A stretch of 64,000 nt of DNA from an uncultured Acidimicrobiales bacterium. GTDB taxonomy: Bacteria; Actinomycetota; Acidimicrobiia; Acidimicrobiales; DATKAS01. The translations under genes were made by a program, and so were the position numbers. The stretch lies in NCBI GenBank assembly GCA_963747215.1, contig CAVVET010000022.1:76637-140636 (forward strand), in the 5' to 3' direction. Below are positions 1 through 64,000 of this stretch, piece after piece. The notes beneath the pieces are model-generated. The model was given only the letters and a program-made list of their open reading frames with translations, did no database searches and was not told the origin of the DNA. Each line of letters starts with the position of its first letter. Within the stretch, counting starts at the first letter, position 1.

Positions 1-1379
1 TCATCGGCCCCAACGGCGCCGGCAAGACGACGCTCTTCAACGTCATCAATGGGTTGCAAGTGCCTCAGGCAGGCCGGGTGATCCTCGACGGACACGACGT
101 GACGAACACATCGGCGTACAAGCGGGCACGTCTCGGGCTCGCCCGTACCTTCCAGCGCCTCGAGGTCTTCGATTCGCTGACGGTGCGGGAGAACATCCAA
201 GTCGCGGCGGAGTCGAGGGGCGACATGGCCGAGGTCGATCGGGTCATGGATCTCGTCGGGTTACGTCAGGTCGCGGATGCGCCCGTCGACACGCTGCCTA
301 CCGGATTGGCTCGGCTCGTCGAGCTTTGTCGGGCCGTCGCGACCAGACCCAAGGTGCTGCTGTGCGACGAGAGCTCCTCCGGCCTCACCGATGAAGAGAC
401 CCGCGTGGTCGGAGAGGTGATCCGTCGTGTGGCGGCAGAGGGCGTGGGGGTGTTGCTCGTCGAGCACGACATGTCGTTCGTGATGGGCACCTGCGATGTC
501 ATCCACGTGCTGAACCTCGGCGTCAAGATCGCCGAGGGCACTCCCGCCGAGATCCAAGGGAACGGCGAGGTGCGCGTCGCCTACCTCGGAGAAGCGAAAG
601 ACGAGGCTGCGCCCCGCACACGCGCTGTCGCTCACCTCCGTGAGCTCGAAGAGGTGCCACGGGCCCCGATCGTGGAGCTGCGCGACGTGCACGCGGGCTA
701 CGGGGCGATCGACGTGCTGCATGGCGTGTCACTGAAGGTGGCGCCCGGCGAGGTGTTCGGGCTGCTCGGCCCGAACGGCGCCGGCAAGTCCACGACCCTG
801 AAGGTGCTGAACGGGGAGGTGCGGCCGTCGAGCGGCGACGTGCTGCTCTGCGGGGAGTCCGTGCTCGGCGTCTCGATGGACGCCCTCGCACGAGCGGGCT
901 TGTGCACGATCCCCGAGGGGCGCGGCATCTTCCCGAACCTGACCGTCGACGACAACCTGCGGATGTCCACGTTCACTGGCGCGTCCCTCGCCGACATCCG
1001 GGAGCGGGCGTTCACGCAATTCCCGCAGCTCGGCGAGCGACGAAAGCAGCTTGCCGGCACGCTGTCCGGGGGTGAGCAGCAGATGCTCGCCCTCGCACGC
1101 GCGCTCGTTGTCGAACCCGCCGTCCTGGTCATCGACGAGCTGTCGATGGGACTCGCGCCGATCATCGTGGAGCGGCTCTATGAGATCGTCGCCGAGGTCG
1201 CCGAGAGCGAGGCGATCGCGATCTTGATCATCGAGCAGTTCGCGCACGACGTGCTCGGCGTCGCCACGAAAGCAGGAGTCATGCTGCACGGCCGGCTCGT
1301 GACGGTGGGAACCCCCGATGAAATCGCGCTCACCATCTCCGATGCCTACTTGGCGTCGTCGTCCGAGGAGCTCGTGTGA
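1..1379 (+). CDS. Branched-chain amino acid ABC transporter ATP-binding protein with LivG-like and LivF-like domains in one frame (5' end outside window)
   Basis: The frame of ORF 54..1379 stays open back to base 3, starting IGPNGAGKTTLFNV (Walker A). A second Walker A (GPNGAGKSTT) and an LSGGEQQ signature lie in the C-terminal half. The LivG-type end VRVAYLGE is followed by a ~30 aa linker, then the LivF-type domain. Confidence 0.85.
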   Translation, partial: IGPNGAGKTTLFNVINGLQVPQAGRVILDGHDVTNTSAYKRARLGLARTFQRLEVFDSLTVRENIQVAAESRGDMAEVDRVMDLVGLRQVADAPVDTLPTGLARLVELCRAVATRPKVLLCDESSSGLTDEETRVVGEVIRRVAAEGVGVLLVEHDMSFVMGTCDVIHVLNLGVKIAEGTPAEIQGNGEVRVAYLGEAKDEAAPRTRAVAHLRELEEVPRAPIVELRDVHAGYGAIDVLHGVSLKVAPGEVFGLLGPNGAGKSTTLKVLNGEVRPSSGDVLLCGESVLGVSMDALARAGLCTIPEGRGIFPNLTVDDNLRMSTFTGASLADIRERAFTQFPQLGERRKQLAGTLSGGEQQMLALARALVVEPAVLVIDELSMGLAPIIVERLYEIVAEVAESEAIAILIIEQFAHDVLGVATKAGVMLHGRLVTVGTPDEIALTISDAYLASSSEELV

Positions 1380-2569
1380 CCCAGGTGCATCCCGTGCTCG
1401 TCGTCGGTGCCGGCCCGGTCGGGATGACGGCGGCGCTGGCGCTCAGAGCTCGAGGGGTGCCGGTGACGGTGCTCGAAGCCGAAGCGGAGGACCGCGAGCG
1501 CGCCGGGAGCCGAGCGATATTCATCCACCGCGAGTCGCTCGAGCATCTCGAGTCGATCAGCGAGGGGTTGGGCTGGGAGCTGGCGCGCAACGGGCTCGTG
1601 TGGACGACGAAGAAGACGTACTACGGCGAGGACCTGGTGTACGAGCGCACCTATCCGCCTCCGGACCCGGCGCGCCTCCCCCACTCGACGAACCTGTCGC
1701 AGGTCGTGATCGAGCGGCTGCTCTCCGATGCCTGCAAGCGCGCGGGAGTCGAGTTCGTCTGGAACCAGGAGCTGGTGTCGTCGGTGACGTCGGCCGACGG
1801 TGTGGTGCTGCAGACGACCAGAGGCGATGAGTGGCATGCGGCCTACGTGATCGGTGCGGACGGGGCGCGGTCGGTGGTGCGTTCGTCCGCCGGGATCGAG
1901 CTCGAGGGACCCCGCATCGAAGATTCGTTCGTCATCGTCGACGTCGCCGAGGATGACAGCTCACCGATGGTGCCCGAGCGCGTCTTCTACTACGAGCATC
2001 CGGCCGTGCACGGGCGCAACGTGTTGCTCGTGCCGTTCGCCGGCGGCATCCGCGCCGATCTCCAACTTCGGCCCGACGACGATCCGGAGGAGTTCAACGA
2101 TCCGGAGGGGGTGCGGACCTGGATCGCGCGTGTGCTCCCGCCCAAGTACGCGGACCGGGTGACGTGGGTCTCGACGTATCGCTTCTATCAAGTCGTCGCG
2201 ACCGCCTTCACCGACGAACACCGGAGGATCGCGCTGGTCGGCGAAGCGGCGCACCTTTTCGCGCCGTTCGGAGCACGCGGTCTCAACTCGGGCATCCCGG
2301 ACGCGTTGGTGGCGGCTCGGGCAGTGGACGAAGGAACGCCGGATGCGATGGATCAGTTCGCCTCGACACGGCGCGAGGCCGCGCTCTACAACCGCGACGC
2401 GTCGAGCATTGCCCTTCGACACATGCAGGCCAACGGATTGCCGGTCCGAGTGAAGCGAAAAGTCAAGGCCGCGATCGCGAAGCGAGGTATCGCCGCTGGC
2501 GCGTGGCTCGACTCCTCGCCATTCGGGCCGCGGGCGGCCGAGCACAAGACTGAGACCGGCTCGTACTGA
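1376..2569 (+). CDS. FAD-dependent monooxygenase
   Basis: Intact 397 aa ORF. Contains VVGAGPVGMTAALAL (GxGxxG), DGARSVVR and GEAAHLFAPFGARGLNSG motifs. GTGA overlap with the upstream stop. Confidence 0.85.
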   Translation: MTQVHPVLVVGAGPVGMTAALALRARGVPVTVLEAEAEDRERAGSRAIFIHRESLEHLESISEGLGWELARNGLVWTTKKTYYGEDLVYERTYPPPDPARLPHSTNLSQVVIERLLSDACKRAGVEFVWNQELVSSVTSADGVVLQTTRGDEWHAAYVIGADGARSVVRSSAGIELEGPRIEDSFVIVDVAEDDSSPMVPERVFYYEHPAVHGRNVLLVPFAGGIRADLQLRPDDDPEEFNDPEGVRTWIARVLPPKYADRVTWVSTYRFYQVVATAFTDEHRRIALVGEAAHLFAPFGARGLNSGIPDALVAARAVDEGTPDAMDQFASTRREAALYNRDASSIALRHMQANGLPVRVKRKVKAAIAKRGIAAGAWLDSSPFGPRAAEHKTETGSY

Positions 2570-2581
2570 AGCTCAGGACGC

Positions 2582-3499
2582 TCAGCCCCGGCGCGCCGCA
2601 TCCGATGTCGTGAGATGGTGTGCCGCCTTCGCGAGCCCCGGTTCGTACTCGGCGAGGATCTGCTGGAACCGCATCTCGGCGAGGGGGCCGAGCGCGTCGT
2701 AGACACGGGCGAAGATCGCCTGCGCTTCTCGCCGAGGCCAGCCGGCGGGCAGCACGTCCTCGGGCAGCTCGGGATCGAGGTTCGGGAACTGTCGCCACAC
2801 GTCCATCACACGCGTGCGCGCCACCATCGCCTCGGCAGCACCGACATCACCCTCGTCGACGCGGTCGAGCAGCGGACCGAACTCTTTGATGAATTCCTCG
2901 TAGCTCGCCCGGAGCTCGTCGAGGTCCCATGCGCCGAGCGGGTCGCCTCCGTTCACGGCGTGCACCACGCGCCCGACGAGCACGGTGGCGCTCGCGACAC
3001 CCAGCTCTTCGAGCAGGGCCGCCGTCTCGCCGAGCTCTGCCCTCGGGGAGACCCACGCGCCGTCGTACAGGGGTGCGAAGCCGAGCCAGCGGAGTCGGGT
3101 GCGCAAGACGTGGCGCACGTCGCGCTGATCCTCCGGAACGGAGAAGATCACGACGGACCAGGACTCGTCCCAAGGACGGTTGTCGAGGCCGAAGCCGGTG
3201 ATCCGCGCGAAGCCCTCGTTCAGCACTCGTTCCGCTTTGGCGGTGAGCCCGTAGAAGGTGCGGCGCCCATCTCGCGACGAGTCCAACAGGCCGCGCCGGG
3301 CGAGTCGGCTGAGCGCAGCCCGCGCACTCGTGGATGTGATGTCGAACTCGTTGGCGACCGCGACGAGCCCCGCCGAGGGAAGGTGCTCCTTGCGGCCCGA
3401 CCAGTAGTCACCGAGAAGCGTGACGATGAGGTGCTGGGGATTCGCCCCGGTCTGGATGCGCGGCAGGTTGACGCGATCGGACACCTGCGAACCAGCCAT
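2582..3499 (-). CDS. PaaX family transcriptional regulator
   Basis: ORF 2582..3541. PaaX-like N-terminus: QHLIVTLLGDYW...ITSTSARAALSRLARRGLL...GRRTFYGLT. Probable ATG at 3499; an alternative start is at 3541. Confidence 0.8.
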   Translation of the reverse strand: MAGSQVSDRVNLPRIQTGANPQHLIVTLLGDYWSGRKEHLPSAGLVAVANEFDITSTSARAALSRLARRGLLDSSRDGRRTFYGLTAKAERVLNEGFARITGFGLDNRPWDESWSVVIFSVPEDQRDVRHVLRTRLRWLGFAPLYDGAWVSPRAELGETAALLEELGVASATVLVGRVVHAVNGGDPLGAWDLDELRASYEEFIKEFGPLLDRVDEGDVGAAEAMVARTRVMDVWRQFPNLDPELPEDVLPAGWPRREAQAIFARVYDALGPLAEMRFQQILAEYEPGLAKAAHHLTTSDAARRG

Positions 3500-3566
3500 C
3501 AGTGACCACGATACTGACGGGTACCAGCACGGCCGTTCCACTCCGGCGGGCCAGCGACCTCACCCA

Positions 3567-4754
3567 TCAGACGCTCGCGTTCACCGGAAGGTCGATACCG
3601 AGCAACTGCTCGGTCCTCCACTTCCGGTGCTGCTCGTCGCGGTCGCGGAACTCGGGCAGCACCTCGGTGGCGAGCAGCTCGATCGACTCCATGATGTGCT
3701 CGTGGCGGGTGTCGCCGTTCTGCATCGCGAAGCCGGCGAAGTCGACGTTGGTGTCCTCGATGAGCGGAGCTTCGACCGTCACCGTCTCCGGGCTGCCGAT
3801 CAGGTTCGCGTCGGGATTGTTCGGAAAGCCCGGCACCGGAGCACCCGGCGCGAGGTCACGCTTGACGGCGGCGAGCTCGCGGGTGAGGTGGTTGCCCTCG
3901 TGCCCGACGAGCTGTCCGGATCGAAAGATCGAGTACGAGAAGAAGTCGACTCCGTCCGCCGCTCGGGCCTCCGCCTCGGCATCGTTGGTGCCACCAACGT
4001 GGTCGAGAACGCGCCGACTGCCGGGTTCACGGCCTTGCCGATCGGATTGATGCCGCCTCGCACGCCCTCCCAGTACTGCTCGACGCAGGCCCGCACGAGG
4101 TCGGGCCCGAAGAGGGCGAGGATGAGACAGCCCACGCCGGTGGATCCGAGCTCGTGGCACAGGTCGACGCGGGTGGTCGAGCGCCAGATCGGCGGATGCG
4201 GCCACTGCGCCGGTCGGGGCACGACCGTCACTGCTGGCATCTGCAGGTAGTCGCCTTCGAAGCCCGGGATACGGATCTTCGCTCAGCATGCGGAGACACT
4301 CGCGTGTGCACTCGCGCCACATGTCGTGACCGTGCGCGAGGAGCTTATCGGTCTCGCCGTCGAGGCCGTGCAGGATCGGCGGATGCTCGTTCGGGTTGCC
4401 CGCGCCGGTGCCGAGCTCGTACCGACCGCGTGACAAGACGTCGATCGTGGCCGCACGTTCCGCGACACGCGCTGGATGGTTGTGCCGAGTCACCATCTGC
4501 GTGATGCCACTGCCGATGCGGATCTGCTTCGTGCGCTGGCTGATCGCACCCATGATCACCTCCGGCGCGGACACCTGCGTGTACTCGCCGAGGAAGTGGT
4601 GCTCGCCGATCCAGACGTAGTCGAAGCCGAGCCGGTCGGCGAGCTCGATCTGGTCCAGGATCTCGTGAAAGCGGGTGACCTGTTGGCCGTCGTCCCAGTC
4701 GTCGTTGTCGAGCGGTTTCGGAAGGTGGCCGAGATAGAAGAGGCCGAACTTCAC
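3567..4754 (-). CDS. LLM-class (luciferase-like) flavin-dependent oxidoreductase, frame-disrupted
   Basis: Starts VKFGLFYLG..., with GFDYVWIGEHHF in the frame of ORF 3567..5069. The middle (~4255-4025) reads correctly only in the frame of ORF 3800..4240 (VVPRPAQWPHPPIW...). The sequence then returns to the first frame, so the two breaks compensate. GTGA overlap with the FAH stop at 4751-4754. Confidence 0.75.
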   Translation of the reverse strand: MKFGLFYLGHLPKPLDNDDWDDGQQVTRFHEILDQIELADRLGFDYVWIGEHHFLGEYTQVSAPEVIMGAISQRTKQIRIGSGITQMVTRHNHPARVAERAATIDVLSRGRYELGTGAGNPNEHPPILHGLDGETDKLLAHGHDMWRECTRECLRMLSEDPYPGLRRRLPADASSDGRAPTGAVAASADLALDHPRRPVPRARIHRRGLSHPRPLRARPRAGLRRAVLGGRARRHQSDRQGREPGSRRVLDHVGGTNDAEAEARAADGVDFFSYSIFRSGQLVGHEGNHLTRELAAVKRDLAPGAPVPGFPNNPDANLIGSPETVTVEAPLIEDTNVDFAGFAMQNGDTRHEHIMESIELLATEVLPEFRDRDEQHRKWRTEQLLGIDLPVNASV

Positions 4755-5575
4755 GGCTGTTCCCGGCGGCAGACGTTGCGACACTCGCCGAGGCCGGCGA
4801 TGCGGGTGACCATCACCGAGCCGTCCTCGAGGAACTGCCCGGATGCCATGCCCACACCACCAGGCGTGCCGGTCGCGATGACGTCGCCGGGCTCGAGCGT
4901 GTGGATGATCGAGGCGTACGCGACCAGAGCGGCCGGGCCGAACACGAGATCGGAAGTGTCGGCCTTCTGCTTCTGCGCTCCGTCGACTTCGCACGCGATC
5001 TCTCGGCTCGGGCCCGGCGACTCGTCGGCGGTCACCAACCACGGCCCGAGCGGGGTGGATCGCTCCCACGTCTTGCCCTGCAGGAACTGGCTCGTGCGCA
5101 TCTGGAAGTCACGGACGGAGACGTCGTTCATGATCGTGTAGCCGGCGATGTGCTCGGTCGCCTTCTCCTCGGGGATGCGACGGCCGCGCTTGCCGATGAC
5201 GATGGTCAGCTCGGCTTCCCAGTCCACCTTCTGCGATTCGGCGGCGAGCATCACGTCGTCGTTCGCGCCGACCAACGCCGACGTGAACTTCGAGAACAGC
5301 GTCGGGTGGACGGGGAGCTCGTTGCCGGTTTCGAGCACGTGACTGCGGTAGTTCAGACCGACGCACAGGATCTTGTCGGGAGCGGGAATGAGAGGCGCAT
5401 AGTCGAGACCGTCGACCGGGCCTCCGCGGGCCATCGGCAGCCGGCAGCCCACGTCTGCCAGTCCGTCGCGTTCGAGCACGGCGCGCACGTCAGCGACGCC
5501 GAGGTCGATCGCTTCGTCGCCCTCGATGCGCACGGCACGCGTCGCTCCACCATCACGGATCGTTGCCAGCTTCAT
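4751..5575 (-). CDS. Fumarylacetoacetate hydrolase (FAH) family protein
   Basis: Intact 274 aa ORF with FAH-family pattern: KILCVGLNYRSH...DWEAELTIVIGK...GYTIMNDVSVRD...PGDVIATGTPGGVG. Confidence 0.9.
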   Translation of the reverse strand: MKLATIRDGGATRAVRIEGDEAIDLGVADVRAVLERDGLADVGCRLPMARGGPVDGLDYAPLIPAPDKILCVGLNYRSHVLETGNELPVHPTLFSKFTSALVGANDDVMLAAESQKVDWEAELTIVIGKRGRRIPEEKATEHIAGYTIMNDVSVRDFQMRTSQFLQGKTWERSTPLGPWLVTADESPGPSREIACEVDGAQKQKADTSDLVFGPAALVAYASIIHTLEPGDVIATGTPGGVGMASGQFLEDGSVMVTRIAGLGECRNVCRREQP

Positions 5576-5591
5576 TTCGTTCTCCTCTCAG

Positions 5592-6649
5592 TCAGCGGCG
5601 CGGCTCGTGGTCGGCTCGCGACCGAGCGAGCTTCAGCACGGGCAGGACTTCCTTCGCGAAGAGCTCGATCCCCGGCCGCACGATCTCGTTCGGCATGCCC
5701 CCGCCGCTCGCACGGAACGCGAACGAGAAGTGCGTGCACTGCGCGCCCTCGAGCATCGGCACGAGGCGACCGAGGATGTCGTCGGGCGTGCCGAGCAGCG
5801 GGCGCCATGAAGCTGTCCGGGGGATCGGCCAGCTCGTCGCAATGGCGGCAGCGGTGGCACCGCCTTCATCGGGCTGTCGAGCATCGCGATCCAGGTGCGC
5901 TTGCGGTACTCGTTCTGCCAGTTCCACCAGCCGACCTTGCATTCCTCCCACGCCCTCTCCGGCGTGGCGGCGAGGTGACCACTCACGAACATCGAGAGGT
6001 TGCGCGTCATCGGATCGATGCCGGCTTCGTTCAGGCCCTCGAGGTACTCCGGCCGGAAGACCGGACCTCCCTGCGCGTGGAATCCTCGCTTGCCCGAGTT
6101 GTACTGCAGCTTCGAGCCGAGGCCACCTACCCACAGAGGGAATGGGTCCTGGACCGGCCTGGTCGTCTGGCGGATCGGTCGGGGGATGGAGAAGTGCTTC
6201 CCCTCATACGTGAAGCTGTCCTCTTCGAACGAGCGGCGAAGGATTTCCATCTCCTCCCAGAACCGGCTCCACCGAGTCTTGGGGTCGACGCCGAACGCGA
6301 TGAACTCCTCCTCGACCGAGCCCGTGCCGCAGATGAGGTCGAGACGTCCGTTCGAGAGGATGTCGACGGTCGCGGCGTCTTCGGAGACACGCAGCGGGTG
6401 GTGAAGCGGCAGAAGAAAGACGTTCGTGTGCAACCGGATGCGCGACGTACGGCCGGCGATGTTCGCGAGGATCGGCAGCTGCGAGGGCGACCACGCGTCG
6501 TCCTCGAAGTGGTGCTCGCTCGTCGAGACGAAGTCGAAGCCGAGGTCTTCGGCCATCACGGCTTCGTCGGTAAACGACTTGTAGACGTCGCTCAGCGGTT
6601 CGAAGTCGTCAGCCAGCGTCTTGATCGCCAGTGCAATGCCGACCTGCAT
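5592..6649 (-). CDS. LLM-class flavin-dependent oxidoreductase, one frame break
   Basis: The N-terminal 270 aa lie in ORF 5633..6649 (LGFDFVSTSEHHF). The true C-terminus (LLGTPDDILGRLVPMLE...ELFAKEVLPVLK) lies in ORF 5592..6134. The break is near 5815-5830. Confidence 0.8.
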
Positions 6650-6733
6650 GGGACCCCCTGCTCACGGTCTGGCGCGGACCATACACGATTTCCCTGACGC
6701 CCGACAGGGCTTGTGTCTCGTGACCCGCGACTC

Positions 6734-7103
6734 CTAGGCGTCGGATCGCACGGTGTCGACGAGCGTGCCCTCGTTGAGCTGCCACAGGTGCACGGTGTTG
6801 CTGCGGTATCCCCGTTGGGCAAAGGGCTCGTCCGCCGCCACGCTCCGCGGCTTCCCTGTTGGCCACGCGGAGGATCGCCATCCCAGCCATGCCCGTCTCG
6901 CGCTCGATCGGGCCGGCACCGAGCAGGACACCGCTCTCTTCGAGCTCCCACCAGAACACGAAGTGCTCGCGGAGCACGGCCTCGAACTCCGCAGTGCCTG
7001 GTGCGGGGCACGATGGCGTCGGATCGAGGAACATCACGAACAACGAGATCTCGGCGTGGCGGTTCGCGAGGAACCACTCGAGCGACGCGTCGCGATCGAC
7101 CAT
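6734..7103 (-). CDS. YciI-like family protein, one frame break
   Basis: Starts MVDRDASLEWFLANRH...GVLLGAGPIE...MAILRVANREAAE in ORF 6609..7184. The C-terminus VAADEPFAQRGYRSNTVHLWQLNEG is in ORF 6734..6931. The break is near 6850. Confidence 0.6.
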
Positions 7104-7107
7104 CGGT

Positions 7108-8296
7108 TCAGCCCTCGACCCGTAGCACCACGGCGCCGCCGGTGTCACCGGCCGCGCAGCCGGTGAAGAGCCCGACGCCGCCACCTCGCGCTTCGAGCTC
7201 CGCGATCAGCTCGACAATCGCGCGGGCACCGGTTGGCCCCTGGGGATGGCCGTAGATGAGGCTGCACCCGAACGCGTTCGTCCGCTCGACCGGAAAGCCC
7301 GTCTGCCGGGCGAACCACACGTCGTTCACCGCGAACGGGTTGTGTGACTTGACTGCATCCACCTCGTCGATCGTGAGCCCAGCGTCGGCAAGGGCGGCGA
7401 GCGCGGCCGGCACCGGGGCCTTCGGCATGCGGGCTCTCTCGACGCGCGAGAAACCGGTGCCGAGGACGCGTGCGACGCCCCGGCCGCCGCTCAGCTCGCG
7501 GGCGACCTCGATCGGAGCGATCACCATGCCGGCGGTGCCATCGGCGGGATGGGTCTGCGTGCCGAACGTGACCACGCCGTCGGGCGCTGCGGCGTCAGCT
7601 TCGCAAGACCTTCGGCCGTCGTGGGGTAGATGCCGTCGTCGGCGTCGACGATGAGCGGATCTCGACCGCGACGCGGCACGGTCACCGGCACCATCCACCC
7701 CCGCTGGAACGCCCGGTCGTCGGCGAGCGCGGCTTCGTACTGCGCGTAGCGCAACAGCGTGAGCTCGTCGAGCTCGCCTCGTTCGATGTCCGCCTCCGCG
7801 GCAACGGCCTCAGCGGTGTCGACCATGGCCTGGCCGGCCCACGGATCCTTCTTGAAGTTGTCCAGGATCCAGTGCTCGATCGTGGGCGAGCCGCCCGGGT
7901 CCGGAGCTCGAGGGATAAGTCAGCAACGGGCCGTTGCTCGTGCGATCAGTGGCGATCACCGCGACCACCTCACCGGCGTCGGCAGCAGGCCGCGCCGGCC
8001 TGCACGCACATCGCCGAGGTCGCGCACGCCTGGGAGATCATCGGTCCGGTGATGTCTGGTGCGCCGATCTTCGCCGCGAGAGTCGGACCGCCGAAGAACG
8101 ATTCCTTCTGCGGAACGGTGATGCCGAGCACGATCGAGTCGAGCCGCGACGGCTCGATTCCCGCCCGCTGCAACGCGTCACGGGTGACTTGCGCGGCGAG
8201 GTCGATGCTGTTGACGTCGGCGAGCGAGCCCTGCCAGCGCACGAACGGAGACGACCATGCTGCGCCCAACGGGATGGCCGCGTCGCGGTGCCTCAT
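7108..8296 (-). CDS. Thiolase (acetyl-CoA acetyltransferase family), about 3 frame breaks
   Basis: The N-terminus in ORF 7970..8296 carries the catalytic-Cys context ISQACATSAM. The middle is in ORF 7521..7826. The C-terminus in ORF 7108..7698 has NAFGCSLIYGHPQGPTGAR...GCAAGDTGGA. Confidence 0.8.
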
Positions 8297-8757
8297 TTCC
8301 GCGCCGACCGCTCGATGGCCTCGACGATGCGATCGGTCGAGGCCCGCTGCTCGTACAGCTCGCGCACGAGCCAGTAGCGCAAGTACCGCGAAAGCGAGTG
8401 ACGAGCCCAGATCACTGCACCCACGATGGCGATGCCGACGCCAAGGATCGTCAGGGCGAGCGAGTCACCCTGCTCGAGCGCATCGCCGGCGTTTCGCACG
8501 CCGGTGATGCCGACGACGGCCACAATGAACCCGGCGATGAGCGCGAGAATCCCGATGACCAGGAACGCACGCTCCGGCTCGGCGCGGCTGCCCTTCACCT
8601 TGAGCCTGCGGATCTCCTCCTCGAACTGCTCGAGGCGGGGGCCCGACAGCACCGCCGACGGAGTCGCGGCCGGCTCGGTGGCGATGGACGTAGGCGTCTC
8701 GGCGACGTCGGTCACGGCGTTGTCCTCCCCCCTGTCGTCCTCCCCGGTGGCGATCAA
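8293..8757 (-). CDS. Hypothetical membrane protein (2 TM helices)
   Basis: Intact 154 aa ORF. Acidic N-terminus, then two hydrophobic helices (FLVIGILALIAGFIVAVVGI and LTILGVGIAIVGAVIW). ATGA-type overlap with the thiolase start. No family recognised. Confidence 0.5.
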   Translation of the reverse strand: MIATGEDDRGEDNAVTDVAETPTSIATEPAATPSAVLSGPRLEQFEEEIRRLKVKGSRAEPERAFLVIGILALIAGFIVAVVGITGVRNAGDALEQGDSLALTILGVGIAIVGAVIWARHSLSRYLRYWLVRELYEQRASTDRIVEAIERSARK

Positions 8758-8858
8758 CCAACGGTAGCGACCGGACCTCCGGGGCCAAACTAGCGATCTT
8801 GTGTGCCGAGCGTCAACAGATGTGTAGGGTGTTGCCGAGACAGATCTTGGGGGGTGTC

Positions 8859-9876
8859 ATGGAGTTCTCACTGCTCAACGCAGTCCGCAACCATCCGCAG
8901 TCGGCCTACGCCGAGAAGGACGTCTACGCCGACTACATCAGCGACGCCCTCCTCGCCGAGGAGATGGGCTTCGTCCGCTCGTGGTACGGCGAGCACCACT
9001 TCCGCGAGTGTCAATGGACGGGATCGCCGATCCAGGTCTGCACCGCAGTGGCGGCCCGCACCGAGCGGCTGCGCGTCGGCACGGCGGTCGCGCTGTTGCC
9101 GTTCCACGATCCGATCCGCATGGCCGAGGACGTTGCGATCTGCGACATCTTGTCGGGCGGTCGCTTCGACTTCGGGGTCGGTCCCGGCTCGCAGTTCGAG
9201 GAGTTCCGCTCGTTCGGCATCGATCCCAAGACCATGAACGGCCGCATGTACGAATCGATCGACTGGATCCTGCGCGCGTTCGACGAGAAGGGCGAGTTCA
9301 GCCACAAGGGCAAGTACTACGACATCCCGAACATGACGTTCACGACGAAGCCGGTTCAGAGCCCCGTGCCGGTGTGGTCGAGCTCTATGGGCCCGAAGAA
9401 CGCGGCTCGCTCGGCGGAGCGCGGCTTCAACTTCATCGGTCCAGGCAACTTCGGCTACGACGCCGCGCTCACCGCCGCGGGTCGGAACCCGGCCGACTGC
9501 AAGATCGCGTCGATGCAGGTCATCCACGTCTCCGACTCGACCGACAAGGCGTGGGAGGAGGCAGGCGCGGGCATCGAGTACTTCGTGAACTTCTACAACC
9601 TTCGGCTCGGCCTCGACGGCCAGCCTCAGGGCAACGACCCGATCACGCAGGACATGATCCGCGGCGGCAACGCCGGGTTCTGGTCGGCGGCAGTCGGCAC
9701 TCCCGACGACGTGACCAAGGCGCTCGCGCCCTTCGCCTCAGGCCAGCTCGGCCGCATCACCGAGTTCGCCTGCGGGTTCCGGCACGCGGGCATGCGCAAC
9801 GACGTCGTGCAGCAAGTCGATGCGGCTGTTCCACGAGCACGTGCAGCCTGCGCTGCAGGAGATTGCTTCGAACTGA
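8859..9876 (+). CDS. LLM-class flavin-dependent oxidoreductase, one 3' frame break
   Basis: Starts MEFSLLNAV..., with GFVRSWYGEHHF, inside ORF 8799..9977. After ~9812 the expected C-terminus SMRLFHEHVQPALQEIASN reads in the +1 frame and ends at TGA 9874-9876. Confidence 0.8.
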
Positions 9877-9879
9877 TCG

Positions 9880-10172
9880 TCAGAGATCGACTGCGCGCAC
9901 CTTCGCAACGAGGTCGCCCCTCACGAGGTTCGGGTTCGTCGGAGAACACCTCGGCACGCTCGGGCGATGCCATGTAGTCGGCTCTCGGCGGTGTCGAAGT
10001 CGCCGTCGTGCGCGACTGCCCAAACGAACTCGCTGTGGGCGTCGTCGGCGTACGCGAACACGACGCGGAACCCGTACTTGGCACGGGGTTCGATGATCGA
10101 ACGCCACCACATGATGAAGTCGTCCATTCGACCTGACTCGATCGTGTAGCGCCGCAGCTGAATAGTCGTCAT
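9880..10172 (-). CDS. NIPSNAP-like small protein, about 2 frame breaks
   Basis: MTTIQLRRYTIESGRMDDFIMWWRSIIEPRAKYGFRVVFAY... from ATG 10172. The C-terminus is reconstructed through two more frames (YMASPERAEVFSDEP, then NLVRGDLVAKVRAVDL, stop at 9880). Confidence 0.5.
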
Positions 10173-10173
10173 G

Positions 10174-10960
10174 TCACACAATCCCCGTGTAGGTGCCGCC
10201 TTCGAGGTGCAGGTTGGTGCCGGACATGTAGCCGGCGTGATCGCTGCACACGAACGCGCATGTCTTGCCGAACTCGGTGGGCGTGCCAAATCGCTTCGCC
10301 GCGACGGATGACACCTGCCGCGCCCACGCCTCGTCGAACGAGACGCCGCGCACCTCGGCCTCGTGTTGCACGACATCGCGCTGGCGTTGCGATTCGATGC
10401 CGCGCGGCTGCAAGAAGTTGATCGTGACGCCGTGAGCCGCCGCGTCGAAGGACGCGGCCTTCATCATCGCGGTCTGCGCCGCTCGTGCGCTGGCGCTCGC
10501 GATCTGCACCTCCTCGGGTGCGGTGACCATCGCCGACGTGATGCACACGATGCGACCCCAGCCCCGTTCCTTCATCCCGGGCAACACTGCCATCAACAGC
10601 GCGAGCGGCGTGCGGAAGTGCAGTGTCAGCGCTTCCTCGAAGCTCTCGACCGTCTGGTCGGCGAGGATGCCGGGCTTCGGCCCTCGGTTGTTCGTGACGA
10701 GGATGTCGGGCTCGGGACATGCCGCGAGAAGTGCGTCACGGCCAGGCTCGGTCGTGATGTCGGCAGTGACGGCGATGACATCGCGCTCGATGCCCGGCAG
10801 CGCCCGGATCGTCGGCCGCTGCCTTCTCGAGCTTCTCCTCGTCTCGTCCGTTGACGACGAGGTTCACGCCTTCTTCGGCGAGCGCTTCGGCGCAGGCCAG
10901 GCCCAAGCCCTGGCTGGACGCGCACACGATGCCCCAACGCCCGGCGATGCCGAGGTCCAT
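10174..10960 (-). CDS. SDR family oxidoreductase, one frame break
   Basis: ORF 10736..10960 begins MDLGIAGRWGIVCASSQGLG (Gly-rich NAD(P) site). After the break near 10815 the sequence continues IRALPGIERDVIAVTADI... into ORF 10174..10596. Confidence 0.8.
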
Positions 10961-11043
10961 GGCGTGAAGTTAGACAGTCCCCATGTCGGCCGTCAAGCGA
11001 AGGTGTTACGGTCTCGCCGAGCTCGAACGAAGGGGGAACGCTG

Positions 11044-12271
11044 ATGGCACACGACCACGACGGTTGGCGCTCATTCGGGTTCCGCGGGTTGCCGCCGATG
11101 TCCGGAAAGGTCAACCAGCCCGTCGAGGGCGGCTTCGCTCCACTCATCCTTCCGCGCGTCGACGGCATGCATTCGCCGTTCGTCGGCATCACGACTGACG
11201 GTGTGCTGAGAGAAGGACTGCGCGGACTGGAGAGCGCGCCGCAGGTCTCCACTGCGCCGATCGCTGATGCCGCGCTCGCGTTCGTGCAGTCGCTCTCCGC
11301 CGCACAGCAGGCGCAGGCGTGCCTGCCAATCGACGCCCCGCAGTGGCGCGAGTGGACGAACGTGCACGTCGCGTTCTGGCGGCATGGAGTGATGCTCGAT
11401 CAGCTCACCCAAGCGCAGCGCGACCTGGCTCTCGGCATCCTGCGCGCCACGCTGTCGGCACGGGGCTATGACTACGCGCAAGGGATCATGGAGCTCAACG
11501 AGCTCGTTGCCACGCTGAAGGACGATCACGACTCGTACGGGCAATGGCTGTACTTCGTGTCGATCTACGGCACACCCGGCGGCGACGAGCCCTGGGGCTG
11601 GCAGATCGACGGCCACCACCTCGTCATCAGCACCGTCGTGTTCGACGGCCGGATCTCCACGACGCCGACGTTCATGGGCTCGGAGCCTCGATCGATCGGC
11701 AATCGGTCGTGGTTCGACATCGAGGAAGAAGCGGGGCTGGTGTTGATGCGCTCGCTCGACGACGCGGCAGCGCGCCAAGGCGGTCATCCACCCGTCGATC
11801 ATGAAGGCCGACCTCCTCGACCCCGACCTGCACAACCCCTTCGATGGCCGCCAGGTCGGCGGCATGGGCCAGGACAACAACGTCGTGCCCTATCAGGGCG
11901 TGCCCGCAACTGATCTGTCCGACCCGCAGCGCCGACTGCTGCTCGATGTCGCGCACGCGTACACCGGATGGAAGGCGGACGATCACGCGGCGGTGACGAT
12001 GGCCGAGATCGAGTCGCACCTCGACGAGACGTGGTTCTCGTGGTACGGCGGCTGGAGTGACGCCGACCCGTTCTACTACCGCGTGCACAGCCCGGTGACC
12101 CTCATCGAGTTCGACCACCACGAGGGCGTCGTGTTCGACAACACCGACGCGTCTCGTCACCACATCCACATGCTCGTGCGCACGCCGAACGGCGGCGACT
12201 ACGGACGAGACCTGCTCAAGGAGCACCACGAGCGTTACGCCCACGTCGGCGGGCGCCACGTGCCTCGCTGA
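11044..12271 (+). CDS. DUF3500 domain protein, one frame break
   Basis: ORF 11044..11913 (GWQIDGHHLVIS...) joins ORF 11801..12271 (FYYRVHSPVTLIEFDHH...HIHMLVRTPNGGDYG). The break is near 11770. Confidence 0.7.
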
Positions 12272-12273
12272 CT

Positions 12274-13035
12274 TCACGCGATCGGCTCGCCGACCTCCCA
12301 CGTCACCGCGGTGTCGTAGGGCCGCTCGTGCGGCGCGGGCACGAGGAACGCGAGGTGGCGCTCGACGAGCGGACCCGGGTTCGAGTTGCGATGCGGCACA
12401 CCCGCAGGGATGATGACGAGATGACCGGGCTCGACGTCGTAGACCTTGTCTGCGACCTCGACGTGCAAGGTGCCATCGAGCACCCAATACAGCTGATCGA
12501 ACGGATGGATGTGCCACGACGTGCCCGGCGAGTCGGGTGAGACGCGGGCCGCGTTGACGACGATGCTCGTGCAGCCGGAATCCACCGAAGCGAGACGGGC
12601 AAGGTCGAAGCCGGGCACGTGACTCGAGGCGTACGCCGCGTCGTGGAGCGTGCGCACCCACCCCGTGCCCGGCCCGCGGTCGTCGTCCGACGCCGGAGTG
12701 CTGCCCGGCTTGAACCGATTCGGCGCCGGCACAAGCAGATCGAGATGCAGCTCGGGCACCGCGCCATCGTTGCGGTTCTTGTGGACCACGCCAGCGGGGA
12801 TGTAGACGAGCGACCTCGGCCCGGCGACGTGCTCCACCCCGTCGAGGACGACGGTGAGCTCGCCCTCGATGATCCAGTACAGCTGGTCGCTCTCGTGCAG
12901 ATGCGGAAACGGCCGCACCCACCCGGGCGGCACGCCGACGGCAACGACCCAGGCCGTCTCGTTGTCGGCGAGGTTGACGGCGTCAAAGTCGTCGGGGTTC
13001 AGCGCTGCGCGGTCGAGCCTGCGGACGTACTCCAC
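12274..13035 (-). CDS. Bicupin domain protein
   Basis: Intact 253 aa ORF with two cupin motifs: HLHESDQLYWIIEGEL...IPAGVVHKN and HIHPFDQLYWVLDGTL...IPAGVPHRN. Confidence 0.75.
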   Translation of the reverse strand: MEYVRRLDRAALNPDDFDAVNLADNETAWVVAVGVPPGWVRPFPHLHESDQLYWIIEGELTVVLDGVEHVAGPRSLVYIPAGVVHKNRNDGAVPELHLDLLVPAPNRFKPGSTPASDDDRGPGTGWVRTLHDAAYASSHVPGFDLARLASVDSGCTSIVVNAARVSPDSPGTSWHIHPFDQLYWVLDGTLHVEVADKVYDVEPGHLVIIPAGVPHRNSNPGPLVERHLAFLVPAPHERPYDTAVTWEVGEPIA

Positions 13036-13164
13036 GCAGCCGACGCTACGCGAGCTGCAGCTCCTCGACTCGCCTGGCCGCCTCGCGTCGACTGCTCACC
13101 CCCAGCTTCGACAGCACCAAGATTTCGTGGCGAAGCAACCTTCCCAGGGCCCTCGCGCAGTAGT

Positions 13165-13917
13165 TCAGGCGACGGCCTTGGCGAAGATCTCGCGTGCCTT
13201 CTCGTACGAGCGGTCGGCGGCGGCCTTCTGGTACGCACCGCCCGGCACGGAGAAGCCGTGGTCCGCATCGGGATGGATCTCGGCGAGGCCGCGTCCGTCA
13301 GGCATGTCGTTGACGGCGTCGATGAAGGGCTTGTTCGCGTCGGGCGACTGCATCTTGTCGGCTGAGCCGAATGCGATGTAGAGCAGCCCGTCGTACTTGT
13401 CAACGGCGAGGTGCGGCGAGTCGGCATCCTCCGTCGTGCAGAACGAGGGATGCAGCCCGACACCGGCCCTGAAGATGTCGGGATGGTTGGCGACGGTGCG
13501 CATGACCGATCGGGCGCCGATGCAGAACCCGATGACGCCCATCGGGGCCTTCCGGGCGGCCGGGTCCTTGTCGACGACGGCGAGCAGCGCCATGAGATCG
13601 CTCTCGACCATGTCGTCGGTGGTGCCCAGGAGGATGCCGAAGAACTTCTTCTGCGCCGCCTCGGCCTCGGGGCCGGCCGCGCGCAGCTTCGCGATGTCGG
13701 CCACGAGCCACGGCTCCTCGCGGTGGTAGCGGTCGTGGGAGACGACGTAGTACCCGGCGTCGGCGAGGAACCCCATCGACTCCTTCGACCCCTCGTCGAG
13801 GCCAGGGCCGTGGTGGAAGTAGACGATCACCGGGAAGGGACCATCTCCATCCGGACGGCGGACGAAGGCGCCCATCTCGCCGTCGGGTGTCTTCACGGAA
13901 AGCATCTGATCGGTCAT
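13165..13917 (-). CDS. Dienelactone hydrolase family protein
   Basis: From ATG 13917: MTDQMLSVKTPDGEMGAFVRRP...PVIVYFHHGPG...VIGFCIGAR...HPDADHGF. The upstream part of ORF 13165..14124 has non-coding composition. Confidence 0.85.
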   Translation of the reverse strand: MTDQMLSVKTPDGEMGAFVRRPDGDGPFPVIVYFHHGPGLDEGSKESMGFLADAGYYVVSHDRYHREEPWLVADIAKLRAAGPEAEAAQKKFFGILLGTTDDMVESDLMALLAVVDKDPAARKAPMGVIGFCIGARSVMRTVANHPDIFRAGVGLHPSFCTTEDADSPHLAVDKYDGLLYIAFGSADKMQSPDANKPFIDAVNDMPDGRGLAEIHPDADHGFSVPGGAYQKAAADRSYEKAREIFAKAVA

Positions 13918-14011
13918 CGGAAACCCCCCGGGAGGTCGCGGTCGCCCGGACCGTAACACGGCCCTCACGAGCCCGATCGGGCGCAGGCGACGTGGTTTCA
14001 GGCGGCGGGTT

Positions 14012-14749
14012 TCAGGCGGCGTAGTTGCGGAGCACTCGAAGCGCGGCGTCGGCGTGAGGCCCGCTCGTGGCGAGACCGGATTCGTCGGGCGACAGGCGCA
14101 GCGCGCCGACGCGGCAGAACGCACCCGCGTCGCCGGTGATCCGCGACTCGCACCCTGGGGGCCCGTAGCGCCACATCGTCACCCCGTCGGGCGCGGTGAG
14201 CTCGCAGCACACCTCGTGCGCTTCCTGTTCCGCCACGGCAAAGCCGTACGGGAGCGTACGGTGGCCGAGCCACGCGATGTGCCGGAGGCGATCGGTGTCG
14301 GGCAGCGGGATGTCGAGCGGCACCGTGATGTCGAGCGCGTGCGCCCAGTGCTCGGCGAGCCGCGTCGTTGCCAGCGTGCGGGGGTTGAGCGGGTTCGTCG
14401 CCCACGCGTAGCGCTGCGTGGGATCGGCCGACCGCATCGCGTCCACTGAAGCACGGCTCGCGGCGCGCCAGCGCTCGAACACCGCCTCGGGCTCGTCCTG
14501 CTCGGCGGCGACAAGGCGCGCGGCTCGCTCGTCGATGGTGACGTCGGGGGTGCGGAACGAGCTCGACCCGCCCGGTTCTGCGACCGTTCGCGCCGCGGCC
14601 TCCTCGGTCTGGGCGAGGTGGATCATGACTTCGGTGATCGTCCATCCCGGCGCATCCGACTCGCTCAGCCACTGTGCGCGAGTGAGCCCGGCGAGGATGG
14701 CGTCGAGCCGCTCGTACTCGGCGGCGAGGTCGTCGAAGATGTCGCTCAC
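14012..14749 (-). CDS. Maleylpyruvate isomerase family, mycothiol-dependent (DinB-like) protein
   Basis: Intact 245 aa ORF. N-terminus LAAEYERLDAILAGLTRAQWLSESDAPGWTITEVMIHLAQTEE is typical of the MDMPI/DinB_2 N-terminal domain. Confidence 0.75.
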   Translation of the reverse strand: MSDIFDDLAAEYERLDAILAGLTRAQWLSESDAPGWTITEVMIHLAQTEEAAARTVAEPGGSSSFRTPDVTIDERAARLVAAEQDEPEAVFERWRAASRASVDAMRSADPTQRYAWATNPLNPRTLATTRLAEHWAHALDITVPLDIPLPDTDRLRHIAWLGHRTLPYGFAVAEQEAHEVCCELTAPDGVTMWRYGPPGCESRITGDAGAFCRVGALRLSPDESGLATSGPHADAALRVLRNYAA

Positions 14750-15546
14750 TTCTTCCTCACCCGCTGGAGATACGCGGCTGCGCTCTCGCGCGACTCGGGA
14801 TCGCGCAGCGCGGCGACGAGGCTGTCCGCGTCAGCCCAGCTGCGATCGAGCGAGATCATCGATCTCGTGACTGCGTCGACGTGTCGCTTCGTCGCCTTCA
14901 ACGTCAGCGACGACTTCGTGAGGAGCTGCGCGACGAGCTCCTCGACCTCCTGATCGAGCAAGTCGGGGGCGACGACACGATTGACGAAGCCCGCAGCGCG
15001 CGCCTCCTCCGCGGTGAACGGACGACAGGTCATCACGAGCTCCTTCGTGAGCGCCGGACCGATCTCGCGGACCAGCCTCGGAATGCCGCCCCACGCGAGG
15101 GGGATGCCGAGATCCACCTCGGGGATCGAGAAGTACGCGTCGCTCGCGGCGACGCGTAGGTCGCACGCCGCGGCGAGCACCACTCCCCCGCCGATGCAAT
15201 GGCCGTGGATGCGGGCCACGGTGATCGCCGACATCCCCTCCACCGCGTCGGCCATCAGCCGGCCGAGATCGGCGTTCTCTCGGGGCGAGCGGTCGGCGGG
15301 CGCCGCCGGGCCGGCGGGGTCGAACGCGCCGAGGTCGGCGCCGGCCGAGAACGACCGGCCGTTGCCCGACACGACGACGACCTTGATCGCGGGATGGCGG
15401 TCGAACCATCGCGCCGCCTCGGCGATCTCGGCGAGCGTCGTGGACGAGAGCGGGTTGAGCTTGTCGGGGCGGTTGAGTGTGAGTGCGCCGCGGGAACCCG
15501 CTCCGACCACGTCGATCGTGGTGAAGTCCGCCGCGATGTCAGACAC
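14746..15546 (-). CDS. Enoyl-CoA hydratase/isomerase family protein
   Basis: GTG at 15546 gives VSDIAADFTTIDVV...ALTLNRPDKLNPL...VVVSGNGRSFSAGADL...GHCIGGG. It overlaps the upstream ligase stop by 8 nt. Confidence 0.85.
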   Translation of the reverse strand: MSDIAADFTTIDVVGAGSRGALTLNRPDKLNPLSSTTLAEIAEAARWFDRHPAIKVVVVSGNGRSFSAGADLGAFDPAGPAAPADRSPRENADLGRLMADAVEGMSAITVARIHGHCIGGGVVLAAACDLRVAASDAYFSIPEVDLGIPLAWGGIPRLVREIGPALTKELVMTCRPFTAEEARAAGFVNRVVAPDLLDQEVEELVAQLLTKSSLTLKATKRHVDAVTRSMISLDRSWADADSLVAALRDPESRESAAAYLQRVRKK

Positions 15547-17006
15547 GGCGAAGCCGCTCGATCGCCGCGTCGCGCATCGCAGTGCGCCGAGCCTTGCCCG
15601 CGTCATCACGCAGCGGCTCGTCGATGAACTCGAACGATCTCGGGATCTTGTACCGCACAAGCCGCTCCTGGAGATGGGCGAGGAGCTCGTCGACCGTGAC
15701 CTCACCATCGGGTTGCACCATTGCGTGCACTCGCTGTCCGAGGTCGTCGTCGGGAATGCCGACCACGATGGACGAGAGCACTTTCGGATGCTCGTCGATC
15801 GCCGCCTCGACTTCGGCGGGATAGATGTTGGCTCCCCCGGCGAGGATCAGGTCGGTGCGGCGATCGCTGAGGTACACGTAGCCGTCCTCGTCCATCCAAC
15901 CCATGTCGCCGAGCGACTCCCAGCCGTCGAGCTCGCGCGGTTCGGCCCCGATGTAGCGGTAGGTCGGCGCGGTCCCGTCGAACCGGCGCATGTAGATCTC
16001 TCCCACCTCACCCGGCGGGGCGGGATTGCCGTCCGCGTCGAGCACCTTCATCTGTCCCGTCAGCGGCTTGCCGACCGAGCCGCGGTGCTCGAGCCACTCG
16101 GTGCCGCTGATGATCGTCGACGCCTGCCCCTCGGTGCCCCCGTACAGCTCCATGAGCTTCTCCGGACCGATGAGCTCGATCCACGCTTCCTTCAGCCACT
16201 CGGGGCACGGCGCCGCCATGTGCCACACGACGCGCAACGACGAGAGGTCGTGACGATCGGGGTCGGCCTGCACGGCGCGCAGCATGCGCAACATCATCGT
16301 GGGCACGAGGTTCATCCAGTTCACGCCGTGGTCGTCGATCGCGCGGAGCGCCCCATCGGCGTCGAACTTCGTCAGCACGACGAGGTGATGGCCCATGAAG
16401 AGGCCGACCGTCGAGAGGCTGAACGGCGCGTTGTGATACAGCGGCCCGGGCACCAGGTGGCAGTCGTCGCGCTCCATCCGAAACACCATCGCGAGGAGAT
16501 CGGGATCGAACTTGCCCTCCTGCCCCGGCGACGATCAGCTTCGGTCGACCCGTGCTGCCCCCCGAGGTCGGCGCCTTCCATGAGGGCGACACCACGTCAG
16601 GAAGTGGCGCGTCGTCGAGTGACGAATCGGGGACGTACCCGGCGGGAACGCACACGCGGCCGGGGTGGTCGACCTCGTCGGCGCCGACGACGATCGCCGG
16701 GTCGGCGAGCTCGACGATCGCCTGGCGTTCGCGCGCCGGCAGCTTCGCCGAAACGGGCTGCGGCACGGCGCCGAGCTTCCACGCTGCGATCGTCGCCTCG
16801 TAGAACTCGATCGAGTTGGGCAGGCCGATCGTCACGAAGTCGCCTCGCTGGACACCGAGCTCGGCGTACGCGCGCGCGAGACGGTTCGCCCGTCGTTCGA
16901 GCTCGCTCCGCGTCACCGTCGTGCCGTCGCAGGTCACCGACGGGAAGCTCGGATCCTCCTGAGCGAGGCTCGTGAAGATCTGACCGATCGAAAGCACTTC
17001 CCCCAC
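15539..17006 (-). CDS. AMP-dependent acyl-CoA synthetase/ligase, one frame break
   Basis: ORF 16008..17006 carries the AMP-binding motif TSGGSTGRPK. ORF 15539..16489 carries YGGTEGQ, GDMGWMDEDGYVYLSDR and YKIPRSFEF. The break is near 16530. Confidence 0.85.
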
Positions 17007-17042
17007 GGGTCCGATGATGGCACCCCCGCGTAGGGTGCGGCG

Positions 17043-17841
17043 ATGCCGACAGCACGGATCAACGGGGTCGACCTCTACTACGAACGGGCGGGGGACGGAC
17101 CTGAGGTGCTGTTCTTGAACGGATCAGGCGCGACGCTCGAAACCGCCGCCCCGATCTTGGGCCGGCTCCGCAACGACCTCGACGTGCTCGCCTTCGACGC
17201 GCGCGGGCTCGGGCGCAGCGCCGCGGTGGCGAAGCCGTACGCGATGGCCGACCTTGCTCAGGACGTGCTCGGGCTCCTCGATCACGTCGGGTGGACCACA
17301 TGTCGCATGGCCGGCATCAGCTTCGGCGGGATGCTCGCGCAAGAGGTGGCGGTCACCGCTCCCGATCGAGTCGAGCGCCTGGTGCTGCTGTGCACATCTG
17401 CAGGCGGGGCCGGAGGCTCCTCGTATCCACTCCACGAGCTGGCCTCGCTCCCGGAAGCCGAGCGCAACGAGATCGGGTTGCACATCCTCGACAGCCGGTA
17501 CACGCCTGAGTGGCTTGCCGAGCACCCATTCGACCAAGCCCTCGTTCGCATGCGAGCGGACTCGGCCGGCGCGACGAAGTCCGATGTCGAGCTACGGGGA
17601 GCGCACGAGCAGCTGATGGCGCGCAGGCATCACGACGTCTCCGCCCGCCTCGATCGCATCACCTGCCGAACGCTCGTCGCGTACGGCGAGTACGACGGCA
17701 TCGCCCCGAAGGCGAACAGCGTGTACATCGCCGAGCACATCAGCGAACGCCGAGCTGCGCGGCTACGAGGGAGGGCATCTGTTCATCGTCCAGGATCCCG
17801 GCGCGATGCCCGACGTCGTCGGGTTCCTCGCCGAGCCCTGA
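17043..17841 (+). CDS. Alpha/beta hydrolase, one 3' frame break
   Basis: Starts MPTARINGVDLYYERAG, with nucleophile elbow GISFGG. After ~17745 the C-terminus NAELRGYEGGHLFIVQDPGAMPDVVGFLAEP reads in another frame and ends at TGA 17839-17841. Confidence 0.8.
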
Positions 17842-17857
17842 GGCGCGAGACTGCCGC

Positions 17858-18854
17858 ATGCAAGTGACCGTGCTGGGGGCAGGCTCCTGGGGGACGACCG
17901 TTGCGTCGTTGACGTCCCTCCGCAATCCGACGTTGCTGTGGGCACGCGACGCGTCGGTGGCTGAGGAGGTCGACCGCGACCACACGAACAAGAGCTATCT
18001 GCCCGGCTTCCCGCTCCCCGACCGGCTGCGGGCCACCGCCGACCTCGAGGAGGCCACTCGCCACGCCGAGCTGTTGATCGTGGGCGTGCCGACCCGGGGC
18101 TTCCGCAGCGTGCTGGAGGAAGCCAAGCCGTACGTGCACCCGTGGATCCCGATCGTCAGCCTGAGCAAGGGCTTCGAGTCGGGATCACTCCTGCGGATGA
18201 CCGCAGGTCATCAGCGAGGTGCTCCCCGGCCGGCCCGCCGTCGCGCTGAGCGGCCCCAACCTCGCCCGGGAGATCATGGCCGGGCACGCGGCGGCCAGCG
18301 TGATCGCGACCGAAGATCTGTCGGTCGCGGCCGCGATCCAACGGGCATTGGCGCGCGGAGTGTTCCGCCTCTACACGAACCACGACGTGATCGGCGCCGA
18401 GGTCGGCGGTGCGCTCAAGAACGTGATCGCGCTCGCGACGGGGATGGCGCAGGGGCTCGGCGTCGGCGACAACACGCGCGCAACGGTGATCGCGCGGGGG
18501 CTCGCCGAGATCACGCGGCTCGGCGTCGCGATGGGCGGTGAGCCGTCGACGTTTGCGGGGCTCGCGGGACTGGGCGACCTCGTGGCGACGTGCGTGAGCC
18601 CGTTCTCCCGCAACCGCACAGTCGGCGAGGAGCTCGGAAAGGGCCGCTCGCTCGACGAGATCCTGTCGAGCATGAACATGGTCGCCGAGGGCGTGCGCAC
18701 CGCGTCGACTGCGGTCGAGCTGGCGGCGCGCTACGACATCCAGATGCCCATCGCGGAGGCGATCCAAGCCGTCGTCGACGGCAAGGCGAGCCCGATCGAC
18801 GCCTACCGCGGGTTGTTGCGCCGCCCTCCCGGCCACGAGAACGACCCCGAGTAA
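17858..18854 (+). CDS. gpsA: NAD(P)H-dependent glycerol-3-phosphate dehydrogenase, one frame break
   Basis: Starts MQVTVLGAGSWGTT. ORF 18219..18854 has GPNLAREI...GALKNVIA...GLGDLVATC. The break is near 18205. Confidence 0.9.
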
Positions 18855-18865
18855 CGGCGAGGGCC

Positions 18866-18917
18866 GGTTCTTCTTGGCGCGTCCGGGGCTCTGGTACCCG
18901 GCGGCGCCAAGAAATTC
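18866..18917. repeat. Extended GC-rich palindromic intergenic element, copy A
   Basis: GGTTCTTCTTGGCGCG...CGGCGCCAAGAAATTC. The 10-bp outer arms are TTCTTGGCGC / GCGCCAAGAA, with an inner CCGGG/CCCGG stem. It lies between the convergent gpsA and TauD stops. Its first ~17 nt are nearly identical to copy B at 48211. Confidence 0.6.
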
Positions 18918-18925
18918 AGCGGGGG

Positions 18926-19771
18926 TCAGCGGGGGCGGTCGCCTTCGACGGTGACGCGCTCCATGCGGCGGTGCTGGCCGGCGAAGTCGGGCACCGCGTA
19001 GTGCTGGGTGCAGCGGTTGTCCCACTGGGCAACGCTGCCGGGCGCCCACCGGAATCGGCACTGGAACTGCGGCACTGACGCCTGCCGGTACAGCACGTCG
19101 AGCACCCGCTCCGACTCCTCGGGCTCCATGTCCACGATGTGCATCGTGAACGGCGCGTTCACGTAGAGCGAGCGCCGTCCGGTCTCGGGATGGGTGCGCA
19201 CGACCGGGTGCAGCTGGTCGGGGAACTCTTGGCGCTTCTGCTCGCGCTCTTCCTCACTCAGACGCCGACCGAACACCTTCACGAAGGAGTGCACCGCCTG
19301 CTTGCCTTCGATCTGCTCTTTGATCGGGTCGGGCAGCTGCTCGTAGGCGAGCTCCATGTTCGACCAACAGGTGTCGCCGCCGACCGGCGGCACGACGATC
19401 GCTCGCAAGATCGAGCCGAGCGAGGGGCACGCTCGCCACGTCACATCGGAGTGCCACTGCTCCGCGGCGTAGAAGCGCTCGGGTGTCGACTCGAGCACCA
19501 CGATCTCGGGATGCTCTGCCTCGTTGGGCGTGAACGGGTGCTGCTCGAGCGAGCCCCATCGGCGGCCGTACGCGACATGCTCGTCGCGGGTCAGCTCCTG
19601 ATCGCGGAAGAACAGCACCTTGTGCTCGAGCCACACGTCGTGCAGCTCGGACACCACCTCGTCGTCGAGGTCCCGGAGCTGGACTCCCGACACCTCGGCG
19701 CCGAGCGCACCCGTGAGCGGCGCGACCGAGATTCGCTGGTATTGCTTGGCTTCGTGCGCGACGACCGGCAT
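18926..19771 (-). CDS. TauD/TfdA family Fe(II)/2-oxoglutarate dioxygenase
   Basis: Intact 281 aa ORF: WHSDVTWRACPSLGSILRAIVVPPVGGDTCW...WDNRCTQHYAV. Confidence 0.85.
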   Translation of the reverse strand: MPVVAHEAKQYQRISVAPLTGALGAEVSGVQLRDLDDEVVSELHDVWLEHKVLFFRDQELTRDEHVAYGRRWGSLEQHPFTPNEAEHPEIVVLESTPERFYAAEQWHSDVTWRACPSLGSILRAIVVPPVGGDTCWSNMELAYEQLPDPIKEQIEGKQAVHSFVKVFGRRLSEEEREQKRQEFPDQLHPVVRTHPETGRRSLYVNAPFTMHIVDMEPEESERVLDVLYRQASVPQFQCRFRWAPGSVAQWDNRCTQHYAVPDFAGQHRRMERVTVEGDRPR

Positions 19772-19789
19772 GACACGACGGTACTGCCG

Positions 19790-21343
19790 TCAGCCCCGGT
19801 CGATCACCCTCACCACGCCGGCGATCGGGTCGACCTCGACGATGTCGCCGTCACTGATCTTCGCGAACAGCCCGGACGCACCGACGACGGCGGGAATGCC
19901 GAGCTCGCGAGCGAGCAGAGCCGTATGGCTGAACAGCCCGCCCTCCTCGGTCGCGACGGCCGCGAGCAGCGGAAAGATCGCGTTGAGGTTGCAGGTGGTC
20001 GTGACGGCGATGAGCACATCGCCGGGCTCGACGCGATCGACGGCGTCGAGCGTGTGGTCGAGGAGGCGTGCCGGCCCACGCGCCGGCACATCGCCGATGC
20101 CGAGGCCCGCCATCGGCCCGGCTGATCGGTTGCCCGCAGCAGCGTGGTAGGCGCCCTGCGCAGCCACGAGCTCGGCCACGTGCGGCGGCAGCTCGACCGA
20201 CGGCGGTGGGATGTACTCGCCGAGCTGCATCGGTGGCTCCAGGTGCGCAGCCGAGTTCCGCGCGTTGCGACGTTCAGCGAGGACGTCGGCCGCCGGACCA
20301 GACCCGGCGAGCAGAGCGTCGATCTCGTCGGTCGTCGCCTCGAACAAGTCGAGGGGCGTGCCCAGCCGTCCTCGTTGGGCAAGCCGCCGCCCGGCCTCGA
20401 GCACACCGCGACGAATCAGCCCGAGCGGCCAGACGAAGCACATCGCGTTGTCGTCGTCGCGCAACGCGTACGTGGCGCGGGCGTCAGCGAGCAGCTCGTC
20501 GAACCGCGATCGCTCGTCCTCGGGGACCATCGCGCGCACCGAGTCGACATCGGGGGACGCGTTCGACGGCGCAGAGTTCATCCGAGAACGCACGCCGGCA
20601 ACGATCAGCTGCGGCCTCTCCCCGACGGTCGGCCCTGCGAGGTCGTTGCCGTCGATGACCCGCCACCCGTGCTCGCGGAGGTAGTCGTCGAGCGCCGAGG
20701 AAGCCTCCGCTGACGCACGCAGGTCGTCCATCGACTCGGGAAGCTTCGTGAGGGCGAGGGCTATCCGGCCGATGTGGTCACGCGCCGCGGCGGTCGCGGG
20801 AGATGCGCCGGCCAGCAACGCCGCGACGCGCTCGGGCGGCACGCCCCACTCTTTCGCCGCCTGGAAGAGACGACCCGCTGCAATGTCGAAGCCGGCATGC
20901 TCGAAGTGCAGCGGCGACACCGCGACGAAGTGCGCGACGGCTCGACGGAGGTGGTCGGCCAACGCGGCGTCGCTCGCGCTCTCGAGGTGCTCGGCTTGCA
21001 GTGTGAGGTTCGCCGCGACGATGGGCGGCCGTTCCTCGTCGAACCACCGCGCCACCTCGTCGCGCCATGTCGCGGCGTCGAGCGTCTGCGCCGCGACGCG
21101 CTCCTGCTCGTCGAGCGACGACGAGTCGTCGGGACCACTCGAGTAGTAGAACCAGCCGTTCACCGCCGCGAAGCGCGGCGACGGGATCGGCAGGCCGTAT
21201 CGCTTCGCACCCCGCACCCATCCCACCGTGCTCGCCGGGAAGAGCTCCGCGAACAGAGCTGTGACGGGAACCGGGAAGTGCTCGCGGGTGAACCACCACG
21301 CGCCCTCCCCAGGTGGATCCCAGCGGACCTCGGCTGTGCTCAG
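19790..21343 (-). CDS. PEP-utilizing enzyme family protein (phosphohistidine swivel domain at the C-terminus)
   Basis: The C-terminus has [21 protein letters not shown]. The coding-like sequence starts at [17 protein letters not shown], directly at the bfr stop. The only start-like codon there is CTG at 21343-21341, so the 5' end is unresolved. The rest of ORF 19790..21490 overlaps bfr. Confidence 0.7.
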
Positions 21344-21811
21344 CCGTGCACCTGCTGCGCGAGGTAGTGCGCCTCGCCGATCTGGCGGATGAGCTCGAGC
21401 TGCGTCTCGAGCCAGTCGGCGTGCGCTTCCTCGCCTTCGAGGATGTCCTCGAGGAGCTCGCGCGTGCCGTCGTCGCTGCGCTCGAGGCACAGGACGATGC
21501 CGTTGTTGAGCCGTTCGATCGCCTCACGCTCGAGATCGAGCGCGAGCGTGATCTTCTCGGGCACGGTCTCGCCGACCCGCACGACACCGAGTCGCTGCAG
21601 GTTCGGGAGGCCCTCGAGGTAGAGGATGCGCTCGATGAGCACGTCGGCGTCCTTCATCTCGTCGATCGACTCGTCGCGGAAGTGCGACGGCGAGGCGGTC
21701 GTAGCCCCAGTTCGCGCACATCTTCGCGTCGAGGAAGTACTGGTTGACCGCGGTGAGCTCAGCGGTCAGCACCTCGTTCAGCAGATCGATGATCGCGTCC
21801 TCGCCCTTCAT
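21340..21811 (-). CDS. bfr: Bacterioferritin, one frame break
   Basis: ORF 21524..21811 begins [40 protein letters not shown] 21340..21657 has [19 protein letters not shown]...[15 protein letters not shown]. The break is near 21690. Confidence 0.85.
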
Positions 21812-21829
21812 GGGTTCGGACCCTATCGG

Positions 21830-22018
21830 TCAGGCAGCGACCATGGCCTCGGGTGCTGCAGAGCGCACCTCGAGGACCCCTTGGATGTACGGGTGGCAGC
21901 CGCCACACCGGATGCCGGCACCGCAGCGAGCGCCGACCTCGCCGACCGAATCCGCGCCAGATGCCACTGCGGCCTCGACCGTACGGTCGGTGACCCGCTT
22001 GCAGGCGCAGACGAACAC
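21830..22018 (-). CDS. bfd: Bacterioferritin-associated ferredoxin (BFD-like [2Fe-2S] domain)
   Basis: GTG at 22018 gives VFVCACKRVTDRTVEAAVASGADSVGEVGARCGAGIRCGGCHPYI, a C-x-C...C-x2-C pattern. It lies immediately upstream of bfr. Confidence 0.75.
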   Translation of the reverse strand: MFVCACKRVTDRTVEAAVASGADSVGEVGARCGAGIRCGGCHPYIQGVLEVRSAAPEAMVAA

Positions 22019-22025
22019 GAGGGTG

Positions 22026-22054
22026 ATGTTAAGCCACCTTAAGGCTCTTGACAA
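22026..22054 (-). promoter_or_regulatory. Putative sigma-70-type promoter giving a leaderless bfd-bfr transcript, with a CCTTAAGG palindrome in the spacer
   Basis: The minus strand reads TTGTCA-17 nt-TAACAT, then 7 nt, then the GTG start. The 8-bp palindrome CCTTAAGG (22037-22044) sits in the spacer. This is the only AT-rich patch nearby. Confidence 0.35.
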
Positions 22055-22082
22055 GGCCCCCTTCTCGGATCTCGTGAATGCC

Positions 22083-23048
22083 TCAGACGAGCTGGTATCG
22101 GGCCGTGCGCCGGGGCGGGCCATCGGCCTCGACTCGGCCCTCGTCGATCAGCATCAGCAGATGGGCGTAGGTCGAGGCCGCCGCCGCCCTCCAGAGGCCC
22201 TTGTCCACGTCGGCGTACATGACCGGGACGAGGTCGGCGATCGTCGCCGGCCCGCCGCCCAGCCCGACCAGGATCTGGCGGGTGCGCTCGGCTCGGTGGG
22301 CGAGGAACGCCCGCACCAGCCCATGGGGATCAGTGACCGGCGGCCCGTGCGTCGGCCAGTACGTGGCGTCGTCCCGACCGAGCAGGAGGCGCAGGCTGCC
22401 GAGGTACTGCGCGACGTCGCCGTCGGGCGGGCCGATCACGCTCGTGGACCAACCCATCACGTGATCGCCCGTGAAGACCGCTGACTCCTCGCGCAGCGCG
22501 AAGCACAGGTGGTTCGACGTGTGCCCCGGGGTGTGGATCGCCTCGAGCGTCCACCCCTTCCCGTCGATGACGTCTCCGTGTCCGATGTGCCAGTCCGGTG
22601 TGAACGCCGTGTCCGCGGCCTCGCGCAGCACGTCCCCGTCACGGAAAGTGTCCGCGCGATCGGCCTCGTCGTCGCCGAACACGATGCGGTCTGCAGGATC
22701 GTCGTCGGGCAGCGGGCCATGAGGACCGAAGCCCCACGTGGGCGCGTCCGTGCGTTCACCCAGCGCCCGCGTCGCCGGCGAGTGGTCAGAGTGGGTGTGG
22801 GTGACGACCATGTGCGTGATGCGCTCGCCCGGTTCCAGCGCGGCGATGATCGCATCGACATGGGCGTCGAGCGCGGGCCCGGGGTCGATCACCGCGACCT
22901 CGCCCCTGCCGACGATGTAGGTGCCCGTGCCCAGATACGTGAAGCGACTCGGGTTCTCCGCCACCACTCGACGGATGAGCGGCGACACCGACTCGACCCG
23001 TCCGTACACGACCTCGAGGTCGCGCACGTACGGAATCTCGGTGGTCAG
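22083..23048 (-). CDS. MBL-fold metallo-hydrolase
   Basis: Contains VVTHTHSDHSP (HxHxDH), PGHTSNH and TEIPYVRDLEVVYGR...SPLIRRVVAENP. The coding signal begins at LTTEIPYV, where CTG 23048-23046 overlaps the upstream TGA. The upstream part of ORF 22083..23234 is non-coding-like. Confidence 0.8.
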   Translation of the reverse strand: MTTEIPYVRDLEVVYGRVESVSPLIRRVVAENPSRFTYLGTGTYIVGRGEVAVIDPGPALDAHVDAIIAALEPGERITHMVVTHTHSDHSPATRALGERTDAPTWGFGPHGPLPDDDPADRIVFGDDEADRADTFRDGDVLREAADTAFTPDWHIGHGDVIDGKGWTLEAIHTPGHTSNHLCFALREESAVFTGDHVMGWSTSVIGPPDGDVAQYLGSLRLLLGRDDATYWPTHGPPVTDPHGLVRAFLAHRAERTRQILVGLGGGPATIADLVPVMYADVDKGLWRAAAASTYAHLLMLIDEGRVEADGPPRRTARYQLV

Positions 23049-23608
23049 ACCTTCCGACCCAGGAACGCCATGAGCTGCGTCTGCTCGTCGGCGCCGGCGG
23101 GGGGCTCGACCTTGGCGTCGAAGAGGTTGGGCTGACGCAGCATCGCGTCCATCGGCTTGATCTGCTCGAAGCCTTGATGCACGAGGTCGGGGTCGAGCTT
23201 CACGTCGTGGCCGATCGCCTTGCTCAGGTCCCACGTGTGCACGAGCGCATCGAGCGTGATCACGCTCAGGAACTGATCGAGCGGCATCGCCCCGAACGGG
23301 CTGTTGACCGTCTTCGCGAGGTTCTCCGGCGTGAGGTCCGCCGACATCGCCTTGCGCTCGGCCTTGAACGTCGCTTTCGGGTCGTCACCGGCAAGGGCGC
23401 GCAGATCCGGCGACCGGTCCCCGCCCATCTCACCAGTGGTCGCGAGCGACGACACCATCTTCAAGCCGCCGACGAGGTGCCCGACGACATCCTTCGCCTT
23501 CCAGCTCTCGCACGGCGATTGCGCCTCCCACTGATCGTCCTTCACCATGCCGATGACCGCTTCCGCGCCATCGAGCCCCCGGTTGTACTTCTCTTGTCCT
23601 TCGGTCAT
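23045..23608 (-). CDS. DinB/mycothiol-maleylpyruvate-isomerase N-terminal domain family protein (TIGR03086-like)
   Basis: Intact 187 aa ORF: WEAQSPCESWKAKDVVGHLVGG...LDALVHTWDL. Confidence 0.7.
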   Translation of the reverse strand: MTEGQEKYNRGLDGAEAVIGMVKDDQWEAQSPCESWKAKDVVGHLVGGLKMVSSLATTGEMGGDRSPDLRALAGDDPKATFKAERKAMSADLTPENLAKTVNSPFGAMPLDQFLSVITLDALVHTWDLSKAIGHDVKLDPDLVHQGFEQIKPMDAMLRQPNLFDAKVEPPAGADEQTQLMAFLGRKV

Positions 23609-23633
23609 GTGCGCACCCTACGCCCGGCGGGTC

Positions 23634-23852
23634 TCAGAGGCGCAGGGCGATCTCGTGAGCGCGCTCCGGGTCGACCCCCGCCCGCGCCGCGAGCCAGCAC
23701 GCCACCGGCGCGGACTGCCGCTGCGACGCATGTGCGGCGACCCCCGCCAACGCGAGCAGGGTCTCGATCTCGGCGGCGGACGGCGGGTCGGTGCCGAGTG
23801 CGTCGGCGAAGCGCGTGCACCAGTCAGTGACCTCCGTGGGGACATCGCTCAT
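23634..23852 (-). CDS. Small conserved hypothetical protein (DUF6457-like)
   Basis: 72 aa from ATG 23852: MSDVPTEVTDWCTRFADALGTDPPSAAEIETLLALAGVAAHASQRQSAPVACWLAARAG. The family assignment is from memory only. Confidence 0.45.
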   Translation of the reverse strand: MSDVPTEVTDWCTRFADALGTDPPSAAEIETLLALAGVAAHASQRQSAPVACWLAARAGVDPERAHEIALRL

Positions 23853-23870
23853 GTCCTTAGGATCGCGGGA

Positions 23871-24485
23871 ATGGCCGCGATCGACCACTTGATGTGGGCC
23901 GTCCCGGATCTCGCTGCGGGCGTGGACCGGCTCGAGTCGCTCACCGGCGCGCGGGCGGCCTCGGGCGGCGCCCACCCCGGCATGGGCACCGCGAACGCGC
24001 TGCTCGGTCTCGGACCCGGCGTGTACCTCGAGGTGATCGGACCCGATCCCGCGCTCGACGAACCGGCCGGGTTCGGTGCGATCCTCGCCACCCTCGAGGG
24101 CCCCGAGCTTCGCAGCTGGGCGATTCGCACCGACGACATCGATCGGGCGTGCGCGGTGCTCACGGCGGCCGGGTGGCCGACAGAGCCGAGAGCGATGACG
24201 AGGACCACGCCCGACGGAACCACACTCAGCTGGCACGTCGCGATGGTGCCGGGGCGACCGATCGGTGACCGCTGGCCGTTCCTCATCGACTGGGGTGCCT
24301 CACCGCATCCGTCGGACAGTGCGCCGCCGGGCGGCACGCTCGACGCGCTGACCATCGTCGATCCGGAGGCAGCCGAGCTCAGACGCCTGCTGCACGCGGT
24401 GTCCTGTGACGAGGTGGAGCTCAGCGAGGGAGACGGTGCGCTCACCGCGAGGTTGCGCACCAGTGCCGGACCCGTCGACCTCTAG
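23871..24485 (+). CDS. VOC/glyoxalase-like domain protein
   Basis: From ATG 23871: MAAIDHLMWAVPDLAAGVDRLESLTGARAASGGAHPGMGTANALLGLGPGVYLEVIGPDP. Confidence 0.7.
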   Translation: MAAIDHLMWAVPDLAAGVDRLESLTGARAASGGAHPGMGTANALLGLGPGVYLEVIGPDPALDEPAGFGAILATLEGPELRSWAIRTDDIDRACAVLTAAGWPTEPRAMTRTTPDGTTLSWHVAMVPGRPIGDRWPFLIDWGASPHPSDSAPPGGTLDALTIVDPEAAELRRLLHAVSCDEVELSEGDGALTARLRTSAGPVDL

Positions 24486-24503
24486 TTCTGCAAAAGTGGC
24501 GCC

Positions 24504-24704
24504 GTGCGGCAGATCCGTCATCCCATGAGCGGCGCGCTCTATGACCTCAACGAGAACGGCACGGTCACCGTGACCAAGGACGGGCAGGAGGGCCACTTCG
24601 ACGCCCGCGGCCGCTGGCTGTCGGGAGCGCTCCGCACGGCCGACCCTCAGCTGTGCGGTTGGATGGCGGGCTCGGCGACCCCGTCACGAGGAGCACCCGC
24701 ATGA
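24504..24704 (+). CDS. Small hypothetical protein coupled to the Rieske oxygenase
   Basis: 66 aa ORF (HPMSGALYDLNENGTVTVTKDGQEGHFDARGRWLSG). Its TGA overlaps the oxygenase ATG as ATGA at 24701-24704. Confidence 0.4.
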   Translation: MRQIRHPMSGALYDLNENGTVTVTKDGQEGHFDARGRWLSGALRTADPQLCGWMAGSATPSRGAPA

Positions 24705-26056
24705 CGATCGTGACCGAACCCGGCCAGGCCCGCTCGCATGGCGTGTCGTATCAAGAGCTGCTCGACACCGACACCCATCCGGTGCCGCCGGTGCTGCGAC
24801 TCGAGTCCCCCGCCTACCTCGGCGACGACGACAAGCCCATCGAGCGTTACACCAGCCGCGCGTTCCACGACCTGGAGGTCGAGCGGCTATGGAAGCGCGT
24901 CTGGCAGATGGCCTGCCGTGAAGAGGACCTGCCCGAGGTCGGCGACACCGTCGTGTACACGATCGCCAGCCTTTCGGTGCTGGTGGTGCGATCCGCACCC
25001 GACACGATCAAGGCGTTCGTCAACTCGTGCCTACATCGCGGCCGTCTGATCCGCGACGACGGCGGCCCCGCGCTCGAGCTTCGCTGCCCGTTTCACGGCT
25101 ACTGCTGGAACCTCGATGGCTCGTTGAAGCAGATCCCGGCGGAGTGGGACTTCCCGCACGTCGATCGCGACGAGTTCCACCTTCCCGAGCTGCGCGTCGG
25201 CACGTGGGGCGGGTTCGTGTTCGTGAACTTCGACCCCAGCTGCCGGTCGTTCGAGGAGCACGTCGGCGACCTCGACGCGCACTTCGAACGCTGGCCGCTC
25301 GAACGGCGGTTCAAGCAGGCGCACGTCGCGAAGATCCTGCGCTGCAACTGGAAGGTCGCCCAAGAGGCGTTCATGGAGGCGTTCCACGTCGTCGCGACGC
25401 ACCCGCAGCTGCTCGCGGGCATCGGCGACGCGAACTCTCAGTACGACGTGTTCGGCACGTTCAGCCGGGCGATCACGCCGAACGGCACGCCGAGCCCTCA
25501 CCTCTCGTGGGCGCCGACCGAGCAAGAGAAGTTCGACGCCATGACGGACCGTCGCCTCGATGAGCCTCCCGCGTTCGCGCTCGCGGACGGGATGACGGCG
25601 CGCCAAGCGGCGGCGGCGGGTGCCCGGATGTCGTTGGCGCCGGTCATCGGCGTCGAGGCGGCGGAGGAGCTGTCCGACGCGGAGCTCGTCGACAGCTTCT
25701 ATTACACGCTGTTCCCGAACTTCCACCCGTGGGGTGCGTACAACCGCATCGTCTACCGGTTCCGGCCGAACGGCGACAACCACGAGGAATCGATCATGGA
25801 GTGCATGTTCCTCTCGCCCTACTCAGGCGAGCGGCCGCCCGCGGCTGCGATCCACTGGCTGGGCGCAGACGACAGCTGGACTGACGCGCCCGAGCTCGGC
25901 TTCCTCGCGCGCGTCTTCAATCAGGACGCGTTCAACCTGCCGAGTGTGCAGCGCGGGCTGAAGGCCGCAGTGAAGCCCGGGGTCACGCTGTCGCTGTATC
26001 AGGAGACGAAGATCCGTCACTTCCACCGGATGCTGGAGGAACAGCTGGGCCTGTAG
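24701..26056 (+). CDS. Rieske [2Fe-2S] aromatic ring-hydroxylating oxygenase, alpha subunit-like
   Basis: Rieske motif CLHRGRLIRDDGG...LRCPFHGYCW. The catalytic domain has EAFHVVATHP. Intact from ATG 24701. Confidence 0.85.
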   Translation: MTIVTEPGQARSHGVSYQELLDTDTHPVPPVLRLESPAYLGDDDKPIERYTSRAFHDLEVERLWKRVWQMACREEDLPEVGDTVVYTIASLSVLVVRSAPDTIKAFVNSCLHRGRLIRDDGGPALELRCPFHGYCWNLDGSLKQIPAEWDFPHVDRDEFHLPELRVGTWGGFVFVNFDPSCRSFEEHVGDLDAHFERWPLERRFKQAHVAKILRCNWKVAQEAFMEAFHVVATHPQLLAGIGDANSQYDVFGTFSRAITPNGTPSPHLSWAPTEQEKFDAMTDRRLDEPPAFALADGMTARQAAAAGARMSLAPVIGVEAAEELSDAELVDSFYYTLFPNFHPWGAYNRIVYRFRPNGDNHEESIMECMFLSPYSGERPPAAAIHWLGADDSWTDAPELGFLARVFNQDAFNLPSVQRGLKAAVKPGVTLSLYQETKIRHFHRMLEEQLGL

Positions 26057-26255
26057 GACCGGCGGCGCGCTTCCCGCGTGTCGGGCCGAACAGCCCTACC
26101 AACACTCCGACGACCGCGAACGCGCCGACGATGCCGAGCAGGGGCCAGGGGGTCGTGTAGGCCGCCTTCGCGTAGATCACGAGCATGATCACGACACCGA
26201 GGCCGACGAGCAGTCCCGCGAAGAAGCCACGAATCGGGTGCCGGTCGCGTGTCAT
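25983..26255 (-). CDS. Small membrane protein (2 TM helices), hypothetical
   Basis: MTRDRHPIRGFFAGLLVGLGVVIMLVIYAKAAYTTPWPLLGIVGAFAVVGVLVGLFG. ATGA overlap with the upstream gene. The 3' tail overlaps the convergent oxygenase end, so the stop is uncertain. Confidence 0.45.
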   Translation of the reverse strand: MTRDRHPIRGFFAGLLVGLGVVIMLVIYAKAAYTTPWPLLGIVGAFAVVGVLVGLFGPTRGKRAAGPTGPAVPPASGGSDGSSSPDTATA

Positions 26256-26938
26256 GTGACGTTGCTTTCGGGCGGCGGGGGCGGCGGCGCGGGAGGAGTA
26301 GGAGGAGCGGACGAAGCAGCAGCAGGAGGAGGCGGCGGAGGAGGCGCGGGCGCACTCGGCAGGTCGTCGGGCGGGAGTGACATCGCCGGGAGTGCGCTGG
26401 CGGCGGCCGCCTTCGGGAACGCGAAGAACCCGAGCACCAGACCGACGAGGATCAGGCCGAGCGCGGCGATCCAGGGCACCGTGCCGAGAGGCGATCCGAT
26501 GAGCTTCACGTAGCCGTTGCCGGCGCACGACGCACCGTCGCCGGAGATCTCACCTGACACGTAGAACAGCCCGGTGACCTCGAACGGAAGGTAGTCAGCG
26601 ACCTCAGCCACGCCCTCGGTCGTCGAGTTGCCGCCGGCGTTGTCGTCGCCTCCAGACTTGACCGGCACACCACCGACCTTGACGCTCCAGCTGTTGTCGA
26701 GCATCACGGGACCGGAGCCCTCGTACGCCACGGTGCCGTCGTAGTCGACGAGCACGGGGTTGCTCTTCGTGCCGGGCTCGTCGCTCGGAGCGGTGAACGC
26801 CATGACCTCGTCGCCGTCTTCGGAGAGCGAGACCGCGGATCCCTCGCATCCTCCGGTGAGGTTCACCGCACCCGCCGGTGTCGCGAAGGCGACCGCCACC
26901 ACGAGCAACAGCGCGATCAGCAGCGCCAGACGTCGCAT
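26252..26938 (-). CDS. Secreted, membrane-anchored protein with a proline-rich cytoplasmic tail, hypothetical
   Basis: Signal peptide MRRLALLIALLLVVAVAFATPAGA, a ~150 aa beta-rich domain with 2 Cys, a TM helix (WIAALGLILVGLVLGFFAF), then APAPPPPPPPAAASSAPPTPPAPPPPPP. It is the third gene of the Sco-CtaG operon. Confidence 0.55.
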   Translation of the reverse strand: MRRLALLIALLLVVAVAFATPAGAVNLTGGCEGSAVSLSEDGDEVMAFTAPSDEPGTKSNPVLVDYDGTVAYEGSGPVMLDNSWSVKVGGVPVKSGGDDNAGGNSTTEGVAEVADYLPFEVTGLFYVSGEISGDGASCAGNGYVKLIGSPLGTVPWIAALGLILVGLVLGFFAFPKAAAASALPAMSLPPDDLPSAPAPPPPPPPAAASSAPPTPPAPPPPPPESNVT

Positions 26939-26962
26939 CGCCCCTCCCTCCCGGCGCCGACC

Positions 26963-27820
26963 CTACCCCCCGGGTGCGGTGGTCTGCGGTGACGAGCTCA
27001 CCTCGCGGCGCGACGGCGGGTCGTCTCGTTCGACGGTCGCCCATCGGAAGAACAGCACGGCCATCACGGTCCAGACGATCGGGATGTTGCCGATCTTCAT
27101 GATCGCTCCGGCGAGCTGCTGATCGGAAAGCGCACCAAAGTCTTGGATGCGGGGCGCGAGCTCGTAGGTGCGGTAGAGCGGGAAGCTCGAGAACGTCAGG
27201 AAGCCGCCGGGGATCATCGCGAACACACCGGCGGCGAGAAACAGGTACACCATTCGCACCGGGAACGACTTGTGGATGAGCTCGGGCAACGGGCTTATCA
27301 ATGGCTGCCACAAGATCACGCCCGACGCGAGCCAGAGCACGTCGAGCGCGAAGCCTCCGAGCTGGGTCGTGCGCACGTTGTCGACGACGATCGGCGTGTG
27401 GGTCACGAGCAGCACGACGTTGAACGCGATCGCGGCCACGACTGGCCGCGCCATGAACCGCAGGGCGCGGTAGAGGCGGAGCCGCTCGGCAACCCGACGC
27501 GCCATCCACTCGGGTGTGCCCAACACCAGCAGCGGCGCGGCCACGAGCGTGTACAGCATGTACTGCACCATGTGGGCCGACGCGAGGTAGCTGGCGCCGA
27601 GCGTCGCGAGCGGCCAGTCGCTCGCGAGCCACAACACCGCCCATCCGAGCGCGAACCACAGCGCCTTGCGGCGATCGATCGGCGTCCGCGTACGCCGGTG
27701 ACGTCGCCACACCGCGCGGAAGTACGCGAACGCGAGGAGGCCCGCCACCAACCACACGCCGGGGTAGGCGCGGAACTGCCAGGACCACGGCTCCTTGAGG
27801 GCCTGGCACCAGAAGCTCAC
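26963..27820 (-). CDS. ctaG: Cytochrome c oxidase assembly protein (Caa3_CtaG family membrane protein)
   Basis: Polytopic membrane protein. GTG 27820 forms a GTGA overlap with the Sco stop. Sequence: WSWQFRAYPGVWL...SAHMVQYMLYTLVAAPLLVLG... Confidence 0.8.
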   Translation of the reverse strand: MSFWCQALKEPWSWQFRAYPGVWLVAGLLAFAYFRAVWRRHRRTRTPIDRRKALWFALGWAVLWLASDWPLATLGASYLASAHMVQYMLYTLVAAPLLVLGTPEWMARRVAERLRLYRALRFMARPVVAAIAFNVVLLVTHTPIVVDNVRTTQLGGFALDVLWLASGVILWQPLISPLPELIHKSFPVRMVYLFLAAGVFAMIPGGFLTFSSFPLYRTYELAPRIQDFGALSDQQLAGAIMKIGNIPIVWTVMAVLFFRWATVERDDPPSRREVSSSPQTTAPGG

Positions 27821-28510
27821 GACTGCCACTCGCTCGTGACGAGGCGCGGGAGGTCGCCCGCCCAATCGGACTGACGGACACCGAACGGATACACGAGGTG
27901 GGCTCGGTCATCCAGCGAGTAGGCGAGCACCTGGCTGGAGTGGGCCACGATGTAGCTCTCGTCGGCCGGTTGGATCTCGAGCTGCGCCTCAGGCACCTGC
28001 GCGGCCCGCTCGGCCGCGAGGATCTCCTCCGGGGTGCCGGTGAGCCCGATGAATCGGGAATCGAACCGATCGAGCCACTCGCGAAGCACCGCGGGGGTGT
28101 CGCGCGCCGGGTCGGTCGTCACGAACACGACCTTCACCTTCTCCTCGACCTCCCCGGAGACCTCGCGCAACACGGTCGCGATGTTGCCCATGTGCAGCGG
28201 GCACACGTCAGGGCAGCTCGTGTAGCCGAAGAAGAGGAGCGTCACGAAGCCGTCGGTCGAGGCGCGAAAGTCGTACGGGCGACCTTCGGTGTCGGTCAGG
28301 GTGAAGTCGGGCTTCGCGTACGGCTCGCTGAGCAGCTCGTCCGCCCCAGCCGTCATCGGCGGCCTCGTCGGACTGCGCACGAACCGCGAAGAACGCCGCG
28401 ACCCCGAGCAGCACGATCGCGACGACGACCGCGATGGCCACCGCTCGTACCGGCGTGGGGTGCTCTCCGGCCGGCGGCGGAGCGGGAGGTTCGGAGGTCG
28501 CGAGGCTCAT
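27817..28510 (-). CDS. SCO1/SenC family copper chaperone (thioredoxin fold), one frame break
   Basis: ORF 27817..28380 has FFGYTSCPDVCPLHM (CxxxC). The N-terminal TM anchor, from MSLATSEPP...VAIAVVVAIVLLGVAAFFAV (ATG 28510), is in the frame of ORF 28208..28660. The break is near 28340. Confidence 0.8.
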
Positions 28511-28571
28511 GCCGGGAGACAGTCTCGCACCGGCCCGACCCGCACTCCCATTCGCCGGATAGCGTCCGCGA

Positions 28572-28973
28572 ATGGCCGATTCCGCCGCTGAGGTCGAAGC
28601 AGTCGCAGCCCGCTTCTTTGCCGCGATCGAGGCAGGCGACGTGGAGGCCATCCGTCGCATCTACGCCCCTGACGCCGTTGTCTGGCACAACAACGACGAG
28701 GTCGAGCAGGCCGTCGAACAGAACCTCGTCGTGCTGCGCTGGGTGATCGACCACGTCAAGGGATGGCACTACGAGGATGTGCGTCGTTCGACGTTCGAGG
28801 GCGGCTTCGTGCAGCAGCACGTCGGCAAGGGCGTCGCACCGAGCGGTCAGCCGTTCTCGATGCCGGCGTGCATCGTCGGACGCGTGCACGATGGACGCGT
28901 CACGCGTATCGACGAGTACCTCGACTCCGCGGCGGTCGCGGCGCTGACGGTCAGGCCAGCTCGCCCTGACTGA
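28572..28973 (+). CDS. SnoaL-like / NTF2-fold protein
   Basis: Intact 133 aa ORF: VEAVAARFFAAIEAGDVEAIRRIYAPDAVVWHN. Confidence 0.7.
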   Translation: MADSAAEVEAVAARFFAAIEAGDVEAIRRIYAPDAVVWHNNDEVEQAVEQNLVVLRWVIDHVKGWHYEDVRRSTFEGGFVQQHVGKGVAPSGQPFSMPACIVGRVHDGRVTRIDEYLDSAAVAALTVRPARPD

Positions 28974-29691
28974 CCGGCACCTCTTGCGTCACCGCCACGC
29001 CGCCCGCGACCTCGTCGGTGATCAGGACGCTTTGGACGTTCGGATCGGTGCTGAATGCCGAGACGGTGGGCTCGTTGCCGAGTACGCCGAGTGAGATGAC
29101 CTCATCGCCGATGATGCCCCACATCTGGTAGGTGCGATCGGACGCGAGGGTGGGCATCGTGCGCGGCACGAGGTAGCCCTGCCCGTCGGGCTGCACCACC
29201 ACGTCGGCCATGGCCACCCCGTCATCAGTGCGCAGCGCGGTGAGACGCGCGTTGGGATCGGTCATCGCTTCAGCGGCACCCACGACGAGAGAGTCGGCCG
29301 CGACCGCTTCGTTCAGGTCGTCGATCTCCTGGCCCTGGCGCACGACCGTCAGGCCGAGGACCACGATCGCCGCCGCGGCGACCGACCCCAGGACAGCCGG
29401 CCACCGCGAGCGGCGCTTTGTCTCAATCGGCACCACGGGCGCGAGCCGCAGCTCCGGCGGCACCTCGGCGGAGATCGTGTCGGCGATGCGATCCCACACA
29501 CCGTCGGGAGCTCGCCCGCCGGCGAGCGACATCATCGCGGCCACCTCACGGTGCTCGGCCACCTCGGCCCGGGCCCGCGGGTTCTCCTCGAGGTAGTCCT
29601 CGATCTGCTCGCGCTCGTCCGCATCCACCGCGTCGAGCGCGTAGGCGCCCAGTAGCTCGTCCATCTCGGTGGAGGTCAGGCGTCGGTCCAT
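28951..29691 (-). CDS. Anti-sigma factor, RskA-like (N-terminal anti-sigma domain, TM, extracytoplasmic RskA domain)
   Basis: Intact 246 aa ORF: ELLGAYALDAVDADEREQIEDYLEENPRARAEV, the TM helix WPAVLGSVAAAAIVVLGLTVV, and C-terminal DRTYQMWGI. Confidence 0.8.
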   Translation of the reverse strand: MDRRLTSTEMDELLGAYALDAVDADEREQIEDYLEENPRARAEVAEHREVAAMMSLAGGRAPDGVWDRIADTISAEVPPELRLAPVVPIETKRRSRWPAVLGSVAAAAIVVLGLTVVRQGQEIDDLNEAVAADSLVVGAAEAMTDPNARLTALRTDDGVAMADVVVQPDGQGYLVPRTMPTLASDRTYQMWGIIGDEVISLGVLGNEPTVSAFSTDPNVQSVLITDEVAGGVAVTQEVPVSQGELA

Positions 29692-30266
29692 GACGGCCCT
29701 CCTGTGCCGATGTCGACGAGGTGTGTCCGCATCCGTTTCAACCCGGAACGGATACGGCTCTTCACTGTTCCTTCTGGTTCCCGCAACATGCTCGCGACTT
29801 CACGGTAGGTGTGGCCACCGAAGTACGCGAGCTCGATCGCCCGGCGCTCGCCTTCGGGCAGCGACGAGACCGCCTCTCTCACCCGTTCGGCCGTGGCGAG
29901 ATCCCAGACCTCGTGCTCGAGGTCGTAGCCGCCTTCTGCAGTCGCCCGAGCCTCCCGCTCCTCGCGGCGGCGACGCGCGCCTTCCGAGCGCAGCACGTCG
30001 ACCGACCGGCCGTGCGTCTGGGCGAGCAGATAGGACCGCAGTGACCCTCGCCCCGGCTCGAAGCGATCGGGATGGTTCCAAATCCGCAGGAAGACCTCTT
30101 GGGTGACCTCCTCCGCGAGCGACTCGCTCGCGAGGAGACGCCGGGCCAGGCCGTAGACCGCCCCCGCGTGCCGCCGGTAGGCCTCGGCGAGGGCGTCTTG
30201 TCGGTAGCGCGCGATGGCGACGACGAGGGTCGCGTCACTCGCGTCGCGTAGCGACTCGGCCGTCAC
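29676..30266 (-). CDS. ECF-type RNA polymerase sigma-70 factor (SigK-like)
   Basis: Intact 196 aa ORF with sigma-2 (EVTQEVFLRIWNHPDRF) and sigma-4 (ELAYFGGHTYREVASML...GTVKSRIRSGL) regions. It overlaps the downstream anti-sigma gene. Confidence 0.85.
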   Translation of the reverse strand: MTAESLRDASDATLVVAIARYRQDALAEAYRRHAGAVYGLARRLLASESLAEEVTQEVFLRIWNHPDRFEPGRGSLRSYLLAQTHGRSVDVLRSEGARRRREEREARATAEGGYDLEHEVWDLATAERVREAVSSLPEGERRAIELAYFGGHTYREVASMLREPEGTVKSRIRSGLKRMRTHLVDIGTGGPSWTDA

Positions 30267-30300
30267 GGTCTAGATACGTCGCCGAGGCGCGGCTTGGATC

Positions 30301-30323
30301 ACGTGGATGTCGTCAGGCCGTTC
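30301..30323 (-). promoter_or_regulatory. Possible ECF-type autoregulated promoter (GAAC-N16-CGT)
   Basis: The minus strand reads TGAACGGCCTGACGACATCCACGTG, ending 34 nt upstream of the sigma GTG at 30266. This is a pattern match only. Confidence 0.3.
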
Positions 30324-30326
30324 ATT

Positions 30327-31547
30327 TCAGGCCAGCCGGTCGAACCTCGTGACGACTTCGACGTGGGGGGTGTGGGGGAACAGATCGACCAAGGTGGAGC
30401 GGCGGTGCACGAAGCCCAGCCCGGTGAGCACGCCCACGTCCCGGGCGAGGGAGGCCGGATCGCAGCTCACGAGCACGAGACGGGTCGCCCCGGTGGCCGC
30501 GAGGCGAGCGGCCGCCTTGCCGCCCAGGCCCGGGCGGGCTGGATCGGCGACCACGACCCGGGCGGGAACGGGATCCCACGGCCGCGATCTCGGCCCGCAC
30601 GACCTGGGCGTCGCGGCCGAGGTTGTCGCGTGCGTCGCGCACCGCCGGCCCGTGCCGTTCGACGGCGACGATCTTGCGGCCGGCGCCGAGCAACCCGGCG
30701 AACAGGCCGACGCCGCAATAGGCATCGACGAACGTGCCCGCCTCGTCCTCGTCGACGAACTCCTGGCCCACCGCATCGACGAGCGCCTGTGCGCCATCGG
30801 TGCGGGCCTGGAAGAAAGACGTCGCCGAGATGAGGAACCGCCGGCCGCCCACGACCTCGTGGATGCGGGCAGTGCGCCCCTTCTTCACCTCGTTCGCACC
30901 GATGACCACGACGCCCTCGGGAACCTCCACCCCGTGCGCGTGCGGAGAGGCGAGGACGAGCCGCTCCCCCGTCGCCGCGCCGCAGCGCAGCGTCACATCG
31001 GTCGCTCCTTCGTAACGTCCGCCCGCGATGAGGTCGTGGAGCAACGGGTGCGCGACGAGGCATTCGTCGATCGGGAGGAGCTCGTGGCTGCGATGGCCGT
31101 GAAACGCGGCGCGCCCGTCGCGCACACCCATCCGAACGGTCGTGCGGTAGCCAGTCGATGGCAACGGCTGGCCCGGCGATACCTCCGCGGAGCTCAGTCG
31201 CCCGATTCGCCGTAGCGCGTCGAGGACGATGTCGCGCTTCAGCTCGACCTGCACCTCGGGTGCGATGTGTTGCCAGCCGCAGCCCCCGCAACCCGCGCCG
31301 ACGTAGGGACACGGCGGGGTCACTCTCCCCTCGGCCGGCTCGATGACCTGGACGACGGCAGCGCGCGCGTAGTCCGTGTGCTCGTCGAACACCTCGGCCT
31401 CGACGAGCTCGTCCGGCAGCGCTCCGTCGACGAACACGACTCGGCCGTCGTCGTCTCGGGCGAGCGCCGAGCCGCCCGCGGCCATCGAAGAGGGCCGCAG
31501 CCGGAGGGTGGGCACCGACCGAGCGTACGGCTCGCGGCGTAGCCTCA
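30327..31547 (-). CDS. Class I SAM-dependent RNA (uracil-5-)-methyltransferase, RumA/TrmA-like, one frame break
   Basis: Contains a Cys cluster (PPCPYVGAGCGGCGWQH) and DAYCGVGLFAG (SAM site). The C-terminus VVVADPARPGLG...LVLVSCDPASLARD...DLFPHTPHVE is in ORF 30327..30797. The break is near 30580. The start is uncertain (ATG 31547 or GTG 31515). Confidence 0.8.
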
Positions 31548-31551
31548 TGGC

Positions 31552-32229
31552 GTGCGCGACATCGCGATCGTCCCATCGGTGCTCCCCGTCGACCAGGGCC
31601 GGCTCACCGAGGGCTGCATCGAGCTCGAGAAGGCGGGATGCGACCGCATCCAGTTCGACGTGATGGACGGGCAGTTCGTGCCGGTCATCACGTTCGGCGC
31701 CGACACGATCGCGGCGATCCGCCCGGTCGTGAGCGTGCCGTTCGAAGCGCACATGATGATCAACACGCCCGAGCAGATGCTCAAGCCGATGTACGACGCG
31801 GGCTGCGAGACGCTGATCGTGCACGCCGAGACCACCCGCCACCTCCATCGCACGCTCGGCGCAGCTCGCGAGCTGGGGGCGCGAGCCGCGGTGGCCATCA
31901 ACCCCGCCACCCCTCCGTCCGCAGTCGCTCACGTGCTCGACCTGGTGGACCACGTGCTCGTGATGACGGTGAACCCCGGATGGGGTGGCCAGAAGTACAT
32001 CGCCACGATGGAGTCGAAGATCGCCGAGGTCGCACGAATGATCGAGGCGAGCGGCCACGACGTCGGCATCGAGGTCGACGGGGGCATCGGCCCGACCACC
32101 GTGGCCGGCGCCGTCAGCGCGGGTGCCAACCTGCTGGTCGCGGGAAGCGCGATCTTCCGCGATCCCGAAGGACTCGAGCACGGCGTGTCGGACTTGCGGG
32201 CTCGCGCGCTCGCGGCGCGGTCAGGCTGA
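31552..32229 (+). CDS. rpe: Ribulose-phosphate 3-epimerase
   Basis: Intact 225 aa ORF: IVPSVLPVDQGRL...FDVMDGQFVP...MTVNPGWGGQK...VDGGI. Confidence 0.9.
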   Translation: MRDIAIVPSVLPVDQGRLTEGCIELEKAGCDRIQFDVMDGQFVPVITFGADTIAAIRPVVSVPFEAHMMINTPEQMLKPMYDAGCETLIVHAETTRHLHRTLGAARELGARAAVAINPATPPSAVAHVLDLVDHVLVMTVNPGWGGQKYIATMESKIAEVARMIEASGHDVGIEVDGGIGPTTVAGAVSAGANLLVAGSAIFRDPEGLEHGVSDLRARALAARSG

Positions 32230-35200
32230 GGCGACCAACCCCGCGACCTCTTCGCACGCCGTCGCCAAGTCGGGAAGCTCGCGCTCGAACCAACGCGTCG
32301 GGTTCGCAAAGAGGAACACGCAACGGCTCACCGGACGGCCGAGCGACGAGGACACCGCCAGCGCATACGCCGCGCCTTGCAACCGGTAGCGAGCGACCGC
32401 CTCGTCCGCGTCGACGTCGGCGCGCACGCCGTCGGTCTTGTAGTCGACCACGACCAGCTCGCCTGCGGCGTCCTCGTAGAGCAGGTCGATGAAGCCTTCG
32501 AGCACTCGGCCCTCGACCGGCGCGGCGAGGAACACCTCCCGCCAGTAGCGACCGCTCGCCACGGCTTCCTTGACGCTCGGAGCCTCGAGCACCTGGCGCA
32601 CCCGCCGTTCGATCTCACTTGCGAGGGCCGGTACTCCCTCGGCCGCCGCCTGCGCGACAGAGAGCGAGTCCGCGCCATCGCCGGTCGCGAGGTCGACCGT
32701 TTGCAGCACCGCGTGCACGGCCCGACCGATGGCGGTGCCGGCTCGCCCCCGCCTCCACGGCGGCTGATCGTCGACCCGGTCGTCCGCCTCGTCCGCAGTC
32801 GGCTCCACCACGTCGGCGTCGTCCTCGTCCGAATCGTCGTCGACGCCTCCGTCAGTGGCGAGCACGTTCGCCGCGGCCTTGACCCGCGTCGCGGCGACTG
32901 CGGGAGATCGCCCGAGCGAGGAAATCGCAGCCGCTCGTTCTGCGATCCAGGCGTCGCGCTGCGCGAGCATCCCGTCGGTCGGCGGGACCGAGACCTCGTC
33001 GTCGATCCGCGCGGTCAGCTCGGGCGGGTCGAGCACCTCGACCAGCGGGGCATGGGCGGCGACGTCGTGGGCCAGGGTCTCATGCATCGGCCGAAACAGG
33101 CTCACCACGAGGCGGTCGCATGCTCTCGTCATGGCGACGTAGGTGAGCCGCACCCGTTCGGCCTTCAACGCCTCTCTCTCGAAGGTCCAGAGTCCTTCAT
33201 ATCCGGCCGTTTCGAAGCGGGTCTCGTTGGACCCGCATTTCGCCTCGGGGCCGTGACTCCCCCACAGGATCGCGGGCCCGACGCTCTGGTACTTCGAGTT
33301 CAACCCCATCAGCACCACGATCGGGAACTCGAGCCCCTTGGACGCATGCACGGTGAGGATGCGCACGGCGTCATCGTCGGGATCAGGGGCGATCGCATCG
33401 TTCACCCACACGTCCCGCTCGGCCTGGTCCCGGCACCACGCGACGAACTCCTCGATCGAGGCGCCACCGGCCTCCTCGAACGCTCGGGCCTGCGCGAGCA
33501 CGAACTCGATGCGACGCCAACGGTCGCGTGGGCGCCCGTGTGCGAACGCGAGCTGTCGCATGCGGCACACGTCGATCACTCGGCGGACCGTCTCGCCGAT
33601 CGACTGCCACGACCGCTCGTCGTGCAGCATCCGGAGCAGGCGCAGTCCTGCCGCGACCGGATTGTCAGGCCCGACGGTGGGCTCGCCCGGAGAAAGGTAG
33701 GACCACCATCCGTTGCTCCACTTCCACTCCGCCAGATCGTGATCGGAGCAGCCGAGGCTCGCGGAGCGCAGTGCCGCCACGATTGCCACCTGATCGTTCG
33801 GGTCACTCACCGCGGTCAGCACTGCCAGCAGGTCGCGCACTTCAGCCGTGTTCCAGATGAGCGTGCGGCTTTCGACCCGAGCGGGGATGCCCGCTTCGTC
33901 GAGGGCATGGTCCAGGGCGGGCAGAGATGCACGGGTCGGCATGAGCACCGCGATGTCGCCGTGTTGCGCGGGTCTGAGCTCGCGGCTCTTCGGATCGCGC
34001 ACTTGCCAGCCCGCTTCCTTCGCCAGCGCGATGACGCGTACGACCGCGTCCGCCTCATCCGCCCGAACCTGCGCGGCGGGCACCGGCTCCTCGTCACCAA
34101 TCGTCGTCACGCTCGGGGACTCGTCGTGATCGGCGATGTGGGCGGTGAGGGCCACGTATTCGGGTTGCGTTCCGTCAGGGCTTGTGGCCATCCACGGGTG
34201 GAACAGGGCGTTCACGTAGTCGACCACTGAGCTCACGGTGCGGAAGTTCTCGGTGAGGTGGAGCGGTTCGCCGGCGAACACCGTCTGCGCTCTCTCGTAG
34301 ACGTCGATGTCAGCGCGGCGGAAGCGGTAGATCGATTGCTTCGGGTCGCCCACGAAGAAGAGGCGTCCCGCGTCGGCCGCCGCGAGCGGCTCGTCGCTCC
34401 ACGACCGCGTGGCGATGTCAGGCCGGGACGAAGCGAGCAGCACGGCGATCTCGATCTGCAGCGGATCGGTGTCTTGGAACTCGTCGATGAGGATGCGCTC
34501 ATATCGCGACCGACACGCCGCACGAACGTCGGGATCGCGAGAGCGCGTCTCGCGCGAGCACGAGGAGGTCTTGGAAGAGCAGCTGACCTTCACTTGTGCG
34601 TGTCGCCGCCCAATCGAGCACCGCCGACGCAAGCGCCGGAACCAGCAGCGTGATCACCTCACGACGGAGGCCGACCTGCAACGCCTTGCGCTCATCACGC
34701 GCCGGCTTCGCCACCTTCGTGGTCGGGATCTTCACGTGAGCCTGCACGACGTCGATTCGGTCCAGGTCGTCCGCCACGTTCTCGGCCTGGCGCACGTGGT
34801 CCGCGAGCGGACCGTCGTCGACTGGGATCTGCCGCAACGCGTCGACGTAAGCCGACAAGTCGACCGGCCTCAGCCGAACGGGCTGCGTCGGCCACACCCA
34901 ACGTTCGTGCGTGGCCGAGAGACGGTCGTAGCTCTGGTGCAGCGATGTCACGATCTCGCGGAAGTGCTTCGGCGTCATTCCCAGCTCGACCGCTCTCGCG
35001 ACCACCTCACTGAGTGGACCTTCCGGGTCGAACAGCAGCGTGGCCAACGCTCGCCACTGCGCCTCGAGGTAGATCGCCTCGCCCACCTGGTCGAGCACCT
35101 CGAAGCGAGGTGGCACGCCGACCGCCAAGCCGTGCTCGGTGAGCAGACGCCGCGCGAACGAGTGCAGCGTGGAGATCGGCGCGTCGCCGAGAGTCGCCAG

Positions 35201-35476
35201 CGCTCGTTCCGACAGCGTGGTGCTGGGCCGGCCGGCGAGCTCGGTGCGCACGCGGTCGCGGAGCTCGGCCGCGGCCTTCTCGGTGAACGTGATCGCAGCG
35301 ATCTGATTGATGTCCGTCCCTGCGTCGACGAGCGCGCACACTCGGTTCACCAGGACTGTCGTCTTTCCCGATCCGGCGCCCGCCTCGACGAACAACGTGT
35401 CGTCGAGGTTCGTGGCCACCGTGTCGCGGACGGCCTGATCTCGAGCCGGTCGGCGAGCGGCCTCAGTCATCGTCAT
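32221..35476 (-). CDS. AddA/AdnB-like helicase-nuclease subunit (UvrD-type helicase plus C-terminal PD-(D/E)XK nuclease), one frame break
   Basis: ORF 34499..35476 has Walker A VEAGAGSGKTTVL and ITFTEKAAAELR. ORF 32221..34632 has DEFQDTDP, VGDPKQSIYRFRRAD and TVHASKGLEF, with C-terminal GFIDLLY...VVVDYKT. The break lies within 34499-34632. Confidence 0.8.
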
Positions 35477-38467
35477 CTCCGCTGTCGCCCGCGACCTCGC
35501 TCAGCTCGACATAGGGCTGCACCTCGGGCGCTGAGCTGAGGCGCAGCCAGGCAGCGATCGCGGTCCGGTGGGCAGACCCGGTCGTAGGCGCAGTACTGGC
35601 AGTGGTCGAAGTTGAACCAACCCTCGTCACCGGGGTTTGCCGGGAAGATGCCATCGGTGATGCCGCTGGCGATGGCTTCGAGCGTCGCGAGGAACCGCGC
35701 TTTGACCTCGCCCTCGATCGGGATGCTGACTTGGGTCCAGCCGCCCTTCGCCGACACGTACCAGTAGCCCGCAGACACCGGCGCGTGAGGGTCGAACTCG
35801 GCCTGCGCGGCGAGCCCATAGAGCGGCAGCTGCAGCAAGCCGGCCGGACCGGATGCCGGCGAGCACGTTCTTCTCGTTCTCGCGCTGGCCAGTCTTGTAG
35901 TCGATCACGCGGCAGGCGGTCGTGGAGGCGATCGACGCGATCGATCGCCCCAGAGAAGTGGAGGACCCGTCCACTCGGCAGAGTGAGGATGAACGGAGGT
36001 TGCTCATCCCTCCCGAACTTGTGCTCGACACCGAGCAGCTGCGCCGCGGTCTCATCGGAAGCAAGAGTGCGCAAGACATCGCGCACGATGCGGCGCTTCT
36101 CCACATGCCAGAGCAGCGGGTACGGCGCCGAACCCAGCAGCTCGAAGTCGGTGAACACCTGGTCGGCCACGCGCTCGGCCGCGTCACTCGCCGCGACAGC
36201 CCAAGGGACTTCTGAGTCGAACGGCAGTCGCGGCTGCGCATCGCGGCGCTCGATGTGCTCGCGGCCCAGTCGTTCGAGCACCTCGTGGACGAGCGAGCCC
36301 CGGTGCCGCGGTTCGAGCTCGTCGACATCGGAGATGTCGTCGTGCTCGCGGACCCGCAGCACGTACCTGAACAGATATTGCGCGGGGCACTTCGCCCAGG
36401 TCTCGAGGGCCGTCGCGGACAGCACGGCCGCATCGAGAACCAGGTGGGGGCTCGGACCGACGTTGCCATCCCAAGCGCTGAACTCGTCACCCGAGCGCGT
36501 GCGGATCGCGGCGAGCCCGCGTCCGAGATCTGGGTCGTGCTCGACGAGCGGATGCTGCGCGAGCGCCATGGACGGCCACGCCCGGAGCGAGCGAAGGTCG
36601 TGCTCCTGCAACGAGGCCGGGGGCTCAGACGATCGTGCGAGCTCGGCGTCGAACGACTCGATCATTCGCTCGTTCGAGGCAAGGATCGTCGAGCCAAGGG
36701 GATGGATGAGCGACCCGCTCACTTCCCGCACGCGGATGGAGCAACCAGCGCGCCGGCGCGGCACCGAGAGCCGCGAGATAGGTGCGACGCTCATCTGAGG
36801 CACGGGCCCCCCGGCGCAACGGCGACCCGATCGCTCCCCGCTCCGTGTCGGAGAGCAGCGCCGCGCTCACTCCCGTCGGGGGGAACGCGCCTTCGGACAT
36901 GCCCAGCACGATCAGCACGTCGAGATCGACGCCGACGACATGCGCCAGGGTGCCGCACAACACGCCCTCGCCGAACAGGCCTCGACGGCCAGCGGGCGCC
37001 TCGAGCATCGACGCGACGTGCGAGACGACTGCAGCACGCGAGATCGGCCCCGGCTCGACTGCGTCGAGAGACCGGAAGCCCTCGACTACGCGTTCGACTG
37101 CGTCATACGCGACGAGCTCTGCCTCTGGCCATCGCCGGCGTGCCGCCGGAGAACCGAGCGCCCGCCAAAGGAACGAACGCATCCAGTCAGCCCAGGCGCT
37201 CCAGGATGGGCGCTCATCGACGCCGACCTCGGCGACGAGCCATGCCACGAACTCGGCGAGGCGGGGCGCCTCGTCAGGCTCGTCGACGCTGTAGCGACCG
37301 AGCCGATCGGTCCACTGCTCGGCGCCACGGACGACACCGGCACGACGAGCGATCCGCGCCCATCTCGCCGCTCGCACTCGGTGGCCGTCGACGCGGATCG
37401 GTGCCGCGCTCAGCCACCGGACCACCTCGCCACGACTGAAACCGTCGTCGGCGAGAGCGAGCGCCCCCAGCAACGTGCGGCCGGTGACGCTCTGCGCCAG
37501 CGTGCGAACAGACGGGCCGTGCATCGGAATGCCGGCCGCGGTCAGCTCTTCGTCGAGCAGCTGTGCGTAGGGATCGCGCAAGCGGTACACGACCGCGATG
37601 CGGTGTAACGGACGCCCCGCCTCGAGCTCGGATGCGATCAGGCGCATGGCCTCGCGCACTTCGCCCGGCGCGTCGGGCGCGCTCACCACGTTCGTCACGA
37701 CCGAGCAATCGGCCGCGATGTGGGCCGACGGTCCGAGTCGCCGTTCGAGATGGTCGACCAGCGCGGAGGCAGGGGCATCGGCCTCGGACTCACCCGTGAG
37801 ACCGACGAGCGCCCACAGCCTGCGCTCGACGGCGAGCGCGTCCGACCAACTCGAGCTGCGCGGGGCTGAGGCGATGAGGAAGGTGTACGACGACCTGCCC
37901 GACGTCCCGCAGGTCGGTCTCTCGCGTCGCGACGATCTCGGCTGCCGCTCGCGCGACATCGCGCTCGTCGTAGTAGTGCTGCGTCTTCGCCGCGAATCGA
38001 TCGACGAGAGACGCGAGCGTCGAGCCCCTGTGGCTGTGGTGGCGAAGCTGCTCGAGCGCATCGGCATCGGATCGTGCGAGCTCGTCGAGAAACTCGGCCA
38101 CCGCGGCCTCGGTGGTGTGCGCTCCCGCCACCCGCTCGAGAGGAGCCGGACGATCGGCGAGTACCTGGCGCACCAGCGCCGCGCGCACCGCGTCGTCGAG
38201 CGGCCTGCGTCCCGCCGCGGCCAACGCGCCCGCGCCCAACAGCTCGGCGAGACGGTCGAGCACCATGAAGCGGACGTTGACGATGCCGCCGGGACGCCCT
38301 CCGAGCTCGCGGCGCAGCGCCAGCCCCGTCAGGTTGCCGGGCACCACGACCGTGACCGGCGCGAGCGCGTCGGCGCCTTTTGCAGCGGCGATGACCGCAG
38401 CCAGCGCGTCGGTCGCGGCGCGCCCGAACGGCACCGTCGTCAGCCGCGCCACTCCACCCCGGTCCAT
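35463..38467 (-). CDS. AddB/AdnA-like helicase-nuclease subunit (degenerate motor, C-terminal PD-(D/E)XK nuclease with Cys cluster), about 5 frame breaks
   Basis: Assembled from ORFs 37790..38467, 36625..38067, 35463..36803, 35627..36490 and 35473..35838. Nuclease region: WAKCPAQYLFRY...GSLVHEVLE...VIDYKTG...FDHCQYCAYDRVCP (iron-staple-type cysteines). No GKT Walker A is seen at the N-terminus. Confidence 0.75.
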
Positions 38468-38489
38468 GACCCAAAGGTAGCGAGGGGGT

Positions 38490-38936
38490 GTGACACTCTC
38501 TCAGACCATGTCACGTGCGCCGATCGCCGGTCTCGCTCTGCTCGCGGTCGCACTGATCGGCGCTGGCTGCGGTGGCGATGACGGGGGCGAGGGCGAAACC
38601 GAGGACGCGACCGCCTACTGCGCCGCTGTCGTCGAGGGGCAGGCGTCACTCGGGGGAGACGTGCAGGATCCCGTCGCCGCGCAGGCCGCAGTCGAGGCCT
38701 TCGACCGGCTCGTCGAGACGGCGCCGCCGAGCATCGAAGACGACGTACGCACCATCGCCGACCTCGTCGATCAGATCGCGGCCGCGGACCCCGCGGACGA
38801 AGGCGGCGTCGCCGATCTGTTCGCCGCCGCTCTCGACCCCGAGTTCCTCGCGGCGAGCAGCAACGTGCAGGAGTTCACCCGCGTCCAGTGCGGCGTCGAC
38901 CTGGGTGGAGCGTCGCCGTCGCTGACGACGCCGTGA
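38490..38936 (+). CDS. Putative lipoprotein, hypothetical
   Basis: Lipobox LLAVALIGAGCGG, followed by an acidic, Ala-rich domain with 2 more Cys. The start is GTG 38490 or ATG 38508. Confidence 0.55.
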   Translation: MTLSQTMSRAPIAGLALLAVALIGAGCGGDDGGEGETEDATAYCAAVVEGQASLGGDVQDPVAAQAAVEAFDRLVETAPPSIEDDVRTIADLVDQIAAADPADEGGVADLFAAALDPEFLAASSNVQEFTRVQCGVDLGGASPSLTTP

Positions 38937-38951
38937 CGCGGACTCGCGTCA
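38934..38951. terminator. Hairpin shared by convergent genes; each arm contains one gene's stop codon
   Basis: TGACGCG-GACT-CGCGTCA. The left arm begins with the lipoprotein TGA, and the right arm ends with the complement of the clpP TGA. The stem is short with no U-tract, so terminator function is only inferred. Confidence 0.35.
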
Positions 38952-39552
38952 GATCACCTCACCGCGCTTGAGGATGACGTGATCGATCAGGCCGTACTCC
39001 TTGGCCTGCTCGGCGGTGAACCACCGGTCGCGCTCGGAGTCCAGCTCGACCTGCTCGACGGTTTGGCCGGTGTGGAACGCGATGCGCTCAGCCATCAACC
39101 GCTTGATGTAGGCGAGCTGCTCGGCCTGGATCTTGATGTCGGACGCCGGCCCACGGATGCCGCCAGATGGCTGATGCATCATGATCCGCGCGTGCGGCAG
39201 CGCATAGCGCTTGCCGGCGGCACCGGCGGAGAGCAAGAACTGCCCCATCGACGCGCCGAGGCCCATGCAGATGGTGGCGACGTCGGAGCGGATGAACTGC
39301 ATCGTGTCGTAGATCGCCATGCCGGCGGTGATCGAGCCGCCGGGCGAGTTCACGTACAGCCAGATGTCCTTGTCGGGGTCTTGGCCTTCGAGGTACAGCA
39401 GCTGCGCGGTGATGAAGTTGGCGACGTCGTCGTTCACGTCGGTGCCGAGGAAGACGATCCGCTCCTTCAGCAAGCCGGTTGAAGATGTCCATCCGCTCGA
39501 GCGCGGTGCCCTCCTGCTGCGCGGCAGGAGAGAAGAAGTCGGGCTGTTCCAT
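38949..39552 (-). CDS. clpP: ATP-dependent Clp protease proteolytic subunit, one frame break
   Basis: [27 protein letters not shown]...[22 protein letters not shown]...MGQFLL...MMHQP. The N-terminus [27 protein letters not shown] is in the frame of ORF 39088..39591. The break is near 39478. Confidence 0.85.
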
Positions 39553-39613
39553 GGGTCGCAGGCTACCGGCCTGCGGTTGCCCAACCCCCACCCGGTACGG
39601 TGACTTCGCACGC

Positions 39614-39696
39614 GCGGGCGTGGCGGAATTTGGCAGACGCGCCGGGTTTAGGTCCCGGTGGAGCGATCCGTGAGGGTTCGAGTCCCTCCGCCCGCA
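39614..39696 (+). tRNA. tRNA-Leu (anticodon UAG), class II with long variable arm; CCA not encoded
   Basis: Acceptor GCGGGCG/CGCCCGC, anticodon stem CCGGG/CCCGG with loop TTTAGGT, and T-arm GAGGGTTCGAGTCCCTC. Confidence 0.9.
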
Positions 39697-39818
39697 CTCC
39701 CCCTACCTCGCACTCCCGCCGCCTCGACTTCCGGGAAGCGCCGACGCTTCGATGACCTTCGACGCCGCCGACGGAGCCGCCGACCTGGAGCGGCACGGCG
39801 GGCAGCGGCGGAATCGGC

Positions 39819-40613
39819 TCACCCACGGGTCGCGGCCACGCGATCGGCGTTGCGTCGCTGTCGATGGCCTCGCCGACCTCGATGGCGCCACGGTCCACAC
39901 TGAAGTGCGGGAACGGATAGCCCGCGCGTGCTGCCGTCGGGGAAGTAGATGATCGTGTGGACCGCGCGATCGCGGTCGGTGGTGTTCGGCTTCGCGAGGT
40001 GCACGGTGAGCCCGTGATGGAACGCGACCGATCCGGCTGGCACCTCGACGAACACCGGCTCGATGCCGGCGATCTCGGGGTCGGCCAGGATGTCGTGGGG
40101 CTCGCCGAAGAAGATGTTGACGAACTTGCGCATGCCGATGAGGTGGCTGCCCGGCACGTAGCCCATCGCTCCCGATGCGAGCGTCGAGCCGACGAGAGGG
40201 ATCCATGCGGTCACCGACGCCGTCTCGGCGATCGGCCAGTAGGGATGATCCTGGTGCGCGTCGGTCTCGCGTCCACCCGCCTCCTTGAACAGCGCCTGGT
40301 CGTGCCACAGGCGGACGGCGTCGACCTCGAGCAGCTCGGCGGCCGCTTGGCCGATCCGCTGATGGAAGGTCAGACGCGCCACGTCGGGGTCGTCCTCCCA
40401 CAGGTTCATGCACTGGATGAACGACTGCTGGTAGCGACTGCGCTCGGCGAGGGGTACGACCTCCATGCCCACTCGGCGACGATGCACGCCGCCGGTGACG
40501 GCCGTCTCGAAGTGTGCGACCTCGTCGGCGGAGAGCAGGTCGGGCACGACCACGTAGCCGTCGCGCTGGAACGTCTCGACGAGGTCGGGAGTGAGCAGGG
40601 AGCGGAGCGGCAT
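39819..40613 (-). CDS. Phytanoyl-CoA dioxygenase (PhyH) family protein, 3' end frame-disrupted
   Basis: Contains FQRDGYVVVPDLL, HQDHPYW and GSVAFHHGLTVH. After ~39930 the plausible continuation (FSVDRGAIEVGEAIDSDATPIAWP) is in the frame of ORF 39563..39898. That frame then runs antisense into the tRNA, so the true stop is unresolved. Confidence 0.7.
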   Translation of the reverse strand: MPLRSLLTPDLVETFQRDGYVVVPDLLSADEVAHFETAVTGGVHRRRVGMEVVPLAERSRYQQSFIQCMNLWEDDPDVARLTFHQRIGQAAAELLEVDAVRLWHDQALFKEAGGRETDAHQDHPYWPIAETASVTAWIPLVGSTLASGAMGYVPGSHLIGMRKFVNIFFGEPHDILADPEIAGIEPVFVEVPAGSVAFHHGLTVHLAKPNTTDRDRAVHTIIYFPDGSTRGLSVPALQCGPWRHRGRRGHRQRRNADRVAATRG

Positions 40614-40639
40614 CGCCCGCCAAGTTACCGTCGCGGTCG

Positions 40640-43047
40640 ATGACCGACGTGGCGAGGGGACAGCTGTACATCGGCGAGCAGATCGACGCGGCGACCCATG
40701 ACCGGCAGGGCACGGCGGTGCTGCTCCAGGCGAGCGACTTCACGACCCACGGTGTGATCGTCGGCATGACGGGGTCGGGCAAGACCGGCCTCGGGCTCGT
40801 CCTCGTCGAGGAGGCACTGCTCTCGGGCGTGCCCGCGTTGATCATCGACCCGAAGGGCGACCTCACGAACCTCGCCCTGACGTTCCCCGAGCTGCGCCCC
40901 GCCGACTTTCGCCCCTGGATCAACGAAGCCGACGCGACGCGGGCGGGCGCGACACCCGACGCGTTCGCGGAGCAGGAAGCGACGAGGTGGAGAGAGGGTC
41001 TCGCGTCCTGGGGCGTCGACCCCGCCCGCATCGCCGCGTTGCGCGGCACGGCGGACATCACCATCTACACGCCCGGTTCCACCTCCGGGGTGCCGCTCAA
41101 CCTCGTGGGTTCATTGCAAGCGCCCGCGAACGCCGATGCCGAGACGATCGGCGACGAGGTCGAGGGCTTCGTGTCGGGACTGCTCGGCCTCGTCGACGTC
41201 GACGCCGACCCGCTGTCGAGTCGCGAGCACATCCTGCTGTCGAACATCGTCGCGGCCTCGTGGACGGCCGGCCGAGACCTCGACCTCGCCACGCTCGTCG
41301 GGCAGGTGCAGCAGCCGCCGGTGCGCAAGCTCGGCGTCTTCGAGGTCGACACCTTCTTCCCGCCGAAGGACCGCACCGAGCTCGCGCTGCGCCTCAACGG
41401 CTTGCTGGCGTCACCGTCCTTCGCCGCGTGGACGCAGGGCGTGCCGTTCGACATCGACCGCCTGCTGGACTCACCGGACGGGAAGCCCGCCGCCGCGATC
41501 GTGACGATCGCGCACCTGTCCGATCCCGAGCGCCAGTTCGTCACGTCGCTGCTGCTCGGAAAGCTCGTGACGTGGATGCGTCGCCAGAGCGGCACCACCG
41601 ATCTCCGGGCGCTCGTGTACATGGACGAGGTCGCGGGCTACGCGCCGCCGACTGCGGAACCTCCTTCGAAGAAGCCGATCCTCACGTTGCTCAAGCAGGC
41701 ACGCGCATTCGGCGTCGGCCTGGTGCTGTCCACGCAGAACCCCGTCGACCTCGACTACAAGGCGATCTCGAACGCCGGCACGTGGATGATCGGACGCCTG
41801 CAGACCGAGCGCGACAAGGCGCGACTGCTCGAGGGCATGACCGCGGCGTCGGGGAGCATCGACATCGACGCGGTCGGCGACACGATCAGCGGCCTCGGCA
41901 AGCGCGAGTTCGTGCTGAAGCGAGCGGGCGTCGACCAGCCCACTGTCTTCACCACGCGCTGGGCCATGGCCTACCTGCGCGGTCCGCTCACCCGCGAGCA
42001 GATCGCGTCGCTCACCGAGCCCGTCGGAAGCGCTCCCGCCGCCGACGCCGGGAACTGCCGCGGCGCCGCTTCCCCCTCCTGGAGCGGCGACGGCGCCGAG
42101 CGCCGCGCCGGCGATGCCCGATGCATCCCCCGTCGCACCAAAGGTGGCGGACAACGTGCCCGTCCGGTGGCTCGACCCTGCCGCGCCGTGGGCCGCACAC
42201 GTCGGTGCTGTCTCCGGCGGCACCCAGCTCGTTCCGGCCGCCGTCGCGCGCGTGAGCCTGTTGTTCGACGACGACCGGGCCGGCCTCCGGGAGGCAACAG
42301 AGTGGGAAGCAGTGTTGTGCCCACTTCCCGCGACGCCCGATCCCTCCGCCGCGGTGGGTGTCGACTACGACGAGCGGAACCTCACGACCACACCTCCCCC
42401 CGATGCGCACTACGTCCTCACGGAGGCGCCGATCCGCACCAAGACCTACTGGACGTCGCTGCAGCGCAACCTCGTCGATCACGTCGTCCGCACTCGCACG
42501 ATGGACGTACGCGAGAAACGCGAAGCTCAAGCTCTACAGCCGGCCGGGCGAGGCTGCCGACGCGTTCGCGCAGCGATGCGCCGAGGCGGCAGACACCGTC
42601 GCCGACATGAAGATGGCCGCGCTCCGCGACAAGTACGAGCCGAGGTTTCGCAAGGCCCGCGAAGCACTCGCCACCGCTCAGGACAAGGTGGAGGTGCACC
42701 AAGCCCAGGCGGACGCGACGCGCAACGACTCGATCATCGACGCGGCCACGTCGATCCTGGGCGACTTCCTCGGCGGCAAGCGCAACGCCAGGTCGATGGG
42801 TCGGTCGATCTCGCGTGGCTCGGGCCGCACGTCGACCGCAAACGAGCGCCTCGAGAGCGCAGCGAACCGAGCCGCGGCGAAGCAGGACGCACTCGGCGAT
42901 CTCGAGGACGACTTCGTCGCCGATCTCGAGGCGGTGAAGGCGGAGGCCGATGCGTCCGCCGCCGCGATCGAGATCATCCAGGTACCGCTCGAGAAGACCG
43001 ACGTGAAGGTCATCGACATCGCGCTCGTGTGGGTGCCCCGCGCCTGA
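40640..43047 (+). CDS. HerA/FtsK-superfamily P-loop ATPase (DUF87/DUF853-like, ~800 aa, coiled-coil C-terminus), 2 frame breaks
   Basis: Walker A GMTGSGKTG, IIDPKGDL, Walker B-like LVYMDEVAGY, and LSTQNPVDLDYKAISNAGTWMIGRLQTERD. The continuation is in ORF 42114.. and ORF 42358..43047 (ends IALVWVPRA). Breaks are near 42050 and 42510. Confidence 0.7.
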
Positions 43048-44291
43048 TGATCTCGCTCCTTCGCCGCAACCGCGACTTTCGGACGCTCTTCACGGCGCAG
43101 GTCATCTCGTACATGGGCGACTGGTTCGCGACCGTCGCCGTGCTCGGTCTCGTGCTCGACCTCACCGATTCCGGCTTTGCGGCCGCGATGGTCTTCGTGG
43201 CCCAGAGCCTCCCCGCGTTCTTCGTCACGCCGCTCGCGGGCACCGTCGCCGACCGCTTCGATCGCCGCAAGGTGCTCGTGACCGCGTCGTCGATCCAGGC
43301 CGTCGCCGCGCTCGGCTTCCTGCTCGTCGGCCCCGGTCGAGTCTGGATGGCCTTCGTCGCACAAGGCACGATCGCCGCGCTCGGCGCCTTCTTCGCTCCC
43401 GCCTCGAACGCCGCTCTCCCGAACCTCGTGGACAAGCGAGACCTGCCGCTCGCGACGGCACTCATGGCATCGACCTGGGGGGCGATGCTCGCGATCGGCG
43501 CCGCGCTCGGCGCGGTGTTCACCGTCGTGTTCGGTCGTGACGCGGCGTTCATCGCGAACTCGGTGAGCTTCGCCGTCGCCGGCATCCTCATCTTCACGGT
43601 GCGCCGTCGCATGCGCGAGGAGGGAAACGAACCCGATCGCACCACGCGCATGCGTCCGCTCCTCGACACGTGGGAGGCGCTCCGATACGCATGGCACCGG
43701 CCGCAGGTGCTCGCGCTGCTCGGTTCGAAGGCAGGATTCGGCTTCGGGACGGGGGTGGTGGGCCTCCTTGCGGTGCTCGCCGAGGAGACGTTCAACGCGG
43801 GCGATGGCGGGACAGGCCTCCTGCTCACGATGCGCGGCCTCGGAGTCGTCGCGGGCCCGTTGCTCGCGAACCGCGTCGCCAAACGGGGCGTGCACGGCCT
43901 ACTCCTCGCGTGCGGCGTCGCGTCGATCGTCTATGGAGTCGCCTACGGCCTCGTGCCGTTCGCCCCGGGCATCGCCGTCGCCGCGGTGCTCGTCCTCATC
44001 GCCCATCTCGGCGGTGGCTGTCAATGGACGTTCTCGACCTACGGCCTGCAGGTCGTCACACCCGACGCTCTCAGGGGCCGCATCTTCGCGGCCGACTTCG
44101 CGTTGGTGACCATGACGATGAGCCTCTCGCTCGTGCTCGCAGGCTGGATGTCGAGCGTCGTCGGTGTCGGCCCGACGATCGTGGGACTGGCGTGCATCGA
44201 GATCGCGTGGGGCGTGCTGTACCTCGTCATCACCAAGACGCTGCGCGCTCCGGACGAATCGCTGATCGCGCCGGCCGCGGTCGCCCAGTAG
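43047..44291 (+). CDS. MFS transporter
   Basis: From ATG 43047, which shares one base with the upstream TGA: MISLLRRNRDFRTLFTAQVISYMGDWF...GTVADRFDRRKV. About 12 predicted TM segments. Confidence 0.85.
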   Translation: MISLLRRNRDFRTLFTAQVISYMGDWFATVAVLGLVLDLTDSGFAAAMVFVAQSLPAFFVTPLAGTVADRFDRRKVLVTASSIQAVAALGFLLVGPGRVWMAFVAQGTIAALGAFFAPASNAALPNLVDKRDLPLATALMASTWGAMLAIGAALGAVFTVVFGRDAAFIANSVSFAVAGILIFTVRRRMREEGNEPDRTTRMRPLLDTWEALRYAWHRPQVLALLGSKAGFGFGTGVVGLLAVLAEETFNAGDGGTGLLLTMRGLGVVAGPLLANRVAKRGVHGLLLACGVASIVYGVAYGLVPFAPGIAVAAVLVLIAHLGGGCQWTFSTYGLQVVTPDALRGRIFAADFALVTMTMSLSLVLAGWMSSVVGVGPTIVGLACIEIAWGVLYLVITKTLRAPDESLIAPAAVAQ

Positions 44292-44302
44292 CGTCGCCAG
44301 CG

Positions 44303-45314
44303 GTGCAGCTGCAGGACCTCTCGACTCCCGCGCTCGTCGTCGACGCCGACGATCTGCAGCACAACCTCGCCACGATGGCGGACTCGCTGCCGGGAAGCCG
44401 CTGTCGTCCCCACGTGAAGGCCCACAAGTGCACCGCGCTCGCCGCGGAGCAGGCGGCGGTCGGGCACCGCACGTTCACGTGCGCGACGCCGCTCGAGATG
44501 ATCGGGATGGCGAAGGCGGGCCTCGGCGATGACCTCCTCCTCGCGAACGAGACCGTCGATCCCGGCCGGCTGGCGGCGATGGCCGCGCTCACGGAAGCCC
44601 GCGTCACGGTCGCCGTCGACAGCGAGGCGACCATCGATGCCGCGGCCAAGGCCGGCATCGCCGAGGTGCTGATCGACGTCAACGTGGGCCTCCCCCGGTG
44701 CGGCTGCGATCCCGACGACGCCGGGCGACTCGCTGACCTCGCGCGCACTCGTGGCCTGCAGGTGCGGGGAGTCATGGGCTACGAGGGACACGTCATGCCC
44801 GTCCTCGACCGGGCCGACCGCGTGGCCAAAGTGGAGGAATCCATGGCCAAGCTGCGCGCCGCGCACGACCAGGTGGGAGGCGACGTCACTTCCGCCGGTG
44901 GCACCGGCACCTACGACCTCCACACGTGGGCGAGCGAGATCCAGTGCGGCTCGTATGCGCTCATGGACACCTCCTACGCGCGCCTCGAACCTGCCGTTCC
45001 GGCAAGCCCTCGCAGTGTGGGCGACCGTGATCTCGGTGTCCCCGAAGTGGATGGTCTGCGACGTCGGCCTGAAGTCGCTCGGGATGGACCACGGTGACCC
45101 GTCGATCGACGCCGCCAAGGTGTGGTTCTGCTCGGACGAGCACACGACGTTCGCTCCGGAACCCGATGGCGCGCTCGCCGGACTCCGCGTCGGCGACCAC
45201 GTCAGGGTCATGCCTGCACACGTGGATCCGACGATGGCGTTGCACGACCGCTTGCACATCACCCGCGGTGACGAGGTGATCGACACGTGGGCGATCGATC
45301 TCCGAAGCTGGTGA
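44303..45314 (+). CDS. Alanine racemase N-terminal domain / D-serine deaminase-like (D-threonine aldolase family) PLP enzyme, one frame break
   Basis: GTG 44303 gives VQLQDLSTPALVVDADDL...RPHVKAHKC (PLP-lysine context). The C-terminus is in ORF 44751..45314. The break is near 44990. Confidence 0.75.
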
Positions 45315-45315
45315 C

Positions 45316-45898
45316 TCAGCTCAGCTTCCCCGCCAGCGCGCGGAGTGCCCGACCTCGGTGAGACAGCGCGTGCTTCTCGGCCTCTGACATCTCGGCGAAC
45401 GTACGGCCATCGCCTTCGTCGGGGATGAACACCGGGTCGTAGCCGAACCCACGATCACCTCGAGCCGCATCCGCGATGCGCCCTGCGACCACGCCCTCGG
45501 CGAGCACCTCGCGGCCGTCGGGCCAGCACACCACCGCGACGGTGCGGAAGCGCGCGGTGCGCCCAGCAGGACGCACGTCTCGAAGCGCGCCGAGCAGCTT
45601 CTCGACGTTGTCCTGATAGCGGGCGTGCTCGCCCGCGTACCGCGCGGTTCGCACGCCCGGCGCGCCGTCGAGCGCGTCGACTTCGAGGCCGGTGTCGTCG
45701 GCGAGCGCGGGCGCGTCCGGCCGCGACCGCGACAGCCATCGCCTTCAGCCGTGCGTTGCCTTCGAGCGTGTCCGCGGTCTCGTCGACATCGGGGAGATCG
45801 ACCGGCCGCGGCGCGACGTCCAACCCGAGCGGGCTCACGATCTCGATGATCTCGGCGGCCTTGTCGGGATTCGCGGAGGCGAGAACGACCCTCAACAC
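45316..45898 (-). CDS. rdgB: Non-canonical purine NTP pyrophosphatase (RdgB/HAM1), one frame break
   Basis: ORF 45455..45898 has LASANPDKAAEI...ETADTLEGNARLKA. ORF 45316..45654 has GFGYDPVFIP...GRTFAEMSEAEKHALSHRGRA. The break is near 45700. Confidence 0.8.
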
Positions 45899-45905
45899 GA
45901 GTTGC

Positions 45906-46640
45906 TCAGCGCGGCAGCGGCGGATCGGACAGCAGCTCGTCCTGCAGCGCGAAGATCTCGCGAATGCCGCCCTCGGCGAGGCCGAGCAACGCGTCGAGCT
46001 CGTTCCGGGAGAACGCGATGCCCTCGGCGGTGCCCTGCACCTCGACGAAGCGTCCCGACGACAGCATCACGACGTTCATGTCGACCTCGGCGCCCGCGTC
46101 CTCGACATAGGGCAGGTCGAGTCGGGCTTCGCCTTCGATGATGCCCACCGAGATGGCCGCGCAGCGCTCCGTGATCGGATGGGCCTTGATCGTGCCTGCG
46201 AGCAGCAGGCGGCTCAGCGCGTCGTGCAGAGCGAGGTATCCGCCGCAGATCGAGGCGGTGCGCGTGCCGCCGTCGGCCTGGAGCACGTCGCAGTCGATGA
46301 TGACTTGCCGTTCGCCGAGCGCGCGCATGTCGGTCACCGCGCGCAGCGACCGTCCGATCAGCCGTTGGATCTCCTGCGTGCGCCCTGAGACCTTGCCGCG
46401 GGCGGCTTCGCGTTCGATGCGCTCGGGTGAGGAGCCGGGGAGCATGGAGTACTCGGCGGTCACCCATCCCTTCCCGCTCCCCCGCATCCACCGCGGCGTG
46501 TCCTCGTCGACCGACGCCGTGCAGAGCACGCGGGTACGCCCGAACGACACGAGCGCGGATCCGGCCGCCATGTCGGTGTAGTCGCGCTCGAACGTGATGG
46601 GGCGGAGCTCGTCCGCTGCCCGACCATCGGCTCTCGGCAT
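45906..46640 (-). CDS. rph: Ribonuclease PH
   Basis: Intact 244 aa ORF: [10 protein letters not shown]...[15 protein letters not shown]...[15 protein letters not shown]...[16 protein letters not shown]. Confidence 0.95.
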
Positions 46641-46649
46641 TCGCGCTCC

Positions 46650-47387
46650 TCAGCTCACCACGAAGGTCTTGCCTGGTACTGCGACACCCACCGCGCGACC
46701 GAACGCCTCGGCCGCTTCGTCCTCGTGCCGACGCGGGTCAGAGGTGGGCCAGAAGTGCGTGACCACGAGCTCTCCCACTTCGGCCTCGGCGGCCGTTCGG
46801 CCGGCTTGGCGGGACGAGAGGTGCGGCGCGGTGCCCTCCGTCTCCTCGAGCAGCGTCGCCTCGCACAGCGCAAGATCGGCGCCTCGGCCGAGCGCCTCGA
46901 GCGACCAGTCCGGACCCGTGTCGGCGGAGTAGAGCAGCGACTTGCCGTTGCTCGCGATGCGCATGGCGAGCGTCTCGACGGGGTGATCGGTCTCGGAGAA
47001 CGAGAAGTCGAGATCGCCGATCGTGACCTTGTCGCGATTCGCGACGATCTCCCACCGGAACGTCGGGGCCGACGAGTCGCCGCACACGATGTCGACGAGC
47101 TTGCGCACCGCAGTCGTCGAGTAGACGGGCATGCCGTCGACTTGGAACCCGTACTTCAACGCGTTGCGCACCACGCCGAGCTCGCCCCAATGGTCCGGAT
47201 GGCTGTGACTCACGACGATCGCATCGAGCGCTGTCAGGTCGATGTGCTGCTGAAGGTTGGCGAGCGAGCCCGGCCCGGTGTCGACCCACACGTTCGTGGC
47301 ATCGGTGCGCACGAGGTAGCCGCTGCACGCTCCACCAGGGCCGGCGTAGGTGCCCGAGCAACCCAGCACCGTCACGCTCAGGCCCAT
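46650..47387 (-). CDS. MBL-fold metallo-hydrolase
   Basis: From ATG 47387: MGLSVTVLGCSGTYAG...VVSHSHPDHWG. It overlaps the murI stop by 10 nt. This position between murI and rph is conserved in actinobacteria. Confidence 0.8.
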   Translation of the reverse strand: MGLSVTVLGCSGTYAGPGGACSGYLVRTDATNVWVDTGPGSLANLQQHIDLTALDAIVVSHSHPDHWGELGVVRNALKYGFQVDGMPVYSTTAVRKLVDIVCGDSSAPTFRWEIVANRDKVTIGDLDFSFSETDHPVETLAMRIASNGKSLLYSADTGPDWSLEALGRGADLALCEATLLEETEGTAPHLSSRQAGRTAAEAEVGELVVTHFWPTSDPRRHEDEAAEAFGRAVGVAVPGKTFVVS

Positions 47388-48187
47388 TCGATGGCCTCGG
47401 CGTGATCGAGCTCGGGACCGAGCAACCGCCGGCCGATCTCCTCGAACCAGGCGACATCGCCTGACGAGACGAAGCGGTGGGTGGCGCCGCCGCAGCCGCC
47501 CTTGCGGGCGAGCCCGGTCGCGTCGAGCACGACCTGCACCTCGAACGCGGTCTCGTCCGCGGAGGAAACGAGCACCACGTTGCGGCCCATCACGTCGCTG
47601 ATCGTACGGGCGAGGTACGGGTAGTGAGTGCAGCCGAGCAACAGCGCGTCGACATCGGCGTCGCACACGGGGGCGAGAAGACGTTCCGCGAGGACCGTGA
47701 CCTGGTCGCCCGTCGTCTCTCCCCGTTCGACGAACTCGACGAAGCCGGGGCACGCGGCGCAGGTCAGATCGACCTGCGCGTTCGTCGCCTCCACGGCTCG
47801 CTGGTACGCGCCCGAACCGATCGTGCCCACCGTGCCGATCACGCCGACGCGTCGATTGCGGGTCGCTGCGATCAGCGCGCGCACCCCCGGCTCGATCACG
47901 CCGATGACGGGGACCGGCAGCGACTCGGTCAACGCGTCGAGCGCGGCGGCGGCCGCGGTGTTGCACGCCACCACCACCGTCTTCACGTCGAAGCGGTCGA
48001 CGAGCGTGTGTGCGATCTCGAGCGCGAAGTCCTTGACCTCGGGCTGCGGACGTGGGCCGTAGGGATAGCGCCCGGTGTCGCCGAGGTAGACGAGGTGCTC
48101 GTCGGGAAGCAGGTCCATCACGGCTCGAGCGACGGTCAACCCCCCGAACCCGCTGTCGAACATGCCGATCGGGCGGTCGTCGGGCAC
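47378..48187 (-). CDS. murI: Glutamate racemase
   Basis: Intact 269 aa ORF: IGMFDSGFGGLTV...YLGDTGRYPYG...VVACNTA...LGCTHYP. Confidence 0.9.
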   Translation of the reverse strand: MPDDRPIGMFDSGFGGLTVARAVMDLLPDEHLVYLGDTGRYPYGPRPQPEVKDFALEIAHTLVDRFDVKTVVVACNTAAAAALDALTESLPVPVIGVIEPGVRALIAATRNRRVGVIGTVGTIGSGAYQRAVEATNAQVDLTCAACPGFVEFVERGETTGDQVTVLAERLLAPVCDADVDALLLGCTHYPYLARTISDVMGRNVVLVSSADETAFEVQVVLDATGLARKGGCGGATHRFVSSGDVAWFEEIGRRLLGPELDHAEAIEWA

Positions 48188-48199
48188 GGCCAGAGGCTA

Positions 48200-49235
<1,036 letters not shown>

Positions 49236-49286
49236 CTACCGGAACGGTCGGGATTTGCGGCCGTCGCCGCGGGTTAGCGTCCGCCC

Positions 49287-50546
49287 ATGACACGGACGGT
49301 CTTCCACGGCGGGACGGTCTTCGACGGCACTGGCGCACCCTCGGCGCCCGGTGACGTGCTCGTCGAGGACGGGCGCATCGTGGACGTCGGCCCGCAGCTC
49401 GACGGCGACGAGGGCATCGACCTCAGCGGCAAGTGGGTCTTGCCCGGACTCTTCGACTGCCACGTGCATGTGATGTTCAGCCCCACGCTCATGGACATCG
49501 CGCGTCGTGTGAACACCCCGTTCTCGAGTCGCTTCTTCGACGCCGTCCACAACCTCGACGCCACCCTCCGCCAGGGCGTCACGAGCGTGCGCGACGCGTC
49601 CGGCGCCGATCTCGGCGTCAAGCAGGCAGTCGACCAGGGTCGCATCGCCGGGCCTCGCCTGCAGATCTCGATCTCGATGTTGAGTCAGACCGGCGGCCAC
49701 GGCGACGGCTGGACGCTGTGTGGCGCGGAGCTCGGCATCGGCGCGTCCTACCCTGGCCATCCCCACACGGTCGTGGACGGACCCGATCAGATGCGGCACA
49801 AGGTGCGCGAGCTGCTCCGCGCCGGCGCCGACGTGCTGAAGGTGGCGACGTCCGGCGGCGTCCTGTCACCACGCGACGATCCTCGGCACGGTCACTTCCG
49901 CGATGACGAGCTCGAGGTGCTCGTCGCCGAGGCGAGCGCGGCCGGCAAGTACGTGATGGCTCACGCGCAGGCGACTGATGGCATCAAGGCCGCCGTCCGC
50001 ACCGGCATCCGCTCGATCGAGCACGGCATCTACCTCGACGACGAAGCGATCGGGATGATGCTCGACCGCGGCACGTGGCTCGTACCGACGCTCGCTGCTC
50101 CACGTGGCGTCTTCGCGGCGCGCGACGCGGGCATTCCCGTGCCCGACGTGATCCTGAAGAAATGCGAGATGGTGATGGAGACCCACACCGACTCGATCCG
50201 GCGTGCGATCGCGGCGGGTGTGAAGGTCGCGATGGGCACGGACTCCGGCGTCTGTCCCCACGGCCAGAACCTCCGCGAGCTCGCGTTGATGGCCGATTGC
50301 GGCATGTCGGCCGAGGGTGCGCTCGTCGCCACGACCAAGACGGCGGCGGAGCTGCTCGGCGTCGCTGACGACCTCGGCACGATCGAACCCGGCAAGCGTG
50401 CGGACCTCGTCGTCGTCGACGGTGATCCCCTCGAGCTCGACAAGCTTCCCGACCGCATCAGCCAGGTCTGGAAGGACGGGCGGCCTGACCCGGCCAAGGC
50501 CCAGACCCCTAGGCCCACCCTTCGAGCGCGATCGGTTCCTCGCTGA
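49287..50546 (+). CDS. Amidohydrolase family metal-dependent hydrolase
   Basis: 419 aa ORF: VLPGLFDCHVHV, KVATSGGVLSP, MAHAQA, IEHG and MGTDSG. The 3' end overlaps the convergent mec gene by 38 nt, so the last residues are uncertain. Confidence 0.85.
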   Translation: MTRTVFHGGTVFDGTGAPSAPGDVLVEDGRIVDVGPQLDGDEGIDLSGKWVLPGLFDCHVHVMFSPTLMDIARRVNTPFSSRFFDAVHNLDATLRQGVTSVRDASGADLGVKQAVDQGRIAGPRLQISISMLSQTGGHGDGWTLCGAELGIGASYPGHPHTVVDGPDQMRHKVRELLRAGADVLKVATSGGVLSPRDDPRHGHFRDDELEVLVAEASAAGKYVMAHAQATDGIKAAVRTGIRSIEHGIYLDDEAIGMMLDRGTWLVPTLAAPRGVFAARDAGIPVPDVILKKCEMVMETHTDSIRRAIAAGVKVAMGTDSGVCPHGQNLRELALMADCGMSAEGALVATTKTAAELLGVADDLGTIEPGKRADLVVVDGDPLELDKLPDRISQVWKDGRPDPAKAQTPRPTLRARSVPR

Positions 50547-50920
50547 TCTCGCCGTCGACGATGCGGTACGAGCGCAGCACCGGCTCCGGCTGCTTGAGCG
50601 ACACGATGAGGTAGTGCCAGTCGGGGTCGGGAGCCTGCGCGACGTCAGTGGGCGACGGATACGGCTCGGTGTGCGTGTGGCTGTGCATCACACCGATGAT
50701 CTCGAGCCCTCGACCTTCGGCATCACGCTCCGCGAGAAGGTGGTCCTTCGGGTCGACGGTGTAGAGCTTCGACGACTCGGCCGCGTTCCGGCACGGGTAG
50801 AACACCGTGATGTGCCGCGCGTGCCGCGTCGCCGGCCACGAGGCCACACGCTTCGTCGGGCAGGCCGTCGAACGCATGCCCGATCATCGCCAAGTACGGC
50901 TGTCGAGTGAGGCGAAGCAC
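50509..50920 (-). CDS. mec: Mov34/MPN/JAMM metalloprotease (Mec-like), one frame break
   Basis: GTG 50920 gives VLRLTRQPYLAMIGHAFDGLPDEACGLVAG. After the break near 50810 come ITVFYPCRNAAESSKLYTVDP and the JAMM motif GVMHSHTHTEPYPSPTD (ORF 50509..50877). Confidence 0.75.
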
Positions 50921-50945
50921 GAGGCGAGAGTACCCTCGACCCCCC

Positions 50946-51421
50946 ATGGCTCCGAAGGGCGTGAAGGTCGTCGCGTCGAACCGACGCGCGGCGCCACGAC
51001 TACGCCGTGCTCGACACGATCGAGTGCGGGCTCGCCCTCGTCGGCAGCGAGGTGAAGTCGCTCCGCGACGGCAAGGTGCAGCTCGGCGACGCGTACGCCC
51101 GCGTCGAGCGGGGCGAGCTGTGGCTGCACAACATGCACATCGCGGCCTATGAGCATGCCGCCGGGTTCGGCGCCCACGTCACCGACCGGCCCCGCAAGCT
51201 CCTCGCTCACCGGTCCGAGATCGACCGCCTCGGCGCCCGAGTCGCGCAGGAACGGCTGGCGCTCATCCCCCTCGCCCTCTACTTCAAGGAAGGCCGGGCC
51301 AAGGTCGAGCTCGCCCTCGGCAAGGGCCGCAAGAGCCACGACCGCCGGCAGGACATCGCCAAGCGCGACACGAATAGAGAGGTCGAGACGCGCTCTCAAG
51401 AGTTACCATCGAGGCAGCTGA
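50946..51421 (+). CDS. smpB: SsrA-binding protein, 2 frame breaks
   Basis: ATG 50946 gives MAPKGVKVVASNRRAA. One extra base near 50991-50995 then shifts to HDYAVLDTIECGLALVGSEVKSLR (ORF 51007..). The C-terminus REVERALKSYHRGS ends at 51421 in the frame of ORF 51149..51421. Confidence 0.85.
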
Positions 51422-51550
51422 GACTGCGCGAGTACGAAGGGAGGACGAACCGATGGAAGCCATTGCCCTCGCCGCCCGGTCCTCGTCCCGCGTGCTCCCG
51501 GCCACCTGACCGCACTGCTCGGTCGGGAGCACCTCCCAGGAGGTTCTCCG

Positions 51551-52603
51551 TTGTCTGAAGTCGTCCTCGACGCTCTCGTCCCCTACGGCTGGGACGACCG
51601 CGTCGCCGCACTGTTCTCCTTCGAAGCAGATCCCACTGACACTCCCGGCCGCGTGGTCCGCGTCGACCGCGACCGCGTCTCCGTCATCACCGAATCGGGC
51701 GAGCACCGCTCGGCCCGCGGCGACCCACTCCCGAGCATCGGCGACTGGGTGGGGCTCACGACCGGAGGTCCCGACGGTGATCTCGTCGTCCGCTCGGTGC
51801 TGACCCGACGCTCGGTGCTCGGCCGGCGCAGCGCGGGCAAGGCACCCGACGGTCAGGTGATGGCCGCGAACGTGGATCTGGTGTTCGTGCTCGTCGGCGT
51901 CGACCGCGTCGTCCTCAACCGAGTCGAGCGTGAGCTCGTCGCCGCGTGGGACTCGGGCGCCACCCCTGTCGTGATCCTCACCAAGGCCGACCTGGTCGAC
52001 GATCCGCTCGAGATCGCCACGGAGGTGGCAGCGCGCTCGCACGGCGTCGATGTGATCGTCACCTCGTCCGTCACGGGCACAGGGATCGACGAGGTCACTG
52101 CCCTCCCGCAACCGAACCGCACGGTCGTGCTGCTCGGCGCATCGGGCGTCGGGAAGTCGACGCTCGCGAACGCGTCTGCTCGGCGAGGAGATGCTCGAAA
52201 CCGGGGAAGTGCGCGAGCAGGACCATCGCGGGCCGTCACACGACGACGGCGCGGAGCATGGTGACGCTTCCGCTCGGCGGAGTGCTGATCGACACGCCGG
52301 GCATCCGCAGCCTTGGCCTGCTCGAGTTCGAGGAGGGACTCGCGCTCGCCTTTCCCGACATCGAAGAGCTCGCCGCGCAGTGCCGCTTTCGCGACTGCAC
52401 CCATCGCAGCGAGCCCGGATGCGCGGTGCGGGCCGCAGTGGCCGGCGGAGACCTGGACGCCGCCCGCATGAGCTCGTACGAGAAGCTGCAGAAGGAGCTC
52501 GCCTACTCGGATCGGGTCGGCGATCCGATCGCGCTCCGGGCCGAGATGCGCAAGTGGAGGGCGATCCACAAGTCCGTTCGGGACATGCAACAAGCAGCGC
52601 TGA
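51551..52603 (+). CDS. rsgA: Ribosome small-subunit-dependent GTPase A, about 3 frame breaks
   Basis: TTG start 8 nt after AGGAGG. Contains VVILTKADL and LLGASGVGKSTLANA. Two breaks (~52175, ~52235) precede GRHTTTARSMVTLPLGGVLIDTPGIRSLGL and the zinc-site CRFRDCTHRSEPGCAV. The stop is assigned to TGA 52601-52603 after a further shift and is uncertain. Confidence 0.8.
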
Positions 52604-52645
52604 GATTCGATGTCACATCCGGCGCCGCCCGGACGTCGATCAGGT

Positions 52646-53927
52646 ATGGACGCACATGCAGACATCGTCGTCGTCGGAGGCGGCCTCGCCGGCCTGATCG
52701 CCGCCGCCACGGCCGCCGGACCCGACTCGGGATCACGGCTCGACGTCGTCGTGCTCGAGGGCACACAACCGGGCGGCCGGGCTCGTACCGATGCGCGCAG
52801 CGGCTACCGCTTCAATCAAGGCGCCCACGCCATCTATCTCGGCGGCGCGCTCCGGCGCACGCTCGGCGAGCTCGGCATCGATCCCAGAGGCGGGCCTCCG
52901 GCCATCAACCACACCTCGGTCTGGCACGAAGGTGCGCTCTACCCGCTGCCGGCGTCGGCCCGGAAGCTCCTGGCGAGCCGTCTCCTCGGTCCGCGTGCGA
53001 AGGCGCAGATCGCGAAGTTGCTGCCGTCGCTGGGAAAGATCGACGCTTCGCAGCTCGCGAACGTCACGGGCGCGCAATGGCTCGACAGCCTCGAGCTCCA
53101 GCCCGAAGCGCGCCAGCTCATCTCCCTGCTGGTGCGCACGGCAACGTACGTCGATCCGGACGCGATGCCGATCTCGGCCGACGCGGCGGTGTCGCAGCTG
53201 CAGATGGCGGTCGCGCCGGGCGTCCGGTACATCGACGGTGGCTGGCAGACACTCGTCGACGGGTTGCTCGCGGTGTGCGAGTCGCGCGGGGTGAGGGTGG
53301 AGACGAAGACTCCCGTCGTGTCGGTGAGCTCCTCCGATGGTGGCGTCGAAGTCGTTGCCGGATCGGGCCACTGGACGGCGAAGGCGGCCGTGATCGCGGG
53401 ACTCGGGCCTGCCAACGCGACCTCGTTGCTCGGCGGCGACGCCGTCTGGGGCTGACCTCGGCGACACCGCGACCGCGGCGTGTCTCGACCTCGGACTGAC
53501 GCGCCCGCCGTCGCATCCGGTCGCGTTCGGCTTCGCCGATCCCGTGTACCTCTCGACCCACTGTCCGCCCGCCGATCTCGCTCCGAACGGCGGCGCGGTC
53601 GTCCACGCCATGCGCTACGGAGCACGCGGCGCGGACGTGGACCGGGCCTCACTCGACGAGCTTGTCGCCGGCGTCGGCATCGACGCCTCGACGATCGTCA
53701 CCGAGCGCTTCCTCGCCCACATGAACGTCGCGTGGACGGTGCCGACCCCGTCACGGGGCGGATTGCCGGGACGCCCGCCGGTGACGGTTCCGAGCCACGA
53801 CGGCGTCTTCGTCGCCGGCGACTGGGTGGGGCCCGTCGGCTTGCTGTCCGACGCGACGGCGGCGAGCGCGGTGAGCGCGGCGACTGCGGCTCGCGCGGCG
53901 CGACGATCGCTCGCCGGGGCACGCTGA
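52646..53927 (+). CDS. NAD(P)/FAD-dependent oxidoreductase (phytoene desaturase/amine oxidase-like), one frame break
   Basis: Starts MDAHADIVVVGGGLAGL. Continues after the break near 53452 as DLGDTATAACLDLGL...YLSTHCPP...VFVAGDWVG (ORF 53544..53927). Confidence 0.75.
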
Positions 53928-53932
53928 TCACC

Positions 53933-54820
53933 GTGGACGTTCCCGCGAGCGCCATCCCCACGAACGACGTCGATGTCTTCGAAGCCGAACGTCCACGGCT
54001 GCTCGGCCTCGCGTACCGGATCCTCGGCTCGGCGGTCGATGCTGAAGACGTCGTGCAGGAGGCATGGGTGCGGTGGAGCTCCGCGGAAGGCATCGAACGA
54101 CCCGCCGCCTGGCTGACCACCGTCGTCAGCCGGCTCGCTCTCGACGCCTGGCGCGCACAGCAGCGCAAGCGCGAGGACTACGTCGGGCCGTGGCTCCCCG
54201 AGCCGGTGGCGATCGAGCCCGGCCCCGCGGAGCGAGCCGAGCTCGCCGACTCACTGACGCTCGGGTTCCTCGTGCTCCTCGACGAGCTCACGCCGGTCGA
54301 ACGCGTCGTCTTCCTGCTCGCCGACGTGTTCGGCGAGCCGTACGCGGACATCGCGACCACCGTCGGGAAGTCAGAGGCGGCCTGCCGTCAGATCGCGAGC
54401 CGCGCCCGGCGTCGGCTGCAGGAGTCGAGACCGAAGAGACCAAGTCGCTCGTCGGCGCCGCTGGCCGCAGCATTGCTGCAAGCAGTCGCGAGCGGCGATG
54501 TCGCCGCGACGATGGCGTTGCTCGATCCCGATGTCGTGCTCACGAGCGACGGTGGGCCGCACCGCCACGCCGCTCGGCGTCCCGTGATCGGCGCGGACCG
54601 CGTCACGCGCCTCCTGGTGAACATCACCCGCCGCGGGCTGGCCAACGCCGACATGCAGTTCGTGGACGTCAACCGGACGCCGGCGCTGGTGATCTCGTTC
54701 CGCGGTCGCCCCGAGATGGTGGTCGCGATCGAGAGCAACGACGATCGCGTCCAAGCGATCCGCATCGTCGTGAACCCCGACAAGCTCAAGCACCTTGCCG
54801 AGCCGATGCGCTTGATCTGA
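53933..54820 (+). CDS. ECF sigma-70 factor with C-terminal SnoaL-like extension (SigJ/ECF41-like)
   Basis: GTG 53933 lies 5 nt after the upstream TGA. Contains FEAERPRLLGLAYRILGS..DAEDVVQEAWVRW, TPVERVVFLLADVF and ACRQIASRARRRL, plus a ~110 aa extension. Confidence 0.8.
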   Translation: MDVPASAIPTNDVDVFEAERPRLLGLAYRILGSAVDAEDVVQEAWVRWSSAEGIERPAAWLTTVVSRLALDAWRAQQRKREDYVGPWLPEPVAIEPGPAERAELADSLTLGFLVLLDELTPVERVVFLLADVFGEPYADIATTVGKSEAACRQIASRARRRLQESRPKRPSRSSAPLAAALLQAVASGDVAATMALLDPDVVLTSDGGPHRHAARRPVIGADRVTRLLVNITRRGLANADMQFVDVNRTPALVISFRGRPEMVVAIESNDDRVQAIRIVVNPDKLKHLAEPMRLI

Positions 54821-54825
54821 GCCGC

Positions 54826-55513
54826 TCAGGCGGTCACGGTCGCGTCGACGTCGAATTGGCTCGGCGCGTGCGAACCGCAGCTCGACCTGGACCGTGAGCC
54901 CCGGCTCGAGTGCCTCGTGGAGATCGAGCAGCATGATGTGCGACGTGGCGTCGCCGAGCTCGCGTGTCTGGCCCGGTGCTACCGCGATCCGCGCAACCGG
55001 TTGCATCTCTGCTCGTCCTTCGACATCTCGGGTCGCGTGCAGCGAAGCGTTACGCGGCGACCGGGGTAGTCACCGCCACCGAGCGCGTCATCCTTGTTCG
55101 ACCGGTTCCGCACCGTGAACGACAGCACCGAGACGCCTCCCGGCGGAGCCTGGGTGACCACGACGTCGGACACCTCCACGTTCGGCGCTGCGGACGTTGC
55201 GACAGGGTCATCGCTCACAACGACGAGAGTCCCCACCGCGGCGGCGGCGATCGCACCGATTCCCGCCGCTATCGGCGCTCGCCGACGACGACGTCGGAGC
55301 GGCGGCAGCGCCCGCATGATCTCGCTGGTCAGCTCCGGCACCGGCTCGCTCGGATGCACCCGCACCACGCGATGGACCGCGCGCGATATCGTTCGCCGTA
55401 CACGCGACACGACTCGCAGCCGGCGACATGCGCCGAAACGGCAGCGCGCTCGCGGAGGTCGGCCTCGTTGTCGAGGATTGCCGAAGGGCCTCGCGGCAGG
55501 TGACGCAGTCCAC
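54826..55513 (-). CDS. Anti-sigma factor (zf-HC2) - TM helix - PCuAC (DUF461) copper chaperone domain fusion, 3 frame breaks
   Basis: GTG 55513 gives MDCVTCREALSAILDNEADLRERAAVSAHVAGCESCR. ORF 54979..55410 has, in one frame, the linker PSEPVPELTSEIMRAL, RRRRRR plus the TM helix IAAGIGAIAAAAVGTLVVV, and VEVSDVVVTQAPPGGVSVLSFTVRNRS. The frame of ORF 54371..55006 gives LHATRDVEGRAEMQPV...ATSHIML (H-X10-M-X21-H-X-M). The tail QFDVDATVTA ends at TGA 54826. Confidence 0.65.
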
Positions 55514-55526
55514 GTCTACGACTCGT

Positions 55527-56062
55527 TCACGATCTGGACTGGGCTCTCCGGCTGGCTGATACGCGTCCGAGAGGATCGAGCAGGGCGCCGCGCGACCCGC
55601 GATCGGATCGTGCCGACGGGACATTCACAGGCATCGGCCGCTTCGGCGTACGAAAACCCGAGGATCTGCGTGAGCACGAACGCCTCGCGGCGGTCGTCGT
55701 CCAGCTGTGCGATGAGGTCGTAGAGCTCCACGAGACCCGGACGCGCTCGGCGTGGCCTCCTCCTCGGGATCGCTGGTCCGCTCGAGCAACCGACGCCCAC
55801 GGGAAATGGTGCGAATCGCGTCGGCACACACGCGTCGAGCGATTGACAACAACCAGACGCGGGCACTCGATTCACCCTTGAATCGAGCGAGCGCTGGCAC
55901 CGCCCGCAAGAACGTCTCCTGTGTGAGGTCATCGGCCGAGTCTGGCGACACCGGATACGCGCAGAGCTTCCACACGTCGGACTGCGACCCACGCACGAAA
56001 GCCTCGAGCGCGATGCGATCTCCGTGACACGCGGCGACCGCGAGTCGCGTGAGATCGTCCAC
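55527..56062 (-). CDS. ECF-type RNA polymerase sigma-70 factor, 2 frame breaks
   Basis: ORF 55625..56062 has [34 protein letters not shown]. The sigma-4 region [39 protein letters not shown] is in the frame of ORF 55516... The end ALLDPLGRV... stops at 55527. Confidence 0.75.
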
Positions 56063-56095
56063 CGGTGCATGGTGGCAGGATCGCCTGCCTCGGTC

Positions 56096-56761
56096 CTAAG
56101 CGGGACGTCGGCGAAGGCCCACGAGAGCGACCGCCCCGAGAATGACGCCCACGGCGCCGACGACGATGCCGATGATCGCCAACGTGTTCGAGTCCGACTC
56201 ATCGGAGGTGGAACCATCGCTCTCAGCTCCCGCTGCGGGAGTGAGGTTGAGCAGAGGGGCGGGATGCGCCGGCTCATCCTCGCCCTCGACGACCGGCTCC
56301 ACCCAGCGCACGACCTCGCCGTCGTCGTAGGTCTGGACCGCGGGGAACATCAGGGCGGTACCGGGCTCGTCAGGGAGCGGGCCGAGCTCGATGTCGAAGA
56401 TCTCGAACTGGCCCGGCGGGATCTCTCCGCCCTCGAAGGTCACGGAGGTCACGGCCTCGGTGATCTCGCCATCCTCACCCTGGACCGGCGGGTCGAGCGG
56501 CGAGGTGGTGAGAGTGACCTCCCATCCCGGCGTCTCCCGCGCCAGCACGAACGGGATCACCACGTCCTGCGGCATGGCGATCTCGACCTTCACCGTGTTC
56601 GCCGATGCGGTCTCGTTCGGCACCTGGAAGTGCAGGATCGCGAACCCGCCCGCCTCGACCTCGTCGTTGTCGATCGTGACGTGCGCGCTCGCGGCGCGGG
56701 CGGGCAACACGAGCAGGGCGGCGGTCAGGACGGCAAAGCGGGCGAGGCGAAGTCGGGTCAT
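56096..56761 (-). CDS. YcnI family (DUF1775) copper-binding protein, membrane-anchored
   Basis: Intact 221 aa ORF. Signal peptide ...PARAASA|HVTIDN leaves an N-terminal His. Contains [29 protein letters not shown] and PAPLLNL, with a C-terminal TM helix [21 protein letters not shown]. Confidence 0.8.
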
Positions 56762-56796
56762 GCCTCACTGGTCGCTCCTGGCGGCCGATTGGTTCC

Positions 56797-57557
56797 CTAG
56801 GCGTTCAGCTTTCGCACCCCGAACCAGACGCCGGCGCCGACGAGCGCAAGGATGCCGACGGCGACGGCGCCGATCACCAACGGGGTGGAGTCGTCCTCCT
56901 CGGTGTCAACCGTGCTGGCGGCGGTCGTCGCCGCGGCGGTCGAGTCGGGGGCGGCTGCAGTGGTCGCGGCTACGGCCGTCGTCTCCACTGCCGCCGTCGT
57001 CGGCGGTGCTGCCGTGGTGGCCGGTGCGGTCGTGGTGGTGACTTGACCAGGAAGATCGGCGACCAGGACAACGGGCGCGGGATCTTCCGGCTCGCTGCCG
57101 TCCGCGTTCGGCGGCTGGACCCATCGGATCTCGCCGACCTCGCAGGTCTGGACGACGGGGAAGAGCAAGACCTGATCCGGTGTGTCCGGGAACCTCATGG
57201 ACACGGTGAGGCCGAGCGGCTCGTGATCAGGCTGGGGGCCGCCGGTCCAGGTGATCACGCTGCCCTCGACCTCGAACTCCCAGCCGGGGACGAGCTCGGG
57301 CTCGACTGCGGTCACCCCGCCGGGACCTGCATCTCGACCTTGGTCGTCGGCGACTCACTGCAGCCGTGTTCGATCGTGAACAGCACGGGTGAGGTCGATC
57401 CGGGCTCGACCTGAGTCGGCTCGACCTCGACGTGGGCGAAGGCAGGGGTGGCCAGCAGGACGAGGGCGCCAGCGGCAGTGGCGGCCGAGATCACGAGCTT
57501 GCGGGGGGAAATCACGGGTTTCCATGCTGCCAGACGGGCGGCTGCTCCCCGCGTCAC
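56797..57557 (-). CDS. YcnI family (DUF1775) paralogue with Thr/Ala-rich linker and C-terminal TM anchor, one frame break
   Basis: ORF 57312..57557 has the signal peptide ...LLATPAFA|HVEVEP and FTIEHGC. One base missing in the C4 run at 57315-57318 separates it from ORF 56797..57315 (VTAVEPELVPGWEFEV...FPVVQTCEVGEIRWVQP). The likely true start is GTG 57515. Confidence 0.75.
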
Positions 57558-58901
57558 TCAGAGGAACGACTTGGGGATGAGCCCGTTCGCGCGGGCTTCA
57601 CGTTCGAGGTCGTCGCGGAAGTCGGGATGGGCGAGCGAGATCATCGCCTTGGCCCGTTCGGGGACCGACTTGCCCTTGAGGTTGACGAGTCCGAACTCGG
57701 TGACCACGTACATCATGTCGCTGCGCGGCGCGGTGACGATGTTCCCCGGTGTCAGGCTCAGCACGACGCGGCTGCGTCGATCGCCGTTGCGCTCGTAGGT
57801 CGACGACATGCACACGAACGACTTGCCGCCTTTCGACGCGTACGCGCCGCGGATGAACTGCAGCTGACCACCGGTGCCGCTGATGTGGCGGTGACCGTTC
57901 GACTCGCTCGCGGCCTGGCCCTGGAGATCCATCTGGGTCGTGTTGTTGATCGCCGTCATGCGGTCGTTCTGGATGATCTGATGCGGCAGGTTCGTCATGT
58001 CGACCGGTTGGCACGAGATGTCGGGGTTGTCGTCGATCGCGTCGTACGTCGACTTCGAGCCGAGACGCGAAGGTGCACACGATCTTGCCGGGATGGGACG
58101 TCTTCGCCGCGCCGGTCACGACACCGGCCCGGTAGAGGTCGATGATCCCGTCGGTGAGCATCTCGGTGTGGACGCCGAGGTCGCGCACGCCGCTCTCCAT
58201 CAGCAGCGAGCACACGGCGTTCGGCATCGCGCCGATGCCGATCTGCAGGCACGCGCCGTCTTCGATCTCCGCCGCGATCAGCCGCGCCACGGCACGATCG
58301 GCGTCGGTCGGTGCCGCGTTCGGCAGCTCGGGCAGCGGCTGCCCCGTCGCCGTCGATCACGTAGTCGACCTCGCTCGCGTGCAGCCCGTTGTCGATGCCG
58401 TGCACATAGGGCAGCGCCGGGTCGACTTCGACGATGACGACCTTCGCCCGTGAGGCGACCGCCCGGTGCCAGAGGTTGGCCGGACCGAAGTTGAAGTACC
58501 CGTCGGCGTCGATCGGACAGGTCTTGACCACCATGACGTCGGGCGGGTCGATGAAGCGCCGGTAGTAGTCGGGGATCTCGCCGAGGTTGCACGGGATGTA
58601 GTTCTGCCGGCCGGCGTCGCACTGCTTGCGGTCGTAGCCGCCGAAGTGCCAGTTGAAGAACGAGACGTGCTCGCCGCTCGGGATCGGCCTCGAGCACGGC
58701 CCGCGGTCCGCGTGCACAGGCACCCGCGGATGTTCACGCATCGAGCTCGCCGATCCGCTCGGCCAGGGCCTTGTCGAACACGTCGGGCTGCGCGAGCACC
58801 GCGCCGTAGTCGAGCCAGTCGCCGGAACGGACCAGCGCGGCCGCCTCCTCCGCCGAGATGTGTCGAGCCGACTTGGCGGAGGCGATCGTGGGTGAGGTCA
58901 C
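57558..58901 (-). pseudogene. Acetyl-CoA hydrolase/transferase family (4-hydroxybutyrate/succinyl-CoA:acetate CoA-transferase-like), about 5 frame breaks
   Basis: GTG 58901 gives VTSPTIASAKSARHISAEEAAALVRSGDWLDYG. Later pieces are VNIRGCL, AVLEADPERR, HVSFFNWHFGGYDRK...EVDYVIDGDG, QPLPELP...ARLIAAEIEDGACLQIGIGAMPN, and SKSTYDAIDD...QMDLQGQAASE...MMYVVTEFG. These span five frames. Confidence 0.7.
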
Positions 58902-58925
58902 GACGGTGACCGTACGCTGCTTCGC

Positions 58926-59786
58926 CTACAGCTCGCCGGATGCCATCAGCTCGACGGGATCCTGCACGCGGACCGTGCCGAGGTAGCCGCCGCCGGCCGC
59001 GAGGGCGTCGTGGGCGGCGTAGCCGAGGAGCGCCTGCGACTCGGCGAGGCAGCGTGCGCACGACGTCGATCGGCGTGGAGAGGTACTGGTTCTCCTCGGT
59101 GCGCAACCATCCGACGCAGTAGCTCACGTGCATCCCGCGCCGGCGCACGTCGGGCGTGACGTTGGCGCCGCCGCCGTGGAGCGTCGAGCCGAGGTAGACG
59201 ACGGCCGATCCGGCGGCCATCTCGGCCGGGACGAGCTCGTCCGTCGGTCGCGACGCGATCGCGCGGCCAGCGGTGGCTGCCGGGGACGACGCGCGTCGCG
59301 CCGTTGTCGGCGGTGAAGTCGACGAGCGCGATCACCGACGCGAGCTGCACCTCGGGGTGCGGGCTGCGGCAGGTGCACCCACACCACCTCGTCGCGGTGG
59401 ATCAGCTGCTGCTCCGAGCCCGGGACCACGGTCGAGCACGTGCGCGATGTTGAGCTGGTACGACGCGCAGCTCGGCAGCAGGATCGCGTCGCAGACGGCT
59501 CGGTACACCGGGTGGGTGAGGATCTCGGTCGCGAACACCCGTGACTCGCCGGCGACGCCGGTGACGTCACGGGTCTGCGCGCCGAAGAACCACTCGATCG
59601 CGTCGTTGATGAACTGCACGGTCCTTCGCCGGGCGGCGCGGCCTCGATGAACGGGTCGAGCTCGGCGTTGAAGCGGGCGAGCAGGTCGGCGTCGAGCAGG
59701 TCCTCGACGATGACGGCGCCGTCGCGCTCGAGCGCATCGACCAGGACCTCGGAGGGTGAGTCCGCCGGGAGCCGTTGGATGTCCAT
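58926..59786 (-). pseudogene. Phytanoyl-CoA dioxygenase (PhyH) family, about 5 frame breaks
   Basis: Starts MDIQRLPADSPSEVLVDALERDGAVIVEDLL. Later pieces are VQFINDAIEWFFGAQTRDVTG..., SEQQLIHRDEVVWVHLPQP, VQLASVIALVDFTADNGATRVVPGSHRWP, MAAGSAVVYLGSTLHGGGAN..., and SQALLGYAAHD...LMASGEL ending at TAG 58926-58928. Confidence 0.65.
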
Positions 59787-59838
59787 GCCCCAACCATAGG
59801 AAGGGATCGTGGGCGGTATCCTGAACGACGCAGATCAC

Positions 59839-60214
59839 GGGGCTGATCGGTTTCGACATCGGAGCCGAGTTCCGGACGTGCGACCCGAGTTGCTCAGACT
59901 CGTTAAACGGGGCAAAAACCACAACTGCCAACCAGCAGTTCGCTCTCGCTGCCTAGTCCCTAGGTAGATGAGAGACATCGTGAGCCGAGAGGCCGCACGG
60001 GGCCGATCCACCGCAGCCCGGCAACAGAAGCGGAGGATGACCGCAGCAAAGTCTGCTGACGGCGGGAAAGACCGCTGACATCGGGGAAAGACCCGGCGGT
60101 GGCCGCAAGGCCAGCCGACCCGCCGGTGAGGTGCCGTCAGCCTCGAAGTCGGGAACGGTCGTAGCGCGGACGGTGCTCACCCGATGGACGGGGGTTCGAT
60201 TCCCCCCAGCTCCA
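59839..60214 (+). ncRNA. ssrA: tmRNA (transfer-messenger RNA)
   Basis: The 5' GGGGCTG pairs with the 3' CAGCTCC, followed by discriminator A. The T-arm is GGACGGGGGTTCGATTCCCCC. The tag ORF runs from GCA 59912 to TAG 59954-59956 and encodes AKTTTANQQFALAA. CCA is not encoded. Confidence 0.92.
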
Positions 60215-60853
60215 CTCGTGTGAACGTGAGGTGGGTGACGCCGCTGGGCGTCGAGACTGCCTCCACGTCGTACTGCTGCTCCAAGCCCTCCAGGCCGTCC
60301 CACAGCCGAACACCGCGGCCGAGCAGGATCGGCACCACCACGACGTGCAGGTGGTCGACGAGACCGGCGGCGAGGAACTCGCGCATCATCGTCGGGCCCC
60401 CGCCGATGCGGACGTCCTGACCGGCGGCCGCGTCCCGCGCCACCTCGAGTGCATCCGCAGGCGCGGCGTCGAGGAAGTGGAACGTCGTACCACCCTCCAT
60501 CTCCAGCGACGGGCGCGGACGGTGGGTCAGGACGTACGTCGGCGTGTGGAACGGCGGGTTGTCGCCCCACCACCCGCGCCACTCGGGGTCGTCCTGCCAG
60601 CCCGGAGGACCGAACTTGCCCGCGCCCATGATCTCCGCACCGATCCCGGGTCCGTGCCGTTCGGCCATCGCGTCATCGAGACCCTCGGTGCCGCCCGACT
60701 CGCCGAGGACCTCGCGGCGGCGAACCGGGTGGCGAACATCCACTCGTGGAGCCGATGCCCGGCGTGGCCGAACGGCGTGTCGAGCGCCTGCCCCTCGCCG
60801 GTGGCGAACCCGTCGAGCGAGATCGAGAAGTTGTGGACGCGGACGCGCGACAT
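60177..60853 (-). CDS. Dihydrofolate reductase family protein (RibD C-terminal domain-like), one frame break
   Basis: ORF 60527..60853 begins MSRVRVHNFSISLDGFATGEGQ. ORF 60177..60743 has GAGKFGPPGW...TYVLTHRPRPS...RIGGGPTMMREFLAAGLVDHLHVVVVPILLG. The last ~12 codons run antisense over the tmRNA 3' end, so the stop is suspect. Confidence 0.75.
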
Positions 60854-60876
60854 GGCGGCTCCTTCGGCCCGTGGGT

Positions 60877-61365
60877 TCAGGCGACCCCGAGATGGTGAGC
60901 GAGCTTCTGCATCGTCTGCAGACCGAGCTCGACAGCGCCGAAGCCGATGGTTGCAGCTCGCTGCTCGACGGTTGGGTGGAGCTGCCGCAGCGTCAACACC
61001 GTCTTTCCATCGGCTTGTTCGTCGAGGGTGATCGTCACTCGGAAGCGGGCCGGGTCATCGTCGGCGTCGGACCCGTGATCCAGCACCAACCTCTCGACGG
61101 GAACGACTTCGAGGTAGTCGAAGCGATTCGTGAACACGGTGCCGTCTCCGGAAACCATGTCGAAGCGCGCTCGACCTCCCGGGCGCACGTCCATCTCTCG
61201 GACTGTGCACGTGAACCCGTCGGGACCGAACCATTGGCAGAAGGCATCCGCATCGGTCCACGCGGCGAACACCGCTTCGCGTGTGGCGTCGAGAACGCGA
61301 ACGAGGACGATCTCACGATCGAGCGCCCACGTCGTCGGATCGGTGATCGCCGGGGTACGGCTCAT
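60877..61365 (-). CDS. SRPBCC superfamily protein (AHSA1/START-like)
   Basis: Intact 162 aa ORF: REAVFAAWTDADAFCQWFGPDGFT...MDVRPGGRARFDM. ATGA overlap with the upstream ArsR gene, the usual ArsR-AHSA1 pairing. Confidence 0.8.
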   Translation of the reverse strand: MSRTPAITDPTTWALDREIVLVRVLDATREAVFAAWTDADAFCQWFGPDGFTCTVREMDVRPGGRARFDMVSGDGTVFTNRFDYLEVVPVERLVLDHGSDADDDPARFRVTITLDEQADGKTVLTLRQLHPTVEQRAATIGFGAVELGLQTMQKLAHHLGVA

Positions 61366-61728
61366 GGATTCTCCAATGTCGCTGGGGATGCGGTCTGGTC
61401 AGATGCGCGCCGGAGGTGCACATCGAGCCGGTCGAGACGGTGCTCCCACGCCGCTCGGGTGTGCTCGGCCCATGCGGCGATCTCGACCAGAGGCTCCGGC
61501 CGTCAACCGGCATGGCCGCCGTTGTCCATCTCGGCCGCGACTGATCAGACCCGCGCGCTCGAGCACCTTCAGATGACGGGAGATGGCCGGGAGACTGATC
61601 GGGAACGGCTCGGCCAACTCGAGCACGGTTGCCTCACCGTCGGCCAACCGACGCACGATCGAGCGCCGCGTGGGGTCCGACAGGGCGGCGAAGACGACGT
61701 CGAACCGTTCGGGGGCCGCCACGGTCAT
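61362..61728 (-). CDS. ArsR/SmtB family transcriptional regulator, one frame break
   Basis: [50 protein letters not shown]. After the break near 61497 come [28 protein letters not shown] and ...LENP, ending at TGA 61362-61364. Confidence 0.75.
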
Positions 61729-61775
61729 CGTTGCCGTCGCTCCCGCAGATACTTCATAGGTTGGTTATTTAACAG

Positions 61776-61802
61776 AGTGACTATATATAGTCAAACGTCA
61801 CT
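61776..61802. promoter_or_regulatory. Nested palindromic operator candidate upstream of the ArsR-SRPBCC operon
   Basis: Perfect 16-bp palindrome TGACTATATATAGTCA (61778-61793) nested with AGTGAC...GTCACT (61776-61781 / 61797-61802). It lies about 50 nt upstream of the ArsR start, in the most AT-rich patch of the window. Confidence 0.55.
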
Positions 61803-62337
61803 CCCCTTCGAGCTCGGCGAGAAGCTTGTGGAGCAGTGCGCGCAGCTGCGCTTGCTCGTCGGGATCGAGCACTGAGACGAGGCGGCTCTCGGCGACGACC
61901 TGTCCACCGATGGCCTCGTCGACGACGCGGCGGCCGACATCCGTGAGCCGGACCAGGCTGCCCCTTCGGTCGGTGGGGTTCGGCACCCGCTCGACCAGGC
62001 CCTTCCGCTCCAGCCGATCGATCGCGGCCGTCATCCCGCCGGAGGTCATCATGCGGTGCCGGGCGAGCTCGGTGGGTGTGAGCTCGAAGGGCGCACCGGC
62101 GCGACGAAGCGGCGACAGCACCCCGTAATCCCCTTCGTTGAGACCCAGCGGTTCGAAGCACTCGCGGTAGCTCTCTTGGAACATCGATGCGAGCCGGATG
62201 ATCCGCCCCGTGATCTCCTTGGCGCTCGGATCCAGGTCGGGTCGCTCCTTGCGCCACGCGGTGACCAGCCGCCCGATCGCATCCGTCCCCAAAGTATCTT
62301 TATACAAAGTATCTTGACTCATTGCATCTTGACTCAT
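61798..62337 (-). CDS. MarR family transcriptional regulator
   Basis: From ATG 62337 (GGGAGA Shine-Dalgarno 5 nt upstream): MSQDAMSQDTLYKD...LNEGDYGVLSPLRRAG..LTPTELARHRMMTSGGMTAAIDRLERKGLVERVPNPTDRRGSLVRLT. Confidence 0.8.
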   Translation of the reverse strand: MSQDAMSQDTLYKDTLGTDAIGRLVTAWRKERPDLDPSAKEITGRIIRLASMFQESYRECFEPLGLNEGDYGVLSPLRRAGAPFELTPTELARHRMMTSGGMTAAIDRLERKGLVERVPNPTDRRGSLVRLTDVGRRVVDEAIGGQVVAESRLVSVLDPDEQAQLRALLHKLLAELEGE

Positions 62338-62370
62338 TGATTTCTCCCATGTATCTTGCTGACAAGATAC
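62294..62370. promoter_or_regulatory. Array of GTATCTTG half-sites including a perfect inverted repeat (MarR operator candidate)
   Basis: GTATCTTG-CTGA-CAAGATAC at 62351-62370 lies between the divergent MarR and SRPBCC genes. Further direct copies are at 62294 (7 of 8), 62309 and 62324 (GCATCTTG). A 15-bp tandem duplication ATCTTGACTCATTG(C) sits at 62311-62339, inside the first MarR codons. Confidence 0.6.
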
Positions 62371-62391
62371 ATGACGACAAGGAGCACGGCA

Positions 62392-62884
62392 ATGACCCTG
62401 ACGCAGACCCTGACCCAGCTCCGAGACACCGACCCAGACCCTGTACACCCATGTCGACATCGAGATCCCCCGGCCGGCAGACGAGGTGTGGGCGGTCGTG
62501 ACGAACTACGCGACCGACACGACCTGGCGGAAGGGCATCACCGAGATGACCCCTGACCGCGACGGCCCGCCGCAGGTCGGCACCAAGGTGCGCGAGGTGC
62601 TGCACCTCGGTGGCAAGGACTACGTCACCGACACGGTCGTCACCGAGGTCGGCCCCGGGATGAGCTACCGGTTCGCCGGCGAGGGCACGAGCGGCGTCGT
62701 TCGGGGCGGCCGCAGCGTCGTCTCGTCGACGCCCGATTCGGCGGTGTTCACCTACGACGTCGAGCTCGAGCCCCATACGATCCCGAAGCTCGCCCGGCCG
62801 ATCCTGCGTTGGTGGCTGCAGCACAGCCTTCGGCGCGACCTGCGGCGTCTCCGCTCATTCGTCGTGCACGCGACCTCCGCGTGA
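62392..62884 (+). CDS. SRPBCC family protein (polyketide cyclase/dehydrase-like), one frame break
   Basis: ATG 62392 lies 7 nt after AAGGAG. After the break near 62440 the sequence reads TLYTHVDIEIPRPADEVWAVVTNYATDTTWRKGI (ORF 62486..62884). Confidence 0.7.
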
Positions 62885-64000
62885 CCGATCCACTCGATCG
62901 CGCTCGGAGATGAAGTGGGAGGCCGCATCCATGCGCGCGTCGGCCTCCGCCACGAGGGCGGCGGCGCTGGCGGCGTCACCCGCGTCGGCGCCGACCCGAG
63001 CGAGGGCGTCGAGAGCGAAGACCTCGACGTGTGCTTCGTCGCTGCTTCGCGCGACGTCGAGCACAGCGGCAAGTCGGTCACGTGCGTCCGCAACGCCGTC
63101 AGCGGCATCCATCGCCGCCAGCAGGCACTCAGCGAGCAGTGCCTGCTCGCCTCCGCCCGCAGCGCGGTGCCAGGCGACCGCCGACTCGAGTGCCGCGTCG
63201 GGCCTCGTCGGTGTCCCCGAGCGCTCGCAGCACTCGTCCGAGATGCGTGCGGGCGAGCGCGGCCATGCGGAGGTCGCCGGTCGCCTCGGCCTTCTCGATG
63301 GCGACGCTCAGCGTGGCCGCACCCGCGTCGTAGTCACCTGCCTGGCACTGAGCTCGGCCGAGACTCGCGACCTGATAGGCCTCGGTCTGACGGAAGCCGA
63401 GACGTCGAGAGGTCTCCGACGCACGTGCGTAGTGCGTGACCGCGTCGTCGAAGCGTCCCTGCAGACGAGCGAGCTCGCCGAGCTGGGCATCGCCGTGGAC
63501 GTGGAGCCACGGGTCGTCGACGGCAACAAGCGCGCTCTGAACCCGATCGCACCCCTCGGCCGCCAACTGTTGGTCCCCCGCCGAGATCGCCGCGCGAGCC
63601 GCGAAGAGCTCGTTGGCGGCAAGGTCCCAAGGCCGCTCGAGCTCGCGGTACAGCGCGCGACTGCGATCGGTCAGCTCGATCGCCTGCCTGAAGTCGCCGT
63701 GATGCGACACGACGTAGGCCAAGTAGTACGCACCACGAGCCTGGAGGTCGGCGTCGTCCATCTCCTCCGCGATGTCGGTCGCGAGGCCGATGTGCTCACG
63801 GGCCAAGTCGAGGTCACCGATCGAGGCTTCGATCCACGCCGCGAACAGGAGCGCAGTCGCCCGATCACCCGGGTCCGCGACGTCACCCACCGCACCGAGT
63901 GCAGTCAGGATCCGCTGCGCACCGCGGCTGTCGCCCAGCACAACCCACGCCCATCCGAAGCCGTTGACGATGGAGAGCGCAAGAAGCGGATCGCGGGCGG
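62855..64000 (-). CDS. C-terminal TPR-repeat region of a large regulatory protein (5' part beyond window), one frame break
   Basis: The ORF 63129..63941 frame is open to base 64000. It has repeated A/L/G-rich TPR-like units (ARGAYYLAYVVSHHGDFRQAIEL, AYQVASLGRAQCQAGDYDAGAATL). The tail is in ORF 62855..63112. The domain family of the missing N-terminus is unknown. Confidence 0.55.

Follow-up and report, generated by a model that had tools for sequence, protein, structure and literature searches.

Gene content of the locus

The window, that is, the whole 64-kb stretch of DNA analysed here, comes from a soil actinobacterium of the class Acidimicrobiia. On its minus strand, positions 54826–57557 hold four genes in the order YcnI/DUF1775, YcnI/DUF1775, ECF sigma factor and a fusion of a zf-HC2 anti-sigma domain with PCuAC, as assigned with Pfam on the frame-repaired products. 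This gene content and order had been proposed in the initial annotation and are borne out, with profile-HMM searches on the repaired proteins supporting zf-HC2, PCuAC and DUF1775 alike.

The two YcnI paralogues are located at 56797..57557 (YcnI2, DUF1775 match of 98.5 bits, start codon GTG 57557 or possibly GTG 57515) and at 56096..56761 (YcnI1, an intact gene for 221 aa, 149 bits). YcnI1 consists of a signal peptide (ASA|HV), the DUF1775 domain, an acidic/Ser-rich linker and a C-terminal transmembrane (TM) anchor, and in the alignment with B. subtilis YcnI (BsYcnI, PDB 7me6) it keeps His27, Glu50 (VPNE) and Trp137 (vvrW), the residues of the monohistidine brace of that protein (PMC8424229). 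YcnI2 possesses a signal peptide with the predicted mature N-terminus AFA|HVEVEP, a Thr/Ala-rich linker and a C-terminal TM anchor, and aligns to PDB 3esm from the His onwards, with the Trp conserved (irW). The position of BsYcnI Glu50 is occupied by Gly within FTIEHG (FNVEHG in the orthologue from L001), so the site of YcnI2 is considered a variant one, because Gly replaces Glu with Glu-His just before it and the His, the Trp and the anchor are kept. The exposed N-terminal His previously suggested for both proteins agrees with these alignments, in which the His following ASA| or AFA| is matched with the mature His27 of BsYcnI or with its homologue 3esm.

The sigma factor gene (55516..56062) starts with GTG 56062 and stops with TAG 55518–55516. 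This is most likely the correct stop codon judging by the C-terminus ...QIVNES*, which is the same in the relative L002, and it leaves a gap of 2 nt before GTG 55513, the start of the anti-sigma gene, instead of the 13 nt given earlier.

The anti-sigma gene (54826..55513, stop codon TGA 54828–54826) codes for a fusion protein of about 230 aa after five repairs. In Pfam it matches zf-HC2 with 35.6 bits (cut-off 22.2) and PCuAC with 85.7 bits (cut-off 29.4), the latter over positions 1–108 of the 109-position profile. The class-I (ZAS) anti-sigma domain with its linker, predicted to be cytoplasmic, takes up 55297..55513 and reads MDCVTCREAL...HVAGCESC...HPSEPVPELTSEIMRAL, with the H-x3-C-x2-C motif at 55430–55407; HVAGCESC had already been recognised as a zf-HC2 motif, to which the Pfam match now adds. 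It is followed at 55216..55296 by RRRRRR (55296–55279) and a single TM helix APIAAGIGAIAAAAVGTLVVV (55278–55216), and then by the full-length PCuAC domain (54829..55185), whose location is predicted to be extracytoplasmic. The initial annotation was also right in that a single frame, ORF 54979..55410, spans HPSEPVPELTSEIMRAL, RRRRRR, the TM helix and the first PCuAC strands (NVEVSDVVVTQAPPGGVSVLSFTVRNRSNKDDAL). As this uninterrupted ORF alone joins the linker, the TM helix and these strands, the fusion is independent of any frame repair, and the zf-HC2/TM/PCuAC fusion is real. The Cu(I) motif H-x10-M-x21-H-x-M, counted again in the window, is an exact match (LHATRDVEGRAEM...21...HIM), its ligand codons being His 55039–55037, Met 55006–55004, His 54940–54938 and Met 54934–54932.

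The location of RRRRRR before the TM helix implies, by the positive-inside rule, an N-in, C-out topology. The PCuAC domain is not exported by a signal peptide or lipobox of its own, being preceded in the same ORF by the anti-sigma domain, the Arg-rich stretch and the TM helix, yet within a type-II membrane protein it is still expected on the extracytoplasmic side. In the AF2 model of the orthologue P0003 (mean pLDDT 88.6), one chain comprises a four-helix anti-sigma domain (residues 3–14, 20–32, 34–50 and 62–68, pLDDT above 90), one long TM helix (residues 74–100) and a beta-sandwich of the cupredoxin-like, ECuC/PCuAC-like fold with pLDDT above 95 throughout. The top PDB structure matches found with Foldseek are the Cu(I) chaperones ECuC, AccA, PCuA and PmoF, with TM-scores, normalised to the target, of 0.88–0.90 for S. 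lividans ECuC (3zja/3zk0), 0.89 for AccA (9yah) and 0.80 for Thermus PCuA (2k6w). The best PDB match of the N-terminal family profile is the anti-sigma-W factor RsiW (5wuq_C, 5.7e-8).

Frame breaks and conservation of the fusion

Five frame changes, rather than the three stated initially, have to be repaired in the anti-sigma gene, namely a base missing at about 55484, a net +2 between about 55414 and 55379, and single-base insertions at 55081, 55052 and 54855, all located by DNA comparison with the 97% identical contig L003 and with L002. The sigma factor gene has at least one frame break at about 55745–55725 and a possible compensating pair at about 55590–55545, and YcnI2 has one at about 57317, in a G run that is one base short.

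It could be supposed that these are real mutations in decaying pseudogenes and that the system is non-functional in this genome. In favour of this, the anti-sigma gene alone has five frame changes in its 0.69 kb, and at least seven fall within 2.7 kb, compared to about four in the adjacent 7 kb of aligned coding sequence, so their density here is about five times that of the neighbourhood. The frame breaks are, however, a property of a noisy assembly across the whole window, where the genes for PALP, JAB and amino-oxidase proteins and housekeeping genes including rsgA are split as well. The three breaks checked are single-base insertions absent from L003, and with these removed the anti-sigma gene differs from that of L003 by 15 synonymous and 4 non-synonymous changes (dN/dS about 0.1). 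YcnI1 is intact, and the related public MAG L004 has a homopolymer error in its sigma factor gene. Decay of the system is therefore regarded as very unlikely.

Intact single-ORF fusions occur in related genomes, namely P0003 (L001/L004), L005, L006 and P0002, and also in L002, and are 50–96% identical; four related Acidimicrobiales loci combine the intact ORF with the same gene order as the window, so the two halves are not always encoded by separate genes. The same architecture is present in at least 34 distinct clusters at 50% identity. Among 34 diverse full-length homologues, Pfam detects PCuAC in all and zf-HC2 in 33. The zinc motif H-x3-C-x2-C (H29, C33, C36) is invariant across the homologues, and the upstream Cys of the full pattern C-x25-H-x3-C-x2-C is found in 29/30 of those with a complete N-terminus. 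The Cu(I) ligands H160, M171, H193 and M195 are invariant in 34/34 homologues, with the exact spacing of the motif in 27/35. As the same ligands are kept by 88 of 91 standalone PCuACs, their invariance points to copper binding and not to sensing.

A co-oriented ECF sigma factor gene lies directly upstream of the fusion gene in 12 of the 14 lineages with readable upstream DNA, the two being separated by 2–23 nt or having overlapping stop and start codons. The loci with this arrangement are the window, L002, L004–L008, L011–L013, L092, L094, L095 and one JGI contig; L009 and L093 carry the fusion gene with no adjacent sigma factor gene. In databases the fusion proteins are labelled merely as "copper chaperone PCu(A)C", an annotation which masks a regulatory protein, and in the literature searched there was no paper joining PCuA/PCuAC with anti-sigma factors.

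The SigC-like sigma factor and the promoter-like motif

According to Pfam, the sigma factor of the window possesses regions 2 and 4 only (Sigma70_r2 and Sigma70_r4_2) and no region 3, as does that of L095, and the sigma factors of L007, L011, L012, L092 and L094 match ECF-family models in NCBIfam. For the sigma factor of the window, the best NCBIfam match is SigC (PRK09649, 181 bits, which is below the equivalog cut-off of 219), and apart from a second SigC-like model, PRK12535, the next family scores 85 bits. In all seven of the paired sigma factors tested, PRK09649 and PRK12535 are the top two models, in either order and always below their equivalog cut-offs, with E-values at least 10 orders of magnitude better than those of other models. 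The intact sigma factor of L005 has its best PDB matches in M. tuberculosis SigC (2o7g, 2o8x; E-value 1.7e-23), the next ECF sigma factor being at 8.5e-15. By sequence comparison, the sigma factor is SigC-like and probably of the ECF36 type. It is about 180 aa long, starting 2–12 positions into the SigC models, and has the anti-sigma gene next to it. Neither property agrees with the subgroup ECF36s4, to which M. tuberculosis SigC belongs and which is characterised by a regulatory N-terminal extension and no anti-sigma factor (PMC7826278).

A pattern search revealed an ECF-type promoter-like motif, GGGAAC-N17-CGAC, at 56771..56797 on the minus strand, with its 3′ end 9 nt upstream of the ycnI1 ATG at 56761. 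It is the only match in the 64-kb window on either strand (expected 0.36), and its distance from the ATG leads to the prediction of a leaderless or near-leaderless ycnI1–sigma–anti-sigma transcript. The ycnI orthologues of L004, L005 and L006 have the motif at the same place, and across independent lineages it lies 8–11 nt before the starts of ycnI, the anti-sigma gene, SCO1 or SCO1–PCuAC operons and about 45–50 nt before two further copper-chaperone genes. The fusion loci contain 15 matches in 192 kb of both-strand sequence (96 kb of loci), and each of those examined is upstream of the fusion, ycnI, SCO1, PCuAC or an adjacent downstream gene start. Loci with standalone PCuAC contain three in 600 kb of both-strand sequence (300 kb of loci). 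Of these three, one precedes a SCO1–PCuAC operon and another precedes an ORF next to a PCuAC gene, with an identical N10-GTG arrangement. The anti-sigma gene has its own upstream motif in most lineages; there is none before it in the window and in L002, which read GGAGAG...CGAG there, and the L092/L093 lineage lacks the motif altogether. The shared motif suggests, at the level of sequence, that the sigma/anti-sigma pair is tied to the ycnI, SCO1 and PCuAC genes.

A putative switch responding to copper availability

It is quite reasonable to suggest, with a probability of about 0.68, that the locus encodes a cognate SigC (ECF36-like) sigma/anti-sigma pair in which the PCuAC ectodomain reports extracytoplasmic Cu(I) and which controls extracytoplasmic copper chaperones. 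That copper loading of the PCuAC domain might govern release of the sigma factor had been suggested in the initial annotation; the computational checks all agree with this idea, and the SigC affinity of the sigma factor and the shared motif make the link to copper stronger than was assumed there. The anti-sigma factor would be a single-pass membrane protein whose cytoplasmic zinc-binding domain holds the sigma factor and whose TM helix leads to an ectodomain with a complete Cu(I) site. With sufficient copper, the ectodomain would be loaded with Cu(I) and compact, the anti-sigma factor stable and the sigma factor sequestered. Under copper scarcity, the apo ectodomain, whose His/Met loops are flexible, may become a substrate for regulated proteolysis or change its conformation, releasing the sigma factor. 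The latter would then transcribe from GGGAAC-N17-CGAC promoters, with the ycnI1–sigma–anti-sigma operon as its target in this genome and SCO1–PCuAC operons, a PCuAC lipoprotein gene and the anti-sigma gene itself as targets in relatives. The outcome would be more membrane-tethered copper chaperones for cytochrome oxidase assembly and copper uptake, and newly made anti-sigma factor would reset the switch.

Sco and PCuAC homologues take part in copper acquisition and oxidase assembly under copper limitation. YcnI homologues act in copper acquisition in the same situation (PMC8424229, PMC13344008), and M. tuberculosis depends on SigC during copper starvation, with SigC inducing ctpB and the nrp chalkophore operon (PMC7924339). 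The switch is probably turned on by copper limitation, the direction being taken by analogy from this SigC and from the ycn/pcu operons. We infer sigma binding, copper binding, the function of the motif and leaderless transcription, and most of all the direction in which the switch responds. A broader proposal, put forward tentatively and at somewhat less than even odds, is that SigC-type (ECF36) sigma factors have their dedicated copper sensor in the anti-sigma factor fused to PCuAC. This protein would act both as a metallochaperone and as an anti-sigma factor, and its apo state in copper starvation would free the sigma factor.

The sign could also be the opposite, with Cu(I) binding to the ectodomain signalling copper excess and releasing the sigma factor, and with YcnI, Sco and PCuAC buffering extracytoplasmic copper. 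No computed result here fixes the sign, copper-binding proteins could serve as sinks, and in known ECF systems that sense metals in the periplasm, such as CnrYXH, it is the metal that switches the system on. On the other hand, no efflux ATPase, multicopper oxidase or CusF-type resistance gene was found in any neighbourhood examined, the closest characterised sigma factor, M. tuberculosis SigC, serves copper starvation (PMC7924339), and the ycn genes support growth under copper limitation (PMC13344008), which makes this reading rather improbable. It is likewise unlikely that PCuAC is a mere membrane-tethered chaperone, the signal being received by the ZAS domain (thiol oxidation or Cu(I) displacing Zn) or by a generic protease cascade and the fusion coupling chaperone dosage to sigma factor activity. 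Such a role would be in line with the conserved full zinc ligand set C-x25-H-x3-C-x2-C, with its spacing, which we take to be that of the redox sensor RsrA (C11, H37, C41, C44), with a weak RsrA match in NCBIfam, and with the anti-sigma gene's own promoter-like motif in most lineages, as expected of a chaperone wanted in quantity. However, many ZAS proteins (RsiW, RslA, ChrR) use zinc structurally and the best PDB match is RsiW, membrane anti-sigma factors as a rule take their signal through the extracytoplasmic domain, and dosage coupling alone would hardly account for an intact fusion in at least 34 clusters together with invariant copper ligands.

Most of what is known about copper sensing in bacteria concerns cytoplasmic repressors (CsoR, CueR, YcnK), two-component systems and the copper-binding sigma factor CorE. 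To our knowledge, the detection of too little copper at the site of cytochrome oxidase assembly is poorly understood, and we know of no regulator for SigC, a virulence factor of M. tuberculosis which drives the copper-starvation response. If the broader proposal holds, the fusion would be the first known case of an ECF anti-sigma factor whose input domain has a metallochaperone fold, and it would provide a concrete model for how SigC-family sigma factors sense copper deficiency, a question which the M. tuberculosis literature calls open. The family offers a direct hypothesis for the sensing of extracytoplasmic copper availability, along with a promoter motif, a compact regulon (YcnI, Sco, PCuAC) and a cultured host, Rhabdothermincola salaria, which carries the system (WP_232671542.1).

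M. tuberculosis SigC is the best-matching characterised sigma factor in both PDB and NCBIfam and has a copper-related role itself. Its gene is monocistronic with no known anti-sigma factor, control by the N-terminal extension or by a conformational change having been proposed (PMC7924339, PMC7826278, PMC8999054), whereas the sigma factor described here is accompanied by a putatively co-transcribed membrane anti-sigma factor and its predicted targets are YcnI, Sco and PCuAC rather than ctpB and nrp. Myxococcus xanthus CorE is also an ECF sigma factor devoted to copper homeostasis (PMC8999054) but binds copper itself via a cytoplasmic Cys-rich C-terminal extension, with no anti-sigma factor. In B. 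subtilis ycnKJI and Bradyrhizobium pcuABCDE, YcnI/PcuD (DUF1775) and PCuAC/PcuC are likewise used when copper is limiting (PMC8424229, PMC13344008), although under cytoplasmic repressors (YcnK, CsoR) or unknown regulators and not under an ECF pair. Genes for CopC/CopD were not noticed beside any of the loci examined.

The N-terminal anti-sigma domain with H-x3-C-x2-C is shared with RsiW (the partner of SigW), RsrA, RslA and ChrR, and the single TM helix with an extracytoplasmic C-terminal domain is shared with RsiW, but a metallochaperone domain is absent from all of those proteins; RsiW responds to envelope stress via PrsW and RasP, and RsrA is soluble and senses the redox state. With Thermus PCuA, S. 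lividans ECuC, N. gonorrhoeae AccA, Deinococcus DR1885 and PmoF the fusion has in common the fold, the Cu(I) motif and the genomic company of Sco/YcnI, whereas the known chaperones carry a signal peptide and are either soluble in the periplasm or lipoproteins; here the anti-sigma domain and TM helix take the place of that signal. An ECF sigma factor under extracytoplasmic metal-binding control, as predicted here, is established for CnrYXH of Cupriavidus metallidurans, whose CnrH (4cxf) is among the weaker PDB matches of the sigma factor. In that system the all-helical Ni/Co sensor CnrX and the anti-sigma factor CnrY are separate proteins and respond to metal excess, in contrast to the proposed sensor of the window, in which a Cu(I) chaperone fold and a ZAS anti-sigma domain are joined in one protein.

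Gene content and integrity of the locus

Four co-oriented genes are present on the minus strand at 54826-57557, as the initial annotation had proposed: ycnI2 (57557 to 56797; DUF1775, 98.5 bits), the intact ycnI1 (56761 to 56096; DUF1775, 149 bits), an ECF sigma factor gene (56062 to 55516; Sigma70_r2 and r4_2) and a gene coding for an anti-sigma factor fused to a PCuAC copper-chaperone domain (55513 to 54826). Profile-HMM searches with the repaired proteins matched zf-HC2, PCuAC and DUF1775, the frame-repaired fusion scoring 85.7 bits for a full-length PCuAC match and 35.6 bits for zf-HC2 (Pfam cut-offs of 29.4 and 22.2 bits, respectively). The zf-HC2 motif MDCVTCREAL...HVAGCESC noted previously is there; the single ORF 54979..55410 does comprise the linker HPSEPVPELTSEIMRAL, the RRRRRR run, the TM helix and the first PCuAC strands, and the Cu(I) site LHATRDVEGRAEM-x21-HIM corresponds exactly to H-x10-M-x21-H-x-M. 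The gap between the sigma and anti-sigma genes, initially read as 13 nt, is 2 nt by comparison with L002, the closest relative of the window, with the sigma factor ending in ...QIVNES* (TAG, 55518-55516). Scans of the locus for sigma-70 promoters and intrinsic terminators gave none.

Instead of the three frame breaks counted earlier, the anti-sigma gene contains five. Three are single-base insertions at 55081, 55052 and 54855, located by comparison with L003, a 97% identical metagenomic contig spanning the 3′ two-thirds of the gene, and the alignment with the more distant L002 agrees on them while revealing a base missing at ~55484 and a net +2 between ~55414 and 55379. One further break lies in a G run of ycnI2, and the sigma gene is interrupted at least once. 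Many genes between 46600 and 58900 are also split, among them those for PALP (~48420), JAB (~50810), rsgA (~52174-52231), an amino oxidase (~53442) and an acetyl-CoA hydrolase/transferase (over 57558-58901), indicating a noisy assembly, and a homopolymer error is found in the sigma gene of L004, a related public MAG. Break density in 54.8-57.6 kb is about five times that of the flanking 7 kb, as might be expected if the locus consisted of pseudogenes in this genome; once the three insertions are taken out, 15 synonymous and 4 non-synonymous substitutions separate the PCuAC part from that of L003, and the resulting dN/dS of ~0.1 means that the anti-sigma gene has been under purifying selection. 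The indels in it are thus either errors or very recent, and a pseudogene locus seems quite improbable.

The fusion family and its predicted structure

The fusion recurs in related genomes. Among the homologs, P0001 is 96% identical to the repaired protein and truncated by the contig end, P0002 is 65% identical and carries both zf-HC2 and PCuAC, and P0003, 50% identical, is intact with a length of 229 aa. The P0003 gene lies on a 286-kb contig of an Acidimicrobiales MAG, where the gene order is DUF1775, DUF1775, sigma, fusion, so both the fusion and the gene order proposed for the window occur there with an intact ORF. In two more species-level MAGs, L005 and L006, YcnI and sigma genes accompany an uninterrupted fusion ORF, which is separated from sigma by 2 nt, so that orthologous loci do not always encode two separate genes. 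The uninterrupted ORF spanning the junction in the window, together with these intact orthologs, rules out the fusion being a frameshift artefact.

An exhaustive HMMER search against 1.84 billion cluster representatives returned 2795 matches, and about 35 of the best 150 of these are full-length fusions of 218-267 aa with ~30-40% identity. Aligning 34 of them showed S11, A12, D15, H29, C33, C36, N138, H160, M171, H193, M195 and G206 to be invariant; Pfam PCuAC is matched in all 34 proteins and zf-HC2 in 33, and an additional N-terminal Cys, giving C-x25-H-x3-C-x2-C, is found in 29 of the 30 sequences whose N-terminus is complete. All the members with a source name come from Acidimicrobiia, including one from a cultured species, Rhabdothermincola salaria (WP_232671542.1), and the only names given in the databases are "copper chaperone PCu(A)C", "copper(I)-binding protein", "periplasmic copper chaperone A" and "hypothetical protein". 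A narrower scan of metagenome-contig loci yielded mostly standalone PCuAC genes, with fusions only in L012 and L013, and its other 78 loci served as the background for the motif described below. Ligand invariance was rejected as a sign of sensing, as 88 of 91 standalone PCuACs among the matches also keep the ligand motif. About 25 of the best 150 representatives (P0060, P0061, P0065, P0075 and others) are ZAS-only proteins without the PCuAC copper-site motif, showing 40-50% identity to residues 1-100; most match these residues alone, and the alignments of P0017 and P0025 do extend into the PCuAC region. They may be anti-sigma factors of related sigmas with other sensor domains.

The AF2 model of P0003, built from the 34-sequence alignment, has a mean pLDDT of 88.6. 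Helices 3-14, 20-32, 34-50 and 62-68 make up a class-I anti-sigma domain, followed by a single long helix (74-100) for the TM segment and a beta-sandwich at residues 114-228. The external domain is predicted to fold as expected for PCuAC: its closest PDB structures found with Foldseek are without exception Cu(I) chaperones, namely S. lividans ECuC (3zja, 3zk0; TM-score 0.88-0.90, all values normalised to the target), N. gonorrhoeae AccA (9yah; 0.89), Thermus PCuA (2k6w; 0.80), several PmoF1/2 entries (0.75-0.83) and DR1885 (1x9l; 0.59). The N-terminal 75 residues of the family profile match the anti-sigma-W factor RsiW (5wuq_C) with an E-value of 5.7e-8. From the run of Arg ahead of the TM helix, the topology is predicted to be N-in, C-out, which would place the copper site outside.

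SigC-like sigma factor, promoter-like motif and YcnI proteins

The closest PDB structures to the intact sigma factor of L005 are M. tuberculosis SigC domains (2o7g, 1.7e-23; 2o8x, 2.3e-15), with the next ECF at 8.5e-15. The sigmas of the window, L005, L007, L011, L012, L092 and L094 match the NCBIfam models SigC (PRK09649) and PRK12535 best, by 10 to 30 orders of magnitude over the next family, with all scores under the equivalog cut-offs, and on this sequence similarity the sigma factor of the locus is classed as SigC-like. SigC is the type member of ECF36, and the subgroup to which it belongs "lacks a discernable anti-sigma factor" (PMC7826278). M. tuberculosis needs SigC when starved of copper, and ctpB and the nrp operon are induced by it (PMC7924339).

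A promoter-like motif, GGGAAC-N17-CGAC, accompanies these loci. A -35 GGAAC / -10 CGnC layout is typical for ECF promoters; the M. tuberculosis SigC promoter consensus may resemble SSSAAT-N16-20-CGTSSS. There is one match in the 64-kb window (0.36 expected), at 56797-56771 on the minus strand, ending 9 nt ahead of the ycnI1 ATG. The motif, whose spacer sequence is not conserved among loci, lies 8-11 nt ahead of the ycnI start codon in L004, L005 and L006, and at the same distance from the anti-sigma start in L005, L006, L007/L008, L009 (intergenic), L010, L012, L094 and L095. It also precedes the SCO1-PCuAC-x-sigma-fusion operon of R. salaria (L011), a divergent PCuAC lipoprotein gene in L012 (~50 nt upstream) and a convergent, separately transcribed DUF1775 gene in L095 (~45 nt upstream). 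In total, 15 matches were found in 192 kb of both-strand sequence from fusion loci (96 kb of loci) vs three in 600 kb (300 kb) from the 78 standalone-PCuAC loci, one of the three being ahead of an SCO1-PCuAC operon and another forming a motif-N10-GTG layout before an ORF beside a PCuAC gene. Leaderless mRNAs are frequent in Actinobacteria, and the short motif-to-start distance suggests such transcripts here. In the window and L002 the copy before the anti-sigma gene is degenerate, so that ycnI1, sigma and anti-sigma would form a single autoregulated operon transcribed from the ycnI1 copy. The motif is missing from ycnI2 and, in a search of the window for further copper genes under it, from the SCO1 homolog at 27.8 kb. 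L094 has a second copy (5698-5733), placed in the 3′-terminal part of the fusion gene; 9 nt further on is the ATG of the adjacent gene (MKPNLAR...), which runs off the contig end and is a candidate further regulon member.

His27, Glu50 and Trp137, which form the Cu(II) monohistidine brace of B. subtilis YcnI (PMC8424229), are conserved in YcnI1, which has a C-terminal TM anchor. In YcnI2 the N-terminal His and the Trp are retained, with Gly at the Glu position and Glu-His directly ahead, and its ortholog in L001 shows the same pattern; the N-terminal His noted in both paralogues is therefore borne out by the alignments. Unrelated lineages, L092/L093 and L095, likewise have DUF1775 genes close to the fusion. 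The sequence CTGGCAGCATGGAAACCCGTGA (57515-57545, minus strand), ahead of the YcnI2 signal peptide, is conserved as CTGCCAGCATGGCCACCCGTGA in the L004 ortholog (~3930-3960) and may represent an N-terminal coding extension (AAWKPV vs PAWPPV) and not a DNA signal.

Possible copper switch and neighbouring loci

The evidence best supports reading the locus as a SigC-type ECF switch in which the PCuAC ectodomain of the anti-sigma factor would measure extracytoplasmic Cu(I), with membrane-tethered copper chaperones as the target; speculatively, sigma could be released via regulated proteolysis of the apo ectodomain or a conformational change. Ligand invariance supports copper binding only, given the standalone PCuACs, and PCuAC could be a tethered chaperone with the ZAS domain as the true sensor, which we consider unlikely. 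Copper limitation is favoured as the condition turning the switch on, by analogy with M. tuberculosis SigC, which serves copper starvation, because YcnI, Sco and PCuAC have roles in acquiring copper and assembling oxidase, and because no efflux or detoxification genes were found alongside the fusion loci; a sensor of copper excess is accordingly rather unlikely. In the library searched, no paper ties PCuA/PCuAC or DUF461 to anti-sigma factors, or DUF1775 to ECF. All the parts are of known kinds, and their combination, the SigC-like pairing and the deduced regulon appear to be undescribed; the architecture may be listed for an ECF36 subgroup in the ECF-group supplementary tables of Casas-Pastor et al.

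The window also contains a second ECF sigma gene (29676-30266, minus strand) followed by an RskA-like anti-sigma-K factor gene (28951-29691) and, downstream on the minus strand, a 178-aa ORF and the SCO1/SenC homolog (27817-28380). As M. tuberculosis SigK was reported to target sigC (PMC4821874), the two ECF systems next to copper-chaperone genes may be connected. Another ECF sigma (~53990-54820, plus strand), read as ECF41/SigJ-like, converges on the anti-sigma gene with the stops 5 nt apart, an arrangement kept in L004, L005 and L006; its ~130-aa C-terminal extension has no Pfam match at 1e-4.

In the JGI 3300059473 contig, the sigma-fusion pair is followed by genes for a 201-aa protein, an Orn/Arg decarboxylase-like enzyme, a PALP/rhodanese enzyme and a 416-aa HMA-domain protein, together perhaps a cluster for small-molecule or metal handling that is subject to the same control. 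In a divergent lineage (L092, 5753-10417; L093, 2115-6779), the fusion gene precedes Nramp, MgtE-like, ZnuA-like and DUF1775 genes; neither locus has the motif, and in L093 there is no adjoining sigma gene. The fusion gene of L009 (202-1616), also without an adjoining sigma, is accompanied by a divergent gene coding for a rhomboid-family intramembrane protease, with the motif between them, and this protease could be relevant to cleavage of the membrane anti-sigma factor.
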